From a virus, in the UHGV virus genome UHGV-0129084: a stretch of DNA of 53,693 bases. One strand, written 5' to 3'. Both the position numbers and the translations under genes were made by a program. The notes beneath the pieces are model-generated. The model was not told where the DNA came from. It made no database searches and worked only from the letters and a program-made list of their open reading frames with translations. Shown piece after piece: positions 1-53,693 of the stretch. Numbering within the stretch: the first letter of the stretch is position 1; every line of letters starts with the position of its first letter.

Positions 1-107
1 AACCCCCCCCCGCCTTTCTCGTTCCATCCTGGAACTGTGTCTTACCGACACATTGTCATCCTGACGCTGATAAGATACATGATTTAAAATGATAGGTAAA
101 CACTTAC

Positions 108-701
108 TTACTGCTTGTTGTAAACAAAACCAATATCTTTCTTGTGAGGCATATCTGCTGCGGAAAAAGCTGCGATCTTCGCGAGTCGATCACATATTTC
201 ATTTTCACGATGCCCGGCGTGACCTTTAACCCACTTCCAGCGAACATTATGTCGACTTGCAGCCTCATCCAGACGCTTCCACAGATCAACATTCTTTACC
301 GGTTTTTTGTCAGAAGTCACCCATCCATTGCGTTTCCACCATTTCATCCACTGTGTCATGCCGTTTTTCAGATACTGGCTATCAGAGTGCAAAATAACGT
401 TGCATGGATATTTCAAACGCTCCAGCCCGATAAGTGCCCCCATCATCTCCATGCGGTTATTGGTGGTGCTATGAAAACCATCTGAGAACTCGCGTTCCTC
501 ACCACGATACTGGAGAACGATACCGTAACCGCCCGGGCCACCCGGATTTTTAAGGCAAGAGCCATCACTAAAGATTTTCACGGTTTTAAGCTGGGGATTG
601 AACTCTACGACAGGCGTTGTGGGATTGGTGCGGGGGGAATTTTTGTTTTTGGCTTTTTTGCGAGTTTTTGCTTGCGATCGGGCTGGTGTCTTCGTCGTCA
701 T
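108..701 (-). CDS. Ribonuclease HI (RNase H) with basic N-terminal extension
   Basis: ORF 108..755; motifs [26 protein letters not shown] typical of RNase HI; start placed at in-frame ATG 701 preceded by AGGAG on the minus strand (706-710). Confidence 0.8.
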
Positions 702-1286
702 ATAAACTCCTGAATCAAGCGCCGCGCCGATTTTTTTCCTCGCGCGTGCGCACACGCGTGCGTGTTAATAATTATTAAAATAAACAAATTACTTCCCAGA
801 ACAGGTTTTAATAAAACCTGAACTGAACGAACGAAGTGAGTGAAGTTCACCTCGAACGAAGTGAGAGGTTGTCTTTTCAGGTAATACTCTCCCAGGGAGG
901 TGAGTACAAAATTTCCTCACCAACCTGGTCGTTTCATAACCTGAAAAGTTATGACCTAAGTCTACTGTCAGCTTAGGCTTGGGAAGTTATGGATGACAGC
1001 ACCCCAGAACCGAGATCTTCCCACACTTTATGAAGGGGAGTACTGGATTCAACCTCTCGAAACACCCCAGACTCGACAATCATAAAGTGACCCTTGTCTC
1101 CGCTCACTTTGGTTCCCCCTTCCCCGACACCTAAACGGCACCGGTTCTACGCTGGTAGTGAGCTTTTTTAAACCTGACGCCAGTGACGCTTACCCCCACC
1201 CATCAGGTCGAGTCTCCAGTCTACGACTGGAAACTATCAGATCTTAGCACTTACAATTCACTTTATGAATAGTTTGTACTTATCTA

Positions 1287-1541
1287 TCATTTCGATTGAT
1301 TATTTTCTCGACCATGTAGTTGAACATTCAAGGCAAACACCTCGTTAATCAACTCACCTAAAAGCTGTTCAACAAGTTCGCGATGCTCCCCAAGATGCAA
1401 GCACTTAATTGCCCATTCGTACAAGTTGAAAGCCTGCTCGCGATCTTTCATCATTTCACGGGCCTGGGCCAGAAAATCGCTCTCTACGAGCGCAACGACA
1501 TTAGTCGGGTATGACATGTTGGTTTCCTTAAAGTGGTTCAT
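1287..1541 (-). CDS. Hypothetical protein (84 aa)
   Basis: Intact ORF in the same orientation as neighbours; no recognisable motif. Confidence 0.35.
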   Translation of the reverse strand: MNHFKETNMSYPTNVVALVESDFLAQAREMMKDREQAFNLYEWAIKCLHLGEHRELVEQLLGELINEVFALNVQLHGRENNQSK

Positions 1542-1623
1542 AAAATCGATTTTAAAGCGTCTGGGAAGGGGTTCTAGTGGATTCTGTAGTGATGTTCAGG
1601 TCTGGAGTCTCTGATACAAAGCT

Positions 1624-1680
1624 GCCTGCTTCCGTATATTAATAATTAATATGTAGTTATTTATATATACAGAAGCAGGC
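1624..1680. repeat. Inverted-repeat element (16-bp arms, 25-bp AT-rich spacer), copy 1
   Basis: GCCTGCTTCCGTATAT ... ATATACAGAAGCAGGC. Confidence 0.6.
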
Positions 1681-1702
1681 TAATTACAGACGCCAGAACA
1701 AA

Positions 1703-2296
1703 CTAAGCAGCCTTCTTTGATGGTCTTTTTTTCCTGATCACATTCGCAGGATCATACCCTCCCAGACTTTTCATGACGTCCAAAGGGATCTTGCTTATAG
1801 AGTGCCCAGCGTCCTGACAGAATCCTCGAAAAACAACGAGCATACTGCCACCTGGGTTGATGTTTACTTCTACCTGACCCAGATTTACGTCAGGCTCGAC
1901 AAACGCTACGCGGCCACCAGACAGAATAATCGTCTCATTCGCACACTCTGTTGCACGCTCATACCACTTTGTATCTAGGGATTGAGGAATTAGCATCACT
2001 GTTGTAACTCCGCGAGCCTGCTCACGTATAGCCGCATCAATCCAGGGGTAGATTTTGGAGTAGGGTGGATTGAGGAAGGCAATTGTACCTGGCTGTCCCC
2101 ATTCAGATTTCAAAGCATCACGCTCAACGCCTATGAAATTAGGCAGCTTTGCATTGTCCTTGTTGCAGGCAACGTCAACATCAAATGTCACTCCAAGATA
2201 ACGTTGAATGGCAGAAAACAGCCAGTCAGGTGTTCTCCAGAGGTCACGAAGAGAGTTGTCGCGCTTTCGCTGTTTGATTTTTTCGGCTGCAATCAT
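1703..2296 (-). CDS. DNA N6-adenine methyltransferase (phage Dam-like)
   Basis: 197 aa; catalytic NPPY motif (FLNPPYS) of amino-MTases; small size typical of phage orphan Dam enzymes. Confidence 0.7.
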   Translation of the reverse strand: MIAAEKIKQRKRDNSLRDLWRTPDWLFSAIQRYLGVTFDVDVACNKDNAKLPNFIGVERDALKSEWGQPGTIAFLNPPYSKIYPWIDAAIREQARGVTTVMLIPQSLDTKWYERATECANETIILSGGRVAFVEPDVNLGQVEVNINPGGSMLVVFRGFCQDAGHSISKIPLDVMKSLGGYDPANVIRKKRPSKKAA

Positions 2297-2479
2297 CTTC
2301 TTTCTCTATAGGTAAGTATATACCTATTTTTGCATTTGATTTTATGTCTGGCAATCAAATAAAACGCGCCAGAAATGCAAACGAGAAGCTCTCTGGCGCG
2401 TTTTTGTGGTGCTGGGTATGTGATTGGCTTACCCAGTACTATAAAGCTCTCTATGGGCTTTATTTTAAGTAGGGGAACG

Positions 2480-3289
2480 TCATCCAATAGTGTACTCCGC
2501 GACAAACTTCTTAACGATCGGTGATTCTTCGTTCAATGTTAGATTTCCACCGTCTCTAACGGCAATTCCTGTCGCTGGAAATACAGCCATCATTTGCCCA
2601 GCCTGAGTTGACGCAGTATTAAGCGGATACGGTTTTTCTGGATTGCTCATTAAAGCAATCTTAATACTATTACTTGTAGCCTTCTTTTCTGTGAGAAGGT
2701 GTCTCATGGAAATTATCGTGTAAACACTAATATCTGGACCTCCGCTAAACCAATTAAGAAGGTTTAATATCTTATCCTTTGCTTTGACAGGCGCGTTATC
2801 GTAAGCGTCTAAGAAAATATCTTTTTCTAAGCCCGCTTTATTGAAAAACGAATCATCTTTATCACTTAAAGTAAAACGAGGACCTCTTGCAGTACGAGCT
2901 TTTTTATTTGTATTGCTATCATTTGACTGTTGAACTTTTAATTCATCATTAACCTCAACACACTCTTCAACCTCAATAAATCCCAATTGTTCTGGCTCGT
3001 TTTCGACAGCTTCAACACTTTCAGCGTTAATTACGTTTATAGGCTCATGCGCTAACTCCAACTCATTTAAAGCAGAGCTGAAATCACCTGCTTTTTCTTC
3101 ATTGAACAGTTCTTCGGCAACATCATCAGAACTCATGGCTACGCCAGCATCTAGGCCGAGCAGCAGATCGTCAATATCATCAGTATTTTCAACCTGTGCA
3201 GCTTTTTTTACTGGTTCATCAAGTGATTGCAACATGGCTGTCAGCTCGTCCAGATCAGCATTTGTCATTATATTTTCAACCGAACTCAT
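2480..3289 (-). CDS. Hypothetical protein with strongly acidic N-terminal half
   Basis: 269 aa; first ~130 residues very rich in D/E (e.g. NTDDIDDLLLGLDAG, VEAVENEPEQLGFIEVEECVEVNDE), C-terminal half neutral. Confidence 0.45.
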   Translation of the reverse strand: MSSVENIMTNADLDELTAMLQSLDEPVKKAAQVENTDDIDDLLLGLDAGVAMSSDDVAEELFNEEKAGDFSSALNELELAHEPINVINAESVEAVENEPEQLGFIEVEECVEVNDELKVQQSNDSNTNKKARTARGPRFTLSDKDDSFFNKAGLEKDIFLDAYDNAPVKAKDKILNLLNWFSGGPDISVYTIISMRHLLTEKKATSNSIKIALMSNPEKPYPLNTASTQAGQMMAVFPATGIAVRDGGNLTLNEESPIVKKFVAEYTIG

Positions 3290-3410
3290 GTAAGTCTCCT
3301 TCTGTTTGGTTACATTTGCGTTTCGATGGCTGCATTTTGACTAAACCTATCAGGCGGAAAAGTATTAAATACAGGCAGGAAATGATTGAAAGGCGACTGT
3401 TCTTTAAAAA

Positions 3411-3445
3411 AAAAGCCTACTTTAAACTTTTTAAAGTAGGCTTTT
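3411..3445. terminator. Bidirectional rho-independent terminator
   Basis: 16-bp stem AAAAGCCTACTTTAAA / TTTAAAGTAGGCTTTT with 3-nt loop, A-run upstream and T-run downstream. Confidence 0.65.
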
Positions 3446-3448
3446 GTT

Positions 3449-4006
3449 TTACACAATTTCAGAGGGCAATTTAAAAAATCCGTACTTATTACGTGCCTTA
3501 AAGAAGCATTGCATCATTAAGTTTGTGTCATATAAGGCACTATGTGCTTTGGCATGATCGTATATAAAGCCAAGAGAGAAGGCCAACTCTTCAAGGCGGG
3601 GACGTTTACCGTCTTCTGTGGCCCACAATCCCGATAACATAGTATCTATAACAGGAACTTCTGGCAGTCTTACTCCATACCCTGAAAACTCGTGTCGAAT
3701 AAATGGTATATCAAATGCTTCGCCGTTATGAGCAACCCACACACTACATGCCCCCATATAAGCGCCAATTTCGCTGGCATGATTTGACAACAAAGGTTCA
3801 GCTGCGAGCTGTTCCAATGAAATGCCATGAACGGCTTGAGCTTTCGGATCTATGTTTCTGCGAGGGTTAAAACGCATCTCCAGACTATCAATATGTCTCT
3901 GTGTCTCCAGTTCATAGCGGGTAATTGCGATTTCAATAATTTTATGACCAGCAAGGAAATCCAGTCCCGTAGACTCGATATCGATGCCTGCAACAATCGT
4001 TGTCAT
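3449..4006 (-). CDS. DnaQ-like 3'-5' exonuclease (DEDDh family), candidate proofreading subunit
   Basis: Exo I GIDIESTGL, Exo II HNGEAFDIPF, Exo III HSALYDT motifs in correct order; 185 aa. Confidence 0.75.
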   Translation of the reverse strand: MTTIVAGIDIESTGLDFLAGHKIIEIAITRYELETQRHIDSLEMRFNPRRNIDPKAQAVHGISLEQLAAEPLLSNHASEIGAYMGACSVWVAHNGEAFDIPFIRHEFSGYGVRLPEVPVIDTMLSGLWATEDGKRPRLEELAFSLGFIYDHAKAHSALYDTNLMMQCFFKARNKYGFFKLPSEIV

Positions 4007-4015
4007 CAGAACTCC

Positions 4016-4435
4016 TTACAACTTCTTAGCGCCCTTAAGTAGTGCGCTACGTACAAATTGAGCCGCTTTTTTCAAAGTTTCTTCACTGGTTTCACAGACA
4101 ATCGGATCTTTCCACTTACCTGACACAGTGTTGAGAATATTGATTTGGTTGCTATCCAGACAAACAGAGATATAAAGCACCGTGCCACCAGCCAGCATCA
4201 AATGCATAGGAAACAGAGGCTTTTTACTGCCTTCACTGAACTGAGACATGGCGATGTTAATGGCTTCACCCACTTGTGTACCAACAAGCCCCTGCGCAGT
4301 TTCGAATATGGCACGAATAGCCAGACGAGCCTCTCGATCGCTCATAAGCGACCGGGAATGTTCGTCCGCTACACGAATCAAAGCCTCTGTTGTTTTCCGA
4401 TCCAGTTCATCTTCAAGCAACATTTCACTAAACAT
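4016..4435 (-). CDS. Hypothetical protein (139 aa)
   Basis: Intact ORF between exonuclease and kinase genes; no recognised motif. Confidence 0.4.
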   Translation of the reverse strand: MFSEMLLEDELDRKTTEALIRVADEHSRSLMSDREARLAIRAIFETAQGLVGTQVGEAINIAMSQFSEGSKKPLFPMHLMLAGGTVLYISVCLDSNQINILNTVSGKWKDPIVCETSEETLKKAAQFVRSALLKGAKKL

Positions 4436-4496
4436 TTTTTATCCTTAACCCATTTTGAGAGTTTTATTGTCGCAATGTCGAAGAGGCGAACAATTT

Positions 4497-5141
4497 CTAA
4501 TGAACGGTCACTCGGCCACAGAACCGGTTTTCTATCTTTTCTACAGCGTTATCTAGCATTCTCATCACTGATCTGGCTCTTGCTTCAACCGTGCGATATC
4601 GGTTGGAAACGACGAAGGTTTGCAGATCTCCCCTTTGCGGATGCAGGTGAATTTTTGTCAGTTCCCCGCACATCAACGCATCAATACGAGCGACATACAG
4701 ACGGTCTAATGATGCTCGTTGTGATCGCAAGTAATCTCGCTCTGAGAGAGCGACTCCCGGGCGTAAGCCAGCAATGGCGTTAAAGTTTGAAATAGCAGTT
4801 TTGTGGCAAAACTTTTCGATATCGAGGGCTAACTCAATACACCGATCTTCATTTGTATGGCCGACCAAATCCAACGTGTAGGCCATAACATCAGCAGGTG
4901 TGCGATCGATAACAAAGCCTTCAACACCACGCGTAAGTAGCTCTATATGCTTTGCTATTTCCATTTGAATCTGAAGCCGCTCATATAGAGGCATAGAATC
5001 ACCTACTCGAACACCGAGGCGGCTCATCAAACTTCCGACACCAGCATCCACGTAAGGGATTCCGTAATGTTTGTCGATATATTTAGCCAGGGTTGTTTTC
5101 CCACTGCCCTGAGCACCAGTGATCCCAATCCGGTAATCCAT
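4497..5141 (-). CDS. P-loop nucleotide kinase-like protein (possible dNMP kinase)
   Basis: N-terminal Walker A GITGAQGSGKTTLA; 214 aa; start overlaps DHFR stop (ATGA at 5141). Confidence 0.5.
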   Translation of the reverse strand: MDYRIGITGAQGSGKTTLAKYIDKHYGIPYVDAGVGSLMSRLGVRVGDSMPLYERLQIQMEIAKHIELLTRGVEGFVIDRTPADVMAYTLDLVGHTNEDRCIELALDIEKFCHKTAISNFNAIAGLRPGVALSERDYLRSQRASLDRLYVARIDALMCGELTKIHLHPQRGDLQTFVVSNRYRTVEARARSVMRMLDNAVEKIENRFCGRVTVH

Positions 5142-5617
5142 TACGACCTTCTGTATACGATCTGCGAAAAGCCAGGCTCTTCCTCGCTGGCTCGTTGGGT
5201 ATAAGCTGTTTCAACAGGCACAAAGCCTAAATTACGCATCATGCTTGCAGGGAAGAATGCATCGGCGTTTGGCACATCAACGCCGATGTGGGAGAGCCAA
5301 ATCTCTTCAACATGCGGCATGAATAGCGAGTAAATTTGTTCCCCGCCAATCACCCACACAGGCTCTGGTAATCGCAACACATCATCCACACCAGCAGGGT
5401 AGAATCCATTTGGTACAAAGCCATGAGAGCGCGTCAAAACGAGGTTATGACGCTCTGGAAGAGGGCGTTTGAGACTTTCCATCGTTTTACGCCCCATAAC
5501 GACAGTGGCGTTTTTGGTGAGTCTCTTAAATAGCTTCAGATCGGTAGAACAACGCCAGGGTAGTTCATTCGCTATGCCGATCTCATAGTTACGGCCAACA
5601 GCAGCTATCATCTTCAT
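5141..5617 (-). CDS. folA: Dihydrofolate reductase
   Basis: 158 aa; MIAAVGRNYEIG...LPW...VVMGRKT pattern diagnostic of DHFR. Confidence 0.85.
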   Translation of the reverse strand: MKMIAAVGRNYEIGIANELPWRCSTDLKLFKRLTKNATVVMGRKTMESLKRPLPERHNLVLTRSHGFVPNGFYPAGVDDVLRLPEPVWVIGGEQIYSLFMPHVEEIWLSHIGVDVPNADAFFPASMMRNLGFVPVETAYTQRASEEEPGFSQIVYRRS

Positions 5618-6027
5618 TTGCTCACCTCATAGATGACCGGTCGATGGTGAGAGTCAGCTAAAGCGGCACGGAGTCGAGGATCGTGCACCAGCGCAGCGAT
5701 AAGCAGATCGCCTTTATGCTCCGCTAATGTGCGCTTAATATGCTTCTCATAACTGGTGCCATTCGGTACTAGATGAAGCCAGTCATAATCAACACCAAAA
5801 TCTTTCAGCCATCGTTTAGTGGGCGCTTCAAGAGTTTCAGAGCGGCTACTGATAAGCACCACTTCAGCCCCTGAGCGAGCAAAACCACGCAACATACGGC
5901 TGGTGGGGAAAATGAGTTCATCACCGGCAATGAATTGGCCTGCATCCGAGTCAGATACAGATTTACGATGGCTGGTATTTGCCAGCACACCTTCAATTTC
6001 GCATAAGACATACATACCTCTTGCCAT
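5614..6027 (-). CDS. Hypothetical protein, possibly HAD-like phosphatase/nucleotidase
   Basis: ORF 5614..6123 overlaps thyA; start moved to in-frame ATG at 6027 (MARGMYVLCEIEGVL), 1 nt after the thyA stop; LCEIEGVL loosely resembles HAD motif I with D->E. Confidence 0.3.
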   Translation of the reverse strand: MARGMYVLCEIEGVLANTSHRKSVSDSDAGQFIAGDELIFPTSRMLRGFARSGAEVVLISSRSETLEAPTKRWLKDFGVDYDWLHLVPNGTSYEKHIKRTLAEHKGDLLIAALVHDPRLRAALADSHHRPVIYEVSK

Positions 6028-6028
6028 A

Positions 6029-7159
6029 TCACACCGCCACTGGAACCTTGATCCACGGTAGAGGGGCATAGCCAAGAATAAGAATCTCGTCCCATTTGAA
6101 ATCATCCAGCTCAGACCATTCATTAGGGAATATAACGACCGGATCTGAATGCTCTGGAGCCTGTCGTTGCATTAGCTCACACACACCTTCCATGTGGTTG
6201 TTGTACAAATGCACGTCAAAGCCAAAATGCACAAATGCACCGGCCATGTGACCCGTAATCTTCGCGAGAAAATGAGTGAGAATGCCATAGCCAGCAATAT
6301 TGAATGGCATACCAACAAAAGTGTCTACGCTACGCTGTACGAGGCAGGAGTTGAGGATGCGTTTGGGGATTCCAAGTGCATCCAGTTCAGTTTCAGTAAC
6401 ACTGCCGTCCATCTCCAGATCGTATAGCATCTTGGTGTAGATAGACTCATAACCGAGGCGACTGTGTTGAAGACCAATGTCAGTTGCCATCGTTAAACGG
6501 GTTTCAAAATCCAGTTCACGACTCCACAAAGAGAAGACAAAGTGGCAAGGTGGCAGTTTCATATCCTCAAGCTCGCCTACGTTCCATGCGTTAAGCATGA
6601 TGCGACGATCGGTAGGGTTCGTGCGCAGTGTATCGACAATACGCTGTAGCTGATCGATTTCACGGGACAGCACTACGCGATCTTCACTGATACCCAGGTA
6701 TCCCTCGACTTTGTACCCGCGTTCACGGAAAGTAGCGATCTTGCTCAGATATTCACTATGGCTCACGATGCGGGTATCTTCCCATCGACGCCACTGCTTA
6801 CCGTAAACCGGCCCCAAATCGCCATTCTCATCGGCCCATGCATCCCAAATCTTAACGCCGTTATCCTTGAGAAATTGGATGTTGCCCGTGCCTTTCAGAT
6901 ACCACTCAAGTTCGACAAGCAGTGGCTTAAGATTTACCGCCTTTCCAGAAATAAGCGGCACAGTCCCACCAGTAAGCATGTAGTAAGAGGGAACGTAGCA
7001 GGTGCTTAAAGTACCAGTGCCTGTGCGATCATCAGCCTGCACGCCGCTTTTAAGCACCGTCTCAATAACTTTTGCATACGATGCGTTTGTTACCTGACCG
7101 TTCGTATGCTCACGATTCAAAAGGAGTGACACAAAAACCTCACAAAGATAAGTAACCAC
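6029..7159 (-). CDS. thyA: Thymidylate synthase (ThyA) with two internal insertions
   Basis: DRTGTGT, LLVELEWYLKG, GDLGPVYGKQWRRW, catalytic LPPCH; 376 aa, longer than typical ThyA. Start uncertain: ORF begins with GTG at 7159, alternative GTG at 7132. Confidence 0.85.
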   Translation of the reverse strand: MVTYLCEVFVSLLLNREHTNGQVTNASYAKVIETVLKSGVQADDRTGTGTLSTCYVPSYYMLTGGTVPLISGKAVNLKPLLVELEWYLKGTGNIQFLKDNGVKIWDAWADENGDLGPVYGKQWRRWEDTRIVSHSEYLSKIATFRERGYKVEGYLGISEDRVVLSREIDQLQRIVDTLRTNPTDRRIMLNAWNVGELEDMKLPPCHFVFSLWSRELDFETRLTMATDIGLQHSRLGYESIYTKMLYDLEMDGSVTETELDALGIPKRILNSCLVQRSVDTFVGMPFNIAGYGILTHFLAKITGHMAGAFVHFGFDVHLYNNHMEGVCELMQRQAPEHSDPVVIFPNEWSELDDFKWDEILILGYAPLPWIKVPVAV

Positions 7160-7216
7160 TTATTCATTGCGTGAGTTTACATTTATTGAGAGAACAAGAC
7201 CAGACAGATAAAAAAA

Positions 7217-7235
7217 TGGTGGCCATAGGCCACCA
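7217..7235 (-). terminator. Rho-independent terminator after the 7304..8173 gene
   Basis: TGGTGGCC-ATA-GGCCACCA hairpin with A7 tract on the plus strand (T-run on minus). Confidence 0.6.
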
Positions 7236-7303
7236 AAAACGAATAGTTGTTTCAGAAATTTAACGCGCCAGCGCAATATACACAGATAGATAACTACCTA
7301 CAA

Positions 7304-8173
7304 TTATTTTTTGATCATTCCGTACATTGCTGAGGCTTTAGCTTGCTCAACAAAGGAGGATAAATCGACATCACTATAGGTTGGAGACTTCAGAATCTTT
7401 CCATCGGAAATTCGAAAACCGATCATCTTATCGGTGCCATCAGCATGGCGAAATCCCAGGTCAGAAGAGTCGTATTTGCAGTTGGCCACAGCATGGCGAC
7501 GCTCTTCGGCATCTGCAGGCCATAATTTTGTCATGTTGGACCGATGAATTTCGCCAACCAGCTCGACGACATTGATACCGAGAAAATCAGCCAGTCGATA
7601 AGTCATCATGCACGCCACATAGATTTTGTTCATTACACGGCGCAGTTCCTGAATCAGCTCAGAATCCTTAACAGTCTTCTTCTCAAGTTTATCTGCCAGC
7701 TCTTCGAGCATACATGACGCCTCACGAGCTTCCTGAAATGGCATTGCCATATCATCGAAAACAGTGTTACCAGGCACAAAAATTGTCTGCATAAAGCGAT
7801 CAATGCTCTGTTCCTGCGTGTAATAAGTCATGCCGGTAGAAATACCACCTTTGATGGCGACCATCGTACCAACACCAACGTATAAAAAGTCGGCCATTGC
7901 ATCCAGCAGTTGCTCAATATCCCCATTCATTGCGGCTGGAATACCTTCCACTACAGCTTCTTCATGAATCAGGCTTGCACGGAGACGAAGCAGCTCTGGT
8001 GTCGGCATAACGCGTCTCGGATGCTGGAAGAGTTCATGAAACTGATCGACCATCTTGTAAATACTTTCAGTGGCTACACCATGGCCTTCATGCAACTCAT
8101 ATGGTTCTGGCTTAAATCCAATGAGTCGATCGGTGGCAAGTTTCAGGTGGTCAGTCAGTTTGGTAAAGTTCAT
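7304..8173 (-). CDS. Hypothetical protein, possible all-alpha NTP pyrophosphohydrolase (MazG-like)
   Basis: 289 aa; helical acidic patches (LIHEEAVVEG...GDIEQLLDAMADF) reminiscent of MazG/HisE-type NTP-PPases; weak. Confidence 0.35.
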   Translation of the reverse strand: MNFTKLTDHLKLATDRLIGFKPEPYELHEGHGVATESIYKMVDQFHELFQHPRRVMPTPELLRLRASLIHEEAVVEGIPAAMNGDIEQLLDAMADFLYVGVGTMVAIKGGISTGMTYYTQEQSIDRFMQTIFVPGNTVFDDMAMPFQEAREASCMLEELADKLEKKTVKDSELIQELRRVMNKIYVACMMTYRLADFLGINVVELVGEIHRSNMTKLWPADAEERRHAVANCKYDSSDLGFRHADGTDKMIGFRISDGKILKSPTYSDVDLSSFVEQAKASAMYGMIKK

Positions 8174-8250
8174 GCTAGTTTTGCTCCTTCTTAATTCTTG
8201 TGATCCATTGTGGCCCAGCGTTGCCAGGCCACATAATGCTTTGTATCGGT

Positions 8251-9393
8251 TTACAGGTCTGCAAACTGGCTTAGAGAAGCCTTATCCACGGTAGAATCGA
8301 TCTGACCTACCAGATATGTGCTTTGCTCTGCCTCTTGTGGCGCAATTTGCAGTGTGTCGGTTAACAACCACTTGTTCATCCAGACCAGCGGATCAGTGGT
8401 AACTTCTGGAAATAAAGCCTTCAGGCCAAGACGATTCATAGCCAGATTGGTGCGGTATTTTACATAGGTTTTGAGAATATCCGCGTTTAAACCAATCATC
8501 GAACCGTCTTTGAAGAGATAGTCTGCCCAGTTCATTTCTTGTTCGGCGACTGATTTCATGGTGTCGTAAATGACGTTTTCTTCATCAGCAGCAATCTCTT
8601 TCCACAATAAACCTTCGCGACCGGTACGCATGAAGCGGATCATGCGTTCAGTTCCTTCGCAATGCAGAGCTTCATCACGGGCAATAAAGCGCATAATTTT
8701 GGTGTTACCCTCAAGCAACTTCCGTTCACCAAAGGCAAACGTACATGCAAAACTTACGTAGAAACGGATCGCCTCAAGCGCATTAATGGACACCAACGTG
8801 CGGAAAAGCTGACGATGCAAAGGGTATGGCTCCCAGCCATATTCATTTACGTACAGACGCTCAAATTCCTTCTCACCTAACGACTGGCGCTCGCAGGTCA
8901 TCCCATAAAGCCTGTCATATTCAGCAGAGATACTGATCGCTCGGTTGATGATTTCTTCATCCGTAACAATACCGTCAAAAACAATGCTCGGATCGTCCAC
9001 CATGCCACGAATAATGTGGGTGTAGCTGCGGCTATGGATAGTCTCAGAGAAAGACCACGTTTCAACCCACGTTTCCAGTTCAGGAATAGAGATAAGCGGC
9101 AGCAGCGTTGCATTTGGACTACGTCCCTGAACTGAATCGAGTAACGTTTGATAACGGAGATTGCTCAGAAAAATGTGACGTTCGTGGTCCCGCAGCTTCG
9201 TGTTGAAGTCGATACGATCGCTCGAAATATCAACTTCTTCCGGCCGCCAGAAGAAAGACAATTGACGTTCAATCAACTTTTCAAAATCACGGTATTTTTG
9301 CTGATCGTAACGTGCCACGTTGACAGATTGTCCGAGGAACATAGGCTCTTTGGTTGCATCATTAGCACCCAAACGGAACGTTGAATATGACAT
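8251..9393 (-). CDS. nrdB: Ribonucleotide reductase class Ia beta subunit (NrdB)
   Basis: 380 aa; [16 protein letters not shown] closely matches the E. coli NrdB N-terminal region; start has conserved AAGGAAAAACACATG initiation region. Confidence 0.9.
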
Positions 9394-9499
9394 GTGTTTT
9401 TCCTTTTTCTTTTTTGGTGCGTTTAAACAAGTTGTTATCTTATGTGTTTAAACAAGGCTTACAAATCAAAGAGAAGGTGGGGATATCCCCCACCATATG

Positions 9500-11815
9500 T
9501 CAGATTTTGCAGGCTCCGTCGCACTCATCTTCTGGCTCGACGGCTACAGCTTGCGCCAGTGGATTCTGCGGTTCGTCGTCATCACGCTTTCCTGCACCAT
9601 CTCTGGTGTTGTGGTAATAAAGCGTTTTAACTCCCATCTTGTAGGCGAGAAGCAAATCTGACAGTAGCGTCATCATTGGGACTTTATCGCCTTCAAAGCG
9701 AGAAGGGTCATAGTTGGTATTGGCTGAAATAGCCTGGTCAAAGAACTTCTGGATGATCGCCACCTTTGTCAGATAGCCGCGGTTGTCCGGCATATCCCAC
9801 AGGTATTCATACTGTTCCTTCAGTTTTTCAAACTCAGGCACGACCATCTTAACGATGCCGTCCTTAGAAGATTTCACCGACACCGGGCCACGAGGCGGTT
9901 CGATGCCGTTGGTGGAATTAGTGATCTGGCTGGAAGTCTCGCATGGCATTTGTGCCGTCAGTGTGGAGTTGCGAAGGCCGTATTTTGCAATACGTTCACG
10001 CAGTTCTTCCCACGGCATCTTTAACTCAAAGTTGGTTTCGCCACTTTCGTCTAATGAAGAACGGTAATGGTCGATCGGCAACTGACCAATTGCGTATTTG
10101 GTCTGCTCAAACCAGTCACACTCACCTTTTGCTTCAGCAAGTCGGCAGCTGGCATCAAGAAGGTAATACTGGATAGCTTCGAATGTTTCATGCACCAGTT
10201 TATTGCCAGCGGTATCAGAATAACGAACGCCATTCTTTGCCAGGTAATAAGCAAAGTTGGTTACACCAATTCCCAAGCTACGACGAGCTTTGGCAGGCAC
10301 TTCGGCTGCCTCCATCGGATAGTCTTGATAATCCAGTAACGAATCCAGTGCAGCAACGGCATAGAACGCCACCTCTTTAAGAGACTCCAGTGAACGGATG
10401 GCTCCGAGGTTAAAAGCGGATAAAGTGCATAGCGCGATCTCACCGTTCGGGTCGTCGGTAAATGCCAGTGGACGGGTGGGTAGGGTGATCTCCATACACA
10501 GGTTTGACTGGCGGACAGGTGCAAGAGCAGGAATGAAAGCGCCATGCTCATTAATATGATCGACGTTCGCAATATAAATTCGGCCCGTGGACGCTCGTTC
10601 CTGCATCAGAGATGAGAACAGCTCAATGGCAGGTACTGACTTCTTGCGAATTGAATCATCGGCTTCGTATTTATGGTACAGCTTTTCAAACAGCTCCTGG
10701 TCTGTGAAGAAGGCTTCGTACATATCAGGCACATCATGCGGGCTGAACAGAGTGATGTTCTCGCTTCTGACGAGTCGACGGTACATTAGACGGTTACTCA
10801 TGACGCCGTAATCAAGATGGCGAACGCGGTTTTCATCAATACCACGGTTATTTTTCACCACCAGCAGACTTTCAACTTCAAGATGCCAGATCGGGTAAAA
10901 CGCTGTTGCTGCGCCACCACGAACACCACCTTGCGAACAAGATTTAACAGCCGTCTGGAAATGCTTCAGGAATGGAATAACTCCGGTATGGGTGGCTTCA
11001 CCATTGCGGATCTCGCTGCCCAGCGCACGGATACGGCCAAAACCAATACCAATTCCAGCACGACGTGAAACGTAGTCGATAATTGCGGCTGAAGCTGCAC
11101 TAATCCCTTTCAGACTATCGCCAGCTTCAATCAGCACACAACTGGAGAACTGACGGGTTGGAGTACGGACGCCGGCCATGATTGGTGTGGGCAGAGACAG
11201 TTTGAACGTACTTGTAACGTCATAGAAACCTTTGACCATCTCCATACGTGTTTTGCCAGCGCAGTCGTCTTCCCAATTCTGGAACAGACACATGCCTACC
11301 AGCATATAGATATGTTGCGGCCCCTCATGAATCTCACCAGTAACACGGTTTTGAACGAGGTATTTGCTTTGCAACTGCACCGTAGCTGCATAGCCAAAAA
11401 GATCGTCACGTTTAGGCTTAATGTAATTGCCGAGTTCTTCGATCTCTTCAAACGAATAATGTGTCAGCAAATCCTTGTCATAAACGCCCTTGTTAACGTT
11501 CTTGACAATGTGTTGGTAGAAGTTCGGATAGTCGTAACGACCGAAGGCATCTTTGCGGATTTTAAAAATGTTCAGGCGGGCAGCCACCTGTGAGTAATTT
11601 GGTGCTTCTGGTGAGATCAAATCAGCGGCAGATTTAACCAAAGCCTCATGCAACTGGCTGGTGGTCATCCCATCAAAAATGCTGGCCGCAGCTCCCATTG
11701 CTACAGCGGATGCGCTTACACCACGAATGCCTTCTACGCCATACATTACGACGCGGTTATATTTTTCTTCGGATAACGGCTCTGTTTGGCCGTTACGTTT
11801 TACGATGCTTATCAT
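9500..11815 (-). CDS. nrdA: Ribonucleotide reductase class Ia alpha subunit (NrdA)
   Basis: 771 aa; PTRQFSSCVLIE...SQGGVRGGAATAFYPIWHLEVESLLVVKNNRG near-identical to the E. coli NrdA active-site region. Confidence 0.92.
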   Translation of the reverse strand: MISIVKRNGQTEPLSEEKYNRVVMYGVEGIRGVSASAVAMGAAASIFDGMTTSQLHEALVKSAADLISPEAPNYSQVAARLNIFKIRKDAFGRYDYPNFYQHIVKNVNKGVYDKDLLTHYSFEEIEELGNYIKPKRDDLFGYAATVQLQSKYLVQNRVTGEIHEGPQHIYMLVGMCLFQNWEDDCAGKTRMEMVKGFYDVTSTFKLSLPTPIMAGVRTPTRQFSSCVLIEAGDSLKGISAASAAIIDYVSRRAGIGIGFGRIRALGSEIRNGEATHTGVIPFLKHFQTAVKSCSQGGVRGGAATAFYPIWHLEVESLLVVKNNRGIDENRVRHLDYGVMSNRLMYRRLVRSENITLFSPHDVPDMYEAFFTDQELFEKLYHKYEADDSIRKKSVPAIELFSSLMQERASTGRIYIANVDHINEHGAFIPALAPVRQSNLCMEITLPTRPLAFTDDPNGEIALCTLSAFNLGAIRSLESLKEVAFYAVAALDSLLDYQDYPMEAAEVPAKARRSLGIGVTNFAYYLAKNGVRYSDTAGNKLVHETFEAIQYYLLDASCRLAEAKGECDWFEQTKYAIGQLPIDHYRSSLDESGETNFELKMPWEELRERIAKYGLRNSTLTAQMPCETSSQITNSTNGIEPPRGPVSVKSSKDGIVKMVVPEFEKLKEQYEYLWDMPDNRGYLTKVAIIQKFFDQAISANTNYDPSRFEGDKVPMMTLLSDLLLAYKMGVKTLYYHNTRDGAGKRDDDEPQNPLAQAVAVEPEDECDGACKI

Positions 11816-11832
11816 GTATCACCAAATAAAGA

Positions 11833-11855
11833 GGGCCACTAAATATAGTGGCCCA
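11833..11855 (-). terminator. Rho-independent terminator after the RuvC-like gene
   Basis: GGGCCACTA-AATAT-TAGTGGCCC hairpin followed on the minus strand by TCTTTATTT. Confidence 0.55.
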
Positions 11856-11888
11856 TGTTAATAGATAAGTACCTACCTATCAATGAAA

Positions 11889-12458
11889 TCAAATGAGAGA
11901 CTTAAGAACATCGCGCACCTGGCGGAACTGATCTGTTTGCATACCGGTATGGATGGCAGCCACCGCATCAGCCAAATGTTCGTTTTTGTTCACGAGAACA
12001 TCCTGTCCAGATTGCTTACGACGCAGCCACGGTGCTTTAGGGTGTTTTTTCGTAGCCCACTGGATAATCTCTTCTTTCGATGTAGTAAGTTTATTGCCGA
12101 CAAAATGCTTAATTTCGTTTGGAGTAACCTGGATCAATGGCTTATCCACACACGCAAGTACACCGATACAAATACCGTAAGACGTCTGCGAACGAGAGTT
12201 TTGGCTCCCAACCGGTAGCTCACAAAAAACCATATTTGCCTTATCAATGATTGGCTTCGCAACACGCCATATTTCACTGGCGCGGCGCAGATCGTCACTG
12301 TTCACACGAACGGTCTTTTTGTTACTCCCCGCTTTAGTCTCAACAAGAGTAAGGCCGTGAATCTCAAGTTCGTCCGTCTCAAGGTCTAAAGTGCCCACAG
12401 CAAGCCCAAAGTTGCTCATTGAGGGATCAACACCAACTACGCTGATTTTTTTACTCAT
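11889..12458 (-). CDS. RuvC-like Holliday junction resolvase
   Basis: 189 aa; N-terminal VVGVDPSMSNFGLAV and C-terminal HLADAVAAIHTG match the RuvC/RNase H-fold catalytic segments. Confidence 0.6.
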   Translation of the reverse strand: MSKKISVVGVDPSMSNFGLAVGTLDLETDELEIHGLTLVETKAGSNKKTVRVNSDDLRRASEIWRVAKPIIDKANMVFCELPVGSQNSRSQTSYGICIGVLACVDKPLIQVTPNEIKHFVGNKLTTSKEEIIQWATKKHPKAPWLRRKQSGQDVLVNKNEHLADAVAAIHTGMQTDQFRQVRDVLKSLI

Positions 12459-13210
12459 ATAGTCTCCTTACCATGTTCCCCATATAGGGTTTCCAATAAT
12501 CTCGCCTCCAACGAATTGGCTACTATTGCCGTTTGCAACGTTGGTTGGGGATAGTTTGCAAAGTCTGAATACTCATTTTCCTGCGTGACACGTTTATCTG
12601 CGGCATGTTTAACACCACTTGCTATGAAATGACGCATGATGCCCAATAGCCTCCGACTGTCTGCACTATCGTTTGCTAAAACATGAGGGAGCTGAAGTTC
12701 GATTTCTACCATTTCTCCATACTTACCAACAAACTGTAGTTTGTCCGCACTGTACTTTTTATCCCTCCTTTGGATAAGGAAACCAGTAAAAGCATCACCT
12801 GGCGATGCCAAACTATCCACCCGCTTATTGGCAAGTCGAATAAGGTTCGTGAAAGCCATACAGTGATGCGCACCCATTCCCCCAAAGAACCCTTCGCTAT
12901 TAATGTTAAGATCTTCAGTTTCATGGGATGCAATAAACCCAGGCCCGACGTTGGGAAGATATCCCCCCTCAACAAAAGGATTAATCAGGATCGGCGCAAT
13001 ACATCCAGGTGGTAGTGATTTCAAACTTTGCATCAATGGCGTCTCGGATATTAGACCAAGCAACGCGGCGAATTGTACTCCGTCAATATTGTTGCTGCCC
13101 CACAGAATACGTGGAGCCGCACCATTGGAAGTATGCCCATTGATCAGTTTTATCGACTGCATCACTGCAAATACCTGCAAAAACTGCGAGCGGCTTAATT
13201 TAAACGACAT
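12455..13210 (-). CDS. Hypothetical protein (251 aa), co-operonic with recombination/repair genes
   Basis: Overlaps the SbcC-like stop and RuvC-like start (ATGA); no motif assigned. Confidence 0.45.
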   Translation of the reverse strand: MSFKLSRSQFLQVFAVMQSIKLINGHTSNGAAPRILWGSNNIDGVQFAALLGLISETPLMQSLKSLPPGCIAPILINPFVEGGYLPNVGPGFIASHETEDLNINSEGFFGGMGAHHCMAFTNLIRLANKRVDSLASPGDAFTGFLIQRRDKKYSADKLQFVGKYGEMVEIELQLPHVLANDSADSRRLLGIMRHFIASGVKHAADKRVTQENEYSDFANYPQPTLQTAIVANSLEARLLETLYGEHGKETI

Positions 13211-15116
13211 AGCTGCGCCCCTCTTTAACTTCCAGCGTAATAGTTTCCCGGAACCATGACTTCATCTCTTTATGGGAGATAATCAGCACAGTACCTCGCT
13301 CGCGAGCTTTGGACTCCAGAATACCCATGAGGCGTTCAAGACCGGCTGTATCGAGTGCATCGTCAATTTCGTCGCCGATAAACAAATCGATGTTTTTACT
13401 CGCCCGGTTACTAACCAGATCCTGCAATGCCAAAGAACACGCAATGCGAACCTTCCGCTTCTCACCACCAGAGAGGGTCTGGAACGACTTACTTGAACCT
13501 TTCTTCTGCACACTAATGTTGAATTTGTCGCGATACTCACCTTTTTTAGTGACATCCATCGTCGACCACTCAGCAGTAATATTCCCGTCAGACAACGTAT
13601 TGAGATACTCGGCAGTGCGTGTATTCAGGAAAGGCGTAACAGACGTCAAAATATGAGAACGCACCCCGGCAGGAGAGTAGACCTGACGAGCTTTTTCCAA
13701 TAGCAACGTTTGTTCCTGAATAGCCTTCAACTCATCTTTTAAGGACTTGAAGGTAGACTTACTGGATACCAAGTTATCTTCGTGTCTGGCGATAAGAGCA
13801 ATAAACGGATTAATCTCTTTTGATATACGATCGACCTCAGTACGAGCACGAGTCACAAGAGACTCAATAGCAACAACCTCCTTCTCACGATGACGCAAAG
13901 ATGAGAGTTGTTTCGTAAGCTCTTCAATCCGGGCAATGATAGCCGTTACATCAGGTGTCGTTTTAACAAGGGCAGACTCAATGCTTAACGCTTTCTCAAG
14001 ATTCGTTTTGTGTTTAGCCATTGCCTCTGCAAGTGTCTTCGCCTGACCAATTTCCTGACGTGCTTGTTCAATGAAACTCTCCTTCACCGTTGATAGATCT
14101 TCTTCGCAGTAGGCTTTGCCACAAGTAGGGCATGGTGATCCCACTTTAGTACCAACCTCTTCTGCTTTGGTCTTAAAATTACGCGCGCGGTTCATTGCAT
14201 CAGCCTGACTATTTTCTGTAGCTTTGATGCTTGCCCGAATATCAGTTATCGCACCACGAACTTTGAGCAACTTGGCGTCATGTTCTTCTTTTGAGGCTAA
14301 CTTTTTGCGCTCACTTTCGATTGCCTTCTCGGTATCACGTATCTGTTCGGGAAGAGTGCGGATCTCAAGTTCAACTTCCGTTAACTCAACTTCGGCACTG
14401 GCCAGCCCAGCCAGGGCATCGTCATAACGTTTAGAACGCTCTTGCTCCCATGATTCAGAGGAGGCTTTCGCTGACTCAATTTCTGACTGTGTTGCCTCAA
14501 TGGTCGAGATTGTCGACTCCAATTTGGTTTTAACCACATCCATACGTGCGGCAGCTGCATTAGCTCGCTCACGAGCAATAGCGTAGGCGCGTGTCAGTCT
14601 GTCAACGCCAGCGGCTTCTTCTACGATGGTTTTGAGGTTTTTGTCGGACATTCCAGGTAAATCTGGCATAGCTTCTTGGCTCGCATAGATGGAAGCCATG
14701 AAAACCTCTTTAGATGCACCGATCAGACGCTCGACGAACTCCTGCGTCAGCGCATCTTTGCCTTTCGTCATATCGCCATCTTCACCACGAACGATAAGAC
14801 GATTTTTGAACTCTTTGTGTTTACGGTGACGAATGATTGCGTATCTCTTGCCTTCATCCTCGATGGTTACTGCAACACGACAGTTCTTTTCATGGTCGGT
14901 AGACAACACATCGTCACCCTTCACACCATGAGCTGTTTCGCCATAAAGACACCACATCAGGCTATTCATTAGAGTTGACTTTCCAGAGCCATTACTTGAT
15001 GCGGAACTATCATCACTATTAACACCCTGAATAAGCACTAAACCACGCTGATCTAACTCGACCTCCGCGCTGGCGATAGCCATAAAATTCTCAACCTGGA
15101 GCTTTAAAAACTTCAT
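13200..15116 (-). CDS. SbcC/Rad50-like ATPase (T4 gp46-like recombination nuclease subunit)
   Basis: 638 aa; Walker A SNGSGKST, long central coiled coil, ABC signature LSGGEKRKVRIA, Walker B LFIGDEIDDALD. Confidence 0.8.
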   Translation of the reverse strand: MKFLKLQVENFMAIASAEVELDQRGLVLIQGVNSDDSSASSNGSGKSTLMNSLMWCLYGETAHGVKGDDVLSTDHEKNCRVAVTIEDEGKRYAIIRHRKHKEFKNRLIVRGEDGDMTKGKDALTQEFVERLIGASKEVFMASIYASQEAMPDLPGMSDKNLKTIVEEAAGVDRLTRAYAIARERANAAAARMDVVKTKLESTISTIEATQSEIESAKASSESWEQERSKRYDDALAGLASAEVELTEVELEIRTLPEQIRDTEKAIESERKKLASKEEHDAKLLKVRGAITDIRASIKATENSQADAMNRARNFKTKAEEVGTKVGSPCPTCGKAYCEEDLSTVKESFIEQARQEIGQAKTLAEAMAKHKTNLEKALSIESALVKTTPDVTAIIARIEELTKQLSSLRHREKEVVAIESLVTRARTEVDRISKEINPFIALIARHEDNLVSSKSTFKSLKDELKAIQEQTLLLEKARQVYSPAGVRSHILTSVTPFLNTRTAEYLNTLSDGNITAEWSTMDVTKKGEYRDKFNISVQKKGSSKSFQTLSGGEKRKVRIACSLALQDLVSNRASKNIDLFIGDEIDDALDTAGLERLMGILESKARERGTVLIISHKEMKSWFRETITLEVKEGRSYVV

Positions 15117-15391
15117 ATAACACCTTTGATACCGTGTGTTAGCTTTTGACCTTCTTTCAATCTGAACTCCGTATGCGCCGGGAAGGATCTGCGCCTCAAT
15201 ACGCCTTTTCTTGTTAACCTTCCAAGATAAAACGCTACGGGATTTCCTTGTGGCGGGTAGGGCTTGTGAAACATCACCGTCTGGCCTCGTTCAAGTCTTT
15301 TCATCGTGATGGCAAAGTCTCGAAAGCTCCCATAACGACTTTGCTTCACACAGCCTCCGAACTCTCCGCTTCGGTGAGGATTTCCTGACAC
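15113..15391 (-). CDS. Small basic hypothetical ORF (92 aa), doubtful
   Basis: Fills the SbcD/SbcC gap but overlaps the SbcD 3' end by 46 nt; may be spurious or use an internal start. Confidence 0.2.
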   Translation of the reverse strand: MSGNPHRSGEFGGCVKQSRYGSFRDFAITMKRLERGQTVMFHKPYPPQGNPVAFYLGRLTRKGVLRRRSFPAHTEFRLKEGQKLTHGIKGVI

Positions 15392-16431
15392 AAAATATCC
15401 AATTTGCTCAGATCAAATCCGCCGTCAGTATCGTGGACAATCTTGCAATAAGCAGATACCGACTCTCCCAGGCTATCGATTTTGCTGGTTTCAGTTGTGC
15501 TGGCTGTACCTTCCATCATTGATGACTTACGGATGAAGTTGCACACGACACCTTTTGCACCCATTGTTTTGAGGATGTTCTGGTACTTAATGCCTTCTTC
15601 ATCGTTCTCAATTACGGCGCGGAAACGCACGTAGTTGCCGCGAATTTGGTCATCAGCAACATCATCTTCCAGGTTAATGAATTTAGGCGCACTGGTTTCG
15701 TAGTGACTGAAACTGCCGTCCGGGTTTACGATCATGTAGCCAGCCAGAGATCCAACATCTCCCCAATTTTGATGAGTCAGTGCACCGACACTGATAACTC
15801 CAGGAATGACCTCTTTGTGGTTGTGGTAATGCCCACTAAGCACGAGACGAAAGCCGATATCCTTTAACTCCTGCGCATCGATACCGACGTCAGGCATTGT
15901 TGGAATGGCTTTGTTAATGGATGTATGGATAACAACGTCATGATTATCACCTTCTACGCTCTTACGTAATGCTTTCAGATCGCTGATAAGCTCCGCATGA
16001 TTGTTACGCCAGCTAATCAGGTGGACAGTCACATCACCAATTTTTATTGAGTGTGGGCGCTTGCCACATACGATTACCACGCCGATAGAACTCAGCGATG
16101 CTGCTGCGTTGGCGCTATATACTGAATCGTTGGTTTCAAGATCGTGATTACCGGCCAGCATTACTACTGTCAGATCAAGCTCGTTGATAATCCACTTGTA
16201 CGTTTCAGTTACGTAATGCAAAACAGAAGGGGACACAGTTCCTCGGACGTGAAATGTATCACCGGCAACCAACATGTACTTACAACCGGCCTTCTTCATG
16301 GCGATGGCTGCTTCTTTCGTTGCTTCCAACTGTATTTCAAGTCTGGAGTTAAGCCCCTCAGCGTTCGTCGTGGAGAACGCATCCCATTTGTGGTAGTGGC
16401 AGTCAGAAATGACGCCGTATGGCAAAGTCAT
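15346..16431 (-). CDS. SbcD/Mre11-like nuclease (T4 gp47-like)
   Basis: 361 aa; calcineurin-like phosphoesterase motifs LVAGDTFH, AGNHD, SGHYHNH; conserved initiation region upstream. Confidence 0.8.
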   Translation of the reverse strand: MTLPYGVISDCHYHKWDAFSTTNAEGLNSRLEIQLEATKEAAIAMKKAGCKYMLVAGDTFHVRGTVSPSVLHYVTETYKWIINELDLTVVMLAGNHDLETNDSVYSANAAASLSSIGVVIVCGKRPHSIKIGDVTVHLISWRNNHAELISDLKALRKSVEGDNHDVVIHTSINKAIPTMPDVGIDAQELKDIGFRLVLSGHYHNHKEVIPGVISVGALTHQNWGDVGSLAGYMIVNPDGSFSHYETSAPKFINLEDDVADDQIRGNYVRFRAVIENDEEGIKYQNILKTMGAKGVVCNFIRKSSMMEGTASTTETSKIDSLGESVSAYCKIVHDTDGGFDLSKLDILCQEILTEAESSEAV

Positions 16432-16685
16432 GTGTTTTTCCTTTGTGGTTATTTTGATACAAATTCTAAGAGCAATGAGGAGGTAAACAACTATGCATAA
16501 CGGTATGTTAGGAATGAAACGAGCGCCTTAATATACAAAATTTATAAGTAAGTATATACCTATTTATCGTGGCGCAACTTTGCTTGTCTGTATGACTAAA
16601 AATAAGACAGGATCACTGTAGAACGCTATGAGAGCTATTTTGAGGGGGCGTAGATTCTATCTACGCCAATATACGATCTGGAGGG

Positions 16686-17330
16686 TTACAGCGCGTCAGT
16701 GGGCTTTTTACGCGCTGCATTTATGCTTATGACGCCAGCTTTTGGACGTGGGTCAACAAGGTTAAGCTCTTCTTCACTGTGGTATTCGAGGTCGAACTCA
16801 CGTTTTACATGTCTGATGTAGATTGCGGTGAGCAGGCTATCTTTGGTCAGAAAGTGTCCGTAGGATTTGCGGATCACTTCTTCTACCTTCTCGATTTTCT
16901 CACCACCCATACAGAGATGATTAAACCGGCTGTGTTTCCGCAACATTTCGTCTACTGGGCCTGAGTAAACCTTGTCTACTTTCCCAAAACGGATGATTTT
17001 CCCTGTGTCTGCGGATACGAGGCAAATCAGCTTGTCTGGTGATAAACGATCTCGCCACGTCACACCTGAACGGAGTGTGTTGAAGTAGGGAGCATCCAAT
17101 CCGATGATCGGTTTGCGAAATGCGAGCAATGGAACGTACCTGATGCAACTGTTTAAATGAAAATTCACACCAGCCTTATCAAGTTTAATTCTGGTTTCGT
17201 AGATCGGGCACTTCGCCGCTATACCGCAGATGTCACAAAGCAACTTCTGCTTATTCAGGTTGGAATTTGATTCGATAGTGTAGGAGCCGTCCTCAAGACG
17301 ACGAACCCAGCGCGTGCGTTTTAGATCCAT
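16686..17330 (-). CDS. Hypothetical protein (214 aa)
   Basis: Intact ORF adjacent to the replicon origin; no recognised motif. Confidence 0.4.
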   Translation of the reverse strand: MDLKRTRWVRRLEDGSYTIESNSNLNKQKLLCDICGIAAKCPIYETRIKLDKAGVNFHLNSCIRYVPLLAFRKPIIGLDAPYFNTLRSGVTWRDRLSPDKLICLVSADTGKIIRFGKVDKVYSGPVDEMLRKHSRFNHLCMGGEKIEKVEEVIRKSYGHFLTKDSLLTAIYIRHVKREFDLEYHSEEELNLVDPRPKAGVISINAARKKPTDAL

Positions 17331-17430
17331 AATCGTTTTTTCAGTAGTTATTGGCCGATGCTACGATAACTCATTAGGCATACCTTAATCTGCATTTGCC
17401 TGTTTACTTATCCCAGTTATCCACTGGATA

Positions 17431-17488
17431 GATCCAAATAAGAGATCCCAAGTAAGATCAAATAGAAGATCCAAAGAGATCCCCGATC
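17431..17488. promoter_or_regulatory. Cluster of six GATC (Dam) sites in AGATCC(A/C) heptamer-like repeats
   Basis: GATC at 17431, 17444, 17456, 17468, 17478, 17485 within 58 bp; resembles the methylation-sensitive GATC cluster of P1-type origins. Confidence 0.6.
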
Positions 17489-17529
17489 GCCTCTAGCCGT
17501 TGCGGTTACTGGTCTGAAAGGGTGTTGCC

Positions 17530-17631
17530 ATCCACTATGGAGAGCAAAGAAACCTCTGTAGAGAGCTGAATAACCGCTATGAAGAGTAAAACAACCACTC
17601 TGGAGAGCTGTATATATCCACTGTAGAGAGT
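17530..17631 (+). repeat. Iteron array A (5 copies, 21-23 bp period)
   Basis: 16-mers ATCCACTATGGAGAGC, AACCTCTGTAGAGAGC, AACCGCTATGAAGAGT, AACCACTCTGGAGAGC, ATCCACTGTAGAGAGT starting at 17530, 17551, 17572, 17593, 17616. Confidence 0.7.
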
Positions 17632-17742
17632 AGAGCACATTGTCTTTTATGGATAACTTAATGACTTAATTCTTCATTAACATACTGATATACATAGATA
17701 TATTTTAAACTCTACTCTTAGTCATGATTCTTATGTCCTTAA

Positions 17743-17797
17743 ATATCCACAGAAGAGTAGAGTTACCTGTTCTTGAAATCCTCTGATTTTTATCCAC
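17743..17797 (+). promoter_or_regulatory. Two DnaA-box-like 9-mers in an AT-rich stretch
   Basis: ATATCCACA at 17743-17751 and TTATCCACA at 17789-17797 (consensus TTATCCACA) inside the AT-rich region 17640-17800. Confidence 0.55.
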
Positions 17798-17910
17798 AGG
17801 CCCGATCCAGTAATTCAGATCACAAAGAGAACCAAATAGACCCATAAAGACCCAATAAGATCCCCGCCCACCTCAAACCGTTGTGCCATCTGCCTTCAGA
17901 CATGATCGAT

Positions 17911-18032
17911 ATCCACTATAGAGAGCGAATAATCCACTATAGGGAGCAAAGCAACCACTATAGAGAGGAGAAAAACCACTATAGACGGTAGGATAACCGC
18001 TGTGATGAGTGCTACTATCCACTGTAATCAGC
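17911..18032 (+). repeat. Iteron array B (6 copies, 21-22 bp period) immediately upstream of repA
   Basis: ATCCACTATAGAGAGC, ATCCACTATAGGGAGC, AACCACTATAGAGAGG, AACCACTATAGACGGT, AACCGCTGTGATGAGT, ATCCACTGTAATCAGC starting at 17911, 17932, 17953, 17974, 17995, 18017. Confidence 0.75.
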
Positions 18033-18072
18033 AAAGGCCACCAAAGCCGTCGAATAACAAGAGACATTTGGA

Positions 18073-19128
18073 ATGAGCGAAAACGGCAATAAAAACATAG
18101 CGATCGTTGAAGCATTTTCAGAAACAGATAAAAAGACAGGCGAAGTTGTTACGTTGGTTCCTAACACTAATAACACTGTTCAGCCTGTTGCTTTGATGCG
18201 TCTGGGCCTCTTCGTTCCGACGCTGAAATCGACATCCAGAGGAAGAAAGGGGCAAATGGTCTCTATGGATGCCTCTGCTGAACTCAAACAGCTGTCTCTG
18301 GCAAAAGCCGAAGGGTACGAAGACATAAGGATCTCTGGCCTTCGGCTTGATATGGATAACGACTTTAAAACGTGGGTGGGAATAATCCACGCGTTTGCCA
18401 AACACAAGGTCGTTGGCGATACTGTCACGTTGCCGTTCGTTGAGTTTGTAAGGCTGTGTGGCATTCCGACCGCCAGGTCATCAGCGAAGTTACGCAAACG
18501 CCTGGACAGTTCGCTAAGCCGTATTGCCACAAATACCATCTCGTTCCGTAGCAAAGGCTCTGATGAGTTTTACGTAACGCATCTTGTGCAAACGGCAAAA
18601 TATAGTGTCAAGCACGATACGGTCGAACTGAAAGCAGATCCCAAGATTTTCGAACTCTACCAGTTCGACAAAAAGGTTCTTCTGCAACTCCGGGCTATAA
18701 ACGAACTCTCAAGAAAAGAATCCGCTCAGGCGCTTTATACTTTTATTGAAAGTTTGCCGCCTGATCCGGCACCAATATCACTAGCCCGTTTACGCGCCAG
18801 ACTTAATCTGACAAGTCGCACTATTACTCAGAATGCGACGGTAAGAAAGGCTATGGAACAGCTGCGAGAGATAGGATATCTCGATTACACGGAAGTTAAG
18901 CGCGGAAACTCGGTCTACTTCGTCATCCACTATAGGCGGCCAAAGTTACGCCAGGCACAAATATCAACAAAAATCGATAATGATGAGACGGAATATAGCC
19001 TCCCAGATGAGAATCAAGATGACATTATCGACGTTGTGCCTGACGAAAAAGAAGGCAAAATGGTCATGTTGAGTAAAGAAGAACTGGCGCTTCTCGAAGA
19101 GTTGCGCAAGGCAAAGACTCGCAAATAG
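18073..19128 (+). CDS. repA: Plasmid replication initiator RepA (P1/RepFIB-type, iteron-binding)
   Basis: 351 aa; [41 protein letters not shown] match what I recall of P1 RepA; flanked on both sides by iteron arrays. Confidence 0.8.
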
Positions 19129-19130
19129 CC

Positions 19131-19570
19131 CAACCACTGTAGTTAGTAGTAAGGCTCACTATCCACTGTAGTGAGCCTTACTTATATCTGTAATTCGCTA
19201 TCCACTATAGTGAGTATCGTTATCTGTTGATAACCACTGTAGGCAGTAGAATGCAAATACTGAATTAAATGTTAGTGATCACTAACACTGATGAAACAAG
19301 GGCTGCGAGGTTAGTGGTCACTGGGTATCTTGGAAAATTTACTGTCTATAGTGGTTGTTGTCGCCCTCATCTTTGAGCGTATCCACTGTGGCGAGTGGAT
19401 ATCCACTGAAAACAGCAAAGGCTTACTCACCATAGTGGTTGTTTGATGCGAATGAAAGGCTGTCTACTCGCTACAGTGGTTAGCAGATATGTAGGAAGGT
19501 TTTGTTACTGACTACAGTGGATAATGAGCTGGATACGAATGCGGTGAGCTGGCTACTCACCGCAGTGGTT
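19131..19570. repeat. Iteron array C downstream of repA (incA-like), copies in both orientations
   Basis: About 12 CCACTGTAG / CCACTATAG / CTACAGTGG / CCATAGTGG / CGCAGTGG cores, several embedded in short palindromes (e.g. AAGGCTCACT..AGTGAGCCTT). Confidence 0.65.
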
Positions 19571-19789
19571 GGTGCTATTAGTGTATTTTCTTCAACAGAC
19601 CCCAAAGTGTTCCGGCTTTTGTAGTCAGTTTTCCTGTTTCTGGATCGTACATACGCTATTCACGCCGCTGGTGGACGATATACCCATCTTCACGTTCCAG
19701 ACGCTCAAGAATGCCAGGCTGCTTGAAACCCTTAGCACGCCAGTAGCCGCTTGTTTTCTCGATTTCCAGACCTGCCAGTGTTAATGCCA

Positions 19790-20125
19790 TTATCCAACCT
19801 CCTTGCAGTCATCGAAAAGGTAGCTTTGCTGAGAAGCGTGAACGCCATAGAAGCCCTTGTATTTGTTGTATACGAAGTGGTCTTCTCCGACGCCGGTTAA
19901 TTTGCCATTACGATTTGTGAGATATGGGGATGACAACACTCGATCGTCACGCACAACATAGAACTGGTCGCCGCTGTCTACGACCATCGCTCCATATGGT
20001 GCTTTTATGACGTCGGTAAGAGCGCCATTCTTAACGTCGGCTACAGACATTTCACACTGATAAACAGTGGTGTCGGCCACAACGATCGAAGAAAGAAACA
20101 ACAGCGCGAATGGGATGGTCTTCAT
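19790..20125 (-). CDS. Secreted hypothetical protein (111 aa)
   Basis: N-terminal signal-peptide-like MKTIPFALLFLSSIVVA; start ATG overlaps the stop of the upstream small membrane ORF (ATGA). Confidence 0.5.
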   Translation of the reverse strand: MKTIPFALLFLSSIVVADTTVYQCEMSVADVKNGALTDVIKAPYGAMVVDSGDQFYVVRDDRVLSSPYLTNRNGKLTGVGEDHFVYNKYKGFYGVHASQQSYLFDDCKEVG

Positions 20126-20301
20126 GCTGCCACCTCTTTGATTACATCAAATGCTGAATTAAATACGAGCACGATAGCCAAAGCGTTTATGACTACGTCG
20201 TGCACCGGGGAAAAGACTTTACGAATGACACCAGTGAAAATGCAGTCGATGACAAAAGCTATTGAAACGATGAGTAACAAGTATTCAATAAAAATCTTCA
20301 T
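20122..20301 (-). CDS. Small hydrophobic membrane protein (59 aa), not in the supplied ORF track
   Basis: Hand-translated MKIFIEYLLLIVSIAFVIDCIFTGVIRKVFSPVHDVVINALAIVLVFNSAFDVIKEVAA; below the 60-aa track cutoff; translationally coupled to the downstream secreted protein. Confidence 0.35.
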   Translation of the reverse strand: MKIFIEYLLLIVSIAFVIDCIFTGVIRKVFSPVHDVVINALAIVLVFNSAFDVIKEVAA

Positions 20302-20340
20302 GATAGGTAGATACTAACTTATATAAACTTTACTGTAAAC

Positions 20341-20616
20341 TCACTCAAAAGTGCTGATGCTTAAAATACGCTCAAGATGTTCAGCATCTTCATTACTGAT
20401 TTGTTGAGTCTCTTCTACGTACCAACAGTTGCCGTTATGCCAACAAACACCATCATCATCAACCATCACTGAATCAGCGTCATGACCCGTATATTCAACA
20501 AGAGTACGCTGGATCAGCGCGTCAGTTTCTTCATCGTTAAGGCCATCGACTTTGACCATAAAAAGCGGAAACACGTCATAGACAGTGCTGGTAACGATTC
20601 GAACTAAAACTCTCAT
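20341..20616 (-). CDS. Hypothetical protein (91 aa)
   Basis: Intact ORF with conserved AAGGAAAAACACATG-type initiation region. Confidence 0.4.
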   Translation of the reverse strand: MRVLVRIVTSTVYDVFPLFMVKVDGLNDEETDALIQRTLVEYTGHDADSVMVDDDGVCWHNGNCWYVEETQQISNEDAEHLERILSISTFE

Positions 20617-20671
20617 GTGTTTTTCCTTTTGTGGTTAGTGTTTACTTATTTTGTTAGTTATGAATAGGCGA

Positions 20672-21097
20672 TCAATCTTCTTGGTTAGGGAAAAACTGTT
20701 CAATAACTCTGTCAACGGCTGTGTCTATATGGAGTAGATGCCACACAACCATATCTTTGCTTCCCATGCCTTGTGTGAATATCACGTCATACTTACGCCA
20801 TGCGCAGTGGAACCAATATGCTGAGTCATCAATTGGTAAATCCTCTCCCGCCTCTTTGAAGTATTTCAGCAGCATTGCCTGCTCTGCCGTTGGCGTTGGA
20901 CCTATTTCCTGAGCGTACATACGGATGAATCGCTGCCAGTCTGTCTCCTCGGGGGTTGGATCTGGTGGGGTCATTTCTGCGATAGCGTTTCGTAGCTGAT
21001 GCGCCCAATCAGGTTCAGGAAAGCCTTTTGCTGCTTCATCATCAATAACATCCAGAGCCACGTTTGCGGCATCGTAGAGTTTCTTAATAGCTGTCAT
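20672..21097 (-). CDS. Hypothetical protein (141 aa)
   Basis: Intact ORF; AAACAAATTGTTT palindrome 16-32 nt upstream of the start. Confidence 0.4.
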   Translation of the reverse strand: MTAIKKLYDAANVALDVIDDEAAKGFPEPDWAHQLRNAIAEMTPPDPTPEETDWQRFIRMYAQEIGPTPTAEQAMLLKYFKEAGEDLPIDDSAYWFHCAWRKYDVIFTQGMGSKDMVVWHLLHIDTAVDRVIEQFFPNQED

Positions 21098-21152
21098 GTT
21101 TTCTTATCCTTTTAAACAAATTGTTTTCTTAATAAGATAATTGCGATAAAAA

Positions 21153-21172
21153 AGGCGTCCAACTGGACGCCT
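21153..21172 (-). terminator. Rho-independent terminator after the SPFH gene
   Basis: AGGCGTCC-AACT-GGACGCCT hairpin with T-run on the minus strand. Confidence 0.65.
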
Positions 21173-21188
21173 GAACTTTTTAGGGGAG

Positions 21189-22019
21189 TTATTTCACTGT
21201 AATGAAAGGAGTGTTAGCCCCTTGAGTCATGTACTGCGGTAACTGGCCATTCCATTTATTGATGGCTTCCAGTTCCATAACGTTCGGGTTTTGACGCAGA
21301 GCTTCACCGCGCAGACGAATGGCGTCTGCTTCTGCTTGCGCACGAGCACGGATAGCATCAGCTTCACCATTAGCCTGTTCACGTAGCATATTCGCCTCAG
21401 CTTTACGTTGTTCAACTTCCTGCTGACGTTGCAGAGTACGCTGGTTAGCCGTTACTTTGGCGTTGATAGATTCAATGACGGTTTTTGGGTAATCAGGCTT
21501 TCCAACCCATGACAGGCTCAGTACCTCAATACCAACCGGAGACATCTCTTTCTGAATGTCTTTCAGTGCGTTGTCCAGCAATTGCGCCTTACCACCGTCG
21601 ATAAATGAGTCAGTGGTCATACGGCTGGCCAAACGGTTTAGAGAGTCGGCAATTTTCTGACGCAGATCTGATTCGGTGATATCGTCTACGCCTTTGCGAT
21701 AGGTCTGGAACACCGTCGTTACCTTGTCACGATTAACCAGATACGCAACGCCAATTTTGTGACCAATAGCAGTACCGTCACTCATCTGGAATGTGAACGG
21801 CTCGTCGTAGGTCTTCATTTGTTTGAAGGTCGGGAATACGTAAAGTTCGGTGTTAAGACCTGTCCATTGGCGACCAACGCCAACCACTTCACCGATCCCT
21901 TTGTCTTCACCTAATTTGTTTACTTTGATGCCAACGTATCCAGGCTCCACGCGATCACAGCCAGTAAGACCCATTGTGCAAATAGCCGCCAGAGCAACTG
22001 CAAGTAAACCTTTCTTCAT
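21189..22019 (-). CDS. SPFH/band-7 (HflC/prohibitin-like) lipoprotein
   Basis: 276 aa; lipoprotein signal LAAICTMGLTGC; coiled-coil C-terminus rich in A/E/R/Q typical of SPFH proteins; terminator hairpin downstream. Confidence 0.6.
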   Translation of the reverse strand: MKKGLLAVALAAICTMGLTGCDRVEPGYVGIKVNKLGEDKGIGEVVGVGRQWTGLNTELYVFPTFKQMKTYDEPFTFQMSDGTAIGHKIGVAYLVNRDKVTTVFQTYRKGVDDITESDLRQKIADSLNRLASRMTTDSFIDGGKAQLLDNALKDIQKEMSPVGIEVLSLSWVGKPDYPKTVIESINAKVTANQRTLQRQQEVEQRKAEANMLREQANGEADAIRARAQAEADAIRLRGEALRQNPNVMELEAINKWNGQLPQYMTQGANTPFITVK

Positions 22020-22022
22020 TAC

Positions 22023-22223
22023 TTATTTCCCTTTTGCTTTGATTAATGAGTTGATAAACTTACGACCAGCAATAAGACCGATTACAGGAGCACCAAAACC
22101 AACGATAACTCCAAACATGACGGCTAAATCACTCTTGGTAGAAATCAGCGACGGAACCAGTAAACCGTAGATGAGAGCCACTGAAAGGCCTGTGGCTACT
22201 GCCAATAGATAGATTTTGATCAT
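22023..22223 (-). CDS. Small integral membrane protein (66 aa)
   Basis: Two predicted hydrophobic helices; directly upstream of, and co-oriented with, the SPFH gene. Confidence 0.45.
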   Translation of the reverse strand: MIKIYLLAVATGLSVALIYGLLVPSLISTKSDLAVMFGVIVGFGAPVIGLIAGRKFINSLIKAKGK

Positions 22224-22291
22224 GTGTTTTCCTATGTGGTTGTTATGCGAAAATAATAAGTAAGTACTTATATATTTTCAAGAGATAAAAA

Positions 22292-22310
22292 AGGCGTCCT
22301 GTGGACGCCT
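22292..22310 (-). terminator. Rho-independent terminator after the RecA-like gene
   Basis: AGGCGTCC-TGT-GGACGCCT hairpin (same stem as the 21153 terminator) with T-run on the minus strand. Confidence 0.65.
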
Positions 22311-22315
22311 TGTGT

Positions 22316-23389
22316 TTACTCTTCTACTGACTCGGTGGGGTTGTCTTTTGCTCTTCGGTCGTCGATTGCCTGCAAAGCCGCAATGATTTCAGCCAGTGGC
22401 TTCTCCCGATACATCTCGACGATCTGCGATTTGGTGTATTTCTTGTCACCAATTTCAACTCGCCCGCTGGCGTTCTTTGGCAGGTATCCTTCTTCCAGCA
22501 TGTACTCGACGAGCGATTCGATAACGTCGAGGCCACGAGTAGGATCGAAGTAGAATTTCCAGGTGCATTTGCCATACGGTGGTGCAACTTTGTTTTTGAT
22601 GCATTCTGCGCCTACGTCCTGGCCGATCTTCTCTTTACCATCCTTCATCACCGATGCACCAAGACGGATACGTACAGAAGCGTAGAACTTCGGTGAATCT
22701 CCACCTGGCGACGTAGTAGGGTCGCCAAACATTACACCGATTTTTGTGCGAACCTGATTCAAGAAGATGATGCAGGCGTTGTATTTGCGTGCCCACAAAG
22801 CCAGAGTAGGGAAGTTCGCACTTGTCGCACGAGCCAGTGCCGTATTGTCGTTCATGTTTAGCTGATCTTTGTCTTTGGCAGTGCCTTCAGCCATCTTTTC
22901 GAACTTCTCGGCTTTGGAGTTCGGAACCATAGACGCAAGTGAGTCAGCCACGATACAGATAGGTGCTGATTCAGGAATAAGCTCTTCATCACGTACCAAT
23001 TTAAGAATTGTGCCGATCAACTCTACAGAGTCTTCGAAGGTATCAGGCTGCTTGTATACCCACTGACCGTCATCCTCATCTGCGTTCAGGCCATTGGCTA
23101 CAGCCAGGCCAACGTCAAAACTGTTTTCATGATCGAGGAATACCGCCAGACCATCTTGTTTTTGAGCGGAGATCATCGCTGCTGTTGCAAGGAACGTTTT
23201 CCCTGCACTTGGAGGACCGAATACTTCGACGATACGACCACATGGGAAGCCGCCATCGTAACGACCAGAAATAGCTTTGTTTAACGGAGGAAAGCCTGTG
23301 TCAATCCAATGAGTTACTTTCTGAATTTCGTCGTTGCTACCGATTTTCTTTTTCAGAGCAAGTGCCAGTGCGGATTTTCCTTTTGCCAT
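22316..23389 (-). CDS. RecA/UvsX-like recombinase
   Basis: 357 aa; Walker A GPPSAGKT, IIFLNQVR and KFYASVRIRLG segments parallel RecA. Confidence 0.75.
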   Translation of the reverse strand: MAKGKSALALALKKKIGSNDEIQKVTHWIDTGFPPLNKAISGRYDGGFPCGRIVEVFGPPSAGKTFLATAAMISAQKQDGLAVFLDHENSFDVGLAVANGLNADEDDGQWVYKQPDTFEDSVELIGTILKLVRDEELIPESAPICIVADSLASMVPNSKAEKFEKMAEGTAKDKDQLNMNDNTALARATSANFPTLALWARKYNACIIFLNQVRTKIGVMFGDPTTSPGGDSPKFYASVRIRLGASVMKDGKEKIGQDVGAECIKNKVAPPYGKCTWKFYFDPTRGLDVIESLVEYMLEEGYLPKNASGRVEIGDKKYTKSQIVEMYREKPLAEIIAALQAIDDRRAKDNPTESVEE

Positions 23390-23391
23390 GA

Positions 23392-23664
23392 TCAGGCTCC
23401 TTTTGTTTCGTTGATTCGTTTTAAAGCGGCGGATTCGTCGAATACAATCGCATCGTGGTTAAGGAGTCTGGATACACGAGCGAGGATTTTTACGACCTGC
23501 TCGCTGACTAATCCAAACTCGCGATCTGTCGCTTTCATTCCGGCAGCGCCTAGAATTGACGGCAGTGCGATGACAGCGTACTCACCGTGATAAAAGACAA
23601 TCTCTTTTGCCAGTTGGGCAGGGGTGGTTGTAGCGCCATTAATAATCGATTTAAGCATTAGCAA
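23392..23664 (-). CDS. Hypothetical protein (90 aa)
   Basis: Small ORF overlapping the start of the flap endonuclease gene by 7 nt. Confidence 0.35.
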   Translation of the reverse strand: MLMLKSIINGATTTPAQLAKEIVFYHGEYAVIALPSILGAAGMKATDREFGLVSEQVVKILARVSRLLNHDAIVFDESAALKRINETKGA

Positions 23665-24653
23665 TACCTTTCGAATGGAAGAACAAACACTTCAAGGTCT
23701 TCAAGGAACGAACGGAAATTCAGCTCGTAGCACAGTTGCTCGAATGCTTTCACGTCACGATTGCCTTTGATTGTTTCGATTTCGGTAGGCGGAAACTTCG
23801 TCTCAATCAGGTTCATTAGCGTGATGTTTCTCTTGAACGCTTCGAGCATTCGACAGCCTGTTTTCTCGTTGAAGGCATTCTTCGCTAGTTTGTTGAAGGC
23901 GGTCTTATGGCGTCCTTTGTCAACCACGATTGAGCCGTCGTTGATGCCGCGTACCATCGTTGCGACACTTCCCCATTCATGCAGCAGCTCTTTCGCACCG
24001 CCAGCACCAATGCCACCAACACCGCTAATGTTGTCCGATTTATCGCCTTGTAATGCTTTTGCTTCCAAAAATGCGCGAGGAGTAGCGAATCCTGTCAGCT
24101 CCGCAAATTGCTCAAAATTAACCTGCTTGTTTTTGGCGTCTTCGCGCAGGCTTACCCAGCTTACGTTTTCGCGAACTAACTGAAGCCAGTCGCTATCGCC
24201 TGTTAACAGATAGATGTGTTCAACGGTTGGCTGCGCTGCCATGCGGGATACCAGCAGCCCGGCCAGATCATCCGCTTCTGCATCTTTTGCAATGAGTTGG
24301 GTAACTCCAAGCGCGGTCATCATTTTGAGGATGTATGGCTTCTGGATAGCAAAGCCTTCCTTCATCTTTTTCATATCAGGATCGTCGTCGCGATTTGTTT
24401 TGTAGTCCGGGTAAAAGTCGCGACGCTTGTCACTAAATCCATCCCAAAGAATCATAGGTCGGGCATGGAGGATGGAGGCATAACGACGGACGTTCTTAAC
24501 AAAGCCGAAAGCAGCCTGTACTTCCATTTCGCCGTTGTGCAATTTGTCAGATTGTTGGTGGTAATAACCCAGGCTATTGCCATCTACGAAGAGATAATTC
24601 ACCGGTACATTCCTTCCAAAAAGTAAGGCGTCCGTAGACGCCTTACTGGTCAC
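23658..24653 (-). CDS. 5'-3' exonuclease / flap endonuclease (T4 RNase H / T5 D15-like)
   Basis: 331 aa; LLTGDSDWLQL and GVGGIGAGGAKELL (helix-hairpin-helix) segments typical of the FEN/5'-nuclease family. Confidence 0.8.
   Translation of the reverse strand: MTSKASTDALLFGRNVPVNYLFVDGNSLGYYHQQSDKLHNGEMEVQAAFGFVKNVRRYASILHARPMILWDGFSDKRRDFYPDYKTNRDDDPDMKKMKEGFAIQKPYILKMMTALGVTQLIAKDAEADDLAGLLVSRMAAQPTVEHIYLLTGDSDWLQLVRENVSWVSLREDAKNKQVNFEQFAELTGFATPRAFLEAKALQGDKSDNISGVGGIGAGGAKELLHEWGSVATMVRGINDGSIVVDKGRHKTAFNKLAKNAFNEKTGCRMLEAFKRNITLMNLIETKFPPTEIETIKGNRDVKAFEQLCYELNFRSFLEDLEVFVLPFERYC
24623..24646 (-). terminator. Rho-independent terminator after the SSB gene
   Basis: GTAAGGCGTC-CGTA-GACGCCTTAC hairpin with TTTTTGG on the minus strand. 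Confidence 0.65.
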
Positions 24654-24662
24654 GTAATGGGA

Positions 24663-25691
24663 TTACAGAGAGTCCAGCTCTCTCAGTAGGTCATCCAGAC
24701 CTTCATCTTCCGTCGCAGATGCGGCTGCTACAGATGTCGCTGCGACTGCTTCAGACTCTTTGACTGATACTGCAACGGCAGCGGAACTTGCTTCTGGTTT
24801 AAATTCAGTTTCAACGGCACGGAGGATTTCTTCATCAACCAGACTGGTTGGTTCAGAAGCTGGGGTATGAGCGGTAGCTACAGCCGTCGCACCCTCCGTA
24901 TGACCAGTGACAGAGCCAAATCCAGGTAGTGCCGCAGCCGATGTTTTCGCGGTTGAGGAAATTGCTGGTGCAGATGCTGCGGCAGTTGGTGCAGCGATGC
25001 CAATCAGACGACCCATAGTGCGAACTGTCGACAGAAGACGAGTTTCATCAGCCTGATTTGCGTATGCGATCAGATCATGCTGGGTATTCCAGAATTTATC
25101 TTCGATATCGCCTTTGTAGACTTTACGCTTAGGCGAGACGTCATATTTGGTATCGCGACCAGAGCCAGTACGTTTAATCAGGAATGCGTAGCCTTCCTCT
25201 TTGCTCAGTGGATTGCCGATATCATCAGCGATGTCTTCGGTGATTGCTTTGCAGATATCATCGAATACAGTAGACGGCAGCTCGATTAACTGGCATTTCT
25301 CAGCATCTGCGAAATCCTCACGAGCAGAAAGAATGCCGTTGACCAGGTAGCGAGGAGTGGCACGCATTTGACCGATGCGTTCTTCCATTGCTTTGTTACC
25401 CTTGTGACGAGCGCGACCTTCCATAACCATTTCGCATAGCTGACAAGCGCGACCGTGAGTATGTTGCTCACAAATATAAGCGTTGGTTGCTTCTTTACCT
25501 TCCTCGTTCTGATACTTAACGTAGTGCATACCGAAAGTCTGGAAGAACTTACCGTTTGGGTCGTCTTTATTCGGGAAGATGCGGATATAGTTGACGCCGT
25601 CTTTTAAGCGAGTCAGATCAACGTTGTTGCCACGTTTGGCGGCAATGTCTTCACGAGTTTTGTTAAGCAAATCAAGTAATGTCTTAGACAT
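24663..25691 (-). CDS. Single-stranded DNA-binding protein (T4 gp32-like)
   Basis: 342 aa; GVNYIRIFPNKDDPNGKFF resembles the gp32 N-terminal region; Cys/His cluster CEQHTHGRACQLC; acidic C-terminal tail DEGLDDLLRELDSL. Confidence 0.55.
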   Translation of the reverse strand: MSKTLLDLLNKTREDIAAKRGNNVDLTRLKDGVNYIRIFPNKDDPNGKFFQTFGMHYVKYQNEEGKEATNAYICEQHTHGRACQLCEMVMEGRARHKGNKAMEERIGQMRATPRYLVNGILSAREDFADAEKCQLIELPSTVFDDICKAITEDIADDIGNPLSKEEGYAFLIKRTGSGRDTKYDVSPKRKVYKGDIEDKFWNTQHDLIAYANQADETRLLSTVRTMGRLIGIAAPTAAASAPAISSTAKTSAAALPGFGSVTGHTEGATAVATAHTPASEPTSLVDEEILRAVETEFKPEASSAAVAVSVKESEAVAATSVAAASATEDEGLDDLLRELDSL

Positions 25692-25808
25692 GTGTTTCTC
25701 CTTGTTGTGATTTGGCCGATGGCGCTATGCGCGTTGGGCTTTCGTTCATTCGTGGCTCTTTCGAGCTGTTAAATGATAGATCAGTACTTACTTATTATCT
25801 ATCAAAAA

Positions 25809-26240
25809 TCAACGGGGAGTAATAAAGCGTTCAGAGCCTAATCGCTCTAATTCAACGATGGCCATCTTTGACGCCTGAACGATCATGTCTCGGCGATGCG
25901 AAAAGGCGGCGACAGCATGTTTGTATATGTCTGCGATGTGCCGTGCTTCATCCAACTTCTGCCGTTTAGACAGATACTGTGGGTTTGTTTTAACCTTAGC
26001 GTCCAGTACAGACTCGTTGAACTTAATGCCGTTCATACTCAAGTTCTTACGCTCTGTGTCGTATAGCTTTGCTTCAACAGCTTCAAGGTTAAGTTTTGCC
26101 TCTGCGACACTTCTTTCTGCATGAGCGAGTTTTGAGCCATACTCCATTAAAAGGCGGGGTTGTCTACGCCAGACTTCCTCCAGATTGTCTCGGTCAAACT
26201 CGAGATCAGACATTATTTTCTCGTAAATATCGGTGATCAT
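25809..26240 (-). CDS. Hypothetical protein (143 aa), possibly UvsY-like recombination mediator
   Basis: Size, helical character and position next to the SSB gene fit UvsY; no sequence motif confirmed. Confidence 0.3.
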   Translation of the reverse strand: MITDIYEKIMSDLEFDRDNLEEVWRRQPRLLMEYGSKLAHAERSVAEAKLNLEAVEAKLYDTERKNLSMNGIKFNESVLDAKVKTNPQYLSKRQKLDEARHIADIYKHAVAAFSHRRDMIVQASKMAIVELERLGSERFITPR

Positions 26241-26335
26241 GTGCTTTCCTTTTTACTTATCATCTTATATTGATTATATCATTGTGATGATAAGGCAAGG
26301 AGTTCGAGGATAGGGGATATGAGGGGATAAGAGAA

Positions 26336-26358
26336 AACATGGCCATAGAGGCCATGTT
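26336..26358 (-). terminator. Rho-independent terminator after the polymerase gene
   Basis: AACATGGCC-ATAGA-GGCCATGTT hairpin followed on the minus strand by TTTTCTCTT. Confidence 0.6.
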
Positions 26359-26365
26359 TATTGGA

Positions 26366-29300
26366 TCACGACTTAATAGTTTCTGCTACGTCGGCTAATA
26401 TCGCTTCTAGTCGTTCTCCCTCTTCAGGTCTGAAGTAAAGAATGTTGGGGTTAAACCCGTAAAAGACAGTAACGTCAAGGTCTGGAAGATACTCCTTCCT
26501 GCCGACCAAATCGGATGGCTTGTTTTTGTTGTTAAACAATGAAGTTGCCCGGCTGCCACACGTCAGCACATAGGTCGGACGCACCAGATTGATCTCTTCA
26601 CGCATAAAGTCGGTGAACTGGCCGATCTCGTCTTTGGTGTAGTCTTTTTCTTTGTCTTTAACCTTCTTGCAAACACCTGTGACATAGAGATCGCCCATGC
26701 GTAAATCTCCAGCCGTCAATAGCTTGGCCTTAAAGTCGTCGTATCCGTTCTCCATAAAGTAACCGGTTCGAGCATCATTGCCGTTCGCATTGTCCAGAAT
26801 GATCATGATTTTCGGCTTAATACCAATGCTGGGGCGGATTAGTTCATCACCTAAGCCCATTTCAGCCGCCATCCGCGTCATGAGTACGTTAATTTCAGCC
26901 GAACGTTTGGGGTTCATCTCAAACGGACGTGAGGCTTTAACTGCGTCTATGACAAGGTTTCCCATCAATTCAGCTTGGTCGCGTAGGCGCTCTGGATCAG
27001 TTGCTGGCAGACTGCCTGGCTCGATGGATGCAAACGCCCCTACTTTTTGCAGCGATTCGCGCACTCGACTATTACAGGCACGTTTCTCGACAGCTTCTTC
27101 GAATTGCGCCAGTGACTCGAATTTGCCGCCAACTTTTTCTCGCGCTCTCATGATGGCTTGGCAGCCATTCTCAGAACACCCTTTCACAGCAGAGAAGGGC
27201 GCATACAGCACCTGGCTGCCATCTTCAAGCGTGCGGATCTCGATTCGGTTAGATGACACGTTAACGTCTGGTGGCAATACGCGAATACCATAGGTCAGCG
27301 CATCTTTAACCAGCCCCTGGTGTTTATCTTCGCCAAGAATAGTGAGAGCAGCAGCGAAGAACTCCGCGGGATAATGAGTTTTCAACCACATAGATTGATA
27401 ACTGATTAAGGAGTAAGCAACAGAGTGTGATTTGTTGAACTGGTAGGCACCATTCTTTTCGAATGCGGTCCAGATCTCCTTCGCTTTCATCTCTGATAGC
27501 CCTGGATGTGACGCTGTAACGCGTACTGCGTTTATAGGTAGTTTTGCGCCGTACTCAAGTGCCTCTTCGACAGTTTTCAGAGTTCCGTCTTCGCATTTAA
27601 AATGTTCCGCACGGTGAATGCGCTGTGTAGTGCCATCTTCCAGCTCAACGTCTATCCAGCCAGCTTGAGCCTGAACGATGAACTTCTCGCCCATGCTCTT
27701 CATTTTTTCCATGTCTTTTTTGCCGATCGCTTTACGAACGCCGTCAGCTTCAGCCATTGTGAAGCCAGCAAGCAATCGAGTCGCGTTCATCGTCTGTTCC
27801 TGATAGAGAATCACGCCATTTGTTTCTGCGGTAAGTTCATCAAGAACGGGGTGTAATGATTCCGGCGTCATAAAGCCTTTGGCTACAGAAACATAGTCAT
27901 CCAACATGCCTGACTGAATTGGCCCCGGCCGGAAGAGTGCAGTCGTAGCAACAACCGTTTTAAAGCTCATTGGCTCAATTCCACCACCTAAATCTTTAAG
28001 CAGCTTGCGCATTGGGCCTGATTCAAGCTGGAAAACACCTTGAGTGTACCCAGCAGCAAAACCATCCAGCACCTTGCGATCTTCAAGAGAAATGGCATCA
28101 AGATTGATATCTTCACCTGTGTTCTCTTTTATGTAGCGTTTTGCACTATCGAGCAAATCGAGAGTTGCCAGACCAAGTACGTCCAGCTTAATTAGGCCCA
28201 TAGCCTCGCAGTAACGCTTGTCAAATGCGATACAACGCGCGTCACCACGGCGTTCAACCGGTGTACGTTCTGTCAGAGGAACACCTGCTACGATCATCCC
28301 TGCCGCATGTCTACCAAAGCCACGCATAAGGCTTTGTAACTTGCAGGCTGCATTGAATGCATCAGGATATTTTGTTGCGTATTTGTCGAGACTTGCCAGT
28401 TGTTCGCGCAACTCTTCCAATGGAAGGCTATCATCCTCGACGTTCTTCAGTTCTTTTGATACCGCCATATCTGCGGACTCCACACCATAAATACGAGCGG
28501 TGTCACGTAGTGCAGAGGCTGCGCCCAGGTAGGTGAAGTTCGGAATGCCTGCAACGTAATCTTCGCCGTAGCGTTCATTCAGATACTCGATCACCTCATG
28601 GCGACGTGCCTGGCTGAAGTCCAAGTCCGCATCCGGCAAGTCGAGACGCTCAGGGTTGATGAAACGCTCAAACAGAAGACCGTGACGGATTGGGTCGACG
28701 TTGGTTATGCCTATGCACCACGCCACCAGAGAACCGGCAGAGGAACCACGACCAGGCCCAACGGGAATGCCAGTTTCACGACTATGATTCATCAGATCGC
28801 GCACCATCAGGAAGTAACCACAGAATCCCAGGCGAGTCAGCGTGTCCATTTCGTACTTTAGCCGCTCAACATAAACCCTGTTCTCAGAAGCAGGTGGTGT
28901 GTATCCAAACTCTTTTGTGGTAAGACGTTTACGCAGCCCTGCAACAGCCAGTTTCATCAGCGTTGCAGGTTCGTCGTCTGCCATCTTGGGCAGTGCTGGT
29001 GGCAATTCATGCCAGCGCCATGTGCAGGCATCGATAATGGAGTCCTGCGTTGTTGAGGCCATTGCAGCTGTTACCGGCACATCCATGCGAACGGAGAAGG
29101 CTTTAAGCGCCTCAAGGAGATGGCGACGACCATTGATGGCGTTATCTCGCTGGTGGGGGATACGCAGACGATGCGGCTGGTCGATTTTGATGTTGTTCGT
29201 AACCATGTGCGCAATGTCTTTAATGTCTGCATCGTCGATCGATTCGTAATAAGCGGGATAGAACGCCACTGGCTCTATTTTCAATGCGCTGGCGACTTTC

Positions 29301-38482: not shown

Positions 38483-39260
38483 AATTCAGCACTGCCAGTA
38501 TTTATTACTCAACAGTGCCAATCGCGACGGTTTAGTTTCTGCCAGGAAACGCACCGCTACTTGCACTTTTCGTTAGTGCCAGACGCTTTCGACTTCGCTC
38601 AATAGTAGAAGGCAAAATCTTTAAGTAGATGATGTTTCTGAGGACAGCACCTACTTTGTAATTTATACAATGTGATGTATGGAATCATTTGTTGTGAAAA
38701 CAGGCACCAATGGCAACAGTGGTTAAACCTACACAACAATCCTGTCTTCACAACGTTGAGGCCACTACTCCGATTGAATGTTTGCCCAACATGTTACATA
38801 TCAACGCTCGCCGGTATCTCTGTGAATAGAACCTTAGAATTGATAAAAATGTAATGGCCTCAACGTTGTGTGCTGGCTAACCATACCAGCCGGGCTACGT
38901 CGCCGCTTTTTAACCCAGTATAAACGACATAATTGAACAAAATGACGTAACAGGATGGGCGGTCAGTGGCTAAGAATCCGGGAGTCATATGGAGTTGAAA
39001 ATATACCAACCGCCCATTCTGTTACTTCATCGGAGGGAACATTCATGTTCCCTCCTGCGTTCTGCAATCACACTCGCTCAGTGTGTCCCATTTCGGTAAC
39101 GAGGCTGGAAACTGACCTCGCTGGTGTTTGGCTTATTAGGCTACTGCCAGATAGACTTCTTCGTTTGCACTTGTATTTAAGTTCAAACAGTCGCGTCTCA
39201 ACGAAAACAAAGTCATCTTATACATAAAAGATAAGTAAGTAAATACTTATCATTGTATTT

Positions 39261-39551
39261 TTATTCGGTTGTGACTTTTTTGATCAAGGCCACTCTACGA
39301 CTAGGTGTTCTTGTGATGGTGGCAGTGAACCGTTTCGCTTGGATAGTAATGGTTTCGTTCTCCTTAAGTTGCCCGTAGCGAGTTTCCACCAGGGTGCCAA
39401 GACGCCACAGACCATCATCGATACGTTTATGACTAGCAAATTTTATCAGCAACAGTTTTACGACTAACTGACCTACGTAAAAGGCGAGTGCGACTCCGGC
39501 CGCTAAGAAATAGGTGGCCAACCACCAGTCCCAAGAAGTTAAATTGCTCAT
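39261..39551 (-). CDS. Membrane protein (96 aa, N-terminal transmembrane helix)
   Basis: WDWWLATYFLAAGVALAFYVGQLVV hydrophobic segment. Confidence 0.4.
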   Translation of the reverse strand: MSNLTSWDWWLATYFLAAGVALAFYVGQLVVKLLLIKFASHKRIDDGLWRLGTLVETRYGQLKENETITIQAKRFTATITRTPSRRVALIKKVTTE

Positions 39552-39696
39552 TTTCTAACCTTTGTTTCATGAACTACCCGATACACACGCTTTCCGATGC
39601 ACAGTGTTTTGGTTTTAAGTTCCTGCTTAATTAAATCACGACAGATGCCGAAGCCAATAAGGAAGCCACCCATAAAAGCTAATGAGATGTATGGAA

Positions 39697-39912
39697 TCAT
39701 TTTAACGCTCCTGATTCTACTAATTGCTGTAGCAATACTTTCCCTTTATCAGTTAACTGGTAGTTGGCCGAGCACCACGTTTCAGAAACGTTTGCAACCA
39801 ACCCTAAACGCTCTAACTTAGCTCGCGTTTTAGGCTTCCAGTACTCAGGGAACTCCGGCCACTTACTGATTTCATGAAGCGTTTCTTTCTCCCTTTTACT
39901 TAATACGATCAT
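39697..39912 (-). CDS. Hypothetical protein (71 aa)
   Basis: Start overlaps the ligase stop (ATGA). Confidence 0.4.
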   Translation of the reverse strand: MIVLSKREKETLHEISKWPEFPEYWKPKTRAKLERLGLVANVSETWCSANYQLTDKGKVLLQQLVESGALK

Positions 39913-41231
39913 TCTTTATCTCCGATTCGATCTTCGGTATCGCGTAAGCAACGCGGCCATTTCAGTCGTGGGTGGCGTAAGCTGCCGTCCGGTGTTTTCT
40001 CGTGACAATGAACCTCGACAATACGACCACGGTACTTCTCTTTGTTGTTCCAGATCTCATCCAGATATTTATGCTTAATGCCGCTCGCACGAACGATGAC
40101 GCCGTTTTCAAGACGAATAACAATTTTTCCAAGCGTGTTGGCAAAACCAGAGTCCGGATCGCCCGGCTCAAAATCGATAATTTCACCATCTTCTGAATCT
40201 TCGTCTTTTAACTTCCACCAGCTGCGGGTACGTTTAAACTCGTAAACAGAGTTCGGATCTTTGCCCATCTCCCCTTCTTCGTTATCGTCCAGGCGTTTCA
40301 TGAAGCGTTCGATGAAGTCTTCGTGGCTATGGATGATATAGAACGGATGCAGGTGAATGTCTTGTGTGTAGCCTTCACTGCGATCGTTTTTGAACAACGC
40401 CACCAGCATAGCCAGGCGCTCTTTCAGCTTCATACCTGTCTTTGCATACTCTTTGGATTTAGCCTGTGCTCGCCATTCCGGTAGGAAGAAGTCGAAAACA
40501 TGATAAATAGCGCCAATTGCCTGCACGTTCTTTTTGCGCAATGCAGATACGGACTGGTTAAATGAACCGGCAGTTCCTTCACCATCGAAGAAGATGTGTT
40601 TGTGGCCTGAAAGTTTGCCTAATTCGAGCATGGCTGGCTTTAGGTGATCGAGAGACGTGATTGGATTACCAGTACGAGAAAGGAAGTTAACCTCTTCCTC
40701 GTCAACAATAACCTCGCAAATTACTCGCAAACCATCGAGCTTAAGACTGCCAATCATCGGCCATTTTGCTTTAGGATTTGGCTTGAAGGGGTATTTGTCG
40801 CCCTTTTCTTTATACGGTGACGCCAGCTGCACCTCGAATTTCGGAATGGAATTTTCAAAAACCTTGTTGCATAGGCTAATCCCAACGCCAGCTTTCGGGT
40901 CTTTTAAGAGGAAACGACGGAACACGTCCTGCCCATCGGCGCACATTGACGCCACGATAGACTCAACAGCTGCTATTGCTGCGTTCCCCGTTAGCTCGCG
41001 AGAGGCCAGCTTATTCAGTACATCAATGGCTTTTTCGTCACTTGGGATGGACTCACTAAGCGGCTCTGCCACTTTGTATTTCTTTACCCCAAAACGGATG
41101 AAAGGGTTGAGCATCAATGAAACCATGCTTTGTTCAAAGTCATCCATGTTGGCCAATGCCTCTTTTTTTGCATTGGTTCCCATAGCTTTCATTTCGTCCA
41201 GCTTATGCTTAAGTGCGATCAACTTTTTCAT
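39909..41231 (-). CDS. ATP-dependent DNA ligase
   Basis: 440 aa; adenylation motif I SLKLDGLRV (KxDG), motif III-like FFDGEG, motif V-like WWKLKDE. Confidence 0.65.
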   Translation of the reverse strand: MKKLIALKHKLDEMKAMGTNAKKEALANMDDFEQSMVSLMLNPFIRFGVKKYKVAEPLSESIPSDEKAIDVLNKLASRELTGNAAIAAVESIVASMCADGQDVFRRFLLKDPKAGVGISLCNKVFENSIPKFEVQLASPYKEKGDKYPFKPNPKAKWPMIGSLKLDGLRVICEVIVDEEEVNFLSRTGNPITSLDHLKPAMLELGKLSGHKHIFFDGEGTAGSFNQSVSALRKKNVQAIGAIYHVFDFFLPEWRAQAKSKEYAKTGMKLKERLAMLVALFKNDRSEGYTQDIHLHPFYIIHSHEDFIERFMKRLDDNEEGEMGKDPNSVYEFKRTRSWWKLKDEDSEDGEIIDFEPGDPDSGFANTLGKIVIRLENGVIVRASGIKHKYLDEIWNNKEKYRGRIVEVHCHEKTPDGSLRHPRLKWPRCLRDTEDRIGDKE

Positions 41232-41710
41232 TGTTGTTTTACCTCCATATGTTGATCGATTTGCTCATGTGTTTCTTTTGTTGTTTCTTCAAGCAACGCC
41301 GCATACACGTCAGTGATCGCTGTTTGTGATGTGGTGCTCTTCTTAACCATGCTATTAATCGTTACACTGTCACGTTTTCGTTTTAAAGTTCTGGCTTGTT
41401 TATTCCGTTCTTCAACCTCCTTAATGAGCGCGGTCATATCTTCGAAATACAGAGATTCTCCTTTACGAATCTCTTCAACCATCATTTTTAACGCCTTGCA
41501 TTTGCCTGCTTTGATAGCGGTTGCGCACGACTGGAATGAAGTTCGAGGAAGACGGTTTTCTTTGAAGGCAAGAATGGTGTGCTGGCAAACGGAGTAGCTG
41601 CAATATGCCGACTCACCGTTTATCTTTACTTCCTCACAACGAAGTGAATAACCATTATTTCCTGAAATAGAGGGGATTTTTGACAAATCAGCTTTCACAA
41701 TTACCGCCAA
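41228..41710 (-). CDS. Hypothetical protein (160 aa)
   Basis: ORF begins with TTG in the track; Cys-containing N-terminus; no motif assigned. Confidence 0.35.
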   Translation of the reverse strand: MAVIVKADLSKIPSISGNNGYSLRCEEVKINGESAYCSYSVCQHTILAFKENRLPRTSFQSCATAIKAGKCKALKMMVEEIRKGESLYFEDMTALIKEVEERNKQARTLKRKRDSVTINSMVKKSTTSQTAITDVYAALLEETTKETHEQIDQHMEVKQQ

Positions 41711-41765
41711 AAATAATCTTGTGCTTACCTATCATTATTTGCGTAAAAAACGACACACTGAGAGC

Positions 41766-42548
41766 TTACCAACTTCCCCAGCTAATCATCTTGCGCTGAT
41801 CGCTTTCTAAGCGATAGGGGACAAGAAGCTCTGTGACATGATTGGTGGCGTATGATTTAGCCTCTTGCTCTATCATCGGTAATTCGTTAGCAATCCTGAC
41901 CATCTTCCCAGCAAACTCCGCCATTACGCCATCACATGCCTTCCCAGCATCAATAACGATATGCACCAGATCCAACTGGCTTTTGCACATGTCCCAAAGA
42001 GTCGAATATTCGCTCTCTCTGATTACATTTACGGCATCATTAGCCCCTTTATTAAGCAAGACTTCCAACAGGTTTGTCGGGGTAACGAAATCGGCTTTAA
42101 GTGACAATGTTCTCTCACCTTTTATCGACCGTAAGTACTCTTCGTAGTTTTGCTTGTCTTCCAGCAAAACTAAGCTATGCATAGTTAGAAGTGATTCCTG
42201 AATAGCCTCTTCAATAATACTGTCGTTTGGCGCACAAAAAACGGTATTTGTGTAGATCACTTTGCCATCCATCCATGCCCCAACCTGCACTTTAAGACTG
42301 ATCGGGTTTTCTTTGCTAATAAAAACAACTAATGCAGAACGCCGTGCACAAGAAGGTTCACCCCATACGTGTAACTTAACCTTCAGATAAGGTAGCCCCG
42401 GTAGCGGGATCTCGACCAAACGAGTGGCGATATGATCCATTGCTGTTTTTACGGCTTTTTCAATGATGTCTAGCCGATTGCACTCGCTGATTTCTAAACC
42501 AGTTTTATCAATGATGTCGCAGGCTAATTTCTGAATTTCGTCTTTCAT
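41766..42548 (-). CDS. Hypothetical protein (260 aa)
   Basis: Between ligase and primase; could be a replisome accessory factor but no motif recognised. Confidence 0.4.
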   Translation of the reverse strand: MKDEIQKLACDIIDKTGLEISECNRLDIIEKAVKTAMDHIATRLVEIPLPGLPYLKVKLHVWGEPSCARRSALVVFISKENPISLKVQVGAWMDGKVIYTNTVFCAPNDSIIEEAIQESLLTMHSLVLLEDKQNYEEYLRSIKGERTLSLKADFVTPTNLLEVLLNKGANDAVNVIRESEYSTLWDMCKSQLDLVHIVIDAGKACDGVMAEFAGKMVRIANELPMIEQEAKSYATNHVTELLVPYRLESDQRKMISWGSW

Positions 42549-42623
42549 ACCAACTCCTAGCTAACAGATGAAAGTATTCTCACAGAAAGATAAGTAATCA
42601 TCTACTTATTTTAGCGGCACTTG

Positions 42624-43805
42624 TTACGATAGCGCCTTAATGCCCAAAACCTTGCTTTGCAACTCCAACTGTTTGGTATACGGTTTTGCCCGATAATAGG
42701 CTTTGATAATTTGTTCTGGCGTTGCATCGCCTGGGTCGAGTCCTTCTTCGCCCAAACATGCTACTTTGACATTAAGACCAATACTGGTCAGTCGCCTGGC
42801 TGCGGCCATAGTGTTGCGTATAGCTTGCTTTTCACTATCCCACATCATGATCACATTACGTAATCCACGCGCCTTGAGCGTCAGGAACGCGCCCAACTGA
42901 TCTTCTGCATCCTGAGTGGTGTTACCAGATAGATGCATCCCGAACGTTCCTATTGGTTCCACGTAATCACGTAATGTTTCTTCGTCAAAAATAGCTCGTT
43001 TAACCCCCATAACATCGAACGCCCCCTCACAGACAACTACAGTCTGTTTGCCGACTGCATTATGGCCGTTGTAGAGAAATTTACCTGAAGCTGGAAGTTG
43101 CATAGGAAAGAGGTAGCGGCGTTCTGCTGTACCGGTAATGTCTCGTCCCTGAAATGTCTTCATTACCCCATCCAGATCGTAAACCGGTATCAGTATTCGC
43201 ATATCGAATATCTGTCCTTTAACCTGATCTGTATACGGATCTACATAGGCGTGCTTGCCTTCGACGCAGTATCGTAGGTCAAAATACTTTGCCATTTCAG
43301 GCGATATGTTTCGTTCAACCAGATAGTCTGGAAGACGGCCATCTATAGGAAGCTCGTAATGACGAGGGAGTGCAACTGGCCCCTCTAACTCGACTGTGCT
43401 TGCAAGCACTAGCTCTTCTTTCTTTGGTGCCCACCCCTGGGAAAGAAGGGCGTTCTGCACATATTCCTCGAACTGTCGTCGTGATTTGCCGCTGTAGTGC
43501 TTGAGGAAGACCAGCTTATTGAACTGAATCTCTTCGGGATGATCACCAGCGAAGCATTTACCGACGCCACTGGTCAGATTGAAATATACCTTCCAGTTGG
43601 AGCTGCCACATACCGGACACTCCTTGATATTCACTTCACGACCGCGAGTACTCACGCCTCCACGTCGATAAACGATACCTTCAGTATCCAACCATTGTTC
43701 AAAATCTAATTCGGTAATTAGCTCTTTCAGCTCGCTCACGATAATTCCACTTTTAACAGGCAATATTGTGACCAACCTAAATGTTGATATAACATAAAGG
43801 CTCAT
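42624..43805 (-). CDS. DnaG-like DNA primase
   Basis: Zinc ribbon CPVCGSSNWKVYFNLTSGVGKCF; TOPRIM segments VVVCEGAFDVMGV and IMMWDSEKQA; ORF track starts at GTG 43877, but ATG at 43805 has the conserved AAAAGAAAAACACATG initiation region, so that start is preferred. Confidence 0.7.
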   Translation of the reverse strand: MSLYVISTFRLVTILPVKSGIIVSELKELITELDFEQWLDTEGIVYRRGGVSTRGREVNIKECPVCGSSNWKVYFNLTSGVGKCFAGDHPEEIQFNKLVFLKHYSGKSRRQFEEYVQNALLSQGWAPKKEELVLASTVELEGPVALPRHYELPIDGRLPDYLVERNISPEMAKYFDLRYCVEGKHAYVDPYTDQVKGQIFDMRILIPVYDLDGVMKTFQGRDITGTAERRYLFPMQLPASGKFLYNGHNAVGKQTVVVCEGAFDVMGVKRAIFDEETLRDYVEPIGTFGMHLSGNTTQDAEDQLGAFLTLKARGLRNVIMMWDSEKQAIRNTMAAARRLTSIGLNVKVACLGEEGLDPGDATPEQIIKAYYRAKPYTKQLELQSKVLGIKALS

Positions 43806-43886
43806 GTGTTTTTCTTTTGTGGTTTGGCAAAAGAAAAGTTGTTTCACCAATGAATCAAGCGTGGAGGTGTTCTCCACGCTTATTTT

Positions 43887-45227
43887 TTAGGTAACGTCTA
43901 AGATTCGCTCAATGAAGCGCATTTGTTCGAGGTTTTGTTTAACGCGAATGCTGATCCCTCCCTGCTGGTTACGTGAACCAGCAAAGTAGAGACGAGCCTC
44001 TCCTTTCGCTTCTTCTTCTTCGGTTTTGTTGATCGTTATTACCAGGTCAGCAATACGTACTTTTTCGATGTTGTCGGCAGCGTGCATCATTGTGGCAACT
44101 TCTGACGCGCCACCTTCACGGTTTGTCTGCGATGCCGTGATCCCAGCAACGTTATGCTTGTCATAAAGAGCACGTAAATCGGTGTAGATACTACGAATGT
44201 TGGCGCGATCATCACGAAGGTCATAACTGGCACGCATCAAATCTGCGTAGTCGACAACAACCATGTCAGGCACCATGCCATTGGCTTTCATACTGTTAAG
44301 CATACGGTCCAGATCTGCCGGTGACATACTTCCTGACGGACGCTCAACAACCCACAAACTACCAATCCCCTTCGTGGCTCCCAACTCTGCCAACTTACGA
44401 TGAACCTCATCGCGCCGTTCCACCAGCTTGGACATTTCCGTCTCCGACAATCTTGCATCAAAACGGTCGGATAAAATGGTGGTGTGAACCTCCAGCGAGA
44501 GATACAGAACATTGTAGCCAGCAAGCGTTGCGTTTATGGAAAACTCACCCATTGCGGTCGATTTACCGGATTTAGCGAACCCCATGAAGAGCACCATTTC
44601 GCGCTTTGCCCAGCCTTTTTGGTACAGCAACCTATCGAGAAGAGGGAGTCCAGTTGTAATACTGTTTGGTACATACTCCTCTGAAGCCTCATATTCACGC
44701 GCTTTCAATCGCTCACTTGCGGAGGTGTAGTAGTCATAGATTCCGGTCGCTTCGTTCGATCCAATCTGCTGAACCTTGGCCATGATTGCCATCGCCCCCT
44801 GAAAGTCGCCTTTCTCTTTCAGTTCAGCAGCCTTAATCAGAGCATCATCAAACGCTACACTTTTTGCGAAGGTTGATACCTGGTCAACCATGTACGAGGT
44901 ATCAGACAATTTTTCTGCAAGGATGCGCTTAAACGCAGCAACAACATCGGCGAATAGTTCCTCACGGATAGTCTTATCGCGTTTCGCACGCTTAAGCATA
45001 TCCAGAATCGCAGATGAAGAGGGCGCGCTCTTGTACATACGGTAATAGCCCGAAACCATATTAACCAATATGGCATTGGCCGCATTGGCAAATTGGCCAG
45101 GTACAACCAGATCTCCAGCACGAGTAAGAAACTCGTGATCACGACAAAAATATGCCGTCAGTCTGTTCTGGAAATCTTCATCAAACTCTTCGGACAGCCC
45201 GCGTCCTGTATGGCAAAGTTCGGTCAT
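43887..45227 (-). CDS. DnaB-like replicative helicase
   Basis: 446 aa; C-terminal RecA-like domain with Walker A GFAKSGKST and Walker B-like VVVDYADLM. Confidence 0.75.
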   Translation of the reverse strand: MTELCHTGRGLSEEFDEDFQNRLTAYFCRDHEFLTRAGDLVVPGQFANAANAILVNMVSGYYRMYKSAPSSSAILDMLKRAKRDKTIREELFADVVAAFKRILAEKLSDTSYMVDQVSTFAKSVAFDDALIKAAELKEKGDFQGAMAIMAKVQQIGSNEATGIYDYYTSASERLKAREYEASEEYVPNSITTGLPLLDRLLYQKGWAKREMVLFMGFAKSGKSTAMGEFSINATLAGYNVLYLSLEVHTTILSDRFDARLSETEMSKLVERRDEVHRKLAELGATKGIGSLWVVERPSGSMSPADLDRMLNSMKANGMVPDMVVVDYADLMRASYDLRDDRANIRSIYTDLRALYDKHNVAGITASQTNREGGASEVATMMHAADNIEKVRIADLVITINKTEEEEAKGEARLYFAGSRNQQGGISIRVKQNLEQMRFIERILDVT

Positions 45228-45270
45228 GTGCTTTCCTTTGTTTTTTAAACAAATTGTTTTCTAGTATTAG

Positions 45271-46020
45271 TTAATTAGATAGGGGATCAATAAACCGCCG
45301 TGCTTCTTCCAGTTCTTCTGGAAAGTGGGCGGAAATAAGGCGCTCTGGAACGATTTCCATTAACCAGATAGCGGAGAAAATTGCGCGTATGCGCTTGCTG
45401 CGGGGGATGGTGCGTAAACGCTCCAGAATCCACCCAAAATAGCTTTCCTGAATCGGGTTGAACTGCATGTCTCCCATATGCTTAAAGCTAACGAGAGAGT
45501 CATCCAGACGGGTTGTTGCGCGTCTGGCTAATTTCTCTTCGAATATCTCAATCAGCTCTGGCTGCCATAAATGCTGTGGGCGCGGCAGCTTGTCCCACAG
45601 CCGTCGTGCAGCTGCGGAAAGAACGGTGGAGATAAAGTAGTCGTATGAGCAGCAATAGCGATCCGCAAACTGGCGTGCTTTCCATAGCGACGTTTTGTTG
45701 GCAGTCGACAACTCCTGATAAGGCAGACGTTTTAACCCGGTGGTGAACGGAGCTGTTTCAAAGTGTTCGCGACCGTGCGTCAGCATGATATTTGAGTACT
45801 GACGTTTGTATGCCTCCGTAAAAAGACAGGTGGCCATGAGAGGATGCATGTCGCGGTAATCAAACCACTTCGTCTCGAAGAGTTCAGCCTCGTCTTTACA
45901 GCGCGACAAACCAATGTTTTCAGCAACCCACTTGTCCATAACAGCGGTATTCCACTCTGTCATGAAGTCGTACTGGTTGTTGTCGATGGTATCGAAAAAG
46001 ATTTGGCTCATGTGGCTCAC
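45271..46020 (-). CDS. Hypothetical protein (249 aa)
   Basis: First gene of the helicase-primase run; no P-loop, so not a DnaC-type loader. Confidence 0.4.
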   Translation of the reverse strand: MSHMSQIFFDTIDNNQYDFMTEWNTAVMDKWVAENIGLSRCKDEAELFETKWFDYRDMHPLMATCLFTEAYKRQYSNIMLTHGREHFETAPFTTGLKRLPYQELSTANKTSLWKARQFADRYCCSYDYFISTVLSAAARRLWDKLPRPQHLWQPELIEIFEEKLARRATTRLDDSLVSFKHMGDMQFNPIQESYFGWILERLRTIPRSKRIRAIFSAIWLMEIVPERLISAHFPEELEEARRFIDPLSN

Positions 46021-46127
46021 CTGGTAGGTTGTTACTTACTTATCACGATGAGCGGATGATAGCGACTGGTGGCAGTTTTTGGAAGTGTAAACGGAAGGGA
46101 ATGTATCTGGGAAGTCAGCAGAGAAAA

Positions 46128-46185
46128 GACCTGCTTCCGTATAAATAATAATAAGTAACTTAATATTTATATACAGAAGCAGGTC
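46128..46185. repeat. Inverted-repeat element (16-bp arms, 26-bp AT-rich spacer), copy 2
   Basis: GACCTGCTTCCGTATA ... TATACAGAAGCAGGTC; shares core and the same single arm mismatch with the element at 1624-1680. Confidence 0.6.
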
Positions 46186-46383
46186 AAAAACCAACCCAAC
46201 CTAGTTTTTAGTCTCATGGTAGGCAACCTTAAGATCTACTTCAAAACAGCTGCACGCCAGACGGTTGCAACATTGTTAAGTGTAACAAATTATTGTAGAT
46301 TACTCAGACACAGAATAGCGTCTACAACTTAAGAAACGTCCAGAAATAAACAATGTACCAATCACGTAGAAAGGGAATTAAGA

Positions 46384-47061
46384 ATGAAGGCGAATAAGTC
46401 AGCGGCACTTTTAGTTTTATTATTAGCCGGTTGCGCGCAACAAAGTAACCCACAACAAAATGCCACTGTAAAACCAATCCTAACCCAAGAAATATTGCCT
46501 TCCTCTAACGTAGAGTCAAAGGCGAAAATGGGTGACCTTGTCGTTTATAACACGTTTGTGTCCACGTTAAAAACCGACATGGTCACTCTTGGTAACGCTT
46601 CTGGTTCGATGTCTGAGATTAAAGCGGGCAACTACTGCCACGTTGGTGGTGGGGTCTACCGGAACTTTGAAGACTCAAAAGCTGTTGGCCTGAAGGCCAT
46701 TACAGGGCAGGTAGTGAGCCACACTGATAACGTCAAGTATGACAAGGTCAAAAACACTATATCTCCTCCCAACACTACGACGTTCGACGCCTCTGAAATA
46801 TCCATAAAATTCGCACAAAATGTCCCCTGCCATGTAGAGAAAAAGATTGTTCAGTCTATTTCTTATAATGGCAAAAGTGGCGACGACCTTAAATTTATTT
46901 ATTCCGAAAGCTACCCAAGTTTAGATGAAACTAAGACTGAGTTTTCAGTGCCTCTTTCCGATGCAAAAACCAAAGTCGAATATAAAAACCTGGCATTCAA
47001 GGTTATTGAAATGGAGGGTACTACAATCCGCTACTATGTATTACCATCTGGCAATAAATAA
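46384..47061 (+). CDS. Lipoprotein (225 aa)
   Basis: Signal peptide with lipobox MKANKSAALLVLLLAGC; plus-strand gene in a minus-strand context; AAGGGA RBS upstream. Confidence 0.6.
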   Translation: MKANKSAALLVLLLAGCAQQSNPQQNATVKPILTQEILPSSNVESKAKMGDLVVYNTFVSTLKTDMVTLGNASGSMSEIKAGNYCHVGGGVYRNFEDSKAVGLKAITGQVVSHTDNVKYDKVKNTISPPNTTTFDASEISIKFAQNVPCHVEKKIVQSISYNGKSGDDLKFIYSESYPSLDETKTEFSVPLSDAKTKVEYKNLAFKVIEMEGTTIRYYVLPSGNK

Positions 47062-47076
47062 ACTGCTTTAAAATAT

Positions 47077-47094
47077 AGGCGCCATCTGGCGCCT
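47077..47094. terminator. Bidirectional rho-independent terminator between convergent genes
   Basis: AGGCGCC-ATCT-GGCGCCT hairpin flanked by A/T runs on both sides. Confidence 0.6.
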
Positions 47095-47099
47095 TATTC

Positions 47100-47459
47100 T
47101 TAACTCTTCTTCATTAACTCGCGTTTAATTTCATCGGTACGCATCGTGACATCGGCAGCAGTGATCGCCTCGTTCAGCTTCACGATGTCCTCGATTTCCT
47201 GCGGTGTCTTCTCCGCAAGATGGAAAATAGCAGCACGAATCACGTCAGAACGAGTGAACTTCTCGAAGCGAGGGATGAACTTCATCATCTCCAGCAGTTC
47301 GAAGTATTCGTCCTCCAGTGACATTGTGCGGCTTTTAATTTTCTCTTTGCCACGAGTCGGGCGTCCCTGTGGTCTGACTGGTTGGCGCAAAGGAGTTGTG
47401 TTCTTAGCCGGTGCATCAGGCTCTTTGCGCTTTGCTAGGTCACCCATTTTCATGGACAT
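47100..47459 (-). CDS. Small partition protein (ParB/ParG-like adaptor)
   Basis: 119 aa; basic N-terminal tail, predicted ribbon-helix-helix-like C-terminal region; start overlaps the parA stop. Confidence 0.45.
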   Translation of the reverse strand: MSMKMGDLAKRKEPDAPAKNTTPLRQPVRPQGRPTRGKEKIKSRTMSLEDEYFELLEMMKFIPRFEKFTRSDVIRAAIFHLAEKTPQEIEDIVKLNEAITAADVTMRTDEIKRELMKKS

Positions 47460-48127
47460 TATTCTTCTTCCTCCAGACTCAACAGATAATCTACAAATTC
47501 TTCAAACTCGGCTTCCGCCTTTTTGTCGCGCTCGCTACCGGTCATTTCAAAGATAGAGCGACCAGACTCTTCCGCATCATCATAGACGTTGCGGTTATAT
47601 AGATTGACTGGCGCAGACTCGATTCCAAACGTCTCAACAATCTCTTTAGCCGCCAGAATGCGAGACACTTGTGATGGCAAAGCCGGGCACTGGTTCATGA
47701 CCGCGCGGACCTTCACTTTATCGTTTACATTGCGAACATTGTCGATAATAGGATCGATGTCACGTAAAGATTTCAAATCACGACGCTTAGGACGCAGCGG
47801 GATAATGATAACGTCAGCCATCAGCATCGCTTGTCGCTGAATTTCGGAGTCGAAGCCACCAGCATCTACCACTACAAACTCAGCTCTACCCTGAAGCGAT
47901 TTTAGGTGCTTAATGATGTCATCCTGAACGTATGCAAAAGGAATCAGCTCAAGGTCTTCGTTCTGTCGACGGTCTTCACACCAGCTCGTTGTCGTGCGCT
48001 GAATATCTATATCGGTAATATAAACCTTCTTCTTCTTTTTGACTTTCAGGCAAACGGCAATTTGCTGGGCAACGGTGGATTTGCCAGGCCCGCCCTTTGT
48101 GCCGCCAACCACAAAGATCTTGGTCAT
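47459..48127 (-). CDS. parA: ParA-type partition ATPase (small type Ib)
   Basis: 222 aa; deviant Walker A GGTKGGPGKST. Confidence 0.8.
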   Translation of the reverse strand: MTKIFVVGGTKGGPGKSTVAQQIAVCLKVKKKKKVYITDIDIQRTTTSWCEDRRQNEDLELIPFAYVQDDIIKHLKSLQGRAEFVVVDAGGFDSEIQRQAMLMADVIIIPLRPKRRDLKSLRDIDPIIDNVRNVNDKVKVRAVMNQCPALPSQVSRILAAKEIVETFGIESAPVNLYNRNVYDDAEESGRSIFEMTGSERDKKAEAEFEEFVDYLLSLEEEE

Positions 48128-48445
48128 TGGAGAGTTCCCTTTGCGTATATAATTATCGTCTGAAACAACTTGTTTTCTTATATGTGATATAGCCTAAATG
48201 CCTACGGCTGCGGTGTAAAGGTTAAATGGTAGGTTGTGATTAACAATTGGCAAACATAGCTTGTATTTGTCTGTTGAAAAAAGTAACAATGACATCTATA
48301 TTACAAGTACGGTGATATGCCGTACACAATTTGATAATGCACACGTAATGGGCTATAGCCTTTTAAAGTAATTTTTGAGTCGAAAACTCAGTTTGAACAG
48401 AGGAGATTGATGGCCTTCCTACATCACGGCCATCAGGAGGAATAC

Positions 48446-48715
48446 ATGTCAGCACTAAAAAAGCAGCGCATCGATTTGAGATTAACCGATGACGATAAAA
48501 GCATCATCGAGGAAGCTGCCGCAATGTCTAACCAGAGCATTACTCAGTTTATGGTTAGCAGTGCATCTGAACGTGCCGTGAAAGTTATAGAGCAACACCG
48601 TAGACTAGTTCTGAATGAAGAATCCTGGAATCTGGTTATGGACGCTATAAGCAATCCTCCGGCACCGAACGACAAGCTGAAACGAGCTGCTGATCGTCTG
48701 AAAAGCATGGAGTAG
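48446..48715 (+). CDS. Antitoxin, DUF1778/TacA-like (ribbon-helix-helix)
   Basis: MSALKKQRIDLRLTDDDKSIIEEAAAMSNQSITQFMV; start chosen at ATG 48446 with AGGAGG RBS; directly upstream of the GNAT gene. Confidence 0.65.
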   Translation: MSALKKQRIDLRLTDDDKSIIEEAAAMSNQSITQFMVSSASERAVKVIEQHRRLVLNEESWNLVMDAISNPPAPNDKLKRAADRLKSME

Positions 48716-48722
48716 TTTACTC

Positions 48723-49244
48723 GTGGATAATATAAAGATAGAAATTTTCTCTGGAGAGAAACATTATGATTTGAATGGTTTTGATTGCGGTGAAGAATCA
48801 CTAAATGCCTTTTTAACCAACCACTTAAAAAGGCAGCATGAGGGAAAAATTCTTCGCGCTTATGTGCTTTGCACGAAAGAAGGCAGACCAAAAGTGTTAG
48901 GGTATTACACTTTGTCAGGTAGCTGCTTTGAAAAGGAGTCCTTACCTTCAAGAAGCCAGCAAAAGAAGGTACCTTATCGGAATGTTCCAAGTGTTACTTT
49001 GGGTAGGCTGGCTTTGGACAAGTCCCTTCAAGGTCAAGGATTTGGCTCAATGCTTGTAACACATGCAATGCGCGTTGTGTACAATGCATCTCTTGCTGTA
49101 GGCATTCATGGACTTTTCGTTGAGGCGTTAAATGACAAAGCCAAGGCGTTTTATAAAAGTTTAGACTTTATCCAGCTGGTTGGTAACAACGAGCGTTCTT
49201 TGTTCTATCCTACAAAATCTATCGAAAAATTGTTCGAAGAATAA
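48723..49244 (+). CDS. GNAT-family acetyltransferase toxin (TacT/AtaT-like)
   Basis: 173 aa; acetyl-CoA binding-like segment RLALDKSLQGQGFGSML; two-gene arrangement with DUF1778 antitoxin; GTG start at 48723. Confidence 0.65.
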   Translation: MDNIKIEIFSGEKHYDLNGFDCGEESLNAFLTNHLKRQHEGKILRAYVLCTKEGRPKVLGYYTLSGSCFEKESLPSRSQQKKVPYRNVPSVTLGRLALDKSLQGQGFGSMLVTHAMRVVYNASLAVGIHGLFVEALNDKAKAFYKSLDFIQLVGNNERSLFYPTKSIEKLFEE

Positions 49245-49412
49245 TGTGTTCCCCTCATTTGAGGGGAACTTCGACATCACCAACCACAAACCCTCTCTCC
49301 CATCGTATTGTGAAAAAGGATTTGGCGTTCGGTTTCTTCAGTCATTACATCATTATTGCTGATATAGATAGGCTCAGCCCCATCGCAGAACAACACGCTG
49401 GCTGTTTGTGGT

Positions 49413-49664
49413 TTAATGACGCACCCACTTATCATACAACTCACGATGAACGGCAGAAGCATCTTTCTGACGTATTTTACTGCTCGTCTCATTCACCACT
49501 TTCACTGTGTTTTGAAGTCGTTTTCTGTCTTCCTGTTTTGCCTTCTCTTCCATTGCTCGTCGCGCCGCATTCCCGCCCATCGTGTAAGCGCCGACAAGAA
49601 CGAAAAGAACGGCAGCCAGCGTAATCAAAGCAACTTTTAGCTTTGTCATCAGGCTGCCTAGCAT
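49413..49664 (-). CDS. Membrane protein with N-terminal TM helix and charged coiled-coil tail (spanin-like, speculative)
   Basis: KVALITLAAVLFVLVGAYT hydrophobic segment followed by EEKAKQEDRKRLQ. Confidence 0.35.
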   Translation of the reverse strand: MLGSLMTKLKVALITLAAVLFVLVGAYTMGGNAARRAMEEKAKQEDRKRLQNTVKVVNETSSKIRQKDASAVHRELYDKWVRH

Positions 49665-49665
49665 A

Positions 49666-50385
49666 TTAGACCATCCCTTTCTGGTGTCTTCTTACCTGCG
49701 ACCAGGCAATGAATCCGGCCACAACAATAGTGGCAATGCCGAAGATGATGCGTACTGTATCCCCGCTAGAGATATGACCTTGTGCCTTATCCATAGCAGC
49801 GGAAACCTGCGGCATAACATCGGCCAGCTGCGCCAGACCAATACCTGCTGTAACAGTTGCGCCTGCGGTTTCTTTAGTTACAGGAACAGCCTTCACGGTT
49901 TTCACCGGCTTAACAACGCCAGCTCGACGCAGACCTTCCTCAATAACTTCTGCCGCATACCAGGTGTTCAGCGTTTTTAGCGGGCCTCGGCCATTCTCGT
50001 GGCGAATGATTGCCTCAACCAAAGGTCGAAGGATGTCGTAATCATGCAGATCGATGATCATGTCTGCGGTTACACCAACGGCTTTAGACACCTCATTAAT
50101 GTAGGCGTCAGTATTGTTTTCATTCGGCGGTGCCCAACGTTCAATAACTTCACGAATGGTATCGATACTTGAGCCGTCTTTTGCGCGACGTTTGTCGTGG
50201 TAGGTAATTAGAGTCACCGCCAGCGCACGAATCCCCCAAACAGGGTCTTTAAACGTGCAAAAGCGCGGTTCGGCAGGGTTGTCGATTAGCCCCTGCCACG
50301 GCGAACCTTTGTCGAGGTTGCCAGGGTTGTTATTACGAATGCCTCTCGGAGTTTTCATCCTTGATCTCCTGTTATTGCAGTCCAC
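49666..50385 (-). CDS. Hypothetical membrane-anchored protein (239 aa), possible envelope/lysis function
   Basis: GIRNNNPGNL motif near the N-terminus, C-terminal TM segment RIIFGIATIVVAGFIAW; function not assigned. Confidence 0.35.
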   Translation of the reverse strand: MDCNNRRSRMKTPRGIRNNNPGNLDKGSPWQGLIDNPAEPRFCTFKDPVWGIRALAVTLITYHDKRRAKDGSSIDTIREVIERWAPPNENNTDAYINEVSKAVGVTADMIIDLHDYDILRPLVEAIIRHENGRGPLKTLNTWYAAEVIEEGLRRAGVVKPVKTVKAVPVTKETAGATVTAGIGLAQLADVMPQVSAAMDKAQGHISSGDTVRIIFGIATIVVAGFIAWSQVRRHQKGMV

Positions 50386-50707
50386 TTTTTACGCCATACG
50401 CGGCTAACCCCAAAAGCAGTGCGGTAATAATGAACGACGTTATTTTAGAAACAATGCCGCCAAAGAACCCACTTGAGATGGAATCTAACCGGTTAAGGAG
50501 TTTGTCCAGATTGGAGTGTTGAATACTATGTTGCGCCGGGGTCATATCACCAAAGTAGGTTTTCAGCTGATCATTGACCTCCTGGCCAATTTCTTCACGT
50601 AGCTCTTTACCTAATTTGCCAACAACCTCCCGAGCAACGATCGCGGCAATACGCTCAACTTGCTCTGTTGTAACGCCCGCCATCTCGTTCGACATGTTTT
50701 CCTCCAT
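50372..50707 (-). CDS. Tail-anchored small membrane protein (111 aa)
   Basis: Single C-terminal TM segment ITSFIITALLLGLAAYGV; overlaps the downstream gene by 14 nt. Confidence 0.35.
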   Translation of the reverse strand: MEENMSNEMAGVTTEQVERIAAIVAREVVGKLGKELREEIGQEVNDQLKTYFGDMTPAQHSIQHSNLDKLLNRLDSISSGFFGGIVSKITSFIITALLLGLAAYGVKSGLQ

Positions 50708-50769
50708 GAAAAGTCAAATCGGGATGGCGGTTTTATATCATAAAACGCCCACACTTGGTAGGTAAGTAC

Positions 50770-51615
50770 TTACACATGAGCGCCGTAAATTGCCCCAGCT
50801 TTAGTCCAAGTTGGAGCATTACCGGTAACAGCTTTACCAGCTGCGCCACCTCCGTACAATGTCCCCACTCGTCCAGTTGCAGCGGCACCAGCAGCCCCCA
50901 CATTACCTCCACTACCGCATGTATATTGGACAGCATTAGAGCCGATCACATATTGAGCGCCAATCCCGGCAGCGGTTAGAGTGCCAGAAGTTGCCGCCCG
51001 CGAATTTGAAGCTGGTGGCCTTGTAGTGTTTGCAACACCAAACGGGCGACCGCCCCCACCCATACCACCATCGAGTGAGCTACCGCCACCGCCACCGCCA
51101 CCGCCGGCAATAGCGCCATTATTGGTTATTCTTAAACGGGTCCCAATTCCGTTGTTAATAGCAGTGCCACCGGCAGCACCGCCACCTTTAACGCCACCAT
51201 TACCGCCACGGCCATAGACAGTTACACCTGCGTTGATTACCAGGCTGATATAAGAGTTGGTAAGCGAACTTGGGAAATCTAAACATGGCACGCCGCTACT
51301 GGACGACACCAGATCCCCTGTAATGGTAACAACGACTGGCGTCGCCCCCTGGGATTTTAAATAGTTGATCAGTGTGTCTTTGTTGTAGTTATGATTCGCA
51401 CCGATGCTGTACTGAACTTCTTTAGATCGCCCGGCCATTTGAGACATTGAACCAGCCGCTGGCAGTTGCACCGCCGTTCGAGCCGCACTCATCCATCTCT
51501 GGCCTGTCACACTGACAGCCGAAGACCCAATCCAACCGGGAACACCGACAATTGGCACATCTAATCTCCTTTTTGATGTGAATATCCTGAATTGGTGAGG
51601 GTGGCCCCTCACCAT
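50770..51615 (-). CDS. Glycine-rich tail-fibre-associated protein (gp38-like adhesin, speculative)
   Basis: 281 aa; poly-Gly tracts (GGGGGGGGSSLDGGMGGGGRP) separated by short segments; immediately downstream of the tail fibre gene. Confidence 0.45.
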   Translation of the reverse strand: MVRGHPHQFRIFTSKRRLDVPIVGVPGWIGSSAVSVTGQRWMSAARTAVQLPAAGSMSQMAGRSKEVQYSIGANHNYNKDTLINYLKSQGATPVVVTITGDLVSSSSGVPCLDFPSSLTNSYISLVINAGVTVYGRGGNGGVKGGGAAGGTAINNGIGTRLRITNNGAIAGGGGGGGGSSLDGGMGGGGRPFGVANTTRPPASNSRAATSGTLTAAGIGAQYVIGSNAVQYTCGSGGNVGAAGAAATGRVGTLYGGGAAGKAVTGNAPTWTKAGAIYGAHV

Positions 51616-51624
51616 TCACCTTGA

Positions 51625-53693
51625 TTACATTTTTGCCTTCAGTTCGCGCACTTCCTCGCGCAGCTCTTTGACAGCCTCGACCAACATGCCGATAACGCCG
51701 TTGTAGTTAAGACGCAGACGAGGCTCTCCTGACTGATCGTTATGGTCAACCGTTACCAGTTCAGGCTGAACATTCTGGACGTCCTGAGCGATGAGGCCGC
51801 CAGACTGCTCATACCGGTCACAGACCTGAATCTCGTACAGAACACCTTCGATCCGATCCAGCTTGTCGAGCGCTCGTTCAATCTTGCGAATATTGCGTTT
51901 GCTACGACGGTCAGAGCGGATATAAACGTCATTAAAGCTGCCATTACCGCCACAAACCCAAGTACCATCATTCTGGAGGTATGCGTTCGCATCCGTGCCG
52001 TTTTCGGTACGTGAGTTGTTGATCATGTAAAAACCAAACTGACTGTTTCCCAAGCCACCCAAGAAGAATTTGCGATCCGCGTGGTCTTGTCTCAACAACG
52101 CTTGTGCAGAGCTTGTACTTACAGCGTTCCTCCCGAAGATGACGTTCTGGTTACGCATATCTATCCACGCGCCAGAGCCGCTGTTGATGGAAAAACGGTT
52201 GGCGTAAACCCACGCACTTGACGTGATGTCACCCGTTACACTCAACGGCTTAAGGCTTTGCAGCGTGCTATTAACGAACCTAAAAACATGGGCGCTATTG
52301 GCGTAAACATCCAGAATGCCATCTCCGTTCTGTTTAAAGCCGGTGTCATTGTCACCCAGAACAATGGAATTACCGCCAAGACCATTGACCACACCCAGCC
52401 CAAGACCACCGTTAACAACAGCACCATTGCCCATTGTTACTCTGCCATTAGTGAGATCTACATAAAATGGACGAAGCGAACCTATATCACCATTTTCTCC
52501 CTGGTCTTTTGCTGTCGGGATAAGGTAAAAATTATTTTCGGAACGGCGAAAAATCATCCCGTATGCCGCATCGTAAATGCGTAACCCATCCGTAGAGCGG
52601 ATCTTAAGCTGTCCGGACATCGTACCGCCGCTGTTTTTCATAAATAGCGCATCAATCCAGCCTGCAAATCCCGACTTATTAATGTATAAATTTCCATCAT
52701 TTGCCAGAATGCCTCCACCTTGCGTCTTGAGGGGCTGACTCACATTTTGCAGCGTCAGCACACCAGTCATTGTTCCGCCAGAAATCGGTAACGCACCGAC
52801 ATCAGCCGCAGTGGGTTTATGAGCAGTGGTATAGACCTGCGCCCAACCAGACCAATTCGCTGTCGAAGTATCACGGCGTGAACGAACATAAACCGGTGCA
52901 TGAGCACCATCCGTTCCGCTCCAGCCAATAAGCAACTCGCCCTCACCAATCGCCCCAGCGCCTTTCATGTGGAGAATGTTGCCGTAGGCTGTCGGGGCGC
53001 CATTGTTGTAGGCTTCGTACATTTGAATGCCAGCAGTACCCTGAGTAGAGCCACTTAACGCCGTAACTCGGCCACGAGATACCAGTGTATTAATGTTGAT
53101 ATCGCCTGAGCCATCAAACTTAACACCATTGATGTTTCTCGCTGTTTGCAACTTCGTAGCAGTAGCCGCGTTGCCCGTTGTATTCTGATTACCGGCAGCA
53201 TTAACACCAGGCAAATTAATATTCGCAGTGCCATCGAAGCTAACACCACCGATGGTTCTTGCTGTCTGCAATTTGGTTGCTGTGCTTGCATTACCCGATA
53301 AAGATCCAGTGATACCACTACTCGCGTTTAATTTAGTTGCAATTGTAACATTGCCAGTAGAGTTACTAATTATAAACGGCCTTAAGCTATTGTACGTACC
53401 AAGACTGTTACCCGAATCTGTCAACATAAAATATGTATTTGAGCCATCATTTCGGATAAAGAATCCATAGTTGCCATAGGCAATGCGCAGACCATTCGCC
53501 GATTTTGAAATGATCTCACCAGTAGCCGTTAAACCGCCGTTGAGATTTCCTCCGGTTATTGGTAATGCGCCGACATCCGTGGCGGTCGGTTTAATGTGCG
53601 AACTGTAAATGACATATACCGTTCCATCAGTAAGACCAGTTGGTTTATTCGCTGTATAAGTTGGTGATGTATGAATCGTTACGCTGGCGTTAC
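51625..53693 (-). CDS. Tail fibre protein with C-terminal intramolecular chaperone domain (5' end beyond window)
   Basis: Reading frame stays open upstream of the first ATG (53427) to the window edge; repeated ATKLQTAR motifs; internal repeat LRIAYGNYGFFIRNDGSNTYF vs LRIYDAAYGMIFRRSENNFYL; C-terminal SDRRSKRNIRKIE...LAQDV region matches the S74-type chaperone of tail fibres/endosialidases. Confidence 0.7.
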   Translation of the reverse strand, partial: NASVTIHTSPTYTANKPTGLTDGTVYVIYSSHIKPTATDVGALPITGGNLNGGLTATGEIISKSANGLRIAYGNYGFFIRNDGSNTYFMLTDSGNSLGTYNSLRPFIISNSTGNVTIATKLNASSGITGSLSGNASTATKLQTARTIGGVSFDGTANINLPGVNAAGNQNTTGNAATATKLQTARNINGVKFDGSGDININTLVSRGRVTALSGSTQGTAGIQMYEAYNNGAPTAYGNILHMKGAGAIGEGELLIGWSGTDGAHAPVYVRSRRDTSTANWSGWAQVYTTAHKPTAADVGALPISGGTMTGVLTLQNVSQPLKTQGGGILANDGNLYINKSGFAGWIDALFMKNSGGTMSGQLKIRSTDGLRIYDAAYGMIFRRSENNFYLIPTAKDQGENGDIGSLRPFYVDLTNGRVTMGNGAVVNGGLGLGVVNGLGGNSIVLGDNDTGFKQNGDGILDVYANSAHVFRFVNSTLQSLKPLSVTGDITSSAWVYANRFSINSGSGAWIDMRNQNVIFGRNAVSTSSAQALLRQDHADRKFFLGGLGNSQFGFYMINNSRTENGTDANAYLQNDGTWVCGGNGSFNDVYIRSDRRSKRNIRKIERALDKLDRIEGVLYEIQVCDRYEQSGGLIAQDVQNVQPELVTVDHNDQSGEPRLRLNYNGVIGMLVEAVKELREEVRELKAKM

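Follow-up and report, generated by a model that had tools for sequence, protein, structure and literature searches.

An SPFH lipoprotein gene and its two-helix membrane partner in an E. coli SSU5-like phage-plasmid and in other phages of diderm bacteria

Why would a phage carry a protein of the SPFH superfamily, and does the small membrane protein encoded beside it belong to the same apparatus? SPFH cages (HflK/C, prohibitin, flotillin, stomatin and erlin) have been a major structural theme since 2022. According to a 2026 paper, the reason for a phage to carry an SPFH protein "remains unclear" (PMC13239085). The question is raised here by two adjacent genes in a 53,693-nucleotide stretch of an E. 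coli SSU5-like phage-plasmid (UHGV-0129084; hereafter, the window). RefSeq and GenBank already label the larger gene "SPFH domain-containing protein", and its SPFH identity is not new; what is new is the assignment, made by sequence comparison, of the neighboring 66-residue protein as its obligate partner. In the phage version of the SPFH theme, the SPFH protein is one half of a defined two-gene module, the other half being a minimal partner of two helices.

An autonomous two-gene transcription unit

The original prediction placed a 276-residue lipoprotein behind a 66-residue membrane protein, and both ORFs are present exactly as described. In the direction of transcription, the locus reads as follows:

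22291–22311, minus strand: terminator hairpin at the end of the RecA-like gene, forming the upstream border of the cassette (−14.7 kcal/mol, z = −6.9)
22253–22281, minus strand: sigma-70-like promoter of the two-gene unit, TTGAAA-17 nt-TATTAT (10 of 12 consensus positions; consensus match only)
22261–22270, either strand: perfect 10-bp palindrome TAAGTACTTA in the promoter spacer, a candidate operator (from the sequence)
22023–22223, minus strand: partner gene, encoding the 66-residue hairpin membrane protein (ORF; PHROG 1130)
21189–22019, minus strand: SPFH lipoprotein gene, 276 codons and stop (ORF, Pfam, PHROG and structural model)
21957–22019, minus strand: signal peptide and lipobox, residues 1–21, ending in L-T-G-C21 (sequence reading)
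21393–21953, minus strand: Band_7/SPFH domain, residues 23–209 (Pfam, E = 2.6e-30)
21291–21485, minus strand: long single helix, residues 179–243 (model and full-length fold alignments)
21192–21290, minus strand: C-terminal segment, residues 244–276, with W256-x-G258-x-x-P261 (family alignment)
21153–21172, minus strand: intrinsic terminator that closes the two-gene unit, with a T-run after it (−15.6 kcal/mol, z = −4.0)

Promoter, two translationally adjacent genes and terminator form one autonomous transcription unit, and the terminator that had been predicted for the pair is the hairpin at 21153–21172. The promoter sits between the upstream hairpin and the 66-residue ORF. Its sequence block is nearly invariant across the window, SSU5 and Cyrano (a related phage-plasmid, 95.6% identical at this locus) and is better conserved than the coding sequence of the partner. 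The two hairpins that bracket the cassette share the stem GGCGTCC/GGACGCC, which occurs just twice in the window. The palindrome TAAGTACTTA is kept in SSU5 and has one mismatch in Cyrano; a second exact copy in the window, at 50763, lies at a gene end and not in a promoter, and a shared operator or regulon was therefore rejected.

The stop codon of the 66-residue ORF is separated from the start of the SPFH ORF by a single codon (TAA-GTA-ATG, read directly from the sequence). This in-frame arrangement is found in the window and in SSU5, whereas the ORFs overlap out of frame in P88, N4, Cohaesibacter and Alcaligenes; a programmed read-through fusion was rejected because the TAA-GTA layout is not conserved. 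One flanking gene encodes a RecA/UvsX-like recombinase and the other a DUF7238 protein, and a Rep3-type initiator is encoded farther away (Pfam); these identities agree with the earlier view that the pair is unrelated to the RecA and replicon genes around it. The cassette is missing from the equivalent slot in the Klebsiella phage pJN2-26. The unit has the genetic layout of a moron, namely its own promoter and terminator and presence or absence among related genomes. A compositional island was rejected, as the GC content of the cassette (0.40–0.50) is like that of its flanks. Because the two genes recur together in hundreds of elements, the pair is not a chance feature of this phage-plasmid.

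A lipoprotein with a prohibitin- and HflK-type SPFH fold

The 276-residue protein begins as a canonical lipoprotein, with MKK, a hydrophobic core and L-T-G-C21. Lipoproteins were recognized by a lipobox of the form [LVI][ASTVI][GAS]C, with the cysteine at positions 15–35 and a Lys or Arg within the first seven residues, and the window protein has all of these features (MKKGLLAVALAAICTMGLTG-C21). The lipobox cysteine is kept in 18 of 19 close homologues; within the close enterobacterial clade, C21 varies hardly at all and D22 not at all. A lipobox is present in at least 112 of the 150 family representatives, and the members that lack one carry an N-terminal signal-anchor instead. The protein also matches PHROG 200, "lipoprotein" (E = 3e-108).

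The original prediction staked itself on an SPFH fold, and this fold was recovered by both sequence and structure. Pfam Band_7 (PF01145) scores 106.2 bits, where the cut-off is 23.6 (E = 2.6e-30), over profile positions 2–176 of 176. An AlphaFold2 monomer model (pLDDT 73.7) has a beta/alpha SPFH core with strands at residues 21–95, then helices, and then a single 65-residue helix (179–243). The domain begins two residues past the lipobox cysteine with no linker, the strands of the model starting at residue 21. Of the features of the SPFH/Band 7 superfamily, the protein has a domain above the gathering threshold, the fold itself and a long coiled-coil helix, and its architecture predicts assembly into a large ring or cage. 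In Foldseek, prohibitin, erlin, HflK/C, stomatin and flotillin subunits were all matched at probability 1.00, and full-length matches were obtained to prohibitin (8rrh), erlin (9vvj) and HflK/C (7vhq, 7wi3, 9cz2) with E values of about 1e-12. Identity to the solved SPFH proteins is 14–18%, and erlin, which does not partner a protease in the way HflK/C does, matches the fold as well as HflK/C; both points weigh against the model set out below. Many family records carry the label "serine protease"; this was rejected, since Band_7 is the sole Pfam domain present.

A family profile compared with the solved proteins ranked prohibitin-1 (5e-10), HflK (3e-8) and PHB2 (1e-7) above QmcA (2e-6), HflC (5e-6) and stomatin (0.03). 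The segment of helix 179–243 is also matched by PHB2 and HflK, and in the model this helix corresponds to the wall helix of SPFH cages. Beyond it, W256 and G258 are invariant and P261 is present in at least 90% of 40 diverse family members. Model confidence falls below a pLDDT of 50 at residues 259–276, and from the model the C-terminal segment (244–276) may fold only in the oligomer.

How close the protein is to HflK/C can be stated more precisely than the earlier description as "HflK/C-like". The kinship stands in both profile and fold, and the best NCBIfam matches are indeed the HflC and HflK models. However, the scores fall well short of the equivalog cut-offs (30.2 bits vs 134.4 for HflC, TIGR01932; 18.7 vs 159.4 for HflK, TIGR01933), and the protein is not an HflK/C orthologue. 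It shares with E. coli HflK/HflC–FtsH (7vhp, 7wi3, 9cz2) the SPFH core, the long wall helix and a C-terminal cap segment, and its SPFH domain, like theirs, may lie in the periplasm; HflK and HflC are among its best sequence and fold matches, at only 16–18% identity. HflK and HflC are two paralogous subunits, each anchored by an N-terminal TM helix, whereas the phage has one SPFH gene, whose product is predicted to be anchored by lipid, and a neighboring gene for a separate two-helix protein, which would contribute to the anchoring. Prohibitin PHB1/PHB2 (8rrh, 9o9z) heads both the profile ranking, with a nearly full-length match for PHB1, and the Foldseek list. Its location on the non-matrix side corresponds in topology to the periplasm, and it partners an AAA+ membrane protease, but it is eukaryotic, heteromeric and TM-anchored, has no small hairpin partner and is 14–16% identical to the phage protein.

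The partner protein and the predicted architecture of the pair

The 66-residue protein has the two hydrophobic helices expected of it (TM1 at about residues 4–22, TM2 at about 33–51), joined by a conserved loop, L-V-P-S-L-I-S-T-K-S-D, and followed by a basic C-terminal tail with five Lys/Arg. P24, S28 and G38 are invariant. The protein matches PHROG 1130, "membrane protein" (E = 2e-25); a Pfam search gave no family, and a word-indexed search retrieved close E. coli relatives only. Of the SPFH and NfeD domains that had been proposed as a check on the pair, the first was found and the second was not: the 66-residue protein contains no NfeD domain (PF01957) and at its length could not hold both TM helices and an OB-fold. 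The locus is therefore not an SPFH–NfeD operon. Such operons (E. coli QmcA–YbbJ, 8z5g; Pyrococcus stomatin–STOPP) also combine an SPFH gene with a gene for a small membrane partner, but in the phage pair the partner gene comes first, encodes only 66 residues and lacks the NfeD OB-fold. In addition, QmcA faces the cytoplasm and is a weaker match to the phage protein (Foldseek 1e-6, profile 2e-6).

That the small protein is a genuine partner, as first suggested, is borne out by linkage and by fusion. In 77 of 79 viral loci (IMG/VR), the ORF immediately upstream of the SPFH gene is of the PHROG 1130 type, and the adjacent PHROG 200 and PHROG 1130 genes of the window follow the same pattern. The partner, separate or fused, was found in at least 48 of 65 species-representative genomes from Gammaproteobacteria, Bacteroidota and Dependentiae. 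It occurs in P2-like P88, in coliphage N4 (E = 1.7e-12) and in a T4-like contig (E = 3e-14), and the small ORFs of the latter two were also assigned to PHROG 1130. In one E. coli prophage (L146) that seemed to lack the partner, an IS1 insertion between the two genes had displaced it. Natural fusions of partner and SPFH protein make up 12 of 150 cluster representatives, with further cases in P0021, P0337, P0359, L136 and L142, and have arisen in more than 15 independent lineages. These comparisons mark the 66-residue protein as the obligate partner of the SPFH lipoprotein. In the LUZ24-like phage TL and the phiCbK-like phage Karma, the small membrane ORFs upstream of the SPFH gene are not partner homologues, which confines the partner family to the nearer part of the SPFH clade.

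The fusions also bear on topology. Their order is TM1, loop, TM2, basic linker, a hydrophobic segment with lipobox, and SPFH domain, an architecture that is possible only with the C-terminus of the partner in the cytoplasm and the SPFH domain in the periplasm. The five Lys/Arg of the partner's tail fit the positive-inside rule. Asp at +2 is the Lol-avoidance signal of E. coli. The signal peptide and the fusions, together with the invariant Cys-Asp, indicate that the SPFH domain probably lies on the periplasmic face of the inner membrane. Prohibitin, HflK/C and erlin face the non-cytoplasmic side of their membranes. In members from outside Enterobacterales, Ser, Thr or Gly often occupies the +2 position; sorting rules vary between taxa, and some of these members may be located in the outer membrane. 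A possibly related Pasteurella protein, PM0222, turned up in outer-membrane vesicles (OMVs; PMC9872710).

A model that we hold with moderate confidence as a whole is a periplasm-facing SPFH cage at the inner membrane that, with its hairpin partner, controls a client protein, for which FtsH is the best guess. The two ORFs would encode a two-component inner-membrane complex. The 66-residue protein would form a helical hairpin with both ends in the cytoplasm and its Pro-x-Leu-Ile-Ser-x-x-Ser loop at the periplasmic surface. The 276-residue protein would be exported, lipidated at Cys21 and retained in the inner membrane through Asp at +2, so that the mature lipoprotein, wholly of the prohibitin/HflK SPFH type, would sit directly on the periplasmic leaflet. 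On the analogy of all full-length SPFH proteins solved so far, a closed ring or cage would then form by oligomerization through the 65-residue helix and the C-terminal motif. The hairpin would be the in-membrane part of the complex, a contact to which the fusions point; since many lineages encode both as one polypeptide, the ratio is probably 1:1. Such a cage would fence off a patch of inner membrane and control a client protein inside it. The client might be FtsH, a membrane AAA+ protease, or some other factor of envelope quality control, and the benefit would be an inner membrane that keeps working during infection or envelope stress. AAA+ membrane proteases are the partners of both prohibitin and HflK/C. 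The choice of FtsH in particular is speculative and, taken by itself, rather unlikely. A homo-oligomeric, lipid-anchored cage with a 66-residue partner would be a very simple model for how SPFH proteins engage membranes and clients, and the presence of the pair in the tractable coliphage N4 and in P1-, P2- and SSU5-like E. coli elements makes its function directly testable.

Distribution, expression and competing functions

The module is found in 373 sequenced phage genomes, both strictly lytic and temperate, which places it among the more widespread accessory modules of phages that infect diderms. Its carriers include N4, T4-like, P1-, P2-, lambda-like, SSU5-like, crAss-like, Lak and jumbo phages. 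It is present in 14% of complete E. coli genomes, on phage-plasmids of Yersinia, Salmonella and Klebsiella, and on plasmids of Y. pestis and pathogenic E. coli; strictly lytic carriers infect environmental bacteria such as Caulobacter, Ruegeria and Erwinia. At least 12 Dyella species carry it at a stable chromosomal locus outside any prophage, with vertical descent, where it is divergent from a BlaI/BlaR1(M56) sensor pair. Because lytic phages and a bacterial chromosome carry the pair, it is not specifically a function of lysogeny or plasmid carriage.

As accessory cargo in so many unrelated phages, lytic and temperate, the complex might instead serve superinfection exclusion, which the original prediction raised alongside FtsH, or competition between phages; this is the main rival to the client-controlling cage. 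It would then block the entry of other phages' genomes, perhaps by covering or sequestering the inner-membrane channels that they use, or protect against lysis from without, in the manner of T4 Imm and Sp or of the lipoproteins T5 Llp and TP-J34 Ltp. Exclusion is usually the work of envelope lipoproteins and small inner-membrane proteins, and the PHROG class of the partner is "moron, auxiliary metabolic gene and host takeover". Several genomic contexts point the same way: in N4 the pair is immediately downstream of a PHROG 1510 "superinfection exclusion" gene; on a T4-like contig it lies among the counter-defence genes Gad2, NADAR and NAD salvage; and in an Alcaligenes lambdoid prophage it sits between the CI repressor and the integrase. 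Neighborhood labels such as PHROG 1510 are, however, unverified annotations. The likeness to T4 Imm/Sp, T5 Llp, phi80 Cor and TP-J34 Ltp is one of function only: these too are phage-encoded accessory envelope proteins with a moron-like layout, T4 Imm being a small two-helix inner-membrane protein and Llp, Cor and Ltp lipoproteins, but neither in sequence nor in fold are they related to the SPFH pair. T4 Sp is periplasmic, and all of these proteins are small monomeric blockers and not SPFH scaffolds. Neither protein of the pair has a match in PADLOC-DB 2.0 at E values up to 1, and a known anti-phage defence system was rejected on this ground. The fixed Dyella locus and its vertical descent point to a cellular function, and the pair is nearly silent in LB-grown carriers of Cyrano (see below). 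Exclusion is on balance an unlikely explanation. Less likely again is a conflict device in which a periplasmic SPFH nanocage would enclose inner-membrane channels or effectors, either excluding the DNA of competitors or neutralizing membrane-attacking abortive-infection effectors. If true, this would be the first SPFH-based exclusion or counter-defence system, and one common to N4, T4-, P1-, P2-, lambda-, SSU5- and crAss-like phages and Lak megaphages.

The same contexts bear on lysis timing, in which the periplasmic cage would delay or tune envelope disruption by holins or spanins, much as an antiholin does. The inner membrane and periplasm are where holins and i-spanins act, and N4, which carries the pair, is known for delayed lysis. 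Yet no linkage to lysis genes was seen in the window or in the P88, SSU5, N4 and T4-like contexts, and conservation on the Dyella chromosome is incompatible with a lysis-specific role, which makes this explanation highly improbable.

Expression data come from the relative Cyrano, in one study with two replicates: the pair stands at log2(fpkm+5) values of 2.3–4.3 in LB, i.e., nearly silent in LB-grown carriers, and at 7.25–7.7 inside macrophages at 6 h, while the flanking RecA, exonuclease and CYRAN_58 genes stay at or below 4.2 (PMC9928086 and its S1 Table). In LB, the genes that stand 5-fold or more above background do not include the pair (PMC9928086, Table 1). Judged on this relative, the pair thus departs from a typical moron in that it is not expressed from the repressed prophage. 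Macrophages also trigger SOS, and the rise could reflect partial derepression of the prophage.

A cage without a client would accommodate this induction. It, or a lattice, would stabilize or stiffen the inner membrane much as flotillin or PspA does and preserve the proton-motive force during the latent period or envelope stress, with no regulation of a specific protein. In keeping with this, BlaR1/BlaI in Dyella is an envelope-signal neighbor, and carriers include phages whose latent period is long or whose genome is large (N4, jumbo phages and Lak). Likewise, E. coli HflKC is reported to contribute to tolerance of aminoglycosides and oxidative stress (PMC10434171). Conversely, the structurally characterized relatives that are closest in sequence, prohibitin and HflK/C, all enclose or bind a client protease, and the conserved partner loop and invariant W-x-G-x-x-P suggest specific protein contacts and not bulk effects on lipid. 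A scaffold of this kind is accordingly quite doubtful beside the client-controlling cage. For the latter, the lytic and temperate carriers, the Dyella locus and the Cyrano data are best read as a general membrane role and not one specific to lysogeny.

The rise in macrophages, and the presence of the module on plasmids of Y. pestis and pathogenic E. coli, would also suit a virulence or immunomodulatory lipoprotein, triacylated, released in OMVs and stimulating TLR1/2. The precedent is PM0222 of Pasteurella multocida C48-1, a prophage-encoded SPFH protein of 25–35 kDa described as "HflK/C-like", which was found in OMVs and stimulates TLR1/2 and whose deletion attenuates virulence in mice (PMC9872710). 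It was the only phage-origin SPFH protein with experimental data retrieved by our literature search; it may be related to the phage-plasmid lipoprotein, and was studied solely as a TLR1/2 agonist and virulence factor and not for a role in the bacterial membrane (PMC9872710). Any lipoprotein stimulates TLR2, and this activity need not be the selected one. We consider such a role very unlikely for the phage-plasmid pair: Asp at +2 argues against targeting to the outer membrane or OMVs in E. coli, and host immunity is irrelevant to the lytic phages of Caulobacter, Ruegeria and Erwinia and to soil Dyella, all of which carry the module.

Gene pair and transcription unit

The window is an SSU5-like phage-plasmid of E. 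coli, and the 2.8 kb around the pair shares 99.5% identity with Escherichia phage CMS-2020a, 95.6% with phage Cyrano (pLF82) and 81% with Salmonella phage SSU5, with matches in 706 plasmid records. Both ORFs are as originally predicted, separated by just the TAA stop of the partner gene and three bases, and the claim that the unit has its own terminator is matched by the downstream hairpin:

22311-22291 (-), upstream terminator hairpin (-14.7 kcal/mol, z -6.9)
22281-22253 (-), sigma-70-like promoter TTGAAA-17-TATTAT (sequence match)
22261-22270, perfect 10-bp palindrome TAAGTACTTA in the promoter spacer
22023-22223 (-), partner ORF, 66 aa
21189-22019 (-), SPFH lipoprotein ORF, 276 aa
21172-21153 (-), downstream terminator hairpin (-15.6 kcal/mol, z -4.0)

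In the comparison of the window with Cyrano and SSU5, the promoter block is near-invariant and better conserved than the partner coding sequence. The palindrome in its spacer has six matches with at most one mismatch in the window (1.15 expected) and recurs exactly at 50763-50772, at a gene end ~28 kb from the cassette; a promoter context common to the copies was looked for and not found. The GGCGTCC/GGACGCC stem occurs twice in the 53.7-kb window, in the two flanking hairpins and nowhere else. These bracketing hairpins (21154-21171 and 22293-22309) have an identical 7-bp stem and flanks (AGGCGTCC...GGACGCCTTTTTTAT), which may be the footprint of a cassette insertion or duplication. The base composition of the pair is not unusual. 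Unrelated genes occupy the same slot, between RecA and the Cra/Rep genes, in the Klebsiella relative pJN2-26, and the pair is therefore accessory cargo of a variable region.

The SPFH lipoprotein and its two-helix partner

The large protein begins with a lipoprotein signal of textbook form (MKK, a hydrophobic core and L-T-G-C21) and belongs to PHROG 200 'lipoprotein' (E=3e-108), in agreement with the original prediction. Cys21 is nearly invariant in the close clade, and the D-R-V-E-P-G directly after it is invariant. Residues 23-209 match Band_7/SPFH (Pfam, E=2.6e-30). In the predicted structure (AlphaFold2, pLDDT 73.7), the first strand begins at the Cys itself, and the SPFH alpha/beta core leads into a single 65-residue helix (179-243), after which come a short helix and a tail modelled at low confidence. 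Foldseek aligns this model at full length with the cage subunits prohibitin, erlin and HflK/C (E ~1e-12, identity 14-18%), with stomatin, flotillin and QmcA as weaker matches; when solved structures are scored with a profile built from 40 diverse family members, prohibitin-1 (5e-10) comes first, ahead of HflK (3e-8), PHB2, QmcA and HflC, with stomatin far behind. The refuting outcome named in the original prediction, absence of an SPFH fold, therefore did not occur. The description as HflK/C-like holds for the nearest superfamily branch but not for orthology, as the protein scores 19 and 30 bits against the HflK and HflC cut-offs of 159 and 134.

The gene itself is not new, because hundreds of records already label it SPFH. 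Many records give the family another label: 'serine protease' (for example in phiP27, Stx2a phages, Kosakonia, Yersinia and Erwinia phage Pastis), 'transposase' (Alcaligenes) or 'outer membrane lipoprotein' (a Xanthomonas phage). Band_7 is the sole domain that can be detected.

The small protein, a member of PHROG 1130, has two hydrophobic helices, at ~residues 4-22 and ~33-51, with a short loop between them, and ends in a basic tail. In 77 of 79 IMG/VR loci, the ORF immediately upstream of the SPFH gene is a homologue of the partner; these homologues fall into three divergent sequence types. In the P2/186-like phage P88, the partner is 23% and the SPFH protein 77% identical to those of the window. 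Across partner homologues, only the Pro, Ser and Gly of the motif L-x-P-x-[LM]-[IV]-S-x-x-[SD]...G are invariant. The partner is also found in coliphage N4 (record PMBT57, E=1.7e-12), on a 168-kb T4-like contig (E=3e-14), in prophages of Cohaesibacter and Alcaligenes, and in at least 48 of 65 species-representative genomes, Flavobacterium, Bacteroidales, Saprospirales and Dependentiae among them. A seemingly partner-less locus in a chromosomal prophage of E. coli ECMA0423 (L146 5218-5915) is explained by an IS1 (InsA/InsB) that splits the partner from the SPFH gene; the same insertion is present in an S. flexneri locus (L145). On the P1-like E. coli O111 plasmid pO111_2 (L093, ~5800-6040), a partner ORF (MQNNPNKCRTLW...) without RefSeq annotation precedes the annotated SPFH gene, the pair being located among tRNA genes, between dnaB (ban) and dam.

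Natural fusions of the two proteins occur in 12 of 150 cluster representatives and in the collected homologues P0021, P0337, P0359, L136 and L142, with the layout TM1 - loop - TM2 - basic linker - hydrophobic segment with lipobox - SPFH. These fusions are the decisive evidence that the predicted membrane partner is real: by the Rosetta-stone pattern, they indicate that the two proteins work together, probably at a ratio of 1:1. Judged from sequence, the fused architecture would be workable only with the partner C-terminus in the cytoplasm and the SPFH domain in the periplasm. The partner tail is rich in Lys/Arg, consistent with the positive-inside rule. Asp at +2 classically keeps E. coli lipoproteins in the inner membrane (Lol avoidance), and the enterobacterial clade has an invariant Asp22; where the lipobox is missing, family members have an N-terminal signal-anchor in its place. 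Based on the fusion layout, the tail, Asp22 and the signal-anchor, the SPFH domain most likely resides on the inner membrane's periplasmic leaflet, immediately above the conserved loop of the partner. The three best fold matches have the same orientation: HflK/C in the periplasm, prohibitin in the intermembrane space and erlin in the ER lumen.

The pair is best described as a single-subunit SPFH membrane scaffold, predicted to be lipid-anchored and to face the periplasm, with a dedicated two-helix partner, and mostly phage-borne. The lipoprotein would assemble as a ring or cage of the prohibitin/HflK type at the periplasmic surface of the inner membrane, the hairpin partner forming its subunit within the membrane, and the cage could sequester or regulate a client within the enclosed membrane patch. 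FtsH, named in the original prediction, is our leading guess for this client by analogy, since both of the closest characterised relatives work with AAA+ membrane proteases, HflK/C from the side of the inner membrane proposed here.

Distribution, expression and possible role

An exhaustive search returned 2,816 representative clusters at E<=1e-3 and 195 at E<=1e-30, mostly of ~280 aa, and a full-length homologue is encoded in 373 of 50,697 phage records (tblastn). Among the temperate carriers are Stx phages, phiP27, and P1-like, P2-like and Burkholderia phages; the strictly lytic ones include N4 and N4-like, LUZ24-like, rV5-like and phiCbK-like phages, jumbo Salmonella and Erwinia phages, crAss-like phages and Lak megaphages. 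Among complete E. coli genomes, 768 of 5,426 hold a copy (418 chromosomal and 448 plasmid places). The pair, with an SSU5-type partner, is also carried by a 108-kb contig of Y. pestis NCTC5923 (L152), presumably a pMT1-type plasmid.

In Dyella and Rhodanobacteraceae, the pair is found at 83-92% identity in ~35 species, at least 12 of which have it in one chromosomal slot beside nrdAB, divergent from a BlaI repressor and a BlaR1-type M56 sensor (for example, Dyella sp. C9, L097 3131-5444; BlaR1 peptidase-M56 sensor E=1e-51). The Dyella pair is a cellular locus and not a prophage gene, and may be under the control of an envelope signal.

In N4 (PMBT57, species Enquatrovirus N4; L096 1901-3325), the pair lies immediately downstream of a gene labelled 'superinfection exclusion' by PHROG 1510. 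On the T4-like metagenomic contig (168 kb; L092 6385-14037), it lies amid counter-defence-type genes (NADAR, Gad2 and an NAPRTase + PRPP-synthetase NAD-salvage pair), with UvsY nearby. These accessory neighbourhoods, rich in conflict genes, favor the main rival, namely that the pair excludes superinfecting phages. This rival is weakened by the near-silence of the pair in LB-grown Cyrano carriers, by its vertical inheritance in Dyella and by its lack of resemblance to known exclusion or defence proteins; the large protein matched none of the PADLOC models. Less likely than exclusion are the other rivals, namely a scaffold without any client, a host-directed virulence lipoprotein and a lysis-timing device.

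Cyrano provides expression data: log2(fpkm+5) of the pair is 2.32/2.32 and 4.3/3.0 in LB and 7.61/7.70 and 7.25/7.42 inside THP-1 macrophages at 6 h, whereas the flanking genes stay low (RecA 4.06, exonuclease <=2.9, CYRAN_58 ~4; S1 Table, PMC9928086). These values, from a single study (two replicates) of an element related to that of the window, fit an autonomous, condition-induced unit and argue against a constitutively expressed lysogenic-conversion gene. SOS is also induced by macrophages and may contribute to the rise. Taken together, carriage by lytic phages, the chromosomal Dyella locus with its neighbouring envelope sensor and the rise in macrophages speak for a general role in inner-membrane homeostasis during infection or stress, not one specific to lysogeny. 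The original observation is confirmed and its interpretation supported in part.

In the literature searched, the only experimental work found on a prophage SPFH protein concerns the possibly related Pasteurella PM0222 (~30 kDa), which is present in OMVs, activates TLR1/2 and contributes to virulence (PMC9872710). Band 7 ORFs were pointed out in T4-like phages as early as 2006 (PMC1524935), and according to a 2026 paper on an N4-like phage, why its genome has an SPFH lipoprotein 'remains unclear' (PMC13239085). An SPFH gene in a phage would not surprise a specialist. The breadth of the module, its defined partner and its occurrence in tractable model phages make this 20-year-old annotation puzzle directly testable.

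Neighbouring genes

Near the cassette, 19790-20301 (-) encodes another small envelope-protein pair, a 111-aa protein with a signal-peptide-like N-terminus (PHROG 2077) and an overlapping 59-aa hydrophobic protein (PHROG 2535). The gene at 18073-19128 (+), labelled 'replication helicase' in PHROG 775 and SSU5 RefSeq, encodes a Rep3-type plasmid replication initiator (Pfam Rep3_N, Rep3_C). The RecA/UvsX-like gene that adjoins the cassette (22316-23389, -) is an allele without an intein. Its homologue in Cyrano and several plasmids (L003 3718-6057) has a 422-aa insertion right after the Walker-A GPPSAGK; the insertion starts with Cys and is followed by Thr, features of a classic intein, and it carries a LAGLIDADG homing endonuclease.

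What the first reader, a model, noticed from the sequence alone, without database searches (positions are those of the whole stretch)
22255..22271. Family of ATAAGTAAGTAC-like partially palindromic motifs upstream of many replication genes
Variants of ATA(A/G)GTA-N(2-6)-TAC(T/C)TAT occur close to the starts of at least nine minus-strand genes: around 2308-2327, 7148-7163, 11865-11880, 16545-16565, 22255-22271, 25784-25800, 39232-39249, 42591-42608 and 46031-46045 (coordinates approximate). Some are in reverse orientation. The positions (about 15-110 nt upstream of start codons) fit a phage-specific promoter or activator-binding element rather than host sigma70 -35/-10 boxes.
Basis: seen in the sequence. 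Interest (0 to 1): 0.5.

Follow-up and report, generated by a model that had tools for sequence, protein, structure and literature searches.

The report
Phage-plasmid repressor operator sites
The repeated motif is a real 20-base palindrome found about 25 times in this SSU5-type phage-plasmid, and it is most likely the binding site through which a small phage-encoded repressor keeps most lytic genes silent in the plasmid state.

Summary
All nine listed sites exist, and a matrix built from other genomes finds 14 strong sites in the window against 0.2 expected, nearly all in the 11% that is non-coding.

The window is an SSU5-like phage-plasmid, 98% identical to Escherichia phages CMS-2020a and PhiR41_1. 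The motif is a nested 20-bp palindrome, ATA(R)GTAAGT|ACTTAC(Y)TAT. Only spacings 7-N2-7 and 7-N6-7 occur. The half-sites vary independently, which points to a dimeric protein site on DNA, not an RNA hairpin.

About 25 sites per genome sit at orthologous intergenic positions in E. coli, Salmonella and Klebsiella relatives, in front of late structural genes as well as replication genes. The sites overlap sigma-70-like promoters in at least three geometries. At 22256 the layout is terminator, TTGAAA, 17 bases holding the palindrome, TATTAT.

The best candidate binder is the Xre-type HTH protein at 34067-34453. It has an operator on its own promoter. Its recognition region changes together with the motif in Acinetobacter relatives. 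SSU5 lacks the gene but keeps the sites.

The best reading is a dispersed repressor-operator network, not an activator site or phage-specific promoter. No binding has been shown.

The parts
22256..22275 (.). Operator at the finding's coordinates. Gene sense reads ATATATAAGTACTTACTTAT; the perfect 16-mer ATAAGTAAGTACTTAT is 22256-22271. It lies in the spacer and -10 of a promoter for the small membrane protein gene 22023-22223 and the SPFH gene.
   Evidence: 0 mismatches; 26.2 bits; conserved in PhiR41_1, SSU5 and pC714_2
22253..22281 (-). Sigma-70-like promoter TTGAAA (22281-22276), 17 nt, TATTAT (22258-22253) that encloses the operator.
   Evidence: Top promoter-like hit of the 20-40 kb scan, 10 of 12 matches. 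The layout is conserved as TTGATG-17-TATTAT in pC714_2.
22291..22311 (-). Intrinsic-terminator-like hairpin AAGGCGTCCACAGGACGCCTT followed by a T-run, ending the recA-like gene just upstream of the promoter.
92..111 (.). Operator GTAAGTAAGTGTTTACCTAT at the 3' end of gene 108-755.
   Evidence: 25.2 bits; orthologous sites at SSU5 79904 and pJN2 16842
2308..2327 (.). Operator ATAGGTATATACTTACCTAT, 11 nt upstream of the ATG of gene 1703-2296. An extended -10 (TGcAAAAAT) lies just upstream, so the operator would cover the transcription start.
   Evidence: 27.5 bits; promoter TTGCCA-17-AAAAAT with TG; TGnAAAAAT also read in the SSU5 and pJN2 flanks
7148..7167 (.). Operator (16-mer ATAAGTGGTTACTTAT) upstream of thyX, downstream of a terminator at 7217-7235.
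   Evidence: 1 mismatch
11861..11880 (.). Operator ATAGGTAGGTACTTATCTAT upstream of nrdA (9500-11815), overlapped by promoter-like TTGATA-17-TAACAT and followed by a hairpin at 11833-11854.
   Evidence: 26.2 bits
16544..16563 (.). Operator ATAGGTATATACTTACTTAT, 112 nt upstream of sbcD. A -10-like TATATT lies 8 nt downstream.
   Evidence: 27.4 bits
20303..20322 (.). Operator ATAAGTTAGTATCTACCTAT directly before the ATG of a small membrane protein gene (CYRAN_60 homologue).
   Evidence: 21.8 bits; promoter-like hits overlap it; conserved in SSU5 and pJN2
25776..25795 (.). Operator ATAAGTAAGTACTGATCTAT, 84 nt upstream of the gp32-like SSB gene (24663-25691).
   Evidence: 25.6 bits; promoter-like TAGATA-17-TATCAT
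31359..31378 (.). Operator (16-mer ATAAGTAACCACTTAC) upstream of the CobS-like gene. A -10-like TATATT lies 8 nt downstream and is conserved in SSU5 and pJN2.
34018..34037 (.). Variant operator ATCGGTAAGCACTTACCAGA at about +1 of the promoter TTTACA-16-TAATAT (33993-34020) of the HTH gene. This is the presumed autoregulatory site.
   Evidence: the orthologous variant lies at pJN2 90499; pC714_2 has two copies
34067..34453 (+). Candidate binder: a 128-aa Xre/cI-type HTH protein (CYRAN_45 'putative repressor') next to the integrase gene.
   Evidence: Weak HTH_19 hit; lambda-repressor-like fold; homologues in about 1000 SSU5-like plasmids; co-variation with the motif; absent from SSU5; expressed in the lysogen (PMC9928086)
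39231..39250 (.). Operator ATAAGTATTTACTTACTTAT after gene 39261-39551, about 750 nt upstream of the tRNA cluster.
   Evidence: 26.3 bits
42590..42609 (.). Operator ATAAGTAGATGATTACTTAT (7-N6-7 only), 41 nt upstream of gene 41766-42548. An extended -10-like TGTGAGAAT lies downstream.
   Evidence: 20.1 bits
46024..46043 (.). Operator ATAAGTAAGTAACAACCTAC just upstream of gene 45271-46020.
   Evidence: 18.9 bits
50758..50777 (.). Operator ATGTGTAAGTACTTACCTAC upstream of the holin/lysis genes.
   Evidence: 21.3 bits; orthologues at SSU5 27474 and pJN2 69442
1268..1287 (.). Weak motif copy. Other weak copies lie at 7286-7305, 20630-20649 and 41713-41732.
   Evidence: 8-13 bits; all four are intergenic, but individually they are near chance level

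Best explanation
The motif is the operator of a phage-encoded dimeric DNA-binding repressor. The most likely binder is the 128-aa Xre/cI-type HTH protein encoded at 34067-34453 beside the integrase gene.

Each SSU5-type phage-plasmid carries about 25 copies of a nested 20-bp palindrome, ATA(R)GTAAGT|ACTTAC(Y)TAT. The copies lie in or against the core of sigma-70-type promoters: in the -35/-10 spacer, over the -10, or over the transcription start. They precede most lytic transcription units, early and late.

In the plasmid (lysogenic) state, repressor bound at these sites would exclude or block host RNA polymerase at every unit directly. A weaker variant operator on the repressor's own promoter would give autoregulation.

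**Shown here:** the sequence family, its statistics, its conservation, its promoter context and its co-variation with the HTH protein. **Inferred:** binding, repression, and the identity of the binder.
For: **Real and specific**
- Enrichment of 10-80 fold over shuffles.
- Only spacings 2 and 6 are enriched.
- The exact 20-mer occurs in IMG/VR only on SSU5-like contigs.

**A DNA-protein site, not RNA**
- The palindrome's half-sites vary independently.
- At outer position 4/17 the counts are A-T 20, G-C 10, G-T 14 and A-C 14. There is no excess of wobble pairs over mismatches on the sense strand.
- No Rfam family overlaps the sites.

**Conserved function**
- There are 23-27 sites per genome at orthologous intergenic places in PhiR41_1, SSU5 and Klebsiella pJN2-26, while the flanks diverge.
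- The core persists in pC714_2, whose SSB is 42% identical.

**Promoter overlap**
- TTGAAA-17-TATTAT at 22256 is the best promoter-like hit in its 20 kb.
- 4 of 5 minus-strand promoter-like hits there overlap sites, although such hits are depleted overall (16 against 28 expected).
- The promoter layout at 22256 is conserved in pC714_2.
- The best promoter score near a site is higher in the gene direction than in the opposite direction (8.7 against 6.9, Wilcoxon p = 2e-5).
- Predicted -10 starts cluster at motif positions -3, 18 and 21.

**Link to the HTH protein**
- A variant operator sits at about +1 of its own promoter. pC714_2 has two copies there, and the Acinetobacter control region has about three by my reading.
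- Homologues are present in about as many plasmids as the SSB gene (996 against 976).
- The protein family is narrow, and most of its clusters with long contigs lie on contigs of about 100-115 kb.
- Motif class follows the recognition region. [K/E][N/K][A/P]N[N/I] goes with TAAGT in five lineages, including Photorhabdus. (K/E)RPNV goes with TCAGT in Acinetobacter NZ_CP149832 and in metagenome contig L053. NQNM goes with TTAGTAAGC|GCTTACTAA in pDD520.
- The model has a lambda-repressor-like HTH with helix 3 at residues 41-47.

**Repressor and not activator**
- SSU5 lacks the HTH gene, the integrase and the divergent small gene, yet keeps about 25 sites.
- CYRAN_45 is expressed in the Cyrano lysogen. 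None of the other lysogen-expressed genes that lie in the scanned stretch has a strong site directly in front of it.
Against: - No binding or expression data exist for any site.
- Any phage-encoded protein inherited together with the HTH gene would show the same lineage-level co-variation.
- Many sites have poor -35 hexamers. Several lie 11-16 nt from a start codon, or between a stop codon and a terminator-like hairpin. In those places a simple promoter-occlusion model does not fit, and a roadblock or some other role would be needed.
- Two spacings 4 bp apart cannot both fit one rigid dimer, so the binding register is unresolved.
- Pfam HTH hits are below the gathering thresholds, and the Foldseek E-values are weak.
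- The promoter statistics use orthologous sites from three genomes, which are not independent.
- That SSU5 grows lytically is taken from my own knowledge of the literature, not from a tool result.
Confidence: 0.6

Rival explanations
1. This is the first reader's idea: an activator-binding site or phage-specific promoter element. A phage-encoded activator, or a sigma-appropriation system, binds the palindrome in place of a -35 element and switches on the lytic genes.
For: - Canonical sigma-70 promoters are depleted in the window.
- Many sites have no good -35.
- A subset has a -10 or extended -10 (TGTAAGAAT, TATATT, CATAAT) 7-9 nt downstream of the 20-mer, which would centre the palindrome near -31.
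- Acinetobacter relatives encode a sigma-70 family protein.
Against: - The position relative to the predicted -10 is not fixed. It includes sites over the -10 and over the transcription start, among them the 2308 site and the HTH gene's own promoter.
- The two-fold symmetry is unlike promoter elements.
- The best candidate binder is dispensable in SSU5.
- tblastn found no homologue of the Acinetobacter sigma-like protein in the enteric genomes, and the 20 window proteins scanned with Pfam show no sigma-factor domain.
- The same site precedes early and late genes, which a single activator would not order in time.
Confidence: 0.15
2. The palindrome is bound by another phage protein with a role other than promoter repression. 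Examples are a Cro-like lytic regulator, an elongation roadblock or insulator at unit boundaries, or a DNA-organising or partition-related protein.
For: - Some sites lie between a stop codon and a terminator-like hairpin (after the capsid gene; before nrdA), or directly against ribosome-binding sites.
- The divergent 70-aa gene next to the HTH gene has no recognised domain and could share the sites.
Against: - Association with promoter-like -10 hexamers is directional, and it persists in lineages with a different palindrome (TATACT or TATAAT directly after the Acinetobacter motifs).
- The densest clusters of variant sites lie in the HTH gene's control region.
Confidence: 0.12
3. The sites are bound by a host factor. 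The leading candidate is the nucleoid-occlusion protein SlmA, which would couple the plasmid to cell division.
For: The inner 12 bp of the perfect motif, GTAAGTACTTAC, fits the published SlmA site. That site requires G, T, A and G at positions 1, 2, 4 and 5, accepts any purine at position 3 (G to A gave a Kd of about 60 nM) and any pyrimidine at position 6 (PMC3020112).
Against: - Only 2 of about 16 window sites, and 1-6 per genome, are full matches.
- The best-conserved bases are the outer heptamers, which SlmA does not need.
- The motif changes in Acinetobacter lineages in step with a phage protein.
Confidence: 0.04
4. The motif is an RNA-level element: a hairpin in the 5' leader that acts as a translational operator or processing site.
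For: Several sites lie 11-16 nt upstream of start codons, next to Shine-Dalgarno sequences.
Against: - There is no covariation between the arms, and G-T and A-C mismatches are equally frequent.
- A 2-nt spacer cannot form a loop.
- Some sites lie upstream of the predicted transcription start.
- There are no Rfam matches.
Confidence: 0.03

Closest known systems
Phage P1 C1 repressor and its dispersed operators (from my own knowledge of the P1 literature)
   Same: Both are phage-plasmids. In both, one immunity repressor acts at many operators scattered over a roughly 100-kb genome, directly controlling replication, recombination and other lytic functions, not a single early promoter pair.
   Different: - P1 operators are asymmetric 17-bp sites, and C1 is an unrelated protein.
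- Here the site is a nested 20-bp palindrome and the candidate binder is a small Xre/cI-type HTH protein.
- P1 late genes are controlled indirectly through Lpa. Here the same site also precedes structural and lysis genes.
Stoperators of Cluster A mycobacteriophages (L5 gp71, Bxb1) (from my own knowledge)
   Same: Both have about 25-35 repressor sites per genome in short intergenic gaps, in early and late regions. Some lie away from any promoter, where they could only act on elongation.
   Different: Stoperators are asymmetric 13-14-bp sites. They are bound by a monomer and are oriented with transcription. The sites here are two-fold symmetric, and many overlap promoter-like hexamers.
Lambdoid cI / 434 / P22 c2 repressor-operator systems and other Xre-type HTH regulators (R-M controller C proteins, HigA, SaPI Stl)
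   Same: - The predicted HTH domain superposes on C.AhdI, C.BclI, HigA, the P22 c2, 434 and lambda repressors, and a Salmonella temperate-phage repressor.
- It shares palindromic operators, an operator on its own promoter, and a divergently transcribed small gene.
   Different: - It has no S24 peptidase or LexA-like cleavage domain (128 aa, all helical).
- Its operators are spread genome-wide, not gathered in two clusters.
- The nested 4-bp-periodic half-sites give two spacings.
- Sequence similarity to solved repressors is marginal.

Membership tests
Xre/cI-type HTH repressor with palindromic operators | Two-fold symmetric operator whose half-sites are read independently by a dimer | tested here: met
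   A 20-bp palindrome; the half-sites vary independently, with no covariation.
Xre/cI-type HTH repressor with palindromic operators | Protein with a lambda-repressor-like five-helix HTH domain | tested here: met
   - AlphaFold model with pLDDT 82.8 and helices at 28-34 and 41-47.
- Foldseek matches to C.AhdI, P22 c2 and 434 repressor with TM 0.7-0.8 on the target, rmsd 1.5-3 A.
- The Pfam HTH_19 and HTH_3 hits lie below the gathering scores.
Xre/cI-type HTH repressor with palindromic operators | Operators overlap core promoter elements | tested here: met
   Shown at 22256, 25776, 20303, 11861, 2308 and 34018. About 27 of 60 sites have the best predicted -10 starting at motif position -3, 18 or 21. 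These are predictions only.
Xre/cI-type HTH repressor with palindromic operators | Operator at the repressor's own promoter (autoregulation) | tested here: met
   Variant operators are conserved upstream of the HTH gene in the window, pJN2-26, pC714_2 and both Acinetobacter lineages.
Xre/cI-type HTH repressor with palindromic operators | Direct, specific binding of the protein to the sites, and repression in vivo | not testable with these tools
   Needs EMSA or footprinting, ChIP-seq and reporter assays.
LexA-like self-cleaving phage repressors (lambda cI type) | C-terminal S24 peptidase domain | tested here: not met
   128 aa, all helical, with no Peptidase_S24 hit.
P1 C1-type dispersed operator network | Many operators dispersed over a phage-plasmid genome | tested here: met
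   23-27 sites per genome.
P1 C1-type dispersed operator network | Asymmetric 17-bp operator and a C1-family protein | tested here: not met
   The site is palindromic and the candidate protein is Xre-type. The P1 consensus is taken from memory.
Mycobacteriophage stoperators | Asymmetric sites oriented with transcription | tested here: not met
   The motif and its flanks are essentially symmetric.
Mycobacteriophage stoperators | Sites in short intergenic gaps throughout early and late regions | tested here: met
Sigma-70 -35 / -10 hexamers | The motif itself matches TTGACA or TAnnnT | tested here: not met
   The 4-base TAnn period excludes TAnnnT inside the 20-mer (read from the consensus). The -10-like hexamers only arise at its edges.
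Position-dependent activator site (MotA-box or class II type) | Fixed distance between the site and the -10 | tested here: not met
   Predicted -10 starts are spread over motif positions -17 to +50, with three main classes.
SlmA-binding site | 12-bp GT(R)AG(Y)(R)CT(Y)AC | tested here: not met
   Only 2 window sites and 1-6 per genome match in full. The consensus comes from PMC3020112.

The most novel reading that the evidence does not exclude
One small Xre-type repressor directly gates almost every lytic transcription unit of a 108-kb phage-plasmid, early and late alike. If so, the switch from plasmid to virus would need no transcriptional cascade.

The operator would be a nested, 4-bp-periodic array of four half-sites that offers two binding registers (7-N2-7 and 7-N6-7). 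That could allow alternative or higher-order binding.

A few perfect sites also coincide with high-affinity SlmA sites, so a link between plasmid position and cell division is not excluded.
Probability: 0.15. Interest if true: 0.6.

Novelty: new member of a known kind. Interest (0 to 1): 0.45.

Why it matters
SSU5-type phage-plasmids (pHCM2, pMT1-related, pLF82/Cyrano and the Klebsiella and Acinetobacter relatives) make up about a thousand plasmids in PLSDB. Published work reports that they carry resistance genes (PMC9600943).

I found no description of their lysis-lysogeny control. No paper in the searchable library holds any of the four motif strings I searched for.

The result gives four things that can be tested directly:
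- a defined operator;
- a candidate repressor;
- a predicted regulon of about 25 promoters;
- a first recognition-helix-to-operator correspondence across lineages.

With these, immunity groups, induction and superinfection exclusion between these plasmids become testable, for example whether pHCM2-like plasmids protect Salmonella from SSU5.

The principle itself, a repressor with many dispersed operators, is already known from P1 and from mycobacteriophages.

Tried and rejected
- **Chance or AT-richness.** Rejected by dinucleotide shuffles, by an independent matrix, and by the spacing control.
- **RNA hairpin.** Rejected. There is no covariation and the mismatch types are symmetric.
- **The motif as a -10 or -35 hexamer.** Rejected from the consensus.
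- **An apparent asymmetric extension (CTTAT).** When the sites are anchored on the 20-mer, this is simply the outer half of a nested palindrome.
- **A fixed downstream -10.** There is no sharp information peak; only a modest T-A-T-Y-A-T at the edge of the motif, which is largely mirrored upstream.
- **A phage sigma factor.** One is present in Acinetobacter relatives only. tblastn found no homologue in the enteric genomes, and the 20 window proteins scanned with Pfam have no sigma-factor domain.
- **SlmA.** The inner 12-mer fits, but few sites are complete.
- **NarL/NarP heptamers.** TACYYMT (consensus from memory) matches TACTTAT, but the halves here are everted relative to the 7-2-7 NarL arrangement. 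Not pursued.
- **Literature.** No paper holds any of the four motif strings searched for, or describes SSU5 operators. One 2026 preprint on a phage-plasmid could not be opened.
- **Locus L056 (homologue P0074).** It is not in a phage-plasmid context and was not used.

Full report
**What the window is.** The window is 98% identical to Escherichia phages CMS-2020a and PhiR41_1, 96% to Cyrano (the pLF82 phage-plasmid of E. coli LF82) and 80% to Salmonella phage SSU5. It covers the replication, recombination and nucleotide-metabolism half of an SSU5-type phage-plasmid. It also holds RepA, an integrase with an adjacent 'putative repressor', a tRNA cluster, ParA and the start of the lysis genes. Nearly all genes run on the minus strand.

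**Checking the observation.** ATAAGTAAGTAC with up to two mismatches occurs 23 times against 2.9 expected. The palindrome ATAAGTANNTACTTAT with up to three mismatches occurs 22 times against 1.9. A weight matrix trained only on SSU5 and Klebsiella pJN2-26 sites finds 14 window sites at 14 bits or more, against 0.17 in shuffles. Ten of these lie in the 11% of the window that a crude ORF model calls non-coding. By my reading, three of the four 'coding' calls rest on a spurious or over-extended ORF or fall just upstream of an annotated start.

**Anatomy of the motif.** Scanning ATARGTA-N(k)-TACYTAT for k = 0-10 shows enrichment only at k = 2 and k = 6, with a weak echo at k = 10; the other spacings give almost nothing. 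So the spacer is not loosely variable. The element is a nested 20-bp palindrome, ATA(R)GTAAGT|ACTTAC(Y)TAT, built from TARG/TAAG units with a 4-base period. The perfect form, ATAGGTAAGTACTTACCTAT, is its own reverse complement. Most sites have the two outer heptamers plus one inner half-site. That explains the anti-correlation seen when sites are anchored on the 16-mer. The flanks are also roughly symmetric. At outer position 4/17 the two arms vary independently: A-T 20, G-C 10, G-T 14, A-C 14. There is no compensatory change and no preference for G-U over A-C on the sense strand. This is what a dimeric protein reading two half-sites on DNA predicts, and it argues against an RNA hairpin. No Rfam family overlaps the sites.

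**Distribution and conservation.** The complete genomes of PhiR41_1, SSU5 and pJN2-26 carry 23, 25 and 27 sites (raw scans). They occupy orthologous intergenic positions while the flanks diverge. They are not confined to replication genes. Sites precede or follow the terminase, portal, capsid, tail, tail-fibre and holin genes as well. The exact degenerate 20-mer occurs in 39 stretches of the IMG/VR collection, all of which align to SSU5-like genomes. In Klebsiella plasmid pC714_2, whose SSB is only 42% identical, the core ATAAGTnnnnACTTAT is still found in front of the orthologous genes.

**Promoter context.** Consensus sigma-70 promoters are depleted in the window: 21 against 31.8 expected in 1-20 kb, and 16 against 28.3 in 20-40 kb. 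Even so, the best promoter-like match in 20-40 kb is TTGAAA-17-TATTAT, which encloses the site of the finding. Four of the five minus-strand matches in that stretch overlap motif sites. At 22256 the order on the gene strand is:
- terminator hairpin (22311-22291);
- -35 TTGAAA;
- a 17-nt spacer filled by the palindrome;
- -10 TATTAT, whose first three bases are the end of the palindrome;
- ribosome-binding site and ATG at 22223.

This layout is kept in SSU5 (TATCAT) and in pC714_2 (TTGATG-17-TATTAT), although the surrounding sequence has diverged. The same layout, TTGAAA-17-TATGAT, occurs inside the 3' end of the portal gene in all three complete genomes.

Other sites have other geometries. At 2308, and at the HTH gene's own promoter, the -10 lies just upstream, so the palindrome covers the transcription start. 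Upstream of the CobS-like gene, sbcD and gene 41766-42548, a -10 or extended -10 lies 7-9 nt downstream. Over 60 sites, the best promoter score within 45 nt is higher in the gene direction than in the opposite direction (8.7 against 6.9, Wilcoxon p = 2e-5), even though the motif is symmetric. The predicted -10 starts cluster at motif positions -3, 18 and 21. Orthologous sites are not independent, so the true sample is nearer 25 loci. Several geometries, all overlapping core promoter elements, fit a repressor. They do not fit an activator that must sit at a fixed distance.

**The candidate binder.** The gene at 34067-34453 (+) encodes a 128-aa protein annotated in Cyrano as a putative repressor. 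It is one of the few Cyrano genes expressed in the lysogen (PMC9928086). It has weak Xre-type HTH hits. A confident model (pLDDT 82.8) has a helix-turn-helix at residues 28-34 and 41-47. The model superposes on R-M controller proteins, HigA, the P22 c2, 434 and lambda repressors, and a Salmonella temperate-phage repressor.

Its promoter, TTTACA-16-TAATAT, is followed at about +1 by a variant palindrome, ATCGGTAAGCACTTACCAGA. The equivalent variant lies in front of the pJN2-26 homologue. Two copies precede the pC714_2 homologue. By my reading of the intergenic sequence, about three lie in the Acinetobacter control region.

Homologues occur in 996 plasmids, about the same number as the SSB gene at 976. 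In a search of 5.8 billion proteins the family is narrow, and most of its clusters with long contigs lie on contigs of about 100-115 kb.

**Co-variation.** More distant relatives keep the gene order but use a different palindrome at the same places.

| Lineage | Palindrome | Residues before and at the start of helix 3 |
|---|---|---|
| E. coli, Salmonella, two Klebsiella lineages, Photorhabdus | TAAGT class | KNANN, KNPNN, KNPNI, ENANN, EKANN |
| Acinetobacter NZ_CP149832 | ATCAGTCAGT\|ACTGAC..., often followed by TATACT | KRPNV |
| Metagenome contig L053 | TCAGT-N4-ACTGA | ERPNV |
| Acinetobacter pDD520 | ATTAGTAAGC\|GCTTACTATAAT | NQNM |

Three operator classes therefore track three recognition-region classes over eight lineages. 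In the Acinetobacter lineages a -10-like hexamer (TATACT or TATAAT) abuts the palindrome on the gene side only. This shows that the -10 is a separate element and that placing the operator in the spacer is a conserved design. The co-variation supports a phage-encoded binder and points to this HTH protein. Any co-inherited DNA-binding protein would show the same pattern at this resolution.

**Repressor or activator.** SSU5 lacks the HTH gene, the integrase and the divergent small gene, yet it retains about 25 sites. From my own knowledge, SSU5 is propagated as a plaque-forming phage. If that is right, the promoters work without this protein, so it cannot be an essential activator. In Cyrano, strong sites precede thyX, nrdA, sbcD, the SSB gene, the CobS-like gene and others. 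None of these is among the lysogen-expressed genes, and the toxin-antitoxin and other expressed genes within the scanned stretch have no strong site directly upstream. This fits repression but does not prove it, because all lytic genes are silent in a lysogen under either model.

**What does not fit.**
- Several sites lie 11-16 nt from a start codon.
- Several lie between a stop codon and a terminator-like hairpin (after the capsid gene, and before nrdA). Promoter occlusion does not obviously apply there; a roadblock role, or none, is possible.
- The two spacings differ by 4 bp, and a rigid dimer cannot use both.
- Many -35 hexamers are poor.

**Rivals considered.**
- *Activator site or phage-specific promoter.* Disfavoured by the variable geometry and the symmetry. 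tblastn found no homologue of the Acinetobacter sigma-like protein in the enteric genomes, and the 20 window proteins scanned with Pfam have no sigma-factor domain.
- *Host SlmA site.* The inner GTAAGTACTTAC fits the published SlmA specificity (PMC3020112). However, only 2 window sites and 1-6 per genome are complete, and the most conserved bases lie outside the 12-mer.
- *RNA element.* Rejected for lack of covariation.
- *Chance.* Excluded.

**Comparison with known systems.** In function, the closest parallels are the dispersed C1 operators of phage-plasmid P1 and the stoperators of Cluster A mycobacteriophages. In both, one immunity repressor acts at many sites across the genome. Those sites are asymmetric and their proteins are unrelated. 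By fold and operator symmetry, the system belongs with Xre/cI-type phage repressors, but it lacks a self-cleavage domain and its operators are spread genome-wide. I found no description of this motif, or of SSU5 operators, in the searchable literature. I therefore rate it a new member of a known kind. It is useful for a clinically common plasmid family, but the principle is not surprising.

Noticed in passing
window about 1625-1690 and 46130-46195 (also SSU5 33473, 78319, 103278; pJN2-26 15285, 38548, 74858): A long hairpin element present in three copies per genome: CCTGCTTCnGTATATATAA, an AT-rich loop, TTATATATACGGAAGCAGG, then a T-run. Copies show compensatory arm changes (for example CTGCTTTCG/CGAAAGCAG). 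It looks like a structured terminator. Its loop resembles the operator and scores as a weak motif hit.
   Followed up: partly
window 36329-37512 (+): An IS3-family insertion: OrfA with HTH_Tnp_1 at 36329-36667 and OrfB with an rve integrase core at 36694-37512. No such feature is annotated at the corresponding place in Cyrano, where the highly expressed CYRAN_43 lies nearby.
   Followed up: no
window 34023-34034 and 50762-50773: Two operator copies contain a complete match to the published SlmA-binding consensus GT(R)AG(Y)(R)CT(Y)AC. pJN2-26 has six such copies.
   Followed up: partly
L052 15101-15766 (pDD520) and L051 13631-14314: Acinetobacter relatives encode a sigma-70 family protein between the CobS-like gene and DNA polymerase III alpha. 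tblastn finds no homologue in the enteric SSU5-like genomes.
   Followed up: partly
SSU5 genome (L005-L007) compared with window 33603-35551: SSU5 lacks the HTH repressor, the integrase and the divergent 70-aa gene that are present in the window and in PhiR41_1, pJN2-26 and pC714_2. This suggests that the type phage is an immunity-deleted derivative.
   Followed up: partly
window 38500-39230 (minus-strand sense), SSU5 41793 onward, pJN2-26 83386 onward: A non-coding stretch is conserved downstream of the 39231 operator (TTGTTTTCGTTGAGACGCGACTGTTTGAAC...), ahead of the tRNA-Asn/Tyr/Thr/Ser cluster at 37829-38482. No Rfam family matches it.
   Followed up: no
window 11833-11854 with 11855-11883: Upstream of nrdA, the predicted promoter TTGATA-17-TAACAT would start transcription inside the 5' arm of the terminator-like hairpin. 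The hairpin could then stop read-through from upstream without stopping transcripts from this promoter.
   Followed up: no
window 1-40000: Sigma-70 consensus promoter matches are fewer than in shuffled sequence: 21 against 31.8 in 1-20 kb, and 16 against 28.3 in 20-40 kb.
   Followed up: no

Follow-up and report, generated by a model that had tools for sequence, protein, structure and literature searches.

The closest described counterparts of the module analysed here are the tail-fibre tips of the T2, T6 and S16 phages, in which a fibre is cleaved by its own chaperone and then capped by an adhesin—a sequence of events known since the 1980s, with a structure solved for S16. This gp37-gp38 type of tip was reportedly worked out by Drexler in 1986, Trojet in 2011 and Dunne in 2018 (PDB 6F45). 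T4 is the exception; its gp37 lacks the S74 chaperone and carries its own tip, and its gp38 is a separate assembly chaperone.

In T2-type fibres, chaperone cleavage is the step that exposes the docking surface for gp38 (PMC7917993, PMC3157838), an arrangement from which that of T4 differs (PMC3157838). Junctions are described for S16 and the fPS phages: S16 gp37 cleaves off its own last 113 aa, which exposes the gp38 docking surface, and the S16 site DLNVS^SDRRIKK (^ marks the cut) has been aligned with DVYIR^SDGRLKI of the fPS phages, where DVYIR^SD is the cleavage and docking site (PMC7917993). For the characterised T-even relatives, the receptor is an outer-membrane protein (PMC12032242, PMC12892980).

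The window (the whole 53,693-nucleotide stretch of DNA that we analysed) belongs, by DNA matches and gene content, to an SSU5-like phage-plasmid from E. coli. Its closest public relative is the E. coli plasmid pCPE35-IncFIB (pCPE35), at 97% DNA identity; a 4.3-kb region is 95-96% identical to the Escherichia phages CMS-2020a and Cyrano and 86% identical to Salmonella phage SSU5. The same region matches 575 plasmid records, 563 of them non-mobilizable, and the matching plasmids listed are of about 105-120 kb and belong to Escherichia, Enterobacter, Salmonella and Citrobacter. Near the fibre module lie genes for ParA, for a TacA/GNAT toxin-antitoxin pair and for tRNAs, and these neighbours, taken with the matches to SSU5 and to plasmids, are the grounds for the assignment. 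The order of ParA, lysis cassette and tail genes is that of SSU5 and related plasmids.

We conclude with high confidence that the module is the distal tail-fibre tip of this SSU5-like phage-plasmid, and that it is built like the long tail fibre of T2, T6 and S16. The fibre, gp38 and lysis genes all lie on the minus strand, with the following features:

51625..>53693, minus strand: tail fibre gene, 3' part; an open frame for the C-terminal 688 aa, in a gene that continues past the window end
52429..53610, minus strand: larger repeat of the T-even gp34/gp37 fibre type, two copies (aa 28-119 and 286-421)
53095..53301, minus strand: 29-aa unit 'GNAxTATKLQTAR-I-GV-FDG', two copies (aa 131-159 and 171-199; period 40 aa), found by local alignment
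52249..52410, minus strand: homologue, by alignment, of the final shaft segment before the cleavage site in T2 gp37 (fibre aa 428-481)
51931..52206, minus strand: Mu S-like domain (fibre aa 496-587), after the T2-like segment and before the docking strand, from a structure match
51916..51930, minus strand: DVYIR strand, predicted to become the C-terminus and to dock gp38 once the fibre is cleaved; T2 gp37 shares the VYIR^SD junction exactly
51628..51915, minus strand: predicted intramolecular chaperone (Peptidase_S74), 96 aa, with Ser593 at 51913-51915 and Lys598 at 51898-51900
51597..51616, minus strand: perfect 8-bp GC-rich hairpin, GGTGAGGG-GCCA-CCCTCACC, in the 66-nt spacer between the fibre stop and the gp38 start
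50770..51558, minus strand: gp38 adhesin, 262 aa from GTG 51558, from Pfam, PHROG and structure matches
51433-51558, minus strand: N-terminal attachment domain of gp38, aa 1-42 (Gp38_N)
within the gp38 gene, minus strand: Gly-rich specificity domain of gp38, aa 47-262 (Pfam GP38)
49277..50707, minus strand: lysis cassette directly downstream of gp38, from PHROG matches and SSU5 annotation; context outside the fibre module
50372-50707, minus strand: holin
49666-50385, minus strand: endolysin
49413-49664, minus strand: Rz
49277-49492, minus strand: Rz1-like lipoprotein, overlapping Rz

Between the window end (53691) and the stop codon at 51625, nothing interrupts the fibre frame, whose 688 aa correspond to the C-terminal 44% of the protein if its length is that of the pCPE35 fibre (1579 aa, annotated 'tail fiber domain-containing protein'). 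The 600-aa ORF of the program-made list begins at an ATG inside this frame. Aside from a 40-aa indel, the fibre is 88% identical to aa 932-1579 of its pCPE35 counterpart, and it matches phrog_22609 (tail fiber) at 9.8e-230.

Repeats of two sizes occur in this part of the fibre. The sequence-only reading had pointed to repeated ATKLQTAR motifs and to a duplicated segment of about 30 aa, and both were recovered: ATKLQTAR occurs twice, at aa 138 and aa 178, and the duplicated segment is the 29-aa unit, whose two copies align with a local score of 106 against 26 ± 5 for shuffles (z=15). These short repeats were missed by self-BLAST of the fibre at E<=0.01 and emerged from local alignment with shuffles. 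The pCPE35 fibre lacks exactly one 40-aa unit here and has a further copy upstream, so the number of units differs among relatives. The larger repeat, with the consensus 'KPTAxDVGALPI..GLRI..SLRPF' (z=17.6 versus shuffles), matches Pfam Gp34_trimer, the T4 gp34 structures 4uxe and 5nxh, and aa 265-337 of the Mu tail fibre S (5yvq).

Towards its end, the fibre departs from the T2 plan. Its aa 428-481 are 65% identical to aa 1179-1232 of T2 gp37; from the end of this last shaft segment, T2 has only 5 residues before NVYIR, whereas the window fibre has about 106 aa before DVYIR, most of them in a domain that matches Mu S aa 340-445 (5yvq, domain E 9.7e-35). Alignment found no such domain at the equivalent position in T2 gp37. 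By these matches the docking strand sits here on a Mu S-like domain, and with about 106 aa before the strand that T2 does not have, the geometry of the tip below DVYIR would differ from that of the solved S16 complex.

The fibre ends in the C-terminal intramolecular chaperone-like region that had been read from the letters. Peptidase_S74 (PF13884) matches aa 593-647 of 688 at E=4.4e-11, which exceeds the curated 22-bit cut-off, and position 1 of the profile falls on Ser593, the first residue after the predicted cut in NDVYIR^SDRRSKRNIRK. The predicted catalytic Ser and Lys stand 5 residues apart at the domain start (S593-D-R-R-S-K598). This Ser/Lys dyad was the feature on which the sequence-only reading had staked its chaperone claim; both residues are present and, with D594, invariant in an alignment of six fibres (window, pCPE35, SSU5, T2, IME339 and EnA02). 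S16 gp37 has a chaperone part that also aligns with this domain (6F45_A, 7.8e-14) and in which the counterpart of SDRRSK is SDRRIK; the window domain is 41% identical to that of T2 over 104 aligned aa, or 36% over the 139-aa C-terminal alignment.

The gene directly downstream encodes a Gly-rich protein that had been likened to the adhesins of T2-type phages; profile and structure homology go beyond mere resemblance and place it fully within the gp38 adhesin family. Pfam GP38 (PF05268) matches at 2.9e-68 with profile positions 1-217 of 218 covered, Gp38_N (PF21721) at 1.2e-14, and phrog_2056 ('tail fiber protein; host specificity') at 1.2e-84; among structures, gp38 in the crystallised S16 gp37-gp38 complex (chain 6F45_D) aligns with aa 8-260 at 2.3e-42, and a second gp38 structure, 9v85, matches at 3.5e-31. 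W9 and W22 align with the gp38 proteins of T2 and IME339, which are 59-66% identical to the window protein, and identity reaches 75% with one of the two gp38 copies of Karamvirus EnA02. Glycine makes up 22% of the protein overall, with a run of eight at aa 152-159; the Gly blocks at aa 115-122, 125-131, 146-159, 164-174, 215-225 and 236-244 align with T2, as does the C-terminal end, GNAPTW..IYG.xV. Alignment with T2 and IME339 places the variable stretches between the Gly-rich blocks. NCBIfam profiles gave zero matches among the five proteins examined.

The length of 281 aa first given for this protein has to be corrected, although the protein itself is real and Gly-rich: 281 aa is the maximal ORF, from ATG 51615, which lies in the 5' arm of the spacer hairpin and has no Shine-Dalgarno sequence. 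GTG 51558 is preferred and very probably the true start, giving 262 aa, since the N-terminus then aligns with T2 gp38 (MAIVGVPGW versus MPIVGVPGW), the pCPE35 counterpart (annotated 'receptor-recognizing protein') is likewise 262 aa, and AAAGGAG stands 6 nt upstream. The hairpin (fold z=-4.2) is kept in pCPE35, and the one found at this place in T2 is unrelated; a scan for promoters and terminators gave none above shuffle expectation. Co-transfer of a T-even 37-38-t block was rejected as the source of the gp38-holin adjacency, as the holin shows no relationship to that of T2 (t).

Taken together, these features suggest how the tip may be assembled. The fibre would trimerise with the aid of its own C-terminal 96-aa S74 chaperone, which would then release itself by cutting the Arg592-Ser593 bond; Ser593 would serve as the nucleophile and Lys598 as the base. 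The three DVYIR strands left behind would form the tip onto which the attachment domain of gp38 docks, and the Gly-rich domain would present variable loops for binding to the host receptor, which is most likely a protein of the outer membrane. What we observe directly is that both proteins have the homologies described, that the catalytic residues and the junction are present, that the genes are adjacent and that T-even phages show the same pairing; from this, by analogy, we infer cleavage, capping, receptor binding and receptor identity in this phage-plasmid.

It had been proposed that a self-cleaving chaperone beside a gp38-like adhesin is unusual. This is wrong: S74 stands at the fibre end in all five fibres examined upstream of gp38-type genes (T2, IME339, EnA02, pCPE35 and SSU5; Peptidase_S74 at 3.3e-15 to 1.1e-10), and the layout of the window, with gp38 directly downstream of an S74-ended fibre, is that of T2, IME339 and EnA02. 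Since cleavage exposes the gp38 docking site, chaperone and adhesin are successive steps of one assembly pathway, and the pairing is the standard T2/T6/S16-type fibre tip—ordinary and long known. The pairing may look odd to a reader coming from T4, with its separate assembly chaperone gp38 and its gp37 without S74, but that the two proteins are independent, normally alternative solutions whose co-occurrence makes an unusual dual system is extremely unlikely; besides the five of five fibres with S74, cleavage has been described as a prerequisite for gp38 capping (PMC7917993, PMC3157838). Many public records already contain and annotate this arrangement. In a phage collection, the window gp38 matches 757 records, and 40 of these sampled across the ranking were all of about 155-195 kb and mostly of T-even type. 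Tblastn with the 262-aa protein matched 87 plasmid records (40 Enterobacter, 30 Escherichia, 13 Citrobacter, 3 Salmonella, 1 Shigella), the best at 99.2% identity; 84 of the 87 are non-mobilizable, and most carry the annotation 'receptor-recognizing protein'. In the library searched, no paper was found that treats gp38 of SSU5-like elements; a single match does no more than cite SSU5, and a paper on Straboviridae gp38 does not mention plasmids or temperate phages.

Two further explanations give the Mu S-like domain a part in receptor binding. If the Gly-rich protein were a non-virion assembly factor like T4 gp38, the fibre itself would bind the receptor, for instance through a domain whose homologue lies distally in Mu S; SSU5, whose fibre end is 95% identical, is also reportedly specific for the LPS core, according to Kim et al. 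in 2014. We consider this very improbable, because the protein has a complete T2-type specificity domain (PF05268, 2.9e-68) that SSU5 lacks in its 178-aa adhesin, the fibre comes with a chaperone of its own, and the Mu S homology ends before the distal tip of Mu. The fibre might instead use two receptors, with LPS bound by the Mu S-like domain and an outer-membrane protein by the gp38 cap. The stretch of about 106 aa directly under the docking strand, mostly Mu S-like and not found in T2, invites such a reading, but that part may be purely structural and SSU5 has the same domain with a different adhesin; we regard the idea as distinctly unlikely. Slightly less remote, though still unlikely, is the combined proposal that the Mu S-like segment is a second, LPS-directed site beside the gp38 cap or, more modestly, that the module shows cassette exchange between virulent T-even phages and temperate phage-plasmids. 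The reading we prefer remains that of a T2-type tip capped by gp38, which very probably helps to define host range; the phage-plasmid probably recognises its host through this cap.

Beyond correct annotation (gp38 is 262 aa long, and the fibre is cut by the window edge), the result has little significance, as the mechanism is already known. Two points are mildly novel: a Mu S-like domain lies beneath the docking strand, and virulent T-even phages and temperate phage-plasmids have one module in common, as seen in the 75% identity of gp38 to the EnA02 copy. Little is understood about the host-range requirements of SSU5-like phage-plasmids (PMC9600943), and the variable loops of gp38 are therefore an obvious place to look; if cassette exchange holds true, SSU5-like host range could be predicted from the loop sequences.

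The tip of T2, T6 and S16 shares with this locus the gene order, fibre followed by gp38, and an S74 chaperone with S-D-x-x-x-K; in T2 the VYIR^SD junction is identical to that of the window fibre. The adhesins correspond as well, with a Trp-bearing attachment domain and a Gly-rich specificity domain in T2-type gp38, and the T-even gp38 proteins aligned in full are 59-75% identical to the window protein. The carriers, however, are virulent myoviruses of the Straboviridae in the one case and a temperate SSU5-like phage-plasmid in the other. T-even phages build the fibre from four proteins, gp34 to gp37, whereas here a single protein of about 1579 aa (the pCPE35 length) takes their place, with about 106 aa, mostly Mu S-like, that T2 lacks before the docking strand.

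SSU5, with its fibre SSU5_021 and 'tail fiber adhesin' SSU5_022, is the same type of element as the window. The last 130 aa or so of its fibre are 95% identical, including DVYIR^SDRRSK and the chaperone; its adhesin, in contrast, has just the attachment domain Gp38_N in common with the window protein (58% over aa 8-45), is 178 aa long and lacks the Gly-rich PF05268 domain. Between adhesin and holin, SSU5 also has cor-like and membrane-protein genes that are missing in the window. Near-identical fibre ends that carry different adhesins point to head exchange within SSU5-like elements; on these alignments, the adhesin head is swapped on a constant docking platform.

Chaperones of the endosialidase and T5 pb1 type have the same Peptidase_S74 domain in the same C-terminal position and with the same Ser/Lys spacing, but cleavage there merely frees the mature tip; in T2 and, by homology, in the window, the new C-terminus is where a separate adhesin docks. 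Two segments of the Mu tail fibre S (5yvq), Mu S aa 265-337 and 340-445, are homologous to the window fibre; Mu S differs in finishing in a tip of its own and in needing a separate Tfa chaperone for its folding—in the window fibre, the Mu-like part is followed instead by DVYIR, the S74 chaperone and gp38.

Five features of the window accompany the T2-type adhesin gene gp38 and the tail fibre gene directly upstream of it:

37829-38482, minus strand: four clustered tRNA genes (Ser-TGA, Thr-TGT, Tyr-GTA and Asn-GTT)
46384-47061, plus strand: predicted lipoprotein of 225 aa, with a signal peptide ending LLAGC
48407-49244, plus strand: TacA-like antitoxin (Pfam TacA1, 8.6e-26) and GNAT acetyltransferase toxin-like gene
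49277-49492, minus strand: 71-aa ORF that carries a lipobox-like ISGC motif and overlaps the last part of Rz
51597-51616, minus strand: GC hairpin, a perfect 8-bp stem closed by a GCCA loop, in the spacer that separates the fibre stop from the start of gp38

The hairpin has no T-tail, and a classical terminator was therefore ruled out; it may instead act as an RNA stability or processing element. In phage T2 the equivalent intergenic position also holds a hairpin, but that one has a UUCG loop and is unrelated to the hairpin found here.

The TacA-like/GNAT pair is flanked by parA on one side and the lysis cassette on the other. In pCPE35-IncFIB, the E. coli plasmid that is the closest public relative, two different hypothetical genes occupy this position—because of this difference, the site looks like a variable cargo slot. 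The predicted lipoprotein has no Pfam match and lies on the other strand from its neighbours. Three of the four tRNA genes are supported by Rfam at gathering score.

The 71-aa ORF is probably the Rz1 o-spanin; its overlap with Rz matches the corresponding overlapping "Rz-like spanin" entries of Salmonella phage SSU5. The Enterobacter phage EnA02, a Karamvirus, carries two gp38 genes in tandem (locus L005, 4480-6229), the first of which, although 75% identical to the gp38 of the window, has neither of the N-terminal tryptophans and reads G-PN-IG and GQRP there. In the window and in pCPE35-IncFIB the holin follows gp38 almost directly, and the intervening region (50708-50769 in the window) holds none of the genes found between adhesin and holin in SSU5 (locus L002, 5375-6482)—there, the interval holds a cor-like superinfection exclusion gene and genes labelled "membrane associated" and "outer membrane protein".
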